A stretch of 64,000 nucleotides of DNA from Harriotta raleighana (taxonomy: Eukaryota): assembly GCA_050575255.1 (NCBI GenBank), contig JBNZDD010013657.1, forward strand, positions 2,626,352 through 2,690,351, in the 5' to 3' direction. Below are positions 1 to 64,000 of this stretch, piece after piece (within the stretch, counting starts at the first letter, position 1; the number at the start of each line of letters is the position of its first letter). Below the pieces are notes generated by a model. The model searched no databases, was not told where the DNA came from, and was given only the letters and a program-made list of their open reading frames with translations. Made by a program: the position numbers and the translations under genes.

Positions 1-356
1 GATATCTGACGGATTTCTTATTTAAGAAAGCCCGTTCAGAAATAGTACAAAATTGACCTGAAATGAAACAAAAAAGCCGCTCGTGTATCTGAGTGTCCAG
101 CCTGAAGGGAACTTGACGAGATGATTGAAAGGAATGAAGGTGACAGGGATGAAAATTTATTTTAAACATGTCCACCTCAGCATCGCAGGCAGCTGTTCAA
201 GTGGCAATTGTTATTCTATAGTATCTTTTTTTATCTGTCAAGTACACGTGACACTATCCATCACAAGGAACAGGTTTTGAAGGATTTATTCAGTGGCACA
301 ATCACTCACATGTGAGGTTTACCTGAGGCCCTTCAGTGATGGGAGAACAAAACAAG

Positions 357-525
357 TGTCAGTCTGGCTCAGTTGGTAGCACTCTCGCCTTTTGGGCCAA
401 AAGACTGTGTGTTCAAGTCCTACGTTGAACGCCTATGGTTTCGTCCACTTATATCCAATCAATTTATCTTACATTGTATGCTGAGAAGCGCTTTGAGACA
501 TCCAGAATGCCAGGATTATTATTAT
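357..525 (+). mobile_element. Old tRNA-derived SINE (SacSINE1/DeuSINE-like head plus tail, internally deleted)
   Basis: Head tgtcagtctggctcagttggtagcactctcgcc...gttcaagtcc with A and B boxes, then the shared ...gaagcgctttgagac...aggattattatt tail. Confidence 0.7.
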
Positions 526-806
526 GGTGTAAGACGACATTCCAATGTAATGCTGGGTATGCACTAAAAATACACTTAATTGACCCTTCATTCACTTGAA
601 AGGTGCTACATCAAATATACGTTTGTTTTTATTTTACTGGAATGAGGGAAGTAAAGAGACACAATCAATCATATATATGCTCAGGATTTCCTTAACTGTT
701 GATGATATAGCATCTCATCATCTTTCGGTAGTATTCAATATTCAGTACAATGGATAATGAGAAGATCAGCCTTGATGCAAAGTCTTCCATCTCTACTGTC
801 TTCCAG

Positions 807-990
807 GGACACCAGTGAACCGGATTCCGATCATGGCCAAGCAAGTATTAGACCTGTACATGTTGTATAAGCTGGTCACAGAGAAGGGCGGCTTGGTGGA
901 AGTCATCAACAAAAAGATTTGGAGAGAAATCACAAAAGGCCTCAACTTACCTACCTCAATTACTAGTGCAGCCTTTACGCTCAGGACACA
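807..990 (+). CDS. ARID3B: ARID3B internal coding exon, ARID/BRIGHT DNA-binding domain (upstream exons lie outside the window)
   Basis: Acceptor ttccag| and donor |gtaagt. Translates (G)TPVNRIPIMAKQVLDLYMLYKLVTEKGGLVEVINKKIWREITKGLNLPTSITSAAFTLRT(Q), the ARID3-family ARID core. Confidence 0.96.
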
Positions 991-1194
991 GTAAGTACAG
1001 CAACGCTGCCCCAACACAGCTCAGCCCTAATGCACCTCACTAAAGGTGCCCTGGGGGTGAGGGTGATGTAATCAGCATCCATTCAGTCCATTATTCAGCC
1101 AAGCAAAGAGTGGACCACTTCACTTACTTTAGTTTTAGTTTACTTTAGAGTTTACCAGGAGAAGGGGGAAGGCGTGACACACGTCTTGGCTAAG

Positions 1195-1380
1195 TCACAC
1201 GACTTGCTCCCTAAGATTTAAGAGGCCCTCCTGGCAGAATCAATTGGGTTACTTCAAAGGGAGACAGGTAAATACTGGGGGAACTAGTATATCAACGGAT
1301 ATGAAGAAATGACGGGATTCAAAAATTGGTTATGATCTAATAAACTGGTGGAACAGACTCGATGGGCTTCCTGTGCACAT
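1195..1380 (+). mobile_element. Degenerate CR1 LINE 3' fragment
   Basis: ttcaaagggagacaggtaaatac...tatgatctaataaactggtggaacagactcgatgggc resembles the CR1 3' end seen at 4280 and 44257. Confidence 0.5.
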
Positions 1381-1597
1381 GGGACTCTAAAAGTCTTGGG
1401 AATTCCATCTTGGGAATACCACTGAGGGGGCAGGTTGTGTCGGAGAAGAGTTTCCATGTGTCAATTTGGTCGGTTAACGGAACTGATTCCGTAATAGCAA
1501 ATCCCAACCAAGAAATGCTGCAAATTAGAGCCCAACGTTCTGAAGCGAAGCTCATTGTCCACCGTGTCTCTACACCGTTCTCTTGTTTCTCCGGCAG

Positions 1598-1845
1598 ATA
1601 TATGAAATACCTCTATCCGTATGAATGTGAAAAAAAGTCCCTCAGTTCTCCTGCGGAGCTGCAGGCAGCAATCGACAGCAATAGGCGAGAGGGCCGAAGG
1701 CCAAGTTACAGCTCTGCCCTTTTCGGCTACCCGACTAGCTCAGGCCACACTCTGTTGTCCACACCCAAACTTCATCTGTCTGCAATGAACATTCCTGCCA
1801 CCAATGGTACCCACTCCTCTCCGGGGAGGCAGGCCATCAAAAAAG
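1598..1845 (+). CDS. ARID3B: ARID3B coding exon, end of ARID / extended ARID
   Basis: Acceptor ccggcag|, donor |gtacat, phase compatible with the previous exon. YMKYLYPYECEKKSLSSPAELQAAIDSNRREGRRPSYSSALFGY...; SSPAELQ and RRPSYSS are ARID3B-type. Confidence 0.95.
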
Positions 1846-3157
1846 GTACATGCTTGTTCTTCTGTGTTGTTCCTACCTACCTCTGCCAATCGAATTTCAG
1901 CGCCTTGGGATGTCCTCCCAACGTGAAAGGTGATATACAAATGTAATTTGATTGCTGTTGTTGATGCTTCCCTCTTGAAAGGTGCTGTGTAAATTCTAGT
2001 TGATTCCAACACTTTTTCTAAATAGCGATTGAGGTCCACTGTTAATCAATAGAGTATTAATTACTGATTAGTTGATTATTAGCACAGACTCAGTGGTTTC
2101 ACTCATTCTCAAATCGTTATAATATTAATAATAATCCTTGCATTTGATGTTGCAATTTGCAGTCAATTCACTTTACACTATATTCTGTAAAACACTTTGA
2201 GACGTCTAGAAGTCGTGGGAAGTGCTATATTAAATACAAGGATTATTATTATTTCCCAATATCACTTTGTTGAGACGTCTCAAAAGACTTCACAGAATAT
2301 ACTAATGGACCGAATATTCTGTGTGTAAATTTTTCACCTGATTGTTACTTGCTTTAAGTTAGTCAGCAAGACACCGGAGAGGAAATCCCCTTTCCTCCTT
2401 CGTCCTCTCCCCGGCCCCCATTTTCTTGTAGATGTTAAACTCCAGCTAGGACATACACATGGGGAGATTGAAGTTACTCACGTTGAAGTTACTACAAGTG
2501 GAAAAACTTGCATTTGAACTGCAGACAAAATCTTGGTGTGAGGTTATATTCAAACAACAGCACCTTCCACAATGCAGAGTTCTCCCAATTCTAAAGCATT
2601 TGAGTGTGGGCTCAAGCCCTGCCGTGGGGTGCGAATCCACAAGCTTCTAACCCAGAGACGAAAGTGCTAGTAACTGGTGGTGGTGGTGCTGGCGCAAAAA
2701 GACTGTAGGGGACGGAGGCAGCTGCAGCCCAAATGTTCTCTATTCTGTCAGTAAAAGATTGCACGATGTAAGCAAAGTATCTTCGGCAGGAGTTAGCAGC
2801 TTGGAATGCATAAACACGGCTTTACACCTTTTTTTGTGTTTCTTTTCCCTCAATGCTTCGCTGTTCTGCATTCCAGCTGTTAACATGTCTTTTTCACACC
2901 TGGCTGGGTGGGTTCCGCAGCCAATTACAGGTGTGTGGCTTTGATCTGTCGGATAATCCTCTTTAATCCCTTTTATGTTTCCTGTTCATCTCAAGAGAAA
3001 AAATCCTCTTTTGGAGACTTTCAGATGATGCAATGGCATCAGTCCTTTTAACCCTAGTTACAGGTTAGTGAAGATTTGAAACAGTGCATTCCCTTCAAAG
3101 CTGCGGTGGGTCACAAATATGCACTGCAGCTCTGTAGGGGATTTCACATCAAGCTTG

Positions 3158-3479
3158 ATAATAATAATCCTTGCCTTTTGATACAGTGCTTTTCACATCT
3201 TCTAGACGTCTCAAAGCGCTTCACAGAATATACTGTAAAGTGAATTGACTGTGTATTTGTGGGCGAAATGCAGCAGGCAATTATGCACAGCAGAGTCCCA
3301 CAAACAGACATAGATTGAAATGACCAATTTTTTTATTATAGGTTATTTTTGGACGGATTATTATTAGTTGTGTGGGGTAGAGTAACCTTGCCCATGGTTT
3401 CACCCTGAACTGCCTGGATTCGAAACACAGGTCTCACATTTGTAAGGCGAGTGCTCTAACCACTGAGCAACAGGACTCC
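3158..3479 (-). mobile_element. Full-length young tRNA-derived SINE (type A)
   Basis: Reverse complement of GGAGTCCTGT(A)GCTCAGTGGTTAGAGC...GGGCAAG...TGTTTGTGGGAC...AAGCGCTTTGAGACG...GCAAGGATTATTATT, repeated many times in the window. Confidence 0.9.
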
Positions 3480-3570
3480 ACGTCCATGTTACTCAGACGC
3501 CCATTCATGTGATCGCACTTCGGGCCCAATATTCCATCTAATCTTATTCTGGAACTTTACTCTGGGGTGT

Positions 3571-3866
3571 GGAGTTCTGTAGCTCAGTGGTTAGAGCGCT
3601 TGCCTTACAAGCGAGATACCTGGGTTCAGTTTGCAGCAGGTTGAAACCTTGGGCAAGTTTCCTTACTCCACACGCATAATAATAAGCTTTCAACAAATAA
3701 TTTGTTCATTCCAATCCACGACTGTTTGTGGGACACTGCTGTGCACAATTGGCTGCCGCGCTTAGCCTACAAATATACAGTCAATTCACTTTACAGTATA
3801 TTCTGTGAAGTGCTTTGAGAAGTCTAGAAGACATAAAAAGCATGATATCAAATGCAAGGATTCATT
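3571..3866 (+). mobile_element. Full-length young tRNA-derived SINE (type A)
   Basis: tRNA-like head, CCTTGGGCAAGTTTCCTTACTCCACAC, Deu-like 3' part and tail. Confidence 0.9.
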
Positions 3867-4279
3867 ACAATCACATAGAAAGAAAGTCTGAATTCTACCT
3901 TACTCTGGAAGTTAATCTTTTTCAAGAACTTCATGAATTCTGGCTGCTAAATTCAAACTGAACTTTTAAGAATTTGCTTAAATTTGCTTACATTTTAAGA
4001 TAAAATTGATTCACTGGCAAAAACTAGTGTACTTTTAAGACAAGGGTATATTGTATATACAGTGCTGTAGCCTGAACAATTGCATTGCAGTAGGACGGGT
4101 GTTCTGAAATGGGCCAAGGTACCATCTTCATTCAAATCTTTCTCATGGTCATCTTCATATGAGAATGGTGGAAATCTGGAACTCACTCCCCAAAAGGCTG
4201 TGAATGCTGGATTCAATTTGGATCAAATTTTCATGACTGAGGGATGGGATATTGAGCAAATGCAGGTAATGGAGTTGAC

Positions 4280-4362
4280 CTGCAGATCAGCCATGATCTA
4301 ATAAAATGGCAGAATAGGTTCAAGTGGCTGAATGGCCTTACCCCTGTTCCTATGTTCCTATG
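4280..4362 (+). mobile_element. CR1 LINE 3' terminus
   Basis: gatcagccatgatcta...tgaatggcctta...ctgttcctatgttcctatg with the short terminal tandem repeat typical of CR1. Confidence 0.75.
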
Positions 4363-4439
4363 AATGACGGGGAGTGGTCTATTGCTTCATTGCTAAACAT
4401 TGCGCGACTCTTGACTGTTTGCGTTTCTTTCCGTCCCAG

Positions 4440-4691
4440 AAGAGGGAGCGACTAGCTCTGGTTCAGTGCCAAACCGGATCCACATCCCAGTCAGCCTCGC
4501 CAGCCACCACTCCGCAGCTCAGGCCATCACCCTGGAGCAGCTGAGGGAGAAGCTGGAGAGCGGGCAGCCGCCTGAGAAGAAGATGGCCAGATTTGCCGAG
4601 GAACAGCACAGGATCATGCAACAGGCCTTGCAGCAGAACCTGTTTGCTATGGCAACCCACATGCCTATGAACATCAGGATCAATGGTAAAG
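4440..4691 (+). CDS. ARID3B: ARID3B coding exon, REKLES domain (alpha part)
   Basis: Acceptor tttccgtcccag|, donor |gtaagg, phase 1-1. EEGATSSGSVPNRIHIPVSLASHHSAAQAITLEQLREKLESGQPPEKKMARFAEEQHRIMQQALQQNLFAMATHMPMNIRINGK contains the literal REKLES motif. Confidence 0.95.
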
Positions 4692-7309
4692 GTAAGGCCC
4701 ACATCAGTTTGTTGCTTTACATTTTGCGTCGGGAGAAGCCCCTTAGGGAGGGAGGGAGGGGCAACACGTTAAGCAAGTTTGGAGAGATGATCAAAGGCAC
4801 AGTTGAAAAGGAAGTTTCGTTCAGATGGGCCTCGGAGGAGGCGAGGGAGATAAAATTCCAAACCCGAAGAGAATTTTCCACGGTGTCCTGGCCAACAATT
4901 TCCAGATAAAATGAGTCTTTCGCTCCACATTTATTTGTGGGACTTTAGTTTTCTGAAGATTGCTACGGCTTTTGCCTACACCTGGAGACCTTTCATCGTT
5001 TTGGGTGCGACATCAGAACAAATATAATGAGTTATTTACTGATTTATTACTTTTTATTAAAGAGCGATCAGTTTCTTCTATTAGATTGCCTTCCCCTCCC
5101 TCCCTTCCCCCCTCAACAAGCACACCACCAGCTCCAGGCTCTCTTCCTACTGCTTTCTATCTTATCTCTTTGGGAGAATGACCTTGGAATGATATGTGCA
5201 CAATATGAGTTTGTTTAATATAGCGTAGTAATCTTTCACTCAGAACAAACACCAGTGTAGCTTCACATAGCGCAAAATAACCCACTGCTGGCACGCCTTC
5301 ATCTTTGTCCAGACAAACAGTCCCAGGAGTTTAAAGGCTGTGATGCAGCATTAGCTGTGATTATAAGGTACAACCAGAAACCTTCAAGGTAATATTATTT
5401 GAATAATGTAATTTAGTTGTCAGTTGAAAGGTATATTCTTGTAGAGCATTTCAGCCCCTCAGGCCCGGCAGCTTGATACTGCGTTGGGGGAAGGGTTGTA
5501 AGCCTTCAGTGTAAATTCAGACACAAACTCTTCTTTAACCCTTCGGCTGCCCGCAGGTCCACAGAGCCTCCTGCCTCCCCGGTCCCATCAGTTCTCTCCA
5601 TTTCCAGCTCACACTCTCTCAGAACAAATATATAACTTCTGGCATATAACTTATCACGTGGATCAAAATCAATCAATACTACAAACGTTAATAATAAACC
5701 TAGAGCCTCATCACCTTATCACTACATTGAGGTGTCTCAAAGCACTACGCAGGATTTGCCATGAAGAGTGGTGACTGTATTTGTAGGCGAACATCACAGC
5801 CCATGTTCACACAGATCTATCCCATAAACACCACGAAGTGAATGGCCAATTTTATTTGGGGGGGATTATTGGCCAAGGACATTGGGAGAAACTCCCTTCT
5901 TATAGTTAGCGCTGTACTTATTGCTGGCCGCTGTGTGGGTGTAGGGGACAGACAAACTCCAGGATTTTACTTTGTAAAACTGTCAGCAGTTACTCCTGAG
6001 TACTCTGTTTGTGTGCCTTGCGTTCTCCAGAATTGGGTAAACAGAATGCATCTCTCTGGGGAGAGAATGCATATTCCATGCGAGACCGTACGGAAATTTC
6101 CATGTGTAAGTGACATATATGTGGAGCTCTGTCTGGTTTGGATACTCTTAAGCAAAATGAGGGGTTTCCACATGAGTACAGACACCCAGCTGTCAAAAGC
6201 TAAAGAAGCTAAATAATGTTCCCACTGTCCCAAAAACCTCAAGTTTGGCATTAGTTTCTGGAATAAGAGATGCCGGTAACCTTGGGTTTCTGAAAAGGCG
6301 AGTCTGATCTGACCAAGTTACCTCGCTGAAAAAAGAGAAGACAGTGTTTAATAGTTAATGACATGTTACATGGATCTCACTGGACATGGATCTGCTTTGG
6401 TCAGGCAGTGGCGGTAACTGCGCTCATCGGGTGAGATATCGTAAGCTAGTTGAAGGTACAAGAATTATTTCCAGTATTAATAAAGAACTCAGTGGCTGTG
6501 TGATTGTTCTGCTGTCAATTTCAATGCGGAGCATACAAAACCTGGATGTCAGCGAATCGTTGATGCCCCTGTGTGGAGGCTTTGTGAAGCGCAGTTGATG
6601 GGAATCATTTCTCCCCCATTCTATTTTAATATAGTACAAAATTCCATTCGTAAAACGCCTTTCACATCTGGAGGTTGTCTCAAGGCGCTAATGTTTAGTT
6701 GTGACTAAGAAGTCTGATCGGTATTTAAAGAGAACGTTAAAAAATTGTATAATATAACCTACTCTGTTGTCCTGAAGTCACTCTGCTACACTGTTCTCTC
6801 CAGGGCGAAGTTGAGGCCAGATCTTTCTCATTCTCATATAACATTGAGAATTAAGAGGCTTCTACACACCCACTGATTTCCGTTCTACTCTTTCACCGGA
6901 CTCTTGGATGTTTCAACACAGAAGCAGGGCATTTAGCCTCAGTGGATGTGTGTTCCTATCTCTGCCCCCACCCACTCACATACAGACACACATCGGGAGG
7001 ATGTCTCAAGGCGTTCATGTTTAGTGTGACTAAGAAGACCAACCGGTATTTCAAGAGGCCGTTAAAAAATTGTACGCAAAGTAAAGCTTGGCATCAAATT
7101 AATCACTGTATGATTGACAAGAGATAACCATCAATCGGCAAGCAATAAATTGTGTAGTCGGTGTTTTAGGGATTTGCTTCACAGATCTAATGCAAAGTTG
7201 CACAATTATTAAGACCCTTGTACATAATATAGGCCATATGTCGTCCCCCCGTTACATTCTCGTGTTTAGGGCTTGAAACCCACACGTTATAATGACGCAT
7301 TAAAAAAAA

Positions 7310-7615
7310 ATCTTGCATTTGATATAGCGTTTTTCACATCTTATCGACGTCTCAAAGCGCTTCACTGAATATACTGTAAAGTGAATTGACTGTATATTTG
7401 TGGCTGGAACAAATTGTGCACAGCAGTGTCAATTACAGCCAATTGCGCACAGCAGTGTCCCACAAACAGACATGGATTGAAATGACCAATTTTTCTTATT
7501 GTGTTTTTTTATGGATAGATTATTATTAGGCGTGTGAGTAAGGAAACTTGCCCATGGTTTCGCCCTCATCTGCCTGGATTCGAGCACAGGTCTCACTCTG
7601 TAAGGCAAGAGCTCC
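7310..7615 (-). mobile_element. SINE type A
   Basis: Same family consensus on the minus strand. Confidence 0.85.
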
Positions 7616-7674
7616 ATAAATTGAAGATGTACATCAACATCCCTTGCTTCACCAAGACTATACCCAGTGTAATG

Positions 7675-7712
7675 ACACACACACACACCACACACACCAC
7701 ACACACACACAC
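7675..7712. repeat. (CA)n microsatellite, imperfect
   Basis: Direct reading. Confidence 0.9.
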
Positions 7713-7896
7713 ATCTTGACTATCATGTTGCTGCTCCAGATGATGAGAGGAGAAGCAAATTGTTTACCCAGTTTGCCTACAAATACACTAAGTCACTGGT
7801 TAACACTTGAGAATAAAATCTGGCGAAGGGCTTTCAGACGGCTCAACATCAATGTGATTGGGGGCTATTTCAAATGCAAAAGATTCAAAACAGTCC

Positions 7897-8087
7897 TGGA
7901 TTGAAATGACCAATTTATTATTTTTTGTGGTGATTATTGTCTGGCGTGTGGAGTAAGGNTTTTTTGTGGTGATTATTGTCTGGGGTGTGGAGTAAGGAAA
8001 CTTGCCCACGATTTCACCCTGCCTGGAATTGAACCCAGGTTTCTTGCTTGCAAGGCAAATGCTCTAACCACTGAGCTACAGGACTCC
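7897..8087 (-). mobile_element. SINE type A, 5' half (spans the N gap at 7959)
   Basis: ...aaggaaacttgccca...ctctaaccactgagctacaggactcc. Confidence 0.85.
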
Positions 8088-9344
8088 ACTCCCCACCATC
8101 CCTATTTTCTAGTTTCTAACCAATTGTCCTGGTATCAGATGGATATTAGCATTCAAACAAACTGCTGAGCTCAATTGAAAGTAACAGTTTACAGAAAAGA
8201 CCGATAAAACATCGAGTTGAGGGCTGCTATATTTTGGGATGAATGTGTTCAAGAAGACATGGAGCTAAACTTGAACTGACTAATACTGAGCCAAGCAGAG
8301 ATATTGCAACATAAATTCCAATGCACCTTTCAGAAATATTCACATCGCAACTTTCACCTGAGGATAAATCGGGAACCCGCCCACTAACACTCAGTATGAC
8401 TGGGCTCTCACTGTCATTAACCATATACAGTACTGTACATATTTTTTTGCCCGAGCTCTGCTTTGCATCGCTCCATCAACCATGATCTCTAGTGTGGTTT
8501 AGCATTATTTGATCTACAGGATAGGCTTAGCAGCAATTAGTGGTGAGGCCAATTGACTCATTTCACTTTCAAGCTACTCACACTGTGGAACCCATAATAA
8601 TAATAATTTCAAAGATAGGTAAAGACAAAGAGGTAGCCACATTCTTTTCAGTTGAGGAGCTATCAGTACCTGTGTCAGAAAAAAAATCTATACTCTAGCT
8701 CCTCCATAAGCATCTAGTTTTCACCTTCAAACCCTTTGAGCATCAGAGTCTTTGTACAGAGTATATTCTGTGTAGTGCTTTGAGACGTCGATCAGATGTG
8801 AAAAGCGCTGTATCAAATGCAAGGATTATTATTATTATACTTTGTGGGATTCGCAAATCTTCTTTATCATATGCTTTCTCCATGAGCTCAGCTAAAACTC
8901 CATTAGCATTGCCGCGCTTCACCTACAAATATACAGTCAATTCATTTTACAGTATGTTCTGTGAAGAGCTTTGAGACATTGATAAGATATGAAAAACGCT
9001 AGATCAAATGTAAGGAATATTATTATTTCTAAGTCATTGGTCTTACCAACATCACTCCCTGCACACTACCCACAACAAGCGGCCACTCATTGCTAAAAGT
9101 TCACAGTGAGATCCTACATGAATATCAGCCGTTATGTCAGTGAAATTGACATGAAGCAGAATAATTTTTTAAGCTAAATGCTGTGGTCAAGTCTACTCAT
9201 CTGATGCACTGGGAAGGGGAAAAGTGGTGATTAGCAATGCAAACATCACCCAGTCAAACATATATTACTAGATAATAAGCACAATTTGATTTGGGTGCAC
9301 ATTATGATATGTCACACAGATGGATAACACAGATGTGCTCCACA

Positions 9345-9724
9345 CCATTAGAGTTCTATTGTCTTCAAGTCAAAAGTCAGTTCAACATCCTGGTCCTCAT
9401 CCTCGAAGCCCTCCATGGCTTCACTTTCCCATACCTCGGCAACCTCCTCACCCCCTACCAAGCTTTCCCCCACCTCACCCACTCCACCATTGGCGAGCAG
9501 ACCATCAGCCACTCTTCCACTATCCTCTGGAGCTCCATCCTGCAGTCTCTCCCCTTCATCCCATCCCTTGCCTCCTTCAAGACCGACCTCAAGGCCTTCC
9601 TCTTTGACCGTGCTTTCAACATCCTTGCCCCCCTGACCTCCACCCTCTTCAATCCCAACCCCCAGCTCGCATCTGAAATACTGTTTGTCCAGCGCCTTGG
9701 GACATGCTACAGATGTGAAAGGCT
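9345..9724 (+). mobile_element. L2-clade LINE 3' fragment (ORF2 C-terminus plus tail)
   Basis: ORF 9291-9731 contains FNILVLILEALHGFTFPYLGNLLTPY...LWSSILQSL...SLASFKTDLKAFLFDRAF, a typical L2 ORF2 end, followed by cagcgccttgggac...tgtgaaaggc. Confidence 0.85.
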
Positions 9725-10237
9725 GAGTTAGCTAACCTGAGCCAGGCGAACCAGTGAGGGAGATTCTTCAATCAGCCTTAGTTTTCCAGGTTTACGGGCA
9801 AAAAAATTAGCTTGGGTTCCACATCTTATCACTTGTGCCCCCTGCTGGACAGTACACAAATGCAAATTTTAAGGGAGGAAGAGATGATGTTCTCTCTCAC
9901 AGTCACAGTGCAATTCCTCACTGGTATCTATTATGTGCTGATTTATGGGATTCCCCGATAAAGAAAACTAAGTTGCATTCTACTAACATATGGGATCAAT
10001 GTTCTGACTCAATCTGCTCTAAGAGCAAGAATTCCCATGTCCCCAGTTATTGACAAGATACCCACTCGAATGCTTATTGAGGAATCAAATTAGAAACTGC
10101 CACATAGCGGTCCATCCAGTGACAGCCTGGCTTAGTTGGTAGCACTCTTGCCTCCAAGTCAGAAGTTTATGGGTTCAGTAGTTTGAACTCAACAGTCCAG
10201 ACTGTAGCCCCGATATAGTTGAAGACGCTTTGGATAA

Positions 10238-10462
10238 CAGCAACAACAAAATTACATTTGTAGAGCACCTTTCACATCAGGGGGACATCCCAAGGCGCTG
10301 GACAGTCTGTGGTCAGGACCCGAGCATGGGGGAAGGGGCAGGGTTGGGATGAGGAAGGGCGGAGAGCTAAGACGACGGCTGAAGGCACAGACGAAGAAGG
10401 GGGTCTTGAGATCGGTCTTGAAGGAGACAAGGGAGGGAGCAAGGTGAAGGGATTGTGGGATG
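10238..10462 (-). mobile_element. L2 LINE 3' end
   Basis: Minus-strand IPQSLHLAPSLVSFKTDLKTPFF followed by a tail ending in (TTG)n. Confidence 0.85.
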
Positions 10463-11246
10463 GATAATCTATAAACCAATATCCTATCTGACCCTGTGTA
10501 AGTGGCTCTTAAATATCCAATGACACTATTTGAAAAGAGAAGAGAGATTCTCCTGGTGTCCTGGCCAATAATCATTCCAAGTAATAAAAAAAACTCAGTT
10601 TCAATGCAGCAGTTTAGTGCGTCACTAACTCTTTTTTATGTACAATCAGCACGTCCTTAGAATCAATCAAGTCACTCTTCGTAATCAAGGTGAAGAGGCT
10701 CTTATGAATTTTCAGCCCAGTTTTGTCAAAGTCCATTTGCTTTCTTGGGAGTGAGGGGAGGTTTTCATTTGAACAAATATCTTTGTCTGTCCCTTTGAAA
10801 CCCGTTTTGTTGGCAACATGTAGCGTACTGTTTGAAATGTAGGCAACAGCATTGATCTGCCCTTTCCCTTTACGGGACTCAATGAAGCACTCAATGAAGT
10901 ATTCATGTCCGTTGCATTGAGACCAGAAGCAGCTGCTGTAACCTCTGTTCTTTCGGAGCCCTCCTCAAACGGGGCCATAGGTCAGACTGTCACTGGTTTG
11001 GAGATGGGACTGGGCCGCGGTTATGTGGCAGGCTTGCCTTTGACAGGATGGCAGTTGTCAGAATGACAGATTACTTTCTGTCACAGGGGTGAGCAGTCAG
11101 TTCACTTCCTCCCCTCCTCCCTCTCCCACCCCTTCCCCCACCATTGCCCCTCCCACTCCAGGTCCCCTATTTGATATCTCCTCACTTGCACACTCTTAGC
11201 ACAGTTTCACACATTCATGTGGGGTATAACTTGAAAAAGAAATTAT

Positions 11247-11590
11247 GATAATCCTTGCATTTGATACAGCTCCTTATCATGTCGTGGAGACGTCTCAAAG
11301 CGTATCACGGAATATACTGTAAAGTAAATTGACTTTATATTTTGTGGGTGTAAAGCAGCAGCCAATTGTGCACATCAGTGTCAATAAACAGTCGTGGATT
11401 GAGACACTAATTGTTATTAGTTATGTTTTGAAAGGATTATTACCCCCAAAAAGCGATCCGCCAATCAACTAACAACCAGGTTCCTATTCACTACCAGGTA
11501 AACAGGGGCAAGGAAACTTGCCTACGGTTTCGTCCCGGCCCAGGAATCGAACCCGAGTGCTCTCGCTTGTGAGGCAAGTGCTCTAACCAT
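11247..11590 (-). mobile_element. SINE type B (longer CORE-like body)
   Basis: Same head and tail as type A, plus the internal segment ...cctgtttacctggtagtgaataggaacctggttgtagttgattggcggatc... (reverse complement). Confidence 0.8.
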
Positions 11591-11693
11591 TATGGGTGTC
11601 ATATCATATCATGAGCGATGAGTCACAGGACAAGTCTCTTTAACGTTGGTCAAGTGTTAACGTCCTGCCTACCAACCTTTGCTTTCTCTGCAG

Positions 11694-11783
11694 ATGATAG
11701 GCAGGAAATTGCATTGAACTTGTCAACTAATGGTATCAGCAGCATCAATATGTCAATTGAAATTAATGGCACCGTCTATACAG
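11694..11783 (+). CDS. ARID3B: ARID3B coding exon, REKLES-beta
   Basis: Acceptor tttctctgcag|, donor |gtaaga, 90 nt, phase 1-1. DDRQEIALNLSTNGISSINMSIEINGTVYT(G). Confidence 0.94.
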
Positions 11784-12522
11784 GTAAGATTTCGATAGAT
11801 ACCCTTTCTTATCATAACCTTGACAGGTCAAGTGTCAAGGACGACAGGTCACTGAAACATCCCTGAGGCAATGCCTCACAGGGAGGAGGGAGTGTGAATG
11901 GTTCACAGACACATGGATCATTGGGGCAAATTGTTGGACATTTGTGGACTTCTTAAATACAGCCATCCAGCCAGTTGGGGATCTGGAAATTGGTTCTGAG
12001 TGAGATACAATCCCGTAGGCCTCAAACCTTTACTTGGTAAAGTTTGCCAGTCCCCTCCCGCCAGAATCTTATAGGCCATACGACGCCTCTGTGAGGCGTT
12101 GTATGGCCAGAGATGCTGTCCTTTGGATGAGAAACATGATGCCTGTCAGGTATGTACAGAGGTCCATCTGCTGTAGTTCACAGAAAAGCAGGAGTTCTCC
12201 TCTTGTTTGGGTAAACATTTCTTACTTGTCTGAATTCCTCACCGTGCAAACTCCAGGTATTGTTGATTTGCAACTCTTAAACCTGTGTCCTCTTGTTTTA
12301 CTTTCTTGATAGAGTACTGATCTGAGTTTACTTTCACATTCTCATTTTAAAAATATTCTACACTTCTGTGGGGCCCTCTCCAAGCAATCTTCTCTGTAGA
12401 CTGAAGAGCACTTGTCCAATCGTTAGCCCATTCCTCTTAACACTGAGAGATCATCCTCATTGCTCTGCACTGTCTTCCACAACCATGTGTTTTTATTAAC
12501 CCTGGTTATTCTCTCTCACTAG

Positions 12523-12662
12523 GAGTGCTGTTTGCTCAGCGACCAGCCATGCAAGTGATCGCAGGGCCAAGCAGCAGTAGCTCCGGCTCGCTGAGCACAT
12601 CAAGTCCTACCTCGGTCAAAGGTCACACCTCTGCGGAGCCTTCAACCAGCGGCTCCCCCTGA
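12523..12662 (+). CDS. ARID3B: ARID3B terminal coding exon, stop TGA at 12660-12662
   Basis: Acceptor ctctctcactag|. GVLFAQRPAMQVIAGPSSSSSGSLSTSSPTSVKGHTSAEPSTSGSP*, matching the recalled ARID3B C-terminus (GVLFAQKP...SAEPSTSWSL) rather than ARID3A or ARID3C. Confidence 0.93.
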
Positions 12663-13333
12663 AGATGGGGCGTAAGCCACCGCATCACAGATGGACTCAT
12701 CCTGATTGTATTTTTCTATAATTAAGGCAGGGAATTTTGAAAGAGAAAGAGAATCAAAGGATTGCACAGACCTTACCTCTCCAACTCAAGGAACCTATGT
12801 GACAATTTCTGTTTAAAATATGTGGTCATTTAAACACGTGAGTTAACTCTGGAGAAATCCGCAACTTGAGCTTAAGAGTGACTGTGGTTGGCTGGCATTC
12901 ACCTTTTCAGACATCAAAAGGGAAATCTCATCATTCCTAAACCAAGCCGCCCTCTTAGCGCTAAGTTCAAGGTTGGGTTTCGGGCTTTCAGGCTTAATAG
13001 ATTCTGACTCATAACTCGCACACTGTTATCTACCATTTTATTTTGGTCTCGTAAAAATTCAGGGATGTTTTGAAAGACAATAAGGACCATGCCCAACAGT
13101 CCCCTAATGTTGGCAGCCTTTTGTTATGTTTGGTTGTGCCTGTTAACCCTTTCGCTCATCTTTTAACCTCTCCAGTTAGATCAGAGTGGGGTGGTGGGGG
13201 CGGTGGGGTTTAAATTCTGGGAAGAAGGTAGGGTTTTTTTTGTTTCAGTTTTGTAAATGAGGGTTGCAGCTAGTCAAGTACAGAATAAAAACGACATCTA
13301 GGGGTATGTGTGGTGTGCGTGGACAAGCGTGCT

Positions 13334-13336
<3 letters not shown>

Positions 13337-13364
<28 letters not shown>
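13337..13364. repeat. (TG)n microsatellite in the ARID3B 3'UTR
   Basis: Direct reading. Confidence 0.95.
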
Positions 13365-13367
<3 letters not shown>

Positions 13368-15317
13368 TGCGTGTGTATAAATTTAAAGATTTCCCTGCTG
13401 TGAAAACTGAGCAAAGAAAAAAAAATCAGAATATTCAGGTTCCAGTTGGATTAATTTCTGACAGCCTGTTCCCTACGAAGGTAGTCTTTCCTGAATCCTA
13501 CAGCCTACGCTGAGAGAGCTCAGATTAGAAGAGATTAGAAACAAGAACTCAGAAGTTGAGACATTCCCTCCATGTCTTGAGTCCATGGGTCATTGAGAGC
13601 CAACCAGCCAACTATCTTCACATCTGGGAAGAGCTGGGATGGGTGCCACACTTTGTGTAGGGAGAAGCAGGTCGGATCTGAGTGTGGAGCTGGAAGATGG
13701 AGGGTCTGAAAAGCAATCAGAGCAGCTCTGTTGTTCGAACATGGAAAGCTAATTGTAACAGTGCAGTGGAGAAGTGGCTACAGAGATTATACTGGAGGGA
13801 GGAGAGCTTGAAGTGGATAACGAGAAAGTGAGAAATTTTGTGTGGATTTGGGGTGAGGAGAATTCTGCAAATAACGTTGTCCTTCTCTGCTCCCCTTCCT
13901 CCTCCAAACCGTGGAGTCAGGACGACTGAGGGGACATCTATGGAGCAACTTCCATCAGTTTGGTGATCTGTGATCAGGAGCCTTTTGAATTTCAACCCCA
14001 GTTTCTGGGTTACATCCCTTCCTGGTTGAGCAGGAAGGTTGACTTGCGAGGGTGTCCGAGAAAAGCTAGTAATTCAGGAGACTGGAATTAGTGTGTGGAT
14101 CTAATAGTCTGTAGGGTAGTCTTATCAAAACGCTGCATGCACGTTCCTTACCCCTATTGGTTTTATTTTGCACTGACCTGCAATGACACATACTCTAAAA
14201 GCCAACAAAGGGAAACTTGTCTTATTAAGGGATTGTTGCTGGTCCTGAAACAGGACCTTAACAGATCCTGAATGGAACAGTGTAAAGTGCGGTCACGTCG
14301 CAAGCGGAAATCCAACATTCACTATTCTTGGGATGTGCTTGTTGGCAGTGTCCTCTCCTGTTGTGAGACGTGGATCCACCATAAGCTGTGCATATGGATC
14401 CCTCTCTTGTTATGGTTCTCAGGGTATGTGGTATTTATGCGGGTAACAAACATTAATCCAGGCATCTTGTTTTCTCTCGCTCATTAATTTTCTTCCCTCC
14501 TTCCGTCACCTCTTCCCAAGGAGTTTGGACTAGTTTCTGCCTTTTGCCTGTTTACTAGGCCCCCAAGTGACGTGTATTTGTTCAGATCACTTGACGATGA
14601 TTATTGACTACATGATTTGGTTCCTATCCTGTCCTAACTCGATGTGCTCATACCTATTGCCTCCAGTGGGGTGAACAAGGTGGGGTATCATTGGATGGTG
14701 ATCAGGAATGGTACCCCTGGACAATTCCTCTCCCCCGCCCCCGACACAGAGGTATCGATGATTGCCAGGTACTGTTTGGCATGTGTAATTAAATCCACAA
14801 CTTCAATGCACTCTCAGTACTGTAGCTACTTGAGATTTAATAGTAAGAGTAACACAATAGTTTGTCCACATCTACCACCCTCTCCAGGCTCCAAACACCT
14901 CACAAAGGTCTGAAGTGACATGAAGCAGGAGTGGGGTTTGGTGTGAGCAGGCAGAGAGGGGGGAGAGCAACTAGAAATTTGAAAAAGATGGAAGTTTGGT
15001 TTAATGAGCACTTTTTTCTGTGAGTTCCATTCTTCGAATTGCACTTGTATCTCAGTGGTGACCGTTTCTCTCCAATCCAACCAACCTCTGCAGTGTTTCT
15101 TAACGTCACAACCTCTAGGCTTCCTGCAATGCAGCCTCAGTAGAAGCAGGAGCTGGGTGACGTGACTGCAGAGCCGCACTTACGCCACGTTGATACCCGC
15201 AGTGACACATGGCAACACTTTCCCTCGACTGAGAGGGGGCCCGGAGATAATGAACTTGAGGGCAAACAACACATTACAGACATAGGGTGGATTTGAAAGT
15301 GTTAGTGGGTGGGAGGA

Positions 15318-17606
15318 AGGAAGGCATGTAAATGAGCGGGATATCTGTTTGTGAGTGGGAGGTGAGTTGTGTAGAGTTTTCCAGACAAAGACACACAGTT
15401 GTCTCGGTTGTCACACAGTTGTCCTTGCAATGAGCTGAGGGAAGCAAGTGTCAATTTCACGTCTACATTTGTCTTGTCACAGGTTGCTTTGCTGTTCAAT
15501 GTACAAAACCATCCTGGAAATGTAGCCACAATCAGTGTGCTCTTGCGATCATAAGAGCCATAGAAACCTCAGTGGAGACTGAGGCCATTCAGCCCATCAT
15601 GCTTGTGTTGTGATATCCAGGTTCAGTCAATGCATTCAATAGCATCTGCCCACTCAAAGCGCATCACCACAATAGTGGTCTTGCTAAGTATTTACACTTG
15701 ATGTGCCAATTGTCTCGTTGGGAACATAGGAATCTACAAGTTCACAAAGGACCATTGGGGCTCACATCTAGAAAGTCCCATTTGCTCATTCTCCCAGTTT
15801 ATACATTTTTTATGCAACAAAAAAGTTTTTTGCTTGAAAAGAATTTGCCTGGATTCTCTTAATCAACCTTATTTTAACCTTTGTCCTCCAGCTGTCTTAG
15901 CAGCAGAAGAGCACTACATACAGTTGGTCTGGTTCCAAACACCTACCAATCAGAACTGTGAGTTCTCATTTCAACCATTCGGAAAAATGTAAGCTGTTTA
16001 TATTCAGTCTTTCACAGTCCAACAGGATTTGTTTTAGAATTTTTTTGTTGTTGTATCTACACAGTATCAGTGCCATTGATTAACTTGAAAATCTGAGGTC
16101 TAAACCATTTGTATGTCTGACATCTGATGTATGTCCTCTCACATACATTGAAGGTGTTGACTACATACTTAAGAGACTTGTCCATGAGACTTAAGAGTCC
16201 CCCACCAGTCCTTCACCTAAGTGCTCATTCCTAAAGTTTGAGGTTGAGCAGAAAGTGTAAGAAAGTACATGTTTAGTCAATGTTTAGGATATCACATCAG
16301 AATTCCAAACCCTAACATTAAGTAACCCTGAACCTAACACTACAAACCCTGATCTGCTTAACCATCACCCATTGCATACCCCTATCTCCAAACCCTTCCT
16401 CTAACCCCGTCCAAAAATCTATCCCAACTTCAATCTTACTTTGATAGAGCAGAGCATGAATNAGGAAGGCATGTAAATGAGCGGGATATCTGTTTGTGAG
16501 TGGGAGGTGAGTTGTGTAGAGTTTTCCAGACAAAGACACACAGTTGTCTCGGTTGTCACACAGTTGTCCTTGCAATGAGCTGAGGGAAGCAAGTGTCAAT
16601 TTCACGTCTACATTTGTCTTGTCACAGGTTGCTTTGCTGTTCAATGTACAAAACCATCCTGGAAATGTAGCCACAATCAGTGTGCTCTTGCGATCATAAG
16701 AGCCATAGAAACCTCAGTGGAGACTGAGGCCATTCAGCCCATCATGCTTGTGTTGTGATATCCAGGTTCAGTCAATGCATTCAATAGCATCTGCCCACTC
16801 AAAGCGCATCACCACAATAGTGGTCTTGCTAAGTATTTACACTTGATGTGCCAATTGTCTCGTTGGGAACATAGGAATCTACAAGTTCACAAAGGACCAT
16901 TGGGGCTCACATCTAGAAAGTCCCATTTGCTCATTCTCCCAGTTTATACATTTTTTATGCAACAAAAAAGTTTTTTGCTTGAAAAGAATTTGCCTGGATT
17001 CTCTTAATCAACCTTATTTTAACCTTTGTCCTCCAGCTGTCTTAGCAGCAGAAGAGCACTACATACAGTTGGTCTGGTTCCAAACACCTACCAATCAGAA
17101 CTGTGAGTTCTCATTTCAACCATTCGGAAAAATGTAAGCTGTTTATATTCAGTCTTTCACAGTCCAACAGGATTTGTTTTAGAATTTTTTTGTTGTTGTA
17201 TCTACACAGTATCAGTGCCATTGATTAACTTGAAAATCTGAGGTCTAAACCATTTGTATGTCTGACATCTGATGTATGTCCTCTCACATACATTGAAGGT
17301 GTTGACTACATACTTAAGAGACTTGTCCATGAGACTTAAGAGTCCCCCACCAGTCCTTCACCTAAGTGCTCATTCCTAAAGTTTGAGGTTGAGCAGAAAG
17401 TGTAAGAAAGTACATGTTTAGTCAATGTTTAGGATATCACATCAGAATTCCAAACCCTAACATTAAGTAACCCTGAACCTAACACTACAAACCCTGATCT
17501 GCTTAACCATCACCCATTGCATACCCCTATCTCCAAACCCTTCCTCTAACCCCGTCCAAAAATCTATCCCAACTTCAATCTTACTTTGATAGAGCAGAGC
17601 ATGAAT
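15318..17606. repeat. 1144-bp tandem direct duplication (15318-16461 / 16463-17606) around a single N; probable assembly artefact
   Basis: The copies look identical by eye (duplicate ORFs at 15302/16318 and 16318/17463) and abut the N at 16462. Confidence 0.9.
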
Positions 17607-17864
17607 TTCAGTATGAATTTTAGCTAATTGTCTTTTCTTCCCCCGCATTCAAAAATCCAAATGAAGCTTTATTTTAATTAACACAAACCTGTACTATTAA
17701 ATATTGGGTTAATAATCTTCTCAGGAAACATTAGTCTGAGCAACTGCTCAAATTGAGCCTCAAATTTACCGAGATTGAGAATAACAGTGAAATGTCCTTA
17801 ATACTCTTCTCTCTTCCTATATGAAACTGCTGAAGACTAAAGGTTTCCAATAAAGGTTTCTAAA

Positions 17865-18086
17865 GGGCAGAAATTCCACTTGGGTCTAGATTTTCTCCAT
17901 TTATGTAGCATTTCAATGTCCTCAATTTGGTGAATCTTTCAATATTTCAGTCATAATTTTGAAGCCGTTTGTAAGTTTTTATGGAAAATCAGCTTTAAAG
18001 TAAAGCCGCAGTTCAGCAAATATCTGGACACTCTGAAATGCTAAGAAAATAGAGTAAATCCGAATCTGGCTAGAATTTCTCATCCC
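17865..18086. mobile_element. Degenerate palindromic MITE-like element
   Basis: Left arm GGGCAGAAATTC...GATTTTCTCCATTTATGTAGCATTTCAATGTCC matches the reverse complement of the right arm, GGGATGAGAAATTC...GATTTACTCTATTTTCTTAGCATTTCAGAGTGTCC. Confidence 0.6.
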
Positions 18087-19599
18087 AAAGGTGCGTTTTT
18101 CAATGTAGCTGAACTTTCTAGAATAAAGTAGCCCCGGAAAGAATGGATAACCCTGTTTGGTGATTTAAGGAGATCTTTTGTTTTTAATCAATAAATCTAG
18201 ATTGATTGGATTCAAAGACCAAAAAAGGATTCTCCTTTTACAAATCCCAATTTTCTTCCATCCATTTCCACGATTTGGAGTCGAATGAAAAATGTCTTTG
18301 AAGTGCGGCAGGTTCAAATATTGCCTTTTATTCGAGGGAGTTCCCATTTTAACCTTATTCATTCAAATAACCAGATGGAGAGGCCAAAACAAATGGACAC
18401 AGTCTATCCGTTGGATCACATGTTGAATTTGGCCTTGGACCCTTTTGGAACTGGCCTATGGATGATTTAGGGACTAGAGAAAGCCTGCTTTTCTTAAACA
18501 TTGTCCATAGAAGCTAATGTCTTACAATGTGGTCATTTTGTGCAGGTTTGCCTTCTTGTGACTCATTTTAATGACAGATTGCCTTGTTTCTGACATCAAC
18601 TCCAAATGGCCCCCAAAGGTCAAAGGTTTCATTAATCCTTCAAGGACTATAGTGGTATTTTGATAGCAAAATTGAGAAAGCATTCTCACTCTAAAAAAAA
18701 AGAAAATACGCTTTACTCTTTCCTCCCAATACCTCATTTGGTAAACCCACTGGCTAGTGTTGAATTAAACATTGTATTCCAGGTTTGATCCCAGGTGTTA
18801 TATACTACTGAGTTAAAGGCAGCAGTAGGTTGATCCTCAGTAGCCCTGGACAAGGGACACTGGAAATAAAGACTTCGGTTTAAGAGAGTGTAAGGCAATC
18901 TGAATTGAATTAATTAAAAATTAATTAAAAATTTCTTAGAGACCTTTGACTCCAATGGCAATTTTGACCATTTGATGTATCTAGAATGGAAGGACAGACC
19001 ACGCCGGTTCCATAGGGTAATTGTCACCACTGAGCACATCCTCTATTTTTGCTTTGAATGTTAACTTAAGAATGAAATTGCTTCAGTACTGTGCGGATAC
19101 AGTGCTTGATTGTTAAGGTTCATGTGTTGGATGGGAAGCAAAATACCTCAGACATTTTTTTCACGCTCTGCTCATCATGTATATATAATATATATACCTC
19201 AACTGGAATAGCATTGCTGTTGTACTTTTTAACGCTTGCGAGATTGTTACAACAGTTTTGCGGAGTTTCATTTTGTATTGTAATCACCAAAGAAAAAATG
19301 AAGAATGACAGAATTTTGCAGCTTATTTCATGTTCCAAAAGGAGAATGACTGTTTTAAAATCTCCAAACATTTTGAAATGTATTTCCCTTTCTCCTCCAA
19401 CCACTTCTCCCCCACCCCATCCCACCACCCTCCCCTTCCCACCCATCGTCATTTTGTATTGTGTTGGATTGAAAAATCAGAGAGATTCAGAGTCTCTGTC
19501 TGTGATAATCCATTGTAAACAGTCTGCAAATTATTTGTGTGTTGCACCCTCTTGTGTGAGTGGTGGTAAAAAGAACCTGCTGGTCACTATAGCTACCTG

Positions 19600-19870
19600 T
19601 CAGGGCTTCTTTTGGGCTCTGCCCCGGTGTTGGCTGATGATCTTTCAGCCACTTTCTCCCACTTTCTGGAACGCCCATAGGACAGCCCTCCATCTGGCTC
19701 CCTCCCTGCCTGCTTTCAAAATCAGTCTCAAGGACTTATCTCTTTGACTGCGCTCTGTAGGCATCTCCCACTCCTCTTCTCCTCCATTTCTCCTCCAATT
19801 TGGCCCGTCACTCATGCAGAATAGACATGGAGATGTTATCCCTACATGAAAGATGCTGAATAAGTATAAT
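19600..19870 (+). mobile_element. Old L2 LINE 3' fragment
   Basis: FQPLSPTFWNAHRTALHLAPSLPAFKISLK at the end of ORF 19091-19747. Confidence 0.7.
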
Positions 19871-22800
19871 TTTTTTCAGCCACCAAAGAGGTTTGCTCAA
19901 ATAGTGAATGAGGCTTTAATAGACAACACTGCAGATATTTTTAATTGTGTTTTATGGCAAGCTAAGGTAAAACATGTCCATTTGTAGACATCTATGCCAG
20001 TTCTGTCATGGATTCTACCTTACGGTTCATATTCTGACCAATGTTGTCTAGCTACGATTGTACCTTATGCAGGAAGGTTTCGAATGTATAGGATATAACT
20101 TGTATCCCATTTCTTCCCCCTCAATAGTCAGTGAAGCAGAAAGTGGAGTTGGTGAAAGAAAGTCAGTCAGAAATGTGACCTACGTCACTACTTCTTAATT
20201 ATTAACATTTATTAAATATTGGATGAGGGTTGGGCTGTGGTGGGTAACAATGTTATCTCTTTACCTGCGAGGCCTGGGGTTGATTCCAGTTCGGATTGAC
20301 GGGTTGAAAGTCCTGACTCCTTGTTGAGCTCACAGTGGGTGGATGTAGATTCCTCCCTCCAATTTGACAGTAGATTATCTGGCTCACTCACTGGGGTTAG
20401 CAGAATGGCTGATGAGACAAATGCAACTGGCAACCCAGTCAAGAGTCAGACTGCTCATCCTTCTGGTTAAAACCTTCAGGTGGGAACAGAGTGTCAGGGC
20501 AATTGGCTTCATCTCCATCTGCTCCCTCTCCCCACCCCCGATCTGCCCTACCTCCCACCACCTCCAGCACAAACTTGACCTCAAAATAGCTATTTAAAAG
20601 AAAAGCAAATTATAGTCATAAATTATAAGACACATTAATTTCTTAATAAGAGTATTTACAATTTGTGAATTCCATTAGATGTGTAATAAAATGATCCTTA
20701 AATGTTAGTGACTGGTGCGTAATAGATCCCCCAATCAATGTACCTCAGGATGTAATACCCCAAAGCGTAGACCCATAACACATTTCTTCCCCCACCCACC
20801 TACCCTCCCCCCACCCGCGCCCCCTCCACATTTAGAATCCACATTGTGTTCTTTCATCAATTACACCCTGTGGTTGCTGCTCTTGAGTTGATTTATTGGG
20901 TGGTGGTAGGAGGGAGTCAATTTTGAACAGTATAATAAGAACCTGTCTCCCAGCTTGGTTCGTCTCCCACCACCCCACACCCATCCCCAACTCTCCCACT
21001 ACCTCACACCCATCCCCAACTCTCCCACCCCCAATCCATCATCTGTGATTAACCTTCCCTTCCCAAGAGGCCAAATTGAAATGGCAATCAAGAATAGGAT
21101 TTCAGATTCCGTTGGATTTACTGATTTTTCCTATTAACCATGCTTATTTTATTCGAGGAATTTGGGAATGTGGGGAATGCAATTTTATTCAAATTTGACA
21201 TAATACGAGTACCTCCCCCCTAACCCCCCCCCAAAGAGACCACCAAGAAATCAAACACTTTTGCCTCTCAAATCAATTTTGCTTCTCAAATCAATTTTGC
21301 TTCTTAAAACTTCTTGGGAGGTCTATTGGGATATTAGTAAGGACTTGATAACAATCCTTGGTCTGCATATTTCCGAAATACCAACACAAATTAAGCTCCC
21401 TGCTCCGACTCACTTCATTTTGATTCCGGTGTCACCTCCAAGCCAAGCTATACAAAGCATTTGTGTTTTGTCCAGCGTGGAATGTGGTTGTGGGAGCTCG
21501 GGGCACTGTCCTCACCCACTAAATATCACACAATTTCCAGTTCAATCATAAAGTTTTTTTCCTGCAAGGTTTCCAGAGCTCAGGATTAAGTAGTCACCTC
21601 CATAACAATGACTCCCAGAGTACACAGTCGATGAATTCCATTGCATCCACGTGATATCCACGGGAATGTTTTATGATATCCAAAGGGGTGTATTGGAATT
21701 TGCAAAGCAGGTGATCCAGTGTAAATGTTCAACCCTAATCAGGCCAATCAATTTGATAAAGTAAGCCCAAACTCAATCAGTTAACTCCCTGAGTTCAGTA
21801 AAGAGGCATTCTTGTCAAGAGGGTGTTTCTATTTAAAAACGGTTGGATCAGCTATAATATCTTTTAGATAATTATTGATCGTTCGTTTCACGGCTCGTCA
21901 TGGGATATTGCTGTGCAAATTGGTTGCTGTGTTTGCCTGCAAAATACAGCGAATGGTGTGAGGTGCTTTGAGACTTCTCAATGGTGTAAAAAGGAACTGC
22001 ATCCAATCGCAAACATTATTAATTGCTGGGAAGGGGGAAGAGACATCATTTTAATTCCGAGTTATATTATTGACATTATTGGGGAGGTAGTGCTGCCAAT
22101 GTTTTGGATACCTTCCCTTTGTCCTTTGCTCAAGTGTAGAAATTAGGTTTTCAATTTCTGAGATATAGTGAATGATCTATGTGCATTCAGTGGTGAATCA
22201 ACCCTCCCTCACTCGCCCTCCCTTCCAAATTGGATCAGTTTTAACAAATATAATAATCCTTGCATTTGATATTGCGCCTTAATCACATCTTCTAGACTTC
22301 TCAAAGCATTTCAAAGAATATACTGTAAAATGAATTGACTATATATCTTGTGGGCAAAACGACTGAATAATTTTCCTTCTAATAAACCAAATTGCCCCCT
22401 CCCCCCACCCCAACAGGATTCTGCAATCCTTTCAAAGTCTTATCACCATAGCTATGAACTATGGCAGAGGAGACAGTGTTATAAATTGTGACGTTAACAT
22501 AAAGCACCATTATTCAGGGAGCACAACAGATATAAAGTAACCAACTTATGCCAGGTTGCTATTAAAGCCTGGATACAGTTCAAGGTTACCTTGTGGTACT
22601 CAGGGGTGAAAAAAAATTAAACGACAGTGAATTTTGCTCTTGTTTGATTCAAAGTTCAGTGTTACAATTTTATTATATTCATTTTTATGACATGTTTAAC
22701 TCTAGGAAATTAAATGAAAAGTTTTATAGCTACCTCTTGCAACAGTTTATCATAAAGTTCAGAGATTTAAATATTTTTTAATTTAAAAAAAACTGGGACT

Positions 22801-23194
22801 TGACGAAAGAAGAAAAATATAAAAGGCAGGAAAAAAAAATGAGCCAATATGTTTTTGCCACTGAATCAGGCACAGAAGCAATCAGAGTGCAGAAATGCAA
22901 CGTTTCATAATTATCGCATCAAATCTGTTATGAAAAGTTGCATTTTCCACTCCAGTATAAGTAAGGATCGGAGGATTCATTAACAACTTTTTAGAATGTA
23001 GATCAACCACACAATAACATACTGTCTTTTTTTTAATTATTTTTATTCTTCGTGTGGATCTACTCTTGTATCTATATTATGTATTAACTGGTGAATAGAA
23101 TAGAAAACATCAATACCTCAAATTATACTACTTATGATATTTCTGTATATTTTGGTCGTTTCTCTCTGATATTTGTGTGAATGTTTTTTATTCA

Positions 23195-23200
23195 AATAAA
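23195..23200 (+). terminator. Candidate distal polyadenylation signal of ARID3B
   Basis: AATAAA at the end of an AU-rich block, followed ~16-35 nt later by GU/U-rich tacgtgtgtttggttctc. A second AATAAA lies at 23244. Confidence 0.6.
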
Positions 23201-23544
23201 CTTTTACTGCTCCCTACGTGTGTTTGGTTCTCTCCTTTGGGAAAATAAAGTTTTTTTTACTACTGCATTGGAGTTGAGAGGCTGTGCGTTCAAAGTGCAA
23301 TTCTTCCCCTCCCCACCACCATTTCTCTCCCATATAATGTTTCTGCCTGAAACTGGAAAGTGCAGTGTTTTAATGGAGTTCCCCCAGACCGGGAATGCTT
23401 ACAGCACCTCCTCTGAGTTGCCACTTGGAGGCAGCATTAGCTGAAAAACGTTTCGAACTAAGTTTGGTAACAAAATTTTCGAAGCCTTCAGAGTAAGGCA
23501 GTCACGAGCAAACTACTCACTCCTGAATTTGCCACCCAACTCAA

Positions 23545-23880
23545 GACTCTCCTTTTCGACTATGTCTTCAGCCTCCCTCCTACCTCTCTGCCCTCACTCA
23601 TCCCAACCCTGCCCCCCACCCCCCCATACTCAAGTCCTGACCCCTGGCTCTTCAGCTTCTTGGATTGCCCTCCCGATGTGAAAGGCACTCTACAAATGTA
23701 ATTTTGTTATTGTTGTTGTTGCTGTCCCTGGTAAACATTTCCCCAAATAAAACTGGACATTCACTTGTGGCTGTTTGTGGGACAGCGCTGGCTCCTGCAT
23801 TCGCCCACAAAATACAGTCACTGCATTTTACAGTAAATCCTGTGAAGCGCTTTGAGATGTCCTCCAGATGTGAAATGTAA
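23545..23880 (+). mobile_element. L2 tail followed by a DeuSINE-like 3' half
   Basis: ctcaagactctccttttcgactatgtcttc...gatgtgaaaggcactctacaaatgtaattttgtt, then gctgtttgtgggac...tgtgaagcgctttgag. Confidence 0.7.
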
Positions 23881-24614
23881 TGATTGTTTATTGCAATGAG
23901 ATCCTAAGAAACCTAAGGCCATGAAGATTTATGAGTCTCTGATAGCTTGTTCACTTCACCCCACCCCACTGGCAGATGATGCTTATGATTACTGTATACT
24001 CAATTATTGCAGATAAAAGCATTCCTGCCATAAACTCCCCCGTGTTCGCTTAATAAAAGCTTAAAGTTCCGGGGTGCCAATAGAGGCTGCCGTCTTCAGT
24101 GCTTCACTGAGTTTCTATGAGACATTCTTCCTAATGGAATTTCTGCCCAGTTGAGAATTTGAAAAAATTCGAAGAAAGCTTCCAAGGCAATGCCAGGGTT
24201 TGACACCCACCATGTTGCTGTTCAATTTGTCATCAATTCTGCCTAGGTGGGGCAACAGATGGAAGGGGCTGCTTTATTCTAAGCTTTCGGGGTTCAAAGT
24301 GTAAACCAAAGAGCTTTAAACTGGCTCCCAGCCCTGACTGTAACCATAGTGACACCGTTCCTACAACTGCAGCTGAACTTTCTGTGGCTTGGCACTCGTG
24401 TTACACCCTCACACTGGCTGTAAGCAGGTTACCCTGTTACCAATGCAGCTGAACTGCCGTGTTCGCACCACCCCTCAACATCTGCGCCCGTGCAACAGGA
24501 CAAGGACACACACCAAGCACCCAATCAATTGTCCTCAATACATGAAGCCAATTACACTCTTATCAAAGTGCTCCCTCCTGTGGGTGATCACCACAGAAAG
24601 CACTCTGAGACAAG

Positions 24615-24932
24615 AATAATAATAACAATCCTTGCATTTGATATACAGTAGTGCCTTATTACGTTTTCTATACATCTCAATGTGCTTCACAGAATATATT
24701 CTAAAGTGAATTGACTGTATATTTGTGGGTGAAACGCGGCAGCCAATTGCGCACAGCCGTGTCCCACAATCAGTCATGGATTGAAATGACCAATTTTATC
24801 GTGTTTTTTCTTGAAGGATTATTATTAGGTGTGTGGAGTAAGGAAACTTGCCCAAGGTTTTGCTCTGCCTGGAATCGAACCCAGGTCTCTTGCTTGTAAG
24901 TTGAGTGCTCTAACCACTGAGCTACAGGACTC
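24615..24932 (-). mobile_element. Full-length SINE type A
   Basis: Family consensus on the minus strand. Confidence 0.9.
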
Positions 24933-27394
24933 CACGGTGCAGACAAGTCACAGATTCAAACACTGAGTCTAAGCTGAGTTATCTGATCTCAACCAAGCAA
25001 ATGGTTAGGTTACACCACAGATGGTGTCAGTATTCACAGGCCAGGGAGAAAGGCATTAACCAGCCTCAGATGATACTTATTCTTAGTAGTCATCCTTAAA
25101 TAAGATGTTGTTCCATTCATTTCAGGAACACACCTCAAAATGCTTCAAAGGATTTACTGTGTGTATAGTGTCGTGTGTATACTTTGGAAGCAAACGTGGC
25201 AGACAAATTGCGAGCACAATATCCCATAAACAGCCACAAAGTTAATTTTATCTGGAGGATTGTTGGCCAGGACACCAGGAGAAACTCCCCTTTCTTTTCA
25301 AATACAGTAGCTACAATGGACCTTTAACATCTACCTGAACATGGAGATGGGACCTCGTTTTAACATGAATGTGCAATGCATCACTACAAAAACAACTTGC
25401 ATTTATATAGCACCCTCCAAGCATGACAGCATCTCACAGCACATAAGCACCATAGCCCCTAGCACAGTATGAGACGGCGTCTGGCGTGGAGGGCGCTATA
25501 TAAATCTAAGTTGTTGTTGTTGCATTGGAGTGTCAGCCTGAGAAAGAGAGAGCTATGTGGTCAGAGATAACGTTGTTTGGATCAGACATTAAAGCAATGT
25601 CTTGTTCGTCTGTTCAAGTGGATTATATAATCCTTCACACACATCTACTATTCACCTCTTGGCAGTTTGTGAAACATGGATAAATTCTCTCCAGCGTTTG
25701 CCTATAAACACACGACGGCAGTTAATGGTGAAGCGTTTCGAGATATTTTCGATATTACGGACACTTCATTTGTGTATAAGAATTGCATATATGAAAGGAG
25801 GGTTATTTTTGTATGACAGCATCTCACATGTTCCCATTTACTGCTAGGTAAACAGAGTAAGGAAACTTGCCCAAGGTTTCATCCGCCAGGGAATATAACC
25901 TGGGTCCTCTCACTTGTAAGGCAAGCTCGCTAACTACTGTGGTACGAGACCCAAGCTTGTCCTTGACAACCATGAAACTGCTGCCTTGTCGTATCTAATA
26001 ATAATAAAATAATCATTACTTTTATAGTGCTGGATCACGTTGTCAAAACATATTGAAGCACTGCATAGGATTTTTACTGCATTTGTAGGCAAACATAGCA
26101 GCCAATTTGTGCCCAGCCTTGCAGTTAGAACACAAGCTTTATTTGTGGGGATTGTTAGCCCGACCATCCGAAGAATTTTCTCTTTAAATAGCATGATAGT
26201 ATCTTTAAGCGCCTCCCGGCGTGAAAGGCGCTATACAAATGTAATTTTGTTGTTGTCGTTTGCTTTCTTGCATTTTTGTTGAATAGACAAAGAGGACCTT
26301 GGTTTAACCTTTCATTTGAAGAATACCTTTAGCAATCCACCAGCACTGTGCTGGATGTCAGCCTGGATGAGAATCTCAAAACCCCAATGTGGGATTTGAA
26401 CCCACAGTTGGTAGCTCAGTTGATAACAGTCACTTGCATTCTCTAACCAGTTAAGCATCTTATCAGGGTGCCCACTGAGTCAGATCACAATGTTAATTGT
26501 CTGAAAAGTACACTTCCTTCTCATCTCTCAGCTGCTTTTTAATGACATCCTCTTTTAATCACATGACTGGAACAAAATAAATATTATACTTTGTTTGTTC
26601 AGCCTTATTAACCATTGACGGCTTTTCATCCTGAACAAGGCAATGCCCTTCTCCAACACTGTTTATTCGTCCAAAGCAATCTAAAATGTGGCGCTCGCTA
26701 TCACGCAAGTAAATTCTTCCATGTAATTTTTATCAACATACAAGTCCGTTTTGTTTGCACTTTGTATGGTAAGCGACCAACTTTGGGAAATGTCTGTGTT
26801 GCTGGGGTTGGAGGCGGCTTACACCCTGGATGCTAGAGCAGAAAGTGCAGTACCAGGTAAGGACAGAATCATATTCCTCTCTTGCGTATTTCCTTCTTCA
26901 GGAGCCTGTGCCTTACTCATGAGTTGATGCTTTGATCGTGTGTCAGCATGACACAGTCTCTTGAGTACAGAGGTTGTGGGTTGAAGACACCCCCATCCCC
27001 TCCCCCAAAATGTGTCTCGAATCCAGGCAGATCAGGGCGAAACTTTGGGCAAGTTTCTTTACTTCACACACATATACACACACACAGAGACGCATAATAA
27101 TAATCCGTCCCCCAAAAAACTATAATAAATTGGTCATTTTCAAGACTGTTTGTGGGACACTGCTGTGCGCAATTGGCTGCCGCGTTTCGCCCATATGTGA
27201 ATACATGTGAAATGAATACAGTCAATTCACTTTACAGTATATTCTGTGAAGTGCTTTGAGACGTCTTGAAGACATAAAAAGTGCTATATCAAATGCAAGG
27301 ATTATTATTGTTATTACAGTATTATTAAAATTGGGTCATAGAATCGCATCATCCCAGCTGACTGTCCATTGCAGTGCTGGGGGTGTTGTTGACA

Positions 27395-27600
27395 CATTAC
27401 TTTGGACAAATTGACATTGATAGACTGTTTCCAATCTGTGAGTCCAAAACTAAGAGAGCATAAACAAGAGGTAGTGAGTCAATACAATAGGGAGTTTAGG
27501 TGGAACTTCTTCGTGTAGCTGGCTTGTGCAGAGTATAAACACCAGCACAGATGAGTTAAACCAAATGGTCTATTTCCAAACTATATAGTTTTATATCAAT
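27395..27600 (+). mobile_element. Degenerate CR1 3' fragment
   Basis: gatagactgtttcca...gagtccaaaactaagagagcataa...gagtttaggtggaacttcttc...aaatggtctatttcc. Confidence 0.55.
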
Positions 27601-27898
27601 CTATTTACACTGAGACACTGTGTCATTGAGTAACAGATAAAGATCTTCTATTGATCTCCATTTGCTGACTTCTTCATCTGATCCCAGAAAGTGTGATGAA
27701 TCGAAGCAATCATTCCTGTCTTTATTTCCACTTAATCCTTTCCTCGTGGTTACAATCTGTACAGGTAAATTGAATGATATATGAAACATTGCGATTTTAG
27801 TGCTGCATGCCAGGAATAAGGATACTACAATGGAATGGATCGATCAGGGAGCTTAATAGTCCTAACGATAGGTTTTCTCAGGACATCTCAGGACATGC

Positions 27899-28197
27899 AG
27901 TCCTGTAGCTCAGTGATTAGAGCACTCTCCTTACAAGTGAGAGATCTGGGTTTGATTCCAGGTAGGGCGAAACCTTGGGACAAGTTTCCCTACTCCATAA
28001 AACCAATAATAATCCCCCCAAAGAAAATAATGAATTGTTTTTTTCAATCCACAACTGTTTGTGGATCACAGCTGTGTGCAATTGGCTGCCACATTTTGCG
28101 TATATATATAGTCAATTCACTTTACAGTATATTCTGTGAAGCATGTTGAAACCCCTGAAAAGCGCGATATCACATGCAAGGATTATTATTAGTATTA
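27899..28197 (+). mobile_element. Full-length SINE type A
   Basis: Family consensus. Confidence 0.88.
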
Positions 28198-28289
28198 TTC
28201 CTGGATCTGTGCCATCATTAAAGAATCATGTAATTATACAGCACAGAAGGAGACCATTCAGAGCATTGTGTCTGAGCTGTATCTTTGAA

Positions 28290-28425
28290 AACAAAACACA
28301 CAAAATAATGCAGATGCTGGAAATCTGAAACAAAAACAGAAGTTGCTGGGAAAACTCAGCAGGTCAGGCAGCATCCATGGAGAGAGGAAAGTGAGTCGAC
28401 GTTTCAGGTCCATGACCCTTCGTCA
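28290..28425. mobile_element. Terminal fragment of a chondrichthyan Penelope-like element
   Basis: tgcagatgctggaaatctgaaacaaaaacagaa...ctcagcaggtcaggcagcatc...gacgtttcaggtc...gacccttcgtca, a repeat end I recall as abundant in shark genomes. Class assignment is from memory. Confidence 0.55.
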
Positions 28426-28684
28426 ATTGGCAGTAGCTCCAATTCAATTTCTTCACTCAATCAAACTCCTAATTCTCACGTGCCTCTGATATGGTTTATG
28501 TATGAAAGTGAGCTTTGGGGATGTTGGATGGGTAAAGCTGGATACATTGATAGAGAGTTACATCACAGAAAAGGGCCATTTGGTTCACTTACTCTGCTGT
28601 GGATTTCAGAGCAAGCTGCTCATTCAATCCCACTGACTTGGCGTATACCCCATCTCCTTTCATGCCACTATCTTTCATATGAGG

Positions 28685-28945
28685 GTGTCAGCCTGGATCA
28701 GTGGTAGCCTCTGAGTCAAAAGGTTGTGGGTTCGAATCCCACATTGAGACTTCTGAGCAGAAAGCGTAAGATGACACTCTAATGCAGTGCTGGGGATGTA
28801 TTACATCAATGGGGATTCCGTCTTCTGGATGAGATGAGATGTTTAACCAGAGTCCTGTCTATGCCCGTTCAGGAGGACGTTAAAGATCCCAAGTCACTAT
28901 TCAATTAGAGAAAGGAGTTTCTCTCACTGTCCTGGCCAACAATCC
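28685..28945 (+). mobile_element. Old DeuSINE-like element (type C), 5' part
   Basis: gtgtcagcctggatcagtggtagc...ctgagtcaaaaggttgtgggttcgaatccc...gatgagatg...aaagatccc...tgtcctggccaaca. Confidence 0.75.
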
Positions 28946-29449
28946 TGTGGGGAGAGAGAAAACAGGAACTGCATTTAGCTGCTCTACTTTGAACATTAAT
29001 CTTCCTTACCTAGACTGAATAAAAATTCCACGTCATATTCCAGTGGTCAGGAAATGGCTAGCTACTGCTATGGATACTATACTGGATGACATCAGTGCTT
29101 GAGGTTTGTGCTGTGGAAACATGTCATAAACTAATTGGGATGAATGAAGAGTGGTGGTGTTTAAAGATTGTAATTACTGGATTAGCAAACAGAGATCCGG
29201 AATATTTCTACCCCGGTGCGTCAGATGCTTTGAGTGCGTTTGACAGTTCAATGCTAATAGCTTGTCTGGTTACTCATATCTGCAGAGGGTTCAAAGCAAA
29301 TTCAATTATTCCACACTTTGCTGTTCTTACTGTTAACCTGAATTATCTTTCCTTAAACATAAAAAACTACATATGTTAACGTCGTTTTCAACGTCAGAAT
29401 TAAAATCAGAGCAACTCTCAATCTTTGAGTTTGACTGGAAGTAAGGCGG

Positions 29450-29779
29450 TGGAGTTCTGTAGAGCAGTGTTTAGTATGCTTGCCTTGCAAGCAAAAGGAA
29501 ACAGGTTTGATTCCTGGGTGAGGCGAAACTCTAGGACAGTTTCCTTACTCCACACTTCTCTGTTTACCTAGCGGATCACTTTCAGAGGGTAATAAACCCT
29601 CCAAAAAAAATTAGATCACTCAATTTCACGATTGTTTGTGGGACACTGCTGTGCGTAATCAGGTGTCACGCTTTGCCCCTAGAATACACAGTCAATTCAG
29701 TTTACAATATGCTCTGTGAAATGCTCTGAGATGCCTCAACATTGTGATAAGATGCTATATCAAATGCAAGGATTATTAC
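29450..29779 (+). mobile_element. SINE type B
   Basis: Head, ttccttactccacacttctctgtttacctagcgg, and tail. Confidence 0.8.
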
Positions 29780-31874
29780 TTGAAGTGTAATCAGCAAATT
29801 CCTTCCATAGATTAAACTGAACCAACCCTTTTATAGCATCTTGATTAGGTGACAATTTGGGACTATTCGTGGCCTCTGTTCTAGCCAACATTTCTCAACT
29901 GCTAGAGACACCGAAGGAAGAATTTCAACAGAACCTCTCCATTTCCTCTGTTCAACCTGAACCTATTGCCCTCTGCAGATCACATCCTGTACCTCTTTCT
30001 GGTACTGTACATTAAAAGGAGTTTCTGGTCTCAAAACATGAGCAGTGGGTGATAGTTCCATAACTGAAGTATCTATGTGAAGAAAATCTCCAATACCAGG
30101 CAGCTTTGCAATAACCCAAGGCTAAAGGGTGAACAATCTGTCCAGCTCAGCAATGGGCTCATGGTTGTTTGTTGACTTGTCTAAACCCTGTGACTCAAAG
30201 CCCTGAAGGTTGATCCAGACGTTCTGGGCTATGTTGTTATCAAATTGACCTAGAAGTGATCTGTGCTGACGCTAAGGCCATTTCTCTACATCACTATCAT
30301 TCTGGGGGACAAAATCAAAAGCTGTTGAAAACTAAAATCACACTCACAACAATGTGTATACTTTATTATCAATTGTGTGAAGCTGCCTGTTGCTATAGAA
30401 CAGAGATACGGCTGTGAGAACAGAACAAAAAGGTGGGAGTTCTTGTCAGGCAAACCAACACCATCTACTGTATGGTCTTAAAAGGAAATCATAATAATCC
30501 TTCTACTGTACTTGGTATAACATCTTATCGGGGCACTGAAACATCTCAAAGCGCTTCACAGAATATATTGTAAAGTGAAGTGATTATGTACATTTTTGGT
30601 GAGATGTGCAGTACCTGAAATGAGTTGCAAGGAAAAGCCCCTGATGGCAGAACGTATTTAAGAAACAACTTGGTTCTGTGATGGAAAGACAATAAGGCGG
30701 GTATTCTGGAGGAATGAAATCCTAGCTTGTGTTGTTACAAACCTACTTGTTGGTACATTAAAGGAGTATTTTATGTGGACTTTCCAATTGGTATCAATGA
30801 CACAATTAATCAAATGCCCTGAACTAACACACCAATTTGTGGGTGGTGCTAGATTTTGCTTGCCTATCAGATGATTCTCAGGGGATTAAACAGCTCAATA
30901 TCCTTGTTGTTCACCCTACGTGCCAGGATTTCCAACCAGTCACCAAACAAAACAGTTCCTTTTATTGCTCTGTGCCTTTATCTGCGGTAATCTTCAAAGC
31001 ATCTGAACGGATTTTAAGTCAGATCAAACAGAGGTGAATACACAGGAGCCCAGCATTGCCCCGTCACTGCCGTGATCAAACTAATTTGTAAACCTCTAGA
31101 GACAAGCAGTGCAGTGGGATAACAATAATAAGAATAAGAATAATAATCCTTTCATTTGATACAGCGCCTTATCATGTTGTTGAGCCATGTCAAAGCACTT
31201 TATAGAATATACTGTAAAGTGAATTGAGTGTATGTTTTCTGTGGACAAAATGCAGCAGCCAATTGCACACAGTAGTGTCCCACAAACAGCTGTCACAGTT
31301 GTGGAACATCCTCCCGACGTGAAAGGCACTCTATAAATGTAATTTTGTTATTGTTGTGACCAAATTATGTTGAACACATTACAGTTGTCATTATTTTATT
31401 ACAAATATCTCTTGCTACCCCTTTCACCCCCCCCATCTCACATGTTTTCACCACAAACTCCAGATCTTAGATATAAGGACAATAGTATTAAGGGCAAGAT
31501 ACATCAGAGATAGGGCTGGGGGGAAGGAAGAGTGAATGTCTGATTTCTGATCAGCTACTCTGATGATCTGTTGGATGAAGGTGATTAAATGGCATGGCTG
31601 GGTCATACAGAACTGAAGGTCAAAGGGTTATCCCTCCTGTACCTCACCCAAATGGGCACTATACATGCATGCAGGATGCTTGGCAATAAAAATCAGCAGA
31701 CAGTTTAACCAGGGAAGGCATCTATCCAATCCACACCTTATCCTACCCTCATCTGATCCCCACAAATACACATCTACAATGTCAGCATTAATAGGGAGAC
31801 CTCTGTCTCAATTTCTCATCCCCTCCCTTGGCCAAGACACGGAAGCTGTGCCTAAAATAGGATTAGATACAGAA

Positions 31875-32320
31875 ATAATCCTTGCATTTGAAATAGTACC
31901 TTCTCATCTTTGAGATGTCTGAAATTGCTTCACAGGATACATTATATAAACTGGTTTGACAGTGTATTTTATAGGGCAATGCAGAAGCCAATTTTGCACA
32001 CAGCTATTTCCCCCCAAAACATCCATGAAGTGAATGACCATTTTTTATTTGGAGGATTGTTGGCCAGGACACCAGAAGCAGCATCTTTCCTTATTCCAAA
32101 TAGGGATCTTGAACATTCATTAACTTGAACAAAAGGGACCTCGGTTTAAACGTTTCATCCAAGAATGGTAATCCCGACAATGCAGGGCTCTCTCCAGTTT
32201 TACACTGTTGTGTTAATCTAGACTGTGTCAGTTCAAAGTTTCAATGTGGGTTTGCTTGAACCCACAGCTTGATATCTCAGGTGAGAGTGCTGTTAATCAC
32301 AAAGTATAGCCAGCCAAGAC
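31875..32320 (-). mobile_element. Near full-length old DeuSINE-like element (type C)
   Basis: Tail, ...tgttggccaggacacc...gggacctcggtttaaacgtttcatcc..., and head ttgaacccacagc...gagagtgct. Confidence 0.7.
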
Positions 32321-35300
32321 TTCAGTTCCAGCCACATGGAGGGCTTGAATGTTGGACCTTCCCGCAATGTTACTGGCTGAATAAAACCCACTGCCACTGC
32401 CATTGGGGAAGATGTCAGATGGTACTCCGAGCACTAACCCTAGTTGGTTTTATCTTGTTTTAGTAGTTGTGATGGGCGGCAGACATTAAATGGTTAAGCG
32501 TTCTCATCTCTGAGGGTTAAATCAATGAGGCTGGAGTGCAGAATAGAATGCATTTCTTTCCATTGTGGGCCCTGTGTTTGTTATCTAAGTGCTTTCTCTG
32601 AATGAAGAAGAGAGAATGGGTTGAGGAGAGGATGAATCATACTTTGCTGTTTGTCTAAACCTCCCACAAGTTTGTTCAAATCAGTGGCTGAAAAGCACTG
32701 AATGAAAATCAATTGGACACAGACCAGCCTTGACTCCATGGTGATGAAGAGCGTTAGGATTTTTTGGTTCATCTTTTAAAAAACAAAATCCACTGAAGAT
32801 AAATTTACTCAGTTAAGGAGAGAAGAGGCAGGTACCAACCTGCATGGGGATTGCAGCAAACTATTGAAGAGCATTTTTGCAGCACGTCAACTATCTAAGA
32901 CACTAACATCTGAGTGCTAAAAAGTTCATTGCAAAACTGGAGCTCACGCCAACCTGTTTTAAAGCACGAATGAGTAAGTAGTGAAACTTAAGATCTCTCC
33001 CAGGTAAGATAGTCGCTGGTGAAACATTTCACTCCAGCCTGTGGATTGATTTAAGATGCTGTCACAGTACCTCTTGTGGGAGTTGCTGTGATTCACACAC
33101 GGTAGCTGATGAAAGATTGTACAATTAGTAAAAGAAGACTGAGGATGAGTTCAAAGTCACTTGTGATTTTACTTCACCAAAAAGGCAGATTGTGCCTATT
33201 TTAGGTAAAATGTTTGTTTATGTCTGTGTTCAGCATAGATCATGTCTTCAGCTGCTTTACATGCTGTCCGTCTGACTGATATAACTTGGAGATAGTGTAT
33301 AATTGAAAATATCTGATATGTTGACGCTCTCCACACTCCCTCCAAGGAGTTTCAGGTTTATTCCCTCTCTAACCCTCCTTCCCACCCCTCATCAAATCTT
33401 GTATCTGCATTTTTCTAACAGCTTTAAAAATAATATGTAACTTTTTAAAAATGTTTTCATAATATAATACTGCAGTAATAATAATCCTTACACTTGTTTG
33501 ATAAAGCATCTTATCGTGCCGTTGAGTTGTCTCAACGGTCTTTACTGGATTTTACTGTAAAGTGCAGTGACTGTGTGTTATAGTTAAATGCAGCAGCTAA
33601 TCTGTAATGTCCCACAAACAGACAGGAAGTGAGTGACAACTCTTCTTTACAAAATATCTTGAGATGTTATGAAAGGGCCGATATACGTATATGTCAATTT
33701 CTATTGTCCTCTCCAAAATTTGATGCTGGAGCATCGAAGCCCATAACACTTTCTAATTTCAAAATTTCCCCCCCAACAAACAATGCTGTTAACACCCTAA
33801 GCCTTCTGTTCTCTGTTCTGGACCTGCAAAGGTTAACCCTTTCACTGCCCCAGCTGAGAACAGCGTGAGGCTGGGGATTCAAGCCTGCAGCTTTCCGTTC
33901 TTGAAAGAGTTTGCGGGAAGTGTGTCTCGTGCTTTGAAGCATGTGTTCAAATCTCTCTCCCTCTGCTATCCACTTCACAGACTGGCCTCCGCTGGTCTGG
34001 ACTGACATTCCAGCATTGTCCCAGCTGCACAATGCACAAGCGGGAGTTAGTTCATGTATTTAAGGAGTGATGATACACAACCTGAAAATGGGATCTGAGC
34101 TAATCCCCATTCCCCGAATAATAATGCTGATAATAATGATAATAATAATAATAATGCAGATCTAGGTGGCAATGTAAAAGAATGATCATTTCTATTTTTG
34201 CTGCAATCTAGGACTGTTAGTAAGACTACAGTATTCAAAAATTGCTTGACAGAATGCCTAGCGTACAAAGTATCAATCTCCTGGAAAAAGTAACTATTTT
34301 AAGAAGCTCCAATATAAGGATTAAGGAAAGTAATAATATCCATTCATAAGTAAATTAACCGTGCTTTTGGACTGGCTGACCCGTCACTGAAAACCATTCA
34401 GACATGGGGTCTACAGAATCATTTAAACTGCAATAAGATAATAATAATAAGTCTTATCTCAAAGAGCTTAATAGGATTTATTGTAAAATGCAGTGACTAT
34501 ATATTTTGTAAGTGAACTCGTCTGCCAATTTGCATAGACCGAAGTCTCACAAACAGTCACAGAGTGAATGATCAGTTTATTTGAGGAATTGTTGGCCAGG
34601 AACCAGGAGAAACTCTCTCCTCTTATCAAATATTGCCATGGGATCTATTAACATCCTCTTGAATGGACAGACGGGAACTTGGTTTAACGTTTCATCCAAA
34701 GGGCAGCACTTCCAACAATGCAGTTTCTGCCATGAAATGTACAGCTTTGGGGAGGGAGGAATGGGGAGGAGAAAGGATGGAGGGGGCACTGTTCACTCCC
34801 ATAATCATAGCAAACTAAGAAGTTTCCTTACTCCACATGCCTAATAATAATTCTTCTAAAAAAAAACACAATAATAAAATTGGTCATCTCAATCCACTGC
34901 TGTGCGCAATTAGCTGCCGCGTTTCGCCCACAAATATACAGTCAATTCACTTTACAGTATATTCTGTGAAGCGCTTTGGGACATCGATAAGATGTGAAAA
35001 GCGCTGTATCAAATGCAAAGATTATTATTAATATTATTATTATCAAGTTCTGAGCTTGGCAGCTTTTCTGTAGGAAAATTGGTCTCTGGCAACAAACTGC
35101 TGTGAAAAGTGGGCACAAAGCTAATGACAACAGGTAATTGAGGACAGAATAAACAGCGCAGACTGAGAAATGAAGGCAAAGCAAGTATTTCGGTAGGAGA
35201 NAGTTCTGAGCTTGGCAGCTTTTCTGTAGGAAAATTGGTCTCTGGCAACAAACTGCTGTGAAAAGTGGGCACAAAGCTAATGACAACAGGTAATTGAGGA

Positions 35301-38300
35301 CAGAATAAACAGCGAAATGAAGGCAAAGCAAGTATTTCGGTAGGAGGGTTTCAGTGGGATCACAGACCACAAGAGGACGCACGAGTGATTTACAACTGTC
35401 ATTTGAGTCCGGGGGCAAGATTTGCTTTAGAGACCAATTCCCCAGTTATATTATATAACCTAGGCTCTGGAGGTTGTGGAAGTATCTTATAATTATTCAA
35501 CTAGTGACTTCCTTGCCCTTTTCAGTATTTATCTGGAAATGTACAAGGAATATCAAATTCAAGAATTATTATAAAAGCCTCTTACTTCAGCGCCTTTCAT
35601 GGCTGCGATTTATATTTTAAAGACTGGCTTCAATTCCCACATCAGATGGGGAACTCTGGAGTAAAGTGTACAGTTTTCATTGTGCGTTTCCTGTGTTAAG
35701 TGACAGAATAATTGGGTCACTCAACTCGCAACTGTTTGCTGTACGCAATTGGCTGCCGCGTTTCGCCCACAAATATACAGTCGATTCACTTCACAGTATA
35801 TTCTGTGAAGCACTTTGAGACGTCTAGAAGACATGAAAAGTGCTACATCAAATGTGAGGATTATTGGTATTCTGTATTATTATAAATAAAGTAAAAGTCA
35901 CATCATTGTTGAACGAGGAACTGAGCTAGACGTGAATGGTGGTGCTGAACACATATAGAATGTATACATGACCTTGGATACCCTAGACGAACATGTGTAC
36001 TACTTCATCTAGAGTCTCATTGAGCAGAGGGGGAGCAGGGTCAGGAGAGAGGGTAGGAACTGTACCAGTCACAAAAGTGAACCCACAACACTACTTGGTA
36101 AGAAAAGAGAATTTCTACCTCCCCCTCACCCCCCTCCCAAGTCCTGGCCAATGATCCCACCAATAACTTTGGTCATTCACACTATCTATGGCTGTTTGTA
36201 GACCATTCGACCACAAAATATACAATCAATGCCCTTGACAGTGTTTTATGTGAAGCGCTTTGATGTGACCTCCAGATGTGAAAGGCGTTGTACCAAGCAA
36301 TAATGCAGGTTGCAGGTTGCGAAGCAGTGTCACACAGGTATGAGAAAACCTGCAGCTCATCTGGCATCAGTGCTATTTTCCTGTTTGTTCTACGACAATG
36401 CTTGAAGCTCACCAACTCCGACCACTGATTCCAACTTAATCCCTGGAACGCTTTGCATCACTGGCAGACCTTGAACGGGTAATCTGTGTGCATATATTGT
36501 CGTTTTATTTAAGATATATGCATAATGCATGACACGAATCTGGGAGACCTTCGCCATAATAAATGTCATTAATCCTCGTCGGTTTGTGCTTGGCTCTGTG
36601 TTTATCAGTGTCACAGAGCGTGCAGACAGCTGCAAGACTCAGGCAGACAGGATTAAACGCTCCTAAAAGGAACGTCATAAACGGCAAGGAATTGTGTGTT
36701 ATAGCAGACAAATGATACCGGGGAGAGAATGCAGAGTTTTAACCTAATCTCTGGATCAAAACATGAGTTATTGTCTGCCGATGGCTTGTGTCAATGCAAT
36801 GCCATTTCAGTCTCATTGTTGTGGCTGCAGATTTGAACCGACTCCCAGGTATTTGTTAATTTCAAAGCGAATTAAAGCAATGCATCAGTGCAATATCACA
36901 ACAACAACAAAATTACATTTGTAAAGCACCTTTCACGAGAGGTTTGCGCTGAAGAAATCCCTTGTTTATTGGGATTTTCTTCCCTCCACCTCCCCGTGTT
37001 CCCATTCCCCTATCAGGGATGATCCCAAGAAAGAACTGCGTAAAATATGTCTCCTTTGGCTATGAAGGCCATGATGCAACAACACACATCATGTCAAAAC
37101 ATGACCTGGTGCTTAACAGGTGTGACGTTGCTAGAATGAGAAGGACATGCGTATCATCAGCATTATAATAATAACCTTTGCAGATGGTACTGTTGCCTTA
37201 CCACATCAGCACAACCTCTCAAAATGCTTGACAGGTTTTTTGGCGGCTGGATACTCATTTAGCATTTGGATACTCTATCGGGTCCTGTTTCTGTACAGAG
37301 TTCCCTGCACGTGAAGCTAAGTTATAATAATAATCATATAATCCTTGCATTTGATATAGGGTTTTCACATCTTCTCGACGTCTCAAAGCACTTCACAGAA
37401 TATATTTTAAAGTGAATTGACTGTATATTTGTGGGCGAAATGTGGCAGCCAATTGCACGCAGCGGTGTCCCACAAACAGTCGTGGATTATTATTAGGCGT
37501 GTGGAGTAAGAAAAGTTGCCCAAGGTTTTGCCTTGACCTGCCTGGATCCATTGCAAGTTCCATTGAAGGCAACCATTTGAAAAGATTCTGCCTAACAGAT
37601 TACAATTGAACAAAAAACAACTGCTTTGCATGGACATCCGCTGAATAATGACTCTGCTCTGCCGAGCGAGGCTTCACATACTGCCGTGCGGGTGATTCGG
37701 TGGCTCTCTGTCCTCACTGGAGCCCCATCCCCAGAAGTTACTGACATCCTCGTGTTCCTGGCTTCTGAAAAACAGCAAATTTGAAGATTTGCTGCTGTGC
37801 CTATTATTTGTTGTTTGAGATGTCGCGAGTGCAGCAATTCTTAGAAAGAAATTGTTTGTTGCAGTGGTTTTCTGAGTAAGAGTCAACTAGGGAGAAACAC
37901 TGGCCAAGTTTCCTTATCCCACATGCCTTTTTTTCCCCCAGCAGCAAGACAGAACCCGGTTGTTAGTCGATTGGAGGATCACTTCTCTGGGGGGAAATAA
38001 TTCCTTCAAATAAATAATAGTAACAATTTGGTCACTTAATCCTCAGTTGTTTGTGGGACGCAATTGGCTGCCGCGTTTCAGCCACAAATAAACAGGCGAT
38101 TTACCATGAGGAGTGCTAAGGCGCTACGTCAAATGCAAGGATTATTTACTATTAAATAACCTCCTCTCCCACCACCAAAAAAAAATGGTTGATTTGTTTC
38201 ATGGTTGTGTGGAGGACGTTGCTGTGTGCATAATGACTGCCATGCTTGTCTACAAAATACACCACAGTCACTACATTCTCTAGTGAATCCTGCAATATGC

Positions 38301-38914
38301 TTTGAGAAGTCCTTTGGACATGAAAGACACTATATCAGATGCAACAATTATAAAATCCATAATGTTATTATATATTCCTGAATTAGCGCCCGTGTCACTG
38401 ATGCACTGAAGCTCACACTTGGAGTCCAAACAGGAAGAAATGCTCCTCAGAATGGTATCTATTTATACCGAGACACTATCATAAACCATCATAGCTCATG
38501 GTTTATGTGGCTCTGCTCTAATTAGCATCTGACATTTCTCCCCATTCATTTCCATTTAAGACCATTCTCCAGAGAGCTAACCTTCGGTACTGCCGGGAGT
38601 CAGAAAAACATTGTGTATTCAAAACTGTCAGGAGACGTCGGAATACAGAGTGACACATGGTTTATGGAATCCCCTCTCCTGAGATTCATTCTCTGTCCTT
38701 TTTTGCCTTTTCTGCCTCGTACATTTACTTTCTTCTCTCCTGAAAGCAATGATGTAGACTGGGTGTTGGTCTTCAGATACCCATCACTCATTGCTGTTTG
38801 CACAAATGAGAGTTCTGTAGGTGGGAGCCCTAAAAGTACTGTGATCAGGCTGTTGAGGACATCACAATTAAAGATTGTGAAAAAGGGAATACTAACACTA
38901 ATACCTTTTAGTGA

Positions 38915-39229
38915 TAATAATAATAATCCTTGCATTTGATATAGCGCTTTTCCCATCTCATCGACGTCTCAAAGCGCTTCACAGATTACACTGTAAAGTG
39001 AATTGACTGTATATTTGTGAGGGAAACGCAGCACCCAGTTGCGCACAGCAGTGTCCCACAATCAGTTGTGGATTGAAATGACCAATTTTATTATTGTGGG
39101 TTTTTTTGGACGGAATTATTAGTAGGCATGTGGAGTAAGGAAACTTCCCAAGGTATCGCCCTGATCTGCCTGGATTCGAACACAGGTCTCACGCTTGTAA
39201 GGCGATTGCTCTAACCACTGAGCTACAGG
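38915..39229 (-). mobile_element. Full-length SINE type A
   Basis: Family consensus on the minus strand. Confidence 0.9.
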
Positions 39230-39344
39230 AGATCTATTCGGACTATGTTTTGGTCATTGCCTCTTAGTGCAATTCACAGGTTTCAGACTTTTACCGATTT
39301 CTTTCATTAAAACCCTTGACTGATCAATGTTCAGGAATCCCATA

Positions 39345-39718
39345 GTGTGTTAGTTAGAATGTTCGTCTTGCAAGCAACAGGGCCTGGGTTCGATTCCCAG
39401 GCAGGGCAAAACCTTTTAGTCAGGTTTCCTCACTTCATATGTCTCTGTTTACCTGGCAATAAGTAGGAACTCAATTGTTAGTCGATTGGCGGATTGATTT
39501 CCGGGCATAATAATCCCTTTTTTTAAAAATTACGTCACTCAAACCACGACTGTTTGTGGGACATTGCTGTGCACAATTGCTGACGTGTTTCATTCACAAA
39601 ATATACACTCAATTCACTTTACAGTATATTCTGTGAAGAGTTTCGAGGCATCTCAACAAAGTGATAAGATGCTACATCAAATGCAAGGATTAGTATTATT
39701 ATTATTTTTATTATTATT
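39345..39718 (+). mobile_element. SINE type B
   Basis: Contains ctctgtttacctggcaataagtaggaactcaattgttagtcgattggcggat. Confidence 0.82.
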
Positions 39719-42689
39719 AATGTTCCATGATATTGCTTCATGTGGTTCTGTTTTTGGTCCAATGGCCCCAGGAGAGGGAAACAGTAAATATCTGATCACA
39801 GTGAGCAATTTCACGCACTCACTGATGTATGTCCACAATCTGCTTCCTTTGACGTCCAAGAAATGGCATCTGCTCTTTCGCCCACTAAAAGATTTCATTG
39901 TAATGGTTACGTCAGTAATAATGACAACATTCACTGCAATGGTGTTGTCTCCCGGTAAAGTGAAAATCAATTTTATTGAGGAACCATAAATGAAAGGTTA
40001 GTGCGGTGTAAGAATTATTAATTGCTCATTTCAACAGTTCCTTCTTTCACCTGCCTTACACTATTGTACATTCCACCCTGCTTTATTGTACTCTACTGAG
40101 GTGGATGAAAATTGCCAAAAGACCATATCATGAATTGACCTCACATAGTCTAAGCTGATATCCAAATGCAACAACAACAACAAAATTACACTTGTATAGC
40201 GCCTTTCACGTCGGGAGGACGTCCCAGAGGGCTGGGGGTGCGTTGCAATGCCATCCATTGGATGAGATGTTAAACCGAAGTCCCTTCTGCCTGTTCCATC
40301 GGATGTTAGCATCCCACAGAGCTATTCAAAAAGAGAAAGGAGTTTCTCCCGGTGTCCTGGCCAACAATCTTCCAAATAAAATTGGTCCCTCACTTCATTG
40401 CTGTTCGTGGGACGTTGCTCTGCTCAACAGTTCTGCCAGGTTTGGCTACAAATATACAGCCACTCCATTTCATAGTAAATCCTGTGAAACGTTTTGAGAC
40501 GTCCTTCCGATATGATAATAATACCAATGCAGGATATAGTATTATTATTATAAGAGGTGCAACTACCTGTTACAATGCCAAAACAGTCTCAAAACATTCT
40601 TTCTTTTAAGTCGTGCATTGAAATCCAATATGACGTATACATTCCTGTGACTAGAACCACCTACTTTTAGGTAAAAGATGTCAGTTGTGATGTCCAATGT
40701 GTCAGCCTGGGTTAGACTCCCGTGTCTGAGTTACAAGGTCATGAGTTCAAGTCCCACGTTGGGAGAGTAAAGACTTGTGAAATGCTTTGAGATGTCTTGG
40801 CAGCGTGATAACAACAACAACTTGTATTTATATGGCACCCTTCGCGGAGGTTAGCATCCTAGAGCGATAAGATGCAATATTGATTTCAAGGGTAATTTAT
40901 TATAAAATTATTACCTTTCACATCCATTACCAGCCCACAGTCAAATACACTTCTACATGCATGATGATCACTTGGGCAAAGACATCTCTGGAATTATTCC
41001 ATCTTTGAGAACNTAAAATTATTACCTTTCACATCCATTACCAGCCCACAGTCAAATACACTTCTACATGCATGATGATCACTTGGGCAAAGACATCTCT
41101 GGAATTATTCCATCCTTGAGAACCGCGTCAAAGGGGAAATGAATCAAATAGATCCAGGAGAAGAGAAGAGTGAGAAATAAATGGAATTGTAACAAAGGAA
41201 ATAAATGACACATTGAAATAATACATGATTCTTAATATTTTACTGTTGTTAAACTGTCACACTTTCCCATGCCCTTATATCAGTTTAAAGTGGAAAATTA
41301 TCTTTAACAAAAGATAAGACCGGTTGTAGGAAAGTCCATTAATCACTATTATTCACTTCAAAGACGTGACTGTGCACAGATTGACTGCCACGTTCACCTA
41401 CAAAATACACAGATGTTGCACATCACAGTAAACCACTTTAAAACATTCTCTTGAAGTTAAAGGATCACCAGCAAGGATTATGCTTCTTATTATTGATTAA
41501 CCTCTCTTTTATTCATGCTCCTGTGCATATAACAAGAACAACAACTCACATTTATATTGTATCTTTCACGTCGGAAGATGCCTTATAGCATTTTGGGGCT
41601 CTATATTGAAAGGTGAAGTGCATGGACACTGCGCTACTTACGTGTCTGCATTACATGTGCTGTAACCAATAGACTTTAAACCAAAGGACTTTAATTATTA
41701 ACAAAGCACAGAAAAGCTACTTAAGACCATCTTAGTAGTTATAGTGAGTAGTCACATGAGGCCTGCAACAATTTGGGGAAGAATGGTGAGGAGTGCTGCA
41801 TTGGGCAAGTTTCCTTATTCCACACGCCTAATAATAATCCCTCCAAAAAAACACAATTTTATAAAAATTGGTCATTTTCAATCCACGACTGTTTTTGGGA
41901 CAGTCTGTGCGCAATGGCTGCCGCGTTTCGCCCACAAATGTACAGCCAATTCAGTATATTCTGTGAAGCGCTTTGAGACGTCGATAAGATGTGAAAAGTG
42001 CTATATTGAAATGCAAGGATTATTATTATTATTGTTGGAAGTTCTGTCTTTCGGGCGAGACATTCAGCCAAAATTCTGCATGATGCTAAAGATCCCGTGA
42101 AATTATTCACGAAAGAAAAGGGATAAAAGAAAAACTGCTTTTCATTTTTTGATTTATCTGGTAAGAGAGTTAAATATTCAGGCTAAAAAAAGGTTTGTTT
42201 ATCAAGTTTCCAAAGGAGCGCTTCACAGTGAGCCACTTGTGTTAATGTAAATCTGAGTAGGCTGGTGCGGCTTTGCTTGGTGTAAGATTTCCATGCTCCC
42301 TATGTTTGCCAGTGTTCAGTCAGTTCAGGGCTACTATCTCCCGGGATTACTATGAGATGACTTAAGAGGCGAAATCATCAACTCAGGATGCAGTGTGAGA
42401 GTAAGTTTATTATTTTTTATCTTGAATTGCTCCCTGCAAGTCAATTACCGGAATCCATACCCTGGTGATTAATGGCATTATTTGTGCAAACCCACTAGTC
42501 AGGGGTTTTAGCTTGTCAGTGTTGCACACACAGAATTTTTCTCCCTCTCCCAAAGTCATAGAGAGCGATTGTTTTCCACCCACTTCTTCAAGTGAGAGCT
42601 AAAGTGTGGTCAGAGACTATTTGACTGGGGTGGGGGTCAAGCCGATTCTAACCTTCTTGCCAATTCTGTAGATTGAATTGGTTAGAGCA

Positions 42690-43015
42690 CTGTAGCTCAC
42701 AGGTTAGAGCACTCACCTCGCTATCGAGAGACCAGGGTTTGATTCCCGGCAGGACAAAATGTTGTCAAGCTTCTCTCTATTTACCTAGTGGTAAGTAGAA
42801 ACCTAGTTGTTAGTCGATTGGCGGATCACTTTTCTGGGGGTAATAATTCCTTCAAAGAAAATTGTTCACTCAATCCACGACTGTTTGTGTACAATTGGTT
42901 GCTGCGTGTCACCCACAAAATGTACAGTCAATTCACTTTACAGTATATTCTATGAAGTGCTTTGAAATGTCTCGAAGACATCATAAGGTTATATATCAAA
43001 TGCAAGGATTATGAT
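42690..43015 (+). mobile_element. SINE type B
   Basis: Contains tatttacctagtggtaagtagaaacctagttgttagtcgattggcggatcacttttctggggg. Confidence 0.82.
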
Positions 43016-44256
43016 TCTAATTTCATCCAACTTTGCTAGATAGTGATTAGAAGTAAAAGTATTTCCTGCTTTATTTTGACCTTGCCCCTAGATTTCTAGA
43101 ACCCATTTTATGTTCCCCTACAAGATACAGTCACTACATTTCACAGTAACTGCTGTGAAGCGCTTTGATACCCACTTTCATTTCTGTGAAATGTGCTGTA
43201 TCAAATGGAAAGATTATTATTCTTATTATTATAAACCACTTGCCCCATAGGTAAGGTCAGGCTGATATGGAAAGAATCATCCACCATTCCACATCTTGCC
43301 TCTGCAACAAAGCAAGATGCCGTTTTCCCTCCTGGTTTCAGCCAGGCTTGAACTGTATTTCCTTTCAGCCAGACTCACTCCAAATGTTGTAACTCTTTGG
43401 CTATTCCTCTCATTGTTGTTTGTAGTACGTCACAATTGCAAATAAGCTGCCTTTGTTTGCTTCCAGAAGAGCTGACACATTTCATTTCAAATTCATTGTA
43501 TTCTGTAAAGACTTTAGATACTGCTTTCAGTGTAAATTATGTTGGATTGTGGTTTAGGTGAAAAATACTACAACAAAATTACATTTGTATAGCGCTTTTC
43601 ACGTCGGGAGGATGTCACAAGGCACTGGAAATAGGTTATGTATAAATGTAAGTTAAATAGCTAATGAGGAAACTCTGAACATATCCAAATGACCTACGAG
43701 AATTCCTCTCCAAAACCGATCATGTCAGATCGGAATTTCTGCAGGTCAACATGACATTCTTTGGATTACTGAAATGATTCTTCAGTTGATTAACTTGGAT
43801 TAATTTACAAGAAATCCTTTAAGAAATAGCACAAATTAAATGTCCCTCTCCCATAACAGCAACATTGAATGAATCTCTGATTTTGTATATATTTTTGAGA
43901 GGGTAAATGTTCAGAGTGTTGAAGGACTCTGGAAGCTGGAAGGTTGTTGTTTCAGAAGATGATAATTTGCTTTCCAATCATGTGCTGTACTGAACGTTAG
44001 CCATTGGAGTTGCCTTTAAAACTGGATCTCTGCCTAATAATCATGGGAGTGATAGGATTTGCATAAACCCTGCAATTACAGGCCAGTCTTTTGTCTCTTG
44101 CATATGCTTAAGCAGCAATCAATTGTTCTGTATGTATTGTTCCTCGGTTATGAGGATGGGCAGGATAGGAGCACATTTGCAGTCAACATTCATTTTAATA
44201 TCCTTACTCTTCGGTGCAGCAAAATTTAGAAATTTGCTCTTAACATTTATTAGTAT

Positions 44257-44600
44257 AAGAACATAAGAATTAGGAGCGGAGTGGGCCATTCAGGCCCTCG
44301 AGCCTGCCCCGCCATTCAATAAGATCATGGCTGATCTTCTAATCCAACTCCACCTACCCACCTTATCCTCATATCCCTATCAATTTCAGTCTTGAATATG
44401 TTCAAGAACTGAACATCTACAGCCTTTTGAGGTAGAGAATTCCATAAATTCACTACCCTCTGAATGAAGAAGTTTTCTCTCATCTCAGTGCGAAAAGGCT
44501 GACCCCTAATCTTAAAACTATGACTCCTAGTTATAGTATCTCCAACCAGGGGAAACAGTCTCCCACTGTCTACTCTGTCATACACTTTATAATCTTAAAG
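44257..44600 (-). mobile_element. CR1 LINE 3' fragment
   Basis: Minus-strand ORF DRVDSGRLFPLVGDTITRSHSFKIRGQPFRTEMRENFFIQRVVNLWNSLPQKAVD...IFKTEIDR is the canonical CR1 ORF2 C-terminus; terminal repeat TTCTTATG. Confidence 0.92.
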
Positions 44601-46126
44601 GTATCCATTGTTCAATTGGCTGCCATGTTTCTCACACAAAATACATAGTTAGTTCACTAAATGTGGCTGAAGTTCTAGAATTTCACCCACATATGTAAAG
44701 TCCATTCACTTTACAGTATATTCTACGAAGCGCTTTGAGACGTTTAGAAGTCGTGAAAAGCGCTATATTAAATGCAAGGATTATTATTATTGTTGTTGTT
44801 ATTAGAATTCATGCAGTTTTTGAAGAGTTTGGCCAGCAACTCAGCATCCATCAAAGCTATTTCAGTGCCCTTCATTACTGTTCCCATTATAGATCCTCCC
44901 AAATTGGTTGTGAGTTCACCTGCAGTCTCTGCTCTCTCTTAACAGGAATCTCTGATTACAGTGAACCTTTAATACTCCAGTTCCCTGGAGCAGGGATTAT
45001 TAGATCCTGTGTTGCCATAGCTCCGTTAACAATTTACAAGCCGGATTTAACCCCTTCCTTTCTCTGCATCTCTCCCACCTGTGATTTTAACACTATGTCT
45101 TCATTTGTTGCTCCATTTGCACTATTTTGGATTGAGTGCGCATCCTGCCTGCATTGACAGTGGTGTTATCCTTCAGATAGATCTTATGTCAAGGTACCTG
45201 TCTACCTGTTTGGCTTGACATTAAAGCCCCCATGGCTGTCGTCATTCAACAAAAAAACACTTGAGTTTTGCTGCAGTGTGACTGAGGATTAGTATTGATC
45301 ATTGGCTTCAAAAAACAGTCCTCCATATGAAGCCGATTACTTGATGAAGCGCTTTGAGATGCTTCTGCGCGATAAGGCTCCATAAAAACACAAACTCTTT
45401 CTTTCGTCTTAACAGCAAACACATTCAGGGAGCAATCAGCAGTTGGATAATCTGTTTGTTTTTGCATCCTGTTTGCCAGAAGCAGAATGAACAAGAAAAA
45501 GATGATCCTCTGGACAATTATAAGTGTGAAGGGAAAAGATTGCAGTGTCATTAATTGGCGTATGATTCATCCCTACATAGGACGCCAATGGGCGAGGTGA
45601 TGCGCTGTGTTGTCTGACCTTTGGCTGATGTGGGACATGAGTCGAAGGCTTCACACTGTGAACATGCTGAACTTTTTTCTTATTTCATACCTCAACATAC
45701 AGTTGATCCACTTTACAGTGTGTACTGTGTGTGTTTCGAGACATATCAAAGATGTGAAAAGATATTATAATCAATGCAAAGTTCTCAAATCTAATGTACA
45801 AAATTTTGTTTTGCAATTTCAGTGTCAATGATTCAGGATTACTATTGTAACAGAATAAAAATTATCTTATCTTGTTACATGCATGTGTACCTTGTAAAAA
45901 GCGAATGATAAGAAGCTTGAAGCAAGTCCACCCACAATTAACAAAAGCAGTTAATTGATTCATGTCTGACAGAGGTATAACAGCGTCTGAGCAGGGATGA
46001 ACATGACTATTTTGATAAATGGGATGTTGGGGAGGCACAACTCAGTATATTATCATTTCAATATATTTTGCCCAGAAAAGGTACAGATAATTCACTAACT
46101 GTATATTCAGTGAAGAAGTGCTTTGC

Positions 46127-46551
46127 GGAGTCCTGTAGCTCGTTGGTTATAGCACTCGCCTTACAAGCGAGAGACCTGGATTCAATTCCAGGCAGGGTGA
46201 AACCTTGGGCAAGTTTCCTTACTCACACGCCTAATAATAATCCCTCAAAAAAACAACAATAATAAATGAGTCATTTCAATCCACGATTGTTTGAGGAACA
46301 CTGCTGTGCGCAATTGGTAGCCTCGTTTCGCCCACATANTTACTCACACGCCTAATAATAATCCCTCAAAAAAACAACAATAATAAATGGGTCATTTCAA
46401 TCCACGATTGTTTGCGGAACACTGCTGTGCGCAATTGGTAGCCTCGTTTCGCCCACATGTACAGTCAATTCCCTTTACAGTATATTCTGTGAAGTTTTGA
46501 GACATCTAGAAAACATGGAAAGCCCTATATCAAATGCAAGGATTATTATAA
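46127..46551 (+). mobile_element. SINE type A with an artefactual internal duplication at N 46339
   Basis: Family consensus. Confidence 0.88.
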
Positions 46552-47449
46552 TAAACGCATTAAATTTCACCTAGTTTGAGCCTGTAAGACCATTTTGTCT
46601 TTAAAGTGAAGTTTATGATGAATTGTGAAAACGTTTAAAATTCACCCTTAATTTAGCAAATAGCAGTTCGTCTTTCCTAAAATAGATGAATTCCAGAATA
46701 ATACTGAATTTAATTTTAATTCTATACTTTATTGGCCTTACAGGCTTTGACAAGGTGGAGGTTAGGTATCTTACAATTCATACCACATCTTTCATATTGC
46801 GAGGACACATCGAAGCAGCTCTTCACTGTATTCACTGTAATGTGTAGTGGCTGTGTTGCACTATTGCAATATTTCATAAATAACGCTGGTATTCATTTTC
46901 AGTAGCGGCTGTGTTTTACAGGTGAACGCAACAGTCCACGTATGCAAAACAGTGTCCCACAAACAGCCATAAATAAAACAAATGATGAATTTCATCAGTG
47001 GGATTGTTGGTCGGGATATTGGGAGAAACTCCCTTCTCTTTTCAAAACCTTTAACATCCAGCCAAACAGGCGTATGAGAGACATATGTTTAACACCCCCA
47101 GCTCTATATTCGAATGGAAGCCTCGACTCAATGCTTGTCTAAAGAAACATGGACTAAATAGTCTTCACCATTATTAAGTCCAGTTTCTCTTTGAGGACAT
47201 TCCTTAGTCATTGCTGAATCATCAGTGAGCTGCCATCAGCCCATTGGAGAGGAATTTACATGTGCAAAGCGAAGCATAAGGAAACTCAACTGGAAAGATA
47301 CAAGTAGAAAGATTCTTACTGTATTCTTACTGAACTACTGTACTGTGAACAGCTTGATTCATTTTTATAACCCGCAAACAATATAGTAAAAAAAATTGCA
47401 ATATTTCATGAATACATTCATTTTCAGTAGCGGAGTTATTAATAAAATA

Positions 47450-47763
47450 TAATAATAATCCTTGCATTTTATATAGCGCTTTTCATGTCTTCTAGATGTC
47501 GCAAAGCGCTTCACAGAATATACTGTAAAGTGAATTGACTGTATATTTTTGGGCGAAACGAGGCAGCCAATTGCGCACAGAAGTGCCCCACAAACAGTCA
47601 TGGATTGAAAAGACCAATTTATTGTAGGTTTTTTTTAATGGATTATTATTAGGCATGTTCAGTAAGGAAACTTGCCCAAGGTTTCGCAATGACCTGCCTG
47701 ACCTTCGAAACTCAGGTCCCACGTTTGTAAGGCGAGTGCATTAACCACTGAGCTACAGGACTC
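47450..47763 (-). mobile_element. Full-length SINE type A
   Basis: Family consensus on the minus strand. Confidence 0.9.
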
Positions 47764-50606
47764 TGTGTCACACGTTTTGCCATTGTTGCTCAAGTTCCCA
47801 AAAAGACAGCCCTGAAAGGCTGACACTAATCCCACTTTGTGGCAGGACACTGCGTTTTCAAAGCAGGGAAAAGCATTGCACACCACACTCTATCACTCAA
47901 TCGTGTGTTGCATATTCCAACAAACCAGTTGTCTTTCGTTCTTCCACCCACCAATTTATTTCTAAAAGCAGAACTCCTCATTAAAATCAAAGGCTCTTCC
48001 CCTCAGTATTATCTGTGTATGTTTAAAAGTCTTAATATTCCGGTTCAATTTAGCAATTCTGATCTCCTGAGGGAGGACGCACATTAAGGGGAGATGAATT
48101 GATGTGTTTGCTGTATGATTCAACACCAATATTTACTAATGTATTCACTACCTGTCAAAACAAGTGGTGTCATATCAGCATGAGACCTTAAATGCAGTGT
48201 GTAGGAGCGATGTTTGTTCACCACTTGTATCTGGACTTGAATGTAGCCCAGGCACACAGGGTGAACACTTCATCTCTGATAGAAGGAAAATGGGACGAGT
48301 TAGGGTGGCTATTTGATTAATTTCACTGTGTCAACTTTCCTTGTTCCTTCACACCAGAGTTCCATGTGCCACATACTGCAATGCCATCTTTCGGATGAAC
48401 TGTTAAAACCCAGGTCCAATCTGCCAGTTCAGGTGAACGTTAAGGATCCCTTGGTACTGTTCTAAAAGAGTTTCCCGGTGTCCTGGCCAACAATCTCCTA
48501 AATAAAATTGGCCATTCGTTTCACGGCTGTTTGTGGGACATTGTACTGCCATGTTTGCCTCCAAATACAAAGTCACTCCATTTTGTAGTGATTCCAGCGA
48601 ACAGTTTTGAGATGTCCTTCTGACTTGATAAGGCATCATTCCAAAAATAATAATAAAGTATAATAATAATCCTTGCATTTGATATAGCGCTTTTCACGAC
48701 TTGTAGACATATCAAAGTGTATATCAGAATATACTGTAAAGTGAATTAACTGTATAGTTGTGGGTGAGGATTATTATTCCCCCAATGGATTGTCCCAGCC
48801 TCTCACCATCGGAACAACATCCAACTTAGTCTTAATCTGCAAGATATTTCATTTAAAATTGAACAGAATTTGGAAAATTCCTAAATTCAGTCTTAAATTG
48901 AAAGCAGGTTCTTGATAATAATCCTTGCTTTTGATACAGCGCAATTCAAGGCCGGAGCACATCCCAAAGTGCTTCATAGGATACTCAGCAAAGTGTACTG
49001 ATTGAGCCATTTGTAAACTGAAACTTTTGACAAATTCTAGCTTCCAAATGAATACTGTTTTTAAGAAGGGATAATAATAATTATAACAATAATAATAATA
49101 ATAATAATTCTTATCACTTAATTGAGACTTCACAGAATATATTGCTTCAAAGCACTTCACAGCATATCTTGTAAAATGGATTGACTGTATATTTTGTGGG
49201 CAAGACAAGCCAGCAAACTGCACAAAGCATTGTCCCACAAACAGTGGTGGATTGAATAAACAGGTTTTTCAAAAAATATTTTTTAAATAACAGTCTATTA
49301 TCTTTCATTTCCTTTGTTATTTAAAACTGTAATTTTCCACAGATCTGCGCTTTTTTAAATGCAAAGGCAATTTGGTTTTACAGGCCAAGACTGGGTGAAA
49401 TTTGTAGCCTCATATCCCCAGTTCTCTCTTAATTTGCTCAAACATGCAATGGCTTGATTGTCATCACGGAGCCGGGTACACGTTTTATTCCGTGCACATA
49501 TGATTACAGACATGGAAGAACAGCTGCTTTATGTAGCTTACGAGATCATTCAGTGATAAAGATACACACCCTTCACCTTATCCACTGTCGACGCTTCAGC
49601 AGTGAGCAGTAATCCCTCATAAAGGATGCAATGATGTAATTAAATATATAGAAGAGGCACCTTTACAATACGGGCAAAATACTTTCTCAATCAAACTTAA
49701 ATACAGGAGAGCTGCTTTGTATTAGGTCAAAACCTACTTCTAATCCCTCCGTGGCTTTGCCTGGGTGAAGGTGGCAAGTTAACATCAACACCTTTAAGGC
49801 GTTGATTTTTTGATTGAGTTAAGGCTGAGATAGGAGCAGACATCAGCTGCACTCCAGAATTGAAATGAATTGCGTATAGCCCTGGTAACTCAGTAAGCCA
49901 GTGTCTGAGATAACAATGCAGATTTAACAAGATAAACCACTTCCTTTCACTGTTTCTCCTCCCCCATGCCCTGCCCTGAAGATGTTTCTCTTCAGCCGCG
50001 CTTGCAGTTACCTTCCCCCTCCCCATGGCTCGGCCTCGGGCTTCGCTATTGTGAAGCGTTTCAAGAGACCGCCCAGAGTGGAGTTGTTGTTGTTGTTGTT
50101 AAAGTTGTTGCTGTTGTTGCCCTCCACCGCCTGAGACTATTTCACTTATCTGATCCTTCCCCTCTGCTGTATCTATCTTCCTCTGCTGCCTCTCTCCTGG
50201 CACTGCTACTGCTACTATTCCAAGATGTCTATCAGCTGTCATTTCGTAATGTTTTTATGCATTTATTTTACTTTCAATCTGCAACGTCTCCGCGATATCA
50301 ACACGAGTATCTCGGAAAACAAGTCCCAGAGAACATTGTTTATGTGGTGGCTGGACTCACTGATGGTTTCTGATGTTAATTGTTCCGTATAAACTCACTT
50401 GACATGTTGTACATGTGCCGGCCTGGTTCAGTAAATACAGCTCTTTCTCCTCTGGGTTAGAAAGTGGTGGGTTCAGAACCCCGCACCTGGGCTCTGAGAT
50501 CACACATGTAGCCTGACATCCAGTGTAATGCTGGGAGAGCTGCAATCTCAGAGGTGGAGTCCTTCAGACCAAATGAGTTACTGTCAGCTTTTTCAAGTGA
50601 TTGGTT

Positions 50607-50981
50607 CAGTGGTTTCCCACCTCGGGTCACGACCCAAATCGGGGGAGGTGGGGCAGGGGGGAGTGTGCGGGGATCCTCAATAGGGTCGCGAAGGGTGATC
50701 AGAATTTTCTTTTGTTGCTTATTTTTAACGTTGAAAATGCTTTTTTAATGCTTAAAAAAACACGTGCAAGGTGACACTGCCACTAATTTGTGTGAAAGAA
50801 CATACATACGAGTTGCGCTGAGACGATTTGGCTGAGCTGAGCTTCAGTCGCGATATCTCCCCACCCTAATGGTGGGAGGACCTGTTGAAGGTTAATTTGG
50901 GTGGCAGCAAAGAGAGGTTGGGTCGCGAAGACCTGCTAGTGGTTGATTTGGGTTGCAGGAAAAAAAGGCTGGGAATCACTG
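50607..50981. mobile_element. Non-autonomous hAT (Charlie-like) MITE nested in a type C SINE
   Basis: Imperfect TIRs CAGTGGTTTCCCACCT / AGGCTGGGAATCACTG, 8-bp flanks GATTGGTT / GATTAGTT, and repeated subterminal GGGTCGCG motifs. Confidence 0.82.
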
Positions 50982-52074
50982 GATTAGTTACTACTGAGTT
51001 AGTTACGGGTAAGGCAATTTCTCCAGGTGTTATTGGACGACATTTTCCCCAGTTAAAATTAGTCATTTACTTTATGGCTGTTTGTGGGACATTGCTTTGG
51101 GCAAATTGGCTGCTGTGTTTGCCTATAAAACACACAATCACTACACTTTATAGTAAATCCTGTGAAACGCTTTGAGTCATTCTCCTGATGTGAAAGGTAC
51201 TACAGTATATCAAATGCAAGGATTATTATTATTATTGTTCTTGCTATGCATAAATTTGCTTACAAAGCACTCAGTCACTCAACAATAATTTCCTGTGAAG
51301 TGTATCAGGTATAACGACTGTTATTACGAACATGTTCCATGTTTGTGAATGACAATAATAGCACTTGCCATTTGATTTAGTGCCTTATCATGTGGGTGTT
51401 TCATAGACTGAGTAGTATATTTTGTAGCTCAGGTAATTTGGTGGGTAAACAAGATGTCTCACACACTCCTTGGGTAATTTGCTTTCAGAACAGAGATCCC
51501 AGGAATTCTATCAATAATAATACTGTAATAATACTTTGCATTTGATGTAGTGCTTTTCACGTCTTCCAGACATCTCAAAGCGCTTTGCAGAATATGCTGG
51601 AAAGTGAATTGACTGTATATTTGTAGGTGAAACATACAACCTTCCTATCAAGAAATCTATTTAAGAGATGCCGCATGTTAGATCCAAATAGAGACCGAAA
51701 AATACCAGAATGTATACGGTTATTATTTCCCTTCATGGAACTAATACTACCGACCAAAACAGACTGTTATAAGATGTTTCTATTTATCATAGGTTATTCC
51801 AGATCCTGCCAATTATTTTTATAGGACACTGCATTCATTGTTGTCTCACATATTGTTGTGTAATAGAAATATAATCTATCCTTTTTCTAGATTAGTATCG
51901 AATTAATAAATTACATAATACAGTGCTGCCTACCAACCCTGTGCTCAACCCAATTCATTGTTCCCTGATGGATTACAGGGTCTCAGCCATGACAGCACAG
52001 GGTGGATATTTATACCTTCATGTTTGAGAGTATTGATGGCGCTAATATTAAAAATCACAATGAATGGTTTACAA

Positions 52075-52550
52075 GGATTCCTGTAGCTCAGAGGTTAGAG
52101 CACTCGCCTCGCAAGCGAGAGACCTGGGTTTGATTCCCAGCTCCCTCCCTTGCCTCCTTTAAACGAGTCTCAAAACCCTTCTCTTATTTTTTCAGTCGTC
52201 GTCCTACCTCTCTGCCCTCCCTCATCCCAATCTGCCCACACCCCATGCTCGGGTCCTGATCTCTGACTTTTCAGTACCTTGGAACGTCTTCCTGATGAGG
52301 AAGACGCTCCACAAATGTAATTTTGTTGTTGTTGTTACTTCACACGCCTGATAATAAGAAAAAAAACATAACTAAATCGGTCACTTCAAATCCAAGACTG
52401 TTTGTGGGAGGGACACTGCTGTCCGTAATTGGCTGCCATGTTTTGCCCACAAATGTACAGTTCATTCACTTTACAGTATATACTGCGAAATGCTTTGAGA
52501 CGCCTAGAAGATGTGATAAACACTATATCAAACACAAGGATTATTATTAC
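52075..52550 (+). mobile_element. SINE interrupted by an L2 3' fragment (~52141-52336)
   Basis: tRNA head to 52140, then L2 end with (TTG)n tail, then the SINE resumes at acttcacacgcctgataataa. Confidence 0.75.
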
Positions 52551-53218
52551 TTTGTGATAATGTTACAGTAAATCAGCTGCATGGGAAATTCTTCCGGTTG
52601 CTATCTATTACAGAACAAATTTGGGCCTTACAAGCACACAGTCACTACACTTCATAGTAGAAACTTGTGCTTGCGCTTTGAGAAATGACGTGATAATGTG
52701 CTTTATCAAATGCAATGATTATTCTTACTCGTGCAGGGCTACGGAGGACTATGCTTACTTTCTAATGATATAAAATTAACTAAAGTCATTTCAGATTGAA
52801 TTACCAAACATCATTCTCAGCACGTTTGAATGGAGTTTAATTATTTGAATGCAGTTCATTTACAACAGTGTGTTTGCCAACATTGAGTGCAACTAGAAAT
52901 CAATTGTGAGGATCTGGCAAAACAACAACAGCAAGTCAGGGAGGCAGCATTGAAGCAAAAGAGCCTCTGAAGTGTTACATAACAATAATGAGGGCAAAAC
53001 TCTACCTGGATATTTACTGGGGCTTTTTGTCATTTCTGATGTTCTGGCCAACAATTCCCCCAGTTAAAATACCAGCCAAAAGCCAAACTCTCAGGCAGCC
53101 TCAGCTCACCAGAAACTTGCCGGTGTTTATTAATCAATGGTTCAAATGAGCTATCAAGGCAGCACCCACAATATACACATTCACCACCCTTGACGCTATA
53201 TCCTGTGAAGTGCTTCAA

Positions 53219-53520
53219 GGAGTCCTGTAGCTCAGTGGTTAGAGCACTCGCCTTACAAGTGTTCAAATCCAGCCATTGCGAAACTTTGGGCAAGTTTTCT
53301 TACTCCACATGCCTAATAATAATCCCTCATATAAACAATAATAATTATTACAATCCACGCGTGTTTGTGGGACACTGCTGTGTGCAATTGGCTGCCGCGT
53401 TTCTCCCACAAAAAAAATGCAGTCAATTCACTTTACAGTATATTCTGTGAAGCGCTTTGAGACATCTAGAAGACGTGAAAAGCGCTATATCAAATGCAAG
53501 GGTTATTATTTTTTATTATA
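53219..53520 (+). mobile_element. SINE type A
   Basis: Family consensus with a short deletion in the head. Confidence 0.88.
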
Positions 53521-53719
53521 GATGTCTCTACAATGTGATAAGGCACACATCAAGGGTTATTATAATAGTATCATTAACCAGCATAAATTCCAAGCCATTA
53601 ATTACCCTCTTGCTAACAAAAAAAAGCATCCCGGTGTCTGTCCTGAAATTATTTGTTGAAACTGTAAAGCTATTCATCAAAGGCATGTCATGAGGTGGTC
53701 AATGCAAAGCTGCCTCTTT

Positions 53720-53885
53720 GAGCACGTCAGTCAGTCAGTCACATCCGCTTACAAGAAAAGAAACTTTTTTTGACGCCTGTTTGCTTTGGTGAATGGAAAA
53801 AGTGTTTGTCGATTACGTGTCGTGACAGAATGCCTGAACAAGCAACATCTGACCGGTTTCACAGGGAATTGTTGACGTAAGATAG
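53720..53885 (+). promoter_or_regulatory. Candidate proximal promoter of the synaptotagmin-like gene with clustered CRE/ATF-like sites
   Basis: CACGTCA (53723), TGACG (53771), TTACGT (53813) and TGACGTAA (53873) lie within ~160 bp of unique sequence, just upstream of the predicted first exon. Confidence 0.4.
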
Positions 53886-53888
53886 AGT

Positions 53889-53917
53889 GAGAGAAAGAGA
53901 AAGAGAGAGAGAGAGAG
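53889..53917. repeat. (GA)n purine tract upstream of the synaptotagmin-like exon 1
   Basis: Direct reading. Confidence 0.9.
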
Positions 53918-54042
53918 GAAGGGAGGTGGAATAATGGGTGACCTGGAGTATTATGTCACGTAGTGCCAGCTTTTGCTTAAGGATTCTTCTGTAGATGGAT
54001 TGTTGAGAGATGCCTTTAGCTTGACAATCAAAGCCAATCCTT

Positions 54043-54073
54043 ATGGAAAACGCAGCATCATTTGGACCTGCAG
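54043..54073 (+). CDS. Synaptotagmin-like gene, predicted first coding exon (MENAASFGPA)
   Basis: ATG GAA AAC GCA GCA TCA TTT GGA CCT GCA G|gtaggc. The phase-1 donor fits the phase-1 acceptor at 55910, and there is an in-frame stop upstream. Confidence 0.7.
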
Positions 54074-55909
54074 GTAGGCTCTGATATTTGAAGCAATATA
54101 GAGGCAATTTAAGCCTATTAAGTTGGAATAGCATTCTGATAGTCGCTTCCATAGATTTCTTTCCATTTTAGCAATAATAGTTTGCTGTTGTGAGCTCCAT
54201 TTTCTATCCTCCCCTGTTGATACCGAGGGCTTCCTTATTCATTCTCTTTTGATTGAGAAAGCTGGTTAGCAAACCTGCTTCGAACTAGCCATTTTGAGTG
54301 AGTGCAAGGTTTGACCCAGAGGAATTGATCTTCTTATTCTTAACCCCCCCCCACCCCGCCCCCACCCCACAACCCCCCCCCCCATTCCCTCCCAAAAGCA
54401 ATTGACGAACCCACTTTCCTTTCCCAACGAGGAAAAACACTGAAGGGTCTAATTTGCAAAGACTCTCATCCAAAAGACAGCACCTCCAACAATTCAGCCC
54501 CTTCCCCACAACCACACGGGGGCAATTACAGTAAGTGAACATTTATTTTCTCCAAGGCAAGTTAAAAGGCAAAAGGCAATAAGCCACCCTTTCTATTTTT
54601 TCTGCGTTTGCCTGCGGAAACACTGCACCTTCTGAGAAACAGGCCATTGTTGGTGGTTGAAGCTTGATACGGCTGTAAGTAAGATGCCCAGGTCAACATG
54701 AGGGATCAGTTTCTGCAATGACTGAGGCTCCACTGACTTGTCTATTCATCACAGCTGTTTGTTGGCCTCGGGAGGATCAGATCTAAAGGGCGACACAACA
54801 CCCTTTCTGGACGTTCAGTAGCTTTAAATAGGAGTGAAAAGGGATCATATAGTCTTAGCCTGATAGCTCTCTGCATACATAAGCTGGGAAACACATCTCA
54901 TTGTTTGGAGAGATCACAGTGGGGCATTGCAACAAGTGAAGATCACCATCAAATATTATTTCATTGCAAACCAGCAGTGTCTTTGGCCAATGTCCCAAAG
55001 AATGAGATGTCTTTGGAGTGAACGCCCCAAAGAATGCAATGTTTTCCTAAAGCAACTGTTTAGCTACTTCAACAGACATGTTGAACTGCAAGGATGTGTG
55101 TTCAGCAAAGTAGTTACCAAAATGGCATTGAAGAATTGATTGGGAGCTGTGGGCTCAAAGCCTTGAAAGGTTGGAGTAATTCCTGTTGTTTCTTGAGACA
55201 CAGATTTCGAGTAGACAGCACTCATGTGAGGTGCTAGGACCCACACAGATACCATGGCCCTGGTAATCATAATAATATTCCTTACATTGGTACAATATAG
55301 CACATTTTATGATGGAAGGCTTCACAGGATATACAGTTAAATGTAGTGACTGTGTGTCTTGCGTGGTGATGCCTCATTCTGTGCTGGAAACAACAACAAC
55401 ATGTTACATTTACTTTGCACCTTTCACATGAGGGGGATGTTCCAAGGCGCTCGACAGTCAGGAATTTGGACCCAAGATGGAGGGAGCAATCAGAAGAGGT
55501 GAAGTGCAGGGAGAATAGGGTTAGGAGGACACTGTGATGCTGTGATGGGAGGCTGGTAGGGTGGGTGTGGTGGAGGGATATAATACTACTACCGTACTAC
55601 TAAAAATAGTAATAATCCTTGCATTTTGATCACTTTGTGTCATAACGCTTCTCAGAATATACCTTAAACTAGATTGATTTTGTGGAGAAAACACAGCATT
55701 CAGTAGCAGTATCCCACAAATGGTCATGTTTTGAAAGATCAAGTTATTATTATTAGTAGTGAGGTCAGAATGGCCTAAGGAGCCTCCTTCACTGAACTGA
55801 GCTATTGATCTTGTGAATCTATCTGTACGAATTGCAACGTGGCCACACAATGAGGGGGTTCTTTCCTTCGCTAGTGACGTACAGTTTACTGTTGTCTGTT
55901 TGTGTTCAG

Positions 55910-56844
55910 TGCACCTACAAGTCCTCCTTGGCGCAGGCCTGGCCTTTCTTTGCTTCTGCCTGATCATCAGCTGTGCCATATGCTGGAGGAAAGGCAAGCC
56001 CAGCAACTGCAACAACGACAAGGAGCAAACTCCGGAACAGATCGTGTTGGAGCCCAGCGCATCGTTGCCCGGGCAGACGAGCGAGCCTGTCAAGCAGCAG
56101 TATGAGGAAGTGGAAGGGGAGGTGCTGGACTACCCAAGGTACGGACCTGATGATGACCTGCCTGTCTTTGAGCCTGAGAGCATATACAAGCGCAACCTCC
56201 ACAGCAGACCATCCCTGCCCAGTCTGCAGGGCAGAAATTCCTTAACTACCATCCCAGTGGTCCAGAAACAAAGCCTGGCAGCCAAAACCAAGAGGATCCT
56301 CGAGCGACGTTGCACTGTGTCAGGTGATGCGTCGGTGTACAACGAGCACACCAAGCTGCGGAGAGCGAGTGCCAAGCTCTCCTTCTCACTACTGGGTCAC
56401 TCCCAGACCATGCCAGATGACCTGGCAGGCATGAAATCCAAACTGAGACCCGCGCTGCACTTCACGCTATTTTACTCGGCCTACGAGGTGACTCTAACTG
56501 TCGCTGTCATCAGCGTCGCCAACCTGCCCAAAAAGTTTGGCTCCGGCTGTGACTCCTATGTCAAGGTGTACCTGCTGCCGAGGTTCCTTGAACCACAGCA
56601 GACTGCCATCCACAGGAAGAGCCTGAATCCAGAGTACAGGGAGTGCTTTCAGTTCTCAGGGTATACTCTGGATGAGGTCAAGGGCTTCACGCTCTGCTTT
56701 TCCACGTACGTCAAGGAGTTCCACAGTTTGAAGGACACGTTTGTTGGGGAGGTCCTCTTCCCCTGTGAGCAGGGAGAATGGAAGCCTGACGTTCCCTCCA
56801 CCTACATCAAGGAGCTGACTGCCACCAAGACCAAACTCAAAAAG
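55910..56844 (+). CDS. Synaptotagmin-like gene exon 2: transmembrane helix, linker and entire C2A domain
   Basis: Acceptor tttgtgttcag|, donor AAG|gtgaga, inside the 366-aa ORF. Hydrophobic VLLGAGLAFLCFCLIISCAICW followed by basic RKGK. C2 signature LHFTLFYS...ANLP...DSYVKVYLLP...RKSLNPEYRECFQF. Confidence 0.92.
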
Positions 56845-58136
56845 GTGAGAAGCTGGAAAATGCTGTTGTGGTTAAACCTCGCACATCACGCACCCGTCCT
56901 GTACCTGAAATGACACGTGACTCCTGAATATGGGTTGAGCTTGGGTGAGGACAACATGGGTCCTCAAAGAGACATCTCTTACACACACACAACACACACA
57001 CAACACACACACACAACGCTGAAAATGAATGTACACGAGCACTTTCAGATGCGGAGAATCATAGGATCCTACGGTACAGAGAGAGGTGATACAGCCCATT
57101 ATTCCTGTGCCAGCTGTTTAGAAGAGCTATCCAATTCGTCCCACTCCTCGCTCTTTCCACGTAGTATAACAAGTTAAGGTGCTGACTCATACTATAATAG
57201 CCAATGATAACAATAGATGTTCATAATAATAATCATTGCATTTCATGTGGGATTTTTCACATCAGGAGGACATCTGACAAAGCGCTTCCCAGGATTTGCT
57301 GTAAGGTGTAGTGACTGAGACGCCGACAGTTGTGGAGGGTGCTATATAAATCCAAGCTGTTGTTGCTGTTGTTGACTGTGCACTTTGAAGACGGTGAAAC
57401 AACAACAATAACAGCAACTTTAGAGAGCTTATCAAGCACCCTTCACACAGGGTAGCTTTCCTTATTATTGTTATTTATTACAGTGGTCAGGAGCAGAAAT
57501 GCTGTTTGCAAATCTGATTGTCCAGCGATATTAGGATGGTTCCCGATGGCCAATAAATCCCCTGGCTTCGGCACTGAGGGCTTTAACACACAGACCTACC
57601 TACCACCGTCAGCTCAAAGAGACAAGATCAATAAATATGCAGTTCATGAGGTCTCCACATCTTGAGGGATAAAGTGAAGCGATTCACGGGTGCTCTTTTG
57701 ATTCACAGCTCATTGGAAAATATTAGTCCGTGAGTAATTACAACTCAGAATAAGACAGGGATTTAATCACACTGTGGCCTGAGCTGCCTAATTTAAACAG
57801 AATAATTCTCAACACACACTTGATACCGAAAGCATTTAAGCACAGTCGAAGAATTAATTTGATTCATTCAGGGGCAAATCAGGTTATTTCACTTTTTTGT
57901 TACAGCTTTCTCCTGACTCCATCAGCTATTTTATCCAATGATGGATTTAAACTATATTTAATTGTAACCCCACAATCCCAAAGATCAGCTTGCTGTGATG
58001 CTTTAGTTTTGGCTAAAACATAGCAACCAAATACTTAATCACTTCTTTGCATTAACTTTCACGTATGGAATTGTTGAATTTGATTCACATTTGCATTAAA
58101 AATGAGCAACAAGTCTTGCTTATCTTCCAAACGTGT

Positions 58137-58440
58137 GGAGTTCTGTAGCTCAGTGGTTAGAGCACTTACCTTACAAGCAAAAGACCTGGGTGCGATTCCA
58201 GGCAAGGCGAAACCTTGAGCAAGTTTCCTTACTCCACACGCCTGATAATAATCCCTAAAAATAATTTGATCACTCAATCCACGACTGTATGTGGGACACT
58301 GCTGTGCGCAATTGACTGCCGAGTTTCACCCACAAATATACTGTCAAATCACTTTACAGTATATTCTGAGAAGTCCTTTGAGAAATCTAGAAGACATGAA
58401 ACGTGCTATATCAAATGCAAGGATTATTATTATTATTATT
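58137..58440 (+). mobile_element. Full-length SINE type A in intron 2 of the synaptotagmin-like gene
   Basis: Family consensus. Confidence 0.9.
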
Positions 58441-59796
58441 GGGAACAAGACTTGTTTGGGGGGCAAATTTGGCAGATGATCTGGTGATTTCTGGTGCTAT
58501 TTGAAACAGTCACCACAGACAATTGCCCACCATTCAGTCACATTTTCTTATTTTTTTCCCCCAAACCTCTGCAAATCCCTAATTTTTAGTTCCTTTCCAA
58601 GTCCTTCCTTGTTGGTTTTATTCAGCCCAGAAAAGCTGTTTAATCTTGCAATTACTGCACTGTATTTTTGCAGAGTTATGGGGCTCTTTAATCAAGTCAG
58701 TGCAGATGGAAAACACTTCTGCCTTGTGTCTTGAAGACAGCATTCAGTAGGCTGGTGAAGAATGAGGCTTCATTTCTTTTGAAGCAAAGCTCCTTATCTA
58801 TTTACACCCACACTGGTCTCGGTTTGGTCACATCTTCCTGTTCCAATGTCTAGATAAACCAGACCCAAAACAACTGTAGTCCTGAATGTAGAAATATGTC
58901 ATGTAGAAGCCATCAATGCACTTTGATAATAATTACCTGCGATGCACTTTGATGCATTCTAACATTATAATTATCACAGGACGTTATAACATCAAAGCAC
59001 AGTGTCAGTCTTCATGATGATGTTGGATGTTATTGCGAGCGCCTTTACAAAACGGCAACATTCGTGGAAAGAATTCTAAACTCCATTGCAGTGAATCCTC
59101 AGCAATCTGGTAGAGAAAAATCGTTTAATGTTTCAGGTCTGATGAAAAGGCATGCCGTTCTCTTTGTCACATATTGATTGGTGTGCTTTTATTATTAAGC
59201 ACCACGCTATATATCTTTGGGGGAAATCCCATCTGGTGAATGTCCGCCTAACACGCCATTAAAAGGATTTACAACTTGTGCACTAAGAATCTACATCTGT
59301 TATTATGTTAATATCGGTAACATCAAACAGTGACATTTGTGCAGAGCAGAAAGGATTCAGTCCTACGTCAACCCATATTTAATTTCATTCACTGAGTAGG
59401 TCTGACAGACATGACACTCAAAGAGAGATTCATGGCCGTTCATCAGCGGTAGCAGGAGCTTTTAATCCTCGCTTATTAGTTGTCACTTTGACGTAGTTTG
59501 CTGCTAATTTTGATTAAATTACTTTACAGTAGCAACACCTGCGTCAGTCACATTAAAGCAAGGGCATCATTGCAAGCTGTGTGTGCTTAACACTGTACTT
59601 ACTGTAAAATGTTTAAACCTTCAGCAAGCTTGCTGTGCTTCCTCTGCAGTTGGAGATAAGCCATATTGTTAAAATAATAATAAACCTCACATTTGATATA
59701 GTGCTTTTCACATCTTCTAGATGTATCAAAGCGTTTCACACAATATACTGTAGAGGGAATTGATTGTATATTTGTGGGTGAAAAATGGTATTGTTC

Positions 59797-59816
59797 TTGG
59801 CTAAGATCAAGTATAG
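59797..59816 (+). pseudogene. Short U2 snRNA 5'-region fragment
   Basis: TTGGCTAAGATCAAGTATAG versus U2 TTGGCTAAGATCAAGTGTAG (19/20 match). The rest of U2 is absent. Confidence 0.55.
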
Positions 59817-59864
59817 AGAAACATAGACACTTTGAGGCCTGGGACCTGGACCCATTTTAAGAAA

Positions 59865-60175
59865 CAGCAACAACAAATTGGATTTATTTAGCATCTTTCA
59901 CATCAGGAGGAGATCCCGAGATGCTGGTCCATCAAGGGTTAGCACTCAAACTAGAGGCAGGAGTCAAGAAGAGTGGAGAGTAGGGTTTGGTAGGAAGATG
60001 ATCGAAGGCACAGATGAAGAGGAAGATCTTGAGAGGAGACAAGGGACGGAGCTCCGGGATGGAGTGCCAGAGGCTGAGTCTAGAAAGACTAAAGGCCTGA
60101 CCACCAATGGTGGAGTTGGGGATGTGAAGGAAATAGGAGGACAGAAGGGTGGATATTCTGGAAGGCTGAGATCAA
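59865..60175 (-). mobile_element. L2 LINE 3' fragment
   Basis: Reverse-strand L2 tail (caacaacaaa...tttcacatcaggagg...gaaggcacagatgaagagg...ggagtgccagag). Confidence 0.7.
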
Positions 60176-60848
60176 GTGGGCGACAGGAGCTTCTTGTGTT
60201 CCCTCTTGCGATATGTGCTGTTTTCTGATCCCAACTAGGTCAGTACTGAACACATTGCAATTTGACCTTGGTACACGAGGTAAGAGAGAGATAGAAAATC
60301 ACCCAAGGATACTGCTAGAAAATAGTTAATGTGGTAAAATATTGCAGTTTCAAATAATCCCCTGCATAGCAGGGCTCAAGTACTTGGTTTATCCAACACT
60401 ATGGATGTCCTCCCAATGTGAAAGGTGCTACATAAATGTAAATTGTATCATCTTGCATGAAAAATAATTTTCCAAAATCTGCTGAAGTGTTTCATTGGCA
60501 ATCTTATCCTATAATCCCTCGCTACCGATTCATTGATCAGTCAGAATAATCTCTGTGTTTCAGCACGCACAGTACTTTGAAGCTCTTTATGAGATCCTCT
60601 CTTAACTTTCTCTGCAAGTATTCAATCAAAGTGGAAGTCAATAAATTCTGATGTACAGCCATGAAGCTGTGTTGATAAGAATATAACTTTATGTTCTGTT
60701 AACGCTCGGCCAGTGAAAGACACATAGTCTCACCACTTCACAGTGATTCCTGTGAAGTGCTTTGAGGCATCTCGCTGATGTGATAAGGTTGCCATATCAA
60801 ACACAAGGATTATTGACACTCAATATCAGTTGACTATATATTTTTCAG

Positions 60849-61017
60849 TGTCTCAGTTCCCTGGATGTGATGACCTCTACGGGCAGTTTCGCACACCCCA
60901 AGACTTTGGGTCAAATCTTTATTCTATTGCAGTATCAGACCCTAGCCAACAGGATCAAGGTCATGGTCCGGAAGGCAGAAAATCTAGGCAGGATGACCCG
61001 TATGCCTGGATCACCCG
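60849..61017 (+). CDS. Synaptotagmin-like gene exon 3: C2A-C2B linker and start of C2B
   Basis: Acceptor tttttcag|, donor G|gtgagt, phase 0-1. CLSSLDVMTSTGSFAHPKTLGQIFILLQYQTLANRIKVMVRKAENLGRMTRMPGSP resembles the LGxIxxxLxY...RLxVxxxKAxNL start of C2B. Confidence 0.92.
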
Positions 61018-61965
61018 GTGAGTCACTAACGTTAGAGAATTCAAATGCAATAGTTTTTGTATTGAGGTTAATCGACTGGCGGAATGAGTTACAGATAGGG
61101 GTGTGACAGGTCAGGATTCTGGACTCTTTTCACAAACAGCTCATGCTGTGATGGGAAGATGGTAGGTTTGGTTTTCTGCAAGGATATCAAGTGGTCTTCA
61201 TCCTAACCAGAGTAGTGATGTACAGCCATGAAGCTCAGTAGAGAGGGCGGAGGGAGAGATAGAGTCAAAGCTGTGTAGTGGGAGTGGGTGGGTGGTGGAT
61301 CATGAGGGAGAGTTAAGGGGGGGCATAGTGGTAGATATGGAAGAGGTGGCTCAATTTTAGATTCGAGGAAGTCCAGCATTTCCTCACGGTAGGAATTGGA
61401 GGAGAGGATGAGTGAGCAAGGACAAGTTTTAAATAAGATCTTGCGGAGGGAGAACATATTTTCAATCTCAAGTATTTCACTCTCATATACAAATAAAACA
61501 CTGACAAACATTAGACTTAAATAATTTTTGCTAACTATTAAATGGGTTTTTTGTTTGTGAACTTTTGTCGGGTTTTACAGCACTTTTCGGGGGGAAATAA
61601 TTAGCCCTCTAGGGTATTTGACTCAGAAGTTATTATTATTCTAGTAGTTGATAACATGTTAAGGGAGTAAATTAACACAATAATAAATGTTATTAAACGC
61701 AAGAAACATTACCTTCTTGCCTTAGAGAAGCCCCCAAACTGTGATAGGTCTCATCACTATGTAGTTAGTAAAGTACGTTCATAATGTAGTTAGTAAAGTA
61801 CATTCACACCATAGTACAAATGCAAGGTTTGACATTGGGCTCCGTCACTATTAAGTGCTCCAAGATACAGTCCAGCGTGAACACAAATTGCTGTTGTTTG
61901 ATTAACCAGAGAGATCCACGTTCCCTTTGTTTACTTACACTGCAGTCTGTATTGATTCCTTACAG

Positions 61966-62132
61966 ATCATTACGTCATTATACACCTTTACCAAGATGGG
62001 AAAGTTGTGGCAACAAAAGAAACCAAAACAGCCAGCAGCTATAACCCGGTCTGGAATGCACCATTTCTGTTTGATATCCCCCCTGGTGACATTGAAAGCC
62101 GGCAGCTTTCACTGGAGTTTATAGTGATGCAG
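61966..62132 (+). CDS. Synaptotagmin-like gene exon 4: C2B core
   Basis: Acceptor ttccttacag|, donor CAG|gtatgg, phase 1-0. DHYVIIHLYQDGKVVATKETKTASSYNPVWNAPFLFDIPPGDIESRQLSLEFIVMQ contains the NPVWNxxFxF C2 motif. Confidence 0.92.
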
Positions 62133-62792
62133 GTATGGACACCAGCAAGAGCCATAAATGGTTATTGTTAGGCCCGGTTTTATTACGATATAGAAAATAA
62201 AAAATGTAGTTTAAACACTCAATGGGAAAGGTTTACACCAGTGAAAGAGACCATTCAGCCCATGATAGCCAAGTTGGTGTTAGCTTCCTTGCTCGATCTT
62301 TGATCACATTTCCATCAGTCATCATTCCCCTCCCCACCTTACTTGGCTCCCAACCTCAGTTCAGGTTACCTACCAGTTTTCGTACGCACCTTGGGACATC
62401 CTTGGGTTGTGAAAAGTGCTGTAAAAAAGGTGAATTTGTGGTATAATGCACTTCAAATCTAATTTCTCTGCTTATTCCCCAAACTCTTTTACATTATTCC
62501 TCCTCAAGTATTTATCACATTTTAAATGCTGTTATGGATTTGCTTCAAATTCCACGTTCTAACAACACTGTTTGTGAGAAAATAAATCTGCTAACCGTCC
62601 CCTTTTTTTTCTTTTACGTCCCCACCGACATGAAAGGCACTAATTTGTTCTCGTCATTATGGTTTTATTGACATTCCTCTTTGTGAGGTTAATCTCACAA
62701 AATTAACCTCACTACTAGTAGTGAGGTTAATCTCTCTCCCTTCATTTCCCCTATTCAGTACCATTCAATGTCGCTGTCTGTTTAATTTCCAG

Positions 62793-62942
62793 AGTCGCAT
62801 TTACACCCGAAACTGTGTCCTTGGCCGTTTGTCCATTGGCGGGACCGCTGGAGAAATGGGAAGGATGCACTGGAAAGAAATGTGCAGTCGGGGTCATGTG
62901 GAGTCAGCTCGATGGCACTCCATCTACCCAGACATCTCGTAG
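62793..62942 (+). CDS. Synaptotagmin-like gene exon 5: end of C2B and stop TAG
   Basis: Acceptor tttaatttccag|. SRIYTRNCVLGRLSIGGTAGEMGRMHWKEMCSRGHVESARWHSIYPDIS* carries the synaptotagmin HWxEM...ARWH terminus. Confidence 0.92.
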   Translation, partial: SRIYTRNCVLGRLSIGGTAGEMGRMHWKEMCSRGHVESARWHSIYPDIS

Positions 62943-63354
62943 ACGTCAATACACAAGACTCATGGTTCATCCCTCTCGCCCTCTTCAGCGAAATGTGGTC
63001 CTAATGTACCAAACATTGTTCCAAGGCCAGTTGGGAACTTGTATGTTGTAGGTGACAAAAGCGTTTAATCCCAGCCATTGTCCTTTGGTCTGGCAGATCC
63101 ATGTCTATACCCAAACTTGAAAAGAGAAATATCTTTCGCTGTTGGTTGACTGCCTGTCAGCAGATACATTTGTCCTGCACTTAAACTGTCTCAATCAAAT
63201 AAGTTAACAACACTCACTATCAATGCTCACATATGAATATTGGCCACAGTGGCAAGATATTGGAGGGCAATATGTGAAAAGTAGAAGGAATGGAGATTTA
63301 GCATTATGTCCTCCCCTATAGCTATTCCTTCCACTTAAAGTGAATGGAATGACT

Positions 63355-63750
63355 GGTGAAAAGAGGACATCTCCAAGCAATTCATGGGATATACTGTAAA
63401 GTGGAGGGACTGTCTTTGTGTTTTGTGAGTGAACATGCAGCCAACATGAAAACAGTATTATCCCACAAACAGCCATGGTGTGAATGGCAATTTAAAAAAA
63501 AATGGGATGGATTTTTGGCCAGCTCACTGGAAGAAACTCCATTCCCGTTTTGAATAGTGCCACAGAATCTTTAACTTTCACCTGACCAGGCATGTGAGGC
63601 CGAGCTTTAAACATCTCATCCGAAAGATGGCACTGCTGACAATGCAGCGTTCCCCTCAGGACTGCAGTGTTGTCTTAAGCTACAGTATATGGTTTACAAG
63701 TCCCAACATGGGGCTGAACCCACAAGCTTTTGTCTCAACTGTAATGAGAC
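63355..63750 (-). mobile_element. Old DeuSINE-like element (type C)
   Basis: tcccacaaacagcca...ttggccag...tttaaacatctcatccgaaagatggcac...tgaacccacaa. Confidence 0.7.
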
Positions 63751-64000
63751 ACTGCAAGAAAAATGGCCCCATTTTGCAGTAAAGATGATCAAAATACTCA
63801 TTTGTTCACCGATAAAGGCATTGGATTTTCATCAATATGTTATAGGCTTATGACCACAGCCCACTATTAAACTCATTGTTCATCTGATTCATTGTGGGCT
63901 TGTGTAAACCCACACTTCACTGAAGTTAACAACACCAACAGCTTGCATTGATGTTGTGCCCTTTCATGTAAGATACTATCTCGAACCGTCTAACCCAGGT

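Follow-up and report, generated by a model that had tools for sequence, protein, structure and literature searches.

A holocephalan Syt18: a synaptotagmin stripped of most calcium ligands and probably not a calcium sensor

Which synaptotagmin is encoded downstream of an ARID3 gene in the holocephalan Harriotta raleighana, and can it respond to Ca2+? We analysed a 64,000-nucleotide stretch of contig JBNZDD010013657.1 (the window), in which a first-pass annotation had drawn five phase-compatible exons and an intact 483-aa protein. That model holds: the syt18 locus is a real, intact gene (Table 1), whose junctions are all AG/GT, with phases 1,0,1,0 and a 1452-nt coding sequence that runs for 483 aa with no internal stop and contains every loop and motif string that had been quoted from it. 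GC3 is 0.65 against an intron GC of 0.41, exons 2 and 4 give Pfam C2 matches (E 3.3e-13 and 8.4e-6, respectively), and exons 2–5 align to orthologues at 49–94% identity (tblastn). Among 779 candidate exons running from an ATG to a phase-1 donor (a total slightly inflated by a few with a stop at codon 2), exon 1 ranked first by similarity to six distinct shark/ray 10-aa N-termini, and its donor ranked 13th. The RefSeq model from Callorhinchus has a different start, and the UniRef model of the Callorhinchus orthologue is mis-spliced at exon 3.

Table 1 Positions of the syt18 exons, protein features and upstream marker in the window
Feature	Positions	Strand	Description
Upstream ARID3 3′ exons	776..12659	+	ARID-domain frame 776–991; frame 4415–4906, which we take to be REKLES; synteny marker
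Exon 1	54043..54073	+	lumenal N-terminus of 10 aa, phase-1 donor; least certain of the five
Exon 2	55910..56844	+	TM helix, disordered linker, whole C2A
TM helix	55915..55986	+	single, ~aa 13–36, Cys cluster (C25, C27, C32, C35) at end
Linker islands	56095..56316	+	QQYEE, RxSL, RRxT; vertebrate-specific
C2A	56446..56832	+	ligand sites F220 / D225 / V278 / E280 / D286-or-T287; conserved basic K218, K279, K285
Exon 3	60849..61017	+	C2A–C2B linker, C2B start with loop 1 (R370, T372, R373)
Exon 4	61966..62132	+	D379, neutralised polybasic strand (62001–62030), Q434
Exon 5	62793..62942	+	C2B loop 3 (R436, R440), H469/V470, WHSI (62913–62924), stop

The protein has the synaptotagmin layout of a single N-terminal TM segment, a variable linker and tandem C2A–C2B, and the gene is almost certainly Syt18. 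This group was named and aligned by Craxton in 2010 (PMC2823689, cited here and below from the part of the paper available to us), where the zebrafish copies are syt18a and syt18b and Syt18 is described as ‘completely uncharacterised’; our literature search found no functional paper on it. The Syt18 set given there lacks cartilaginous fishes, and the Harriotta copy is a new member that adds one. In an IQ-TREE analysis of 37 C2AB rows (columns from a Syt18 profile, midpoint-rooted, without SYT8, 12–17 and 19), 22 Syt18 rows, including Anolis Syt18 (P0026), P0123 and a Lottia protein that NCBI names ‘synaptotagmin 18’ (P0143), share one side of a branch with support 100/99, and SYT2, 7, 9 and 11b lie on the other. 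The Harriotta protein falls within the vertebrate set (100/100) on a terminal branch of 0.027. By eye, the Anolis row of the Craxton Syt18 alignment matches P0026, and a genome search with P0026 placed Harriotta exons 2–5 first among the 38 candidates scored (E 9.9e-85 to 5.5e-16), ahead of a next-best locus at E 2.8e-11 and 32% identity. Phases of only 0 and 1 are also given in the legend to Craxton’s additional file 37, from which we compared them, and the phase-1 start recurs in the Anolis and Xenopus Syt18 entries. Of the ‘fish syt18/syt19-type’ affinity suggested at first pass, the Syt18 half stands; a fish-type gene is at odds with its wide animal spread (below), and Syt19, which was compared by eye outside the tree, shares only generic C2 motifs.

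Syt18 proteins of other vertebrates have in common with the Harriotta copy the clade, the TM and linker motifs and the C2B signature. The one hydrophobic segment of the 483 residues (Kyte–Doolittle 19-mer 2.6 at residue 16) comes with a Cys cluster that is 81–98% conserved across 79 vertebrate orthologues and is likely palmitoylated. In the linker, Y75 of QQYEE and S121 of RxSL are each conserved in 98% of these orthologues and T146 of RRxT in 94%; judged by motif shape, the first could be a putative YxxPhi sorting signal and the other two candidate basophilic-kinase sites. Many bony-vertebrate Syt18 models carry an extra 48-aa hydrophobic N-terminal extension that Harriotta Syt18 lacks: a profile search found no such exon in the window (best E 1.1) or in 200 kb of flanks (controls 64–80 bits), with the reservation that gaps could be concealed at five single Ns in the ARID3–syt18 interval, and a single-protein genome search, run without a control, gave no match. 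For the extension itself, no Pfam family scored above cut-off and there was no usable Atlas feature match.

Both C2 folds are predicted to be intact, judging from a model of the shark orthologue in which most C2 blocks reach pLDDT 90–98 and C2B superposes on Syt7 C2B with Z 21.4 and rmsd 1.5 over 137 aligned residues. C2B is the better-kept domain: its mean identity is 0.68, compared with 0.51 in C2A and 0.32 in the linker. The Harriotta C2A is well formed, whereas that of teleost and frog Syt18 is degenerate.

The hallmarks of the Ca2+ sensors (SYT1, 2, 3, 5, 6, 7, 9 and 10)—five acidic ligands per C2 domain, a polybasic strand and R398/R399—are absent from Harriotta Syt18. With ligand sites numbered as we presume them to be in the family, anchored on alignment to a solved structure, C2B retains one of five acidic ligands and C2A two or three: D225, E280 (site 4) and, in one of the two ways of placing the gap, D286 (site 5), with sites 1 and 3 lost. 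The earlier statement that only the second Asp is clearly kept in each domain is too strict for C2A. Across the 79 vertebrate orthologues, none has more than one acidic ligand in C2B or more than three in C2A; C2A sites 1 and 3 and C2B sites 1, 3, 4 and 5 are never acidic, and at C2B site 4 Lys or Arg is present in 76, as it is in 19 of 27 rows from invertebrates.

Basic residues in the top loops are nearly invariant (K218 and K279 in 78 of 79, K285 in 77, R370 in 78, R373 in 77 and R440 in all). The C2A loops carry a net charge of +1 in Harriotta (family median +3) as opposed to −2 to −5 in the five SYTs used for reference, and the C2B loops +2 as opposed to 0 to −2. Taken as whole domains, C2A has a neutral pI of 7.0 and the C2B pI of 9.59 falls within the range of the reference C2Bs (8.8–9.9), so the argument from charge rests on where the charges are placed. 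The first-pass annotation had rightly seen that the C2B polylysine patch was replaced: the polybasic strand is neutralised, its beta-4 flank has a charge of +1 against +6 to +9 in the reference SYTs, and H469/V470 replace R398/R399. The WHSI string is also there, as a conservative variant of WHxL and not a loss, given that W and H are found in 79/79 vertebrates and the +3 residue is I in 55, L in 20 and V in 4. Changes of E295 to K and Y338 to V occur in SYT7, 9 and 11 as well and are not diagnostic of Syt18.

Read from these residues, Syt18 is very probably not a Ca2+ sensor, in line with the Ca2+ independence first proposed for the locus. With most ligand aspartates gone it would not bind Ca2+; the conserved Lys/Arg of the top loops would grip acidic membranes without it, and the protein would constitutively tether vesicles or hold back their traffic, not trigger fusion, with the YxxPhi and WHxI motifs acting in sorting and linker phosphorylation exerting control. 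We lean towards this reading as a whole—a holocephalan Syt18 that binds acidic membranes independently of Ca2+ and constitutively tethers or restrains vesicles—and would put its loop-mediated tether or brake at roughly even chances. There is a precedent in Syt11, which does not bind Ca2+, binds acidic lipids in a Ca2+-inhibited manner and competes with Syt1 (PMC12819558, again from the part available). The same source attributes Ca2+-independent lipid binding of Syt1 mainly to the K-rich motif, so Syt18, which is without that motif, may bind lipid only weakly.

The strongest competitor, tentative as it is, makes C2B a protein-binding adaptor or scaffold instead of a lipid binder, in which the KETK strand, E366, E471 and the top-loop arginines recruit a sorting or endocytosis partner. 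The neutralised polybasic strand with its conserved acidic residues (E397 acidic in 77/79 vertebrates, E471 in 79/79) would suit such a role, as would the retained YxxPhi-like and WHxI motifs and an internalisation signal in the C-terminal region of Syt1 (PMC2196445, as far as the available text goes). However, four top-loop Arg/Lys residues, kept in 76–79 of 79, lie on what is the membrane-binding face of other C2 domains, and the Syt1 lysines tied to control of AP2 and endocytosis are only half preserved (K326 is present, K327 has changed to Glu).

Alternatively, C2A may retain weak Ca2+ binding. That Syt18 is a low-affinity Ca2+-regulated synaptotagmin holding one ion through D225, E280 and D286 seems improbable. 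Position 280 is acidic in 63 of the 79 vertebrates and position 286 in 76, and 34 have three acidic C2A positions; yet D225 remains Asp in just 42, with Gly or Asn in 30 others, no orthologue has an acidic residue at site 1 or 3, and teleost and frog C2A have degenerated. Moreover, a single C2A Asp-to-Ser change is the cause cited for the loss of Ca2+ binding in Syt4/11 (PMC12819558, same portion), and in our alignment it maps to the third C2A site.

We consider it very unlikely that the gene is a fast-evolving orthologue of mammalian SYT4, 5, 7, 11 or 15, as automatic names would have it. The labels and the best solved-structure matches (Syt7, Syt3 and Syt1) point that way, but the labels contradict one another within a single clade, the protein is identical to Anolis Syt18 over 64% of C2AB, against 32–37% for SYT2/7/9/11b, and the 100/99 split sets these apart; Anolis has syt1–19 listed as separate genes (PMC2823689). 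We reject orthology to the auto-assigned names, and the initial view that the protein matches no mammalian SYT is upheld, by the tree for SYT2, 7, 9 and 11b and, indirectly, by the separate Anolis genes for SYT8 and 12–17. Least credible of all is that the gene is in decay or not expressed: several Syt18 lineages have dropped C2A or both C2 domains and marsupial copies sit on long branches in the tree, but the open frame over five exons, the short end branch and a C2AB identity of 76–93% to coelacanth, shark and Callorhinchus (93% to the last) led us to reject a pseudogene, and a 444-aa ray-like orthologue covering exons 2–5 on a 1822-base contig suggests a spliced transcript.

Among known synaptotagmins, Syt4 and Syt11 resemble Syt18 in their type-I anchor, tandem C2 domains, loss of the third C2A Asp and proposed Ca2+-independent lipid binding. 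They form a separate clade, represented in the tree by SYT11b beyond the 100/99 branch, and Syt11b has three acidic C2B sites, a K-rich strand (+7) and R398/R399, whereas Syt18 has one, +1 and neither arginine. Syt1, Syt2 and Syt7 share the topology, the WHx(L/I) end and, for the predicted shark model, the C2B fold (Z about 21, rmsd 1.5–1.7); in Syt18, however, at least six of ten acidic ligands are missing, and neither the polybasic K313, R322, K325 and K327 nor R398/R399 of the primary interface is kept. Syt18 is a natural experiment in how a synaptotagmin works once Ca2+ ligands, the polybasic strand and R398/R399 are gone, and departs from the K-rich motif that is treated as common to Ca2+-binding and non-binding Syts (PMC12819558, available part). 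The short-branched Harriotta copy, with two well-formed C2 domains, is a good template for biochemistry. Syt18 orthologues are mislabelled in public databases as syt-2, -4, -5, -7, -9, -11 or -15. At least eight incorrect names are in use in all, and expression data from fish, amphibians, reptiles and marsupials have probably been assigned to the wrong gene as a result.

The lineage is not a non-mammalian one, as had been supposed: koala and bilby have full-length copies. No match appeared in placental mammals in our sequence search, suggesting loss there. Syt18 also occurs in molluscs, annelids, arachnids, crustaceans, echinoderms, hemichordates and amphioxus; exon 2 had no significant match to Lottia Syt18 by pairwise BLAST, which leaves C2B and the tree as the basis for linking the invertebrate proteins. 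A broader synthesis, which we offer as speculative, would see in Syt18 an ancient synaptotagmin of bilaterians with a charge-reversed Ca2+ pocket in C2B (Arg where Asp bound Ca2+), yielding a permanently ‘on’, perhaps Ca2+-inhibited tether without the SNARE interfaces of Syt1; the second hydrophobic segment of bony vertebrates would form a hairpin anchor, atypical of synaptotagmins, and the gene would have been lost between ARID3B and CLK3 in placentals.

Syt19 is likewise absent from mouse and human and uncharacterised (PMC2823689), but differs from Syt18 throughout its sequence and keeps an acidic C2A loop 3; in stickleback it adjoins myosin and NLRC5 genes, not ARID3. In Harriotta the order is ARID3, syt18, a coiled-coil gene, CLK and EDC3, and the CLK and EDC3 neighbours suggest that the upstream gene is ARID3B. 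The human gene list for this interval gives ARID3B, CLK3 and EDC3 without any SYT, consistent with the earlier statement that CLK3 and not a SYT lies downstream of human ARID3B. ARID3 adjacency is not among the features by which the available part of Craxton’s paper defines Syt18 (PMC2823689). ARID3 also adjoins syt18 in Tetraodon, where the two are fused in one gene model (P0417).

The window carries a real, intact Syt18 gene, a member of a synaptotagmin group that is already known but unstudied. As the first-pass annotation had proposed, five phase-compatible exons encode an uninterrupted product of 483 aa: all splice sites are canonical, the phases run 1,0,1,0 and the reading frame is stop-free. 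The introns measure 1836, 4004, 948 and 660 bases. GC3 (0.65) exceeds intron GC (0.41), and Pfam detected a C2 domain in two of the four exons scanned. Direct tblastn support was obtained for every exon except exon 1, which ranked first among 779 candidate first exons by similarity to six distinct 10-residue shark and ray N-termini (themselves gene-model predictions), its donor ranking 13th of 779; the Callorhinchus RefSeq model starts with an N-terminus unlike that of exon 1. Single Ns occur at window positions 7959, 16462, 35201, 41013 and 46339, some flanked on both sides by duplicated sequence. These are probably scaffold joins, at which part of the ARID3–syt18 interval could be missing.

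Coding exons of syt18 (window positions) and neighboring genes (L-numbers denote features in the 200 kb flanks)
Feature	Position	Strand	Basis
Coding exon 1	54043-54073	+	window slicing
Coding exon 2	55910-56844	+	window slicing; Pfam C2
Coding exon 3	60849-61017	+	window slicing
Coding exon 4	61966-62132	+	window slicing; Pfam C2
Coding exon 5	62793-62942	+	window slicing
Coiled-coil gene with several exons, located between syt18 and CLK	L001-L005, contig bases about 2,694,000-2,735,000	-	
CLK-type LAMMER kinase exons, downstream of syt18	L005-L007	+	
EDC3 exons, downstream of syt18	L010-L012	-	

A protein search with exon 2 returned 100 proteins at E<=1e-10 from 1175 candidates, led by Callorhinchus milii (89%) and followed by sharks, rays, coelacanth, lungfish, amphibians, reptiles, birds and ray-finned fish, with no mammal among the named matches. 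This pattern makes a chimaera the probable source of the DNA. Over C2AB, the window protein is 93% identical to Callorhinchus, 82% to shark, 76% to coelacanth, 64% to Anolis Syt18 and 40–42% to marsupial proteins, and 32–37% to SYT2, 7, 9 and 11b. FastTree (126 rows picked out of 220 with both domains) and IQ-TREE (37 of those 126), both built without SYT8, 12–17 and 19, concordantly set the Syt18 rows to one side of a 100/99 branch. The Anolis Syt18 row in the excerpted Craxton 2010 (PMC2823689), which treats syt1 to syt19 of Anolis as distinct genes, matches our Anolis protein P0026 when compared by eye; searched against the genome, P0026 placed four window exons first and had no other close locus. 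The proposed syt18/syt19-type affiliation thus resolves to Syt18, and a Lottia relative (P0143) is deposited as 'synaptotagmin 18'. According to the same excerpt, neither mouse nor human has a member of the Syt18 or Syt19 group, and both groups are 'completely uncharacterised'; in searches of non-subscription literature, the only other relevant paper found was PMC11098836, which makes a passing mention. Databases label Syt18 orthologues synaptotagmin-1-like, -2, -4, -5, -6, -7, -9, -10, -11 or -15, and even rabphilin-3A, ARID3A-like or transmembrane O-methyltransferase. Public Callorhinchus models P0001 (UniRef A0A4W3IIA6), P0246 and P0020 are faulty, with one fault each: an exon-2 donor read through with most of exon 3 skipped, a low-quality flag, and a start at an internal Met before C2A.

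The lineage had been taken for non-mammalian, which was not borne out. Searching 1.84 billion representatives with a profile recovered marsupials as well as hemichordate, amphioxus, sea urchin, crinoid, annelid, scorpion, crustacean and priapulid relatives (20 rows named). Seven of the 29 matches to a koala query (2652 candidates, lengths 147–471, word-limited) were marsupial, with full-length proteins of 457–460 aa in koala and bilby, and none was placental or monotreme; a partial opossum Syt18 already figures in the Craxton 2010 excerpt (PMC2823689).

Gene order across the window and its 200 kb flanks is ARID3(+), syt18(+), coiled-coil gene(−), LAMMER/CLK kinase(+), EDC3(−), and ARID3 and syt18 form a single fused model in Tetraodon. 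EDC3, CLK3 and ARID3B are consecutive in an excerpted chicken gene list (PMC12649552). The excerpted human 15q24.1-24.2 deletion list names ARID3B, CLK3 and EDC3 and no SYT (PMC2954843), in agreement with the human arrangement given in the first-pass annotation, with CLK3, rather than a SYT, downstream of ARID3B. Loss of syt18 in placentals is the simplest reading. The coiled-coil gene, which had no Pfam match above cut-off and 'si:ch73-389b16.1' as its best Atlas lead (low recognition), may be a second gene absent from the human interval.

In the predicted structure of the shark orthologue, a TM helix and a disordered linker are followed by two C2 domains modelled with confidence, of which C2B matches the C2B domains of Syt7, Syt1 and Syt4 with Z about 21 and rmsd 1.3–1.7. 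Linker conservation is low (0.32) outside QQYEE, RxSL and RRxT islands, whose key residues are 94–98% kept in vertebrate orthologues and nearly missing from invertebrates (0/27, 1/27 and 4/27).

For the calcium sites, the alignment comprised 79 vertebrate orthologues (those among P0001-P0099 with 430 aa or more, leaving out 20 shorter rows and substituting P0246 for the mis-spliced P0001), 27 invertebrate rows and reference SYTs; ligands were assigned by the Syt1 numbering, tied to an alignment. The claim of a single Asp per C2 domain held for C2B, where D379 (70/79) is the sole remaining ligand, but not for C2A: sites 1 (F220) and 3 (V278) are never acidic (0/79 each), D225 is Asp in 42/79, E280 is acidic in 63/79, and site 5 depends on the aligner (D286 by HMMER, acidic in 76/79; T287 by MAFFT, 0/79). 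C2B site 3 is Gln in 78/79 vertebrates and K/R in 24/27 invertebrates, and site 4 is K/R in 76/79 and 19/27, respectively. K218, K279, K285, R370, R373 and R440 are basic in 77–79 of the 79 vertebrate orthologues. The polybasic strand carries a charge of +1 versus +6 to +9 in reference SYTs, and the positions of the Syt1 interface residues R398 and R399 (excerpt of PMC7498268) are basic in 1/79 each. A simple 'more basic' story is weakened because whole-domain pI is not increased in the window protein, and E295K and Y338V are also common to SYT7, 9 and 11.

On our best reading, Syt18 would be palmitoylated and of type-I topology, with C2 loops, chiefly those of C2B, that may contact acidic lipid independently of Ca2+, predicting a vesicle tether or brake that lacks the SNARE contacts of Syt1; Syt11 offers a precedent (PMC12819558). 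The main rival casts Syt18 as a putative protein-binding adaptor (excerpt of PMC2196445). Beyond the known group, the charge-reversed pocket, retention in marsupials and misnaming of Syt18 are of modest added value.

At the N-terminus of many bony-vertebrate Syt18 models (for example, P0015, P0024, P0026, P0047, P0109, P0339 and P0434) lies a hydrophobic extension of 48 aa that is strongly conserved. It was not found in the window, and the 120 listed of its 144 search matches included no cartilaginous fish, bird or mammal names. The extension contains a second predicted TM segment (KD19 2.2–2.5), which would make the anchor two-segment.
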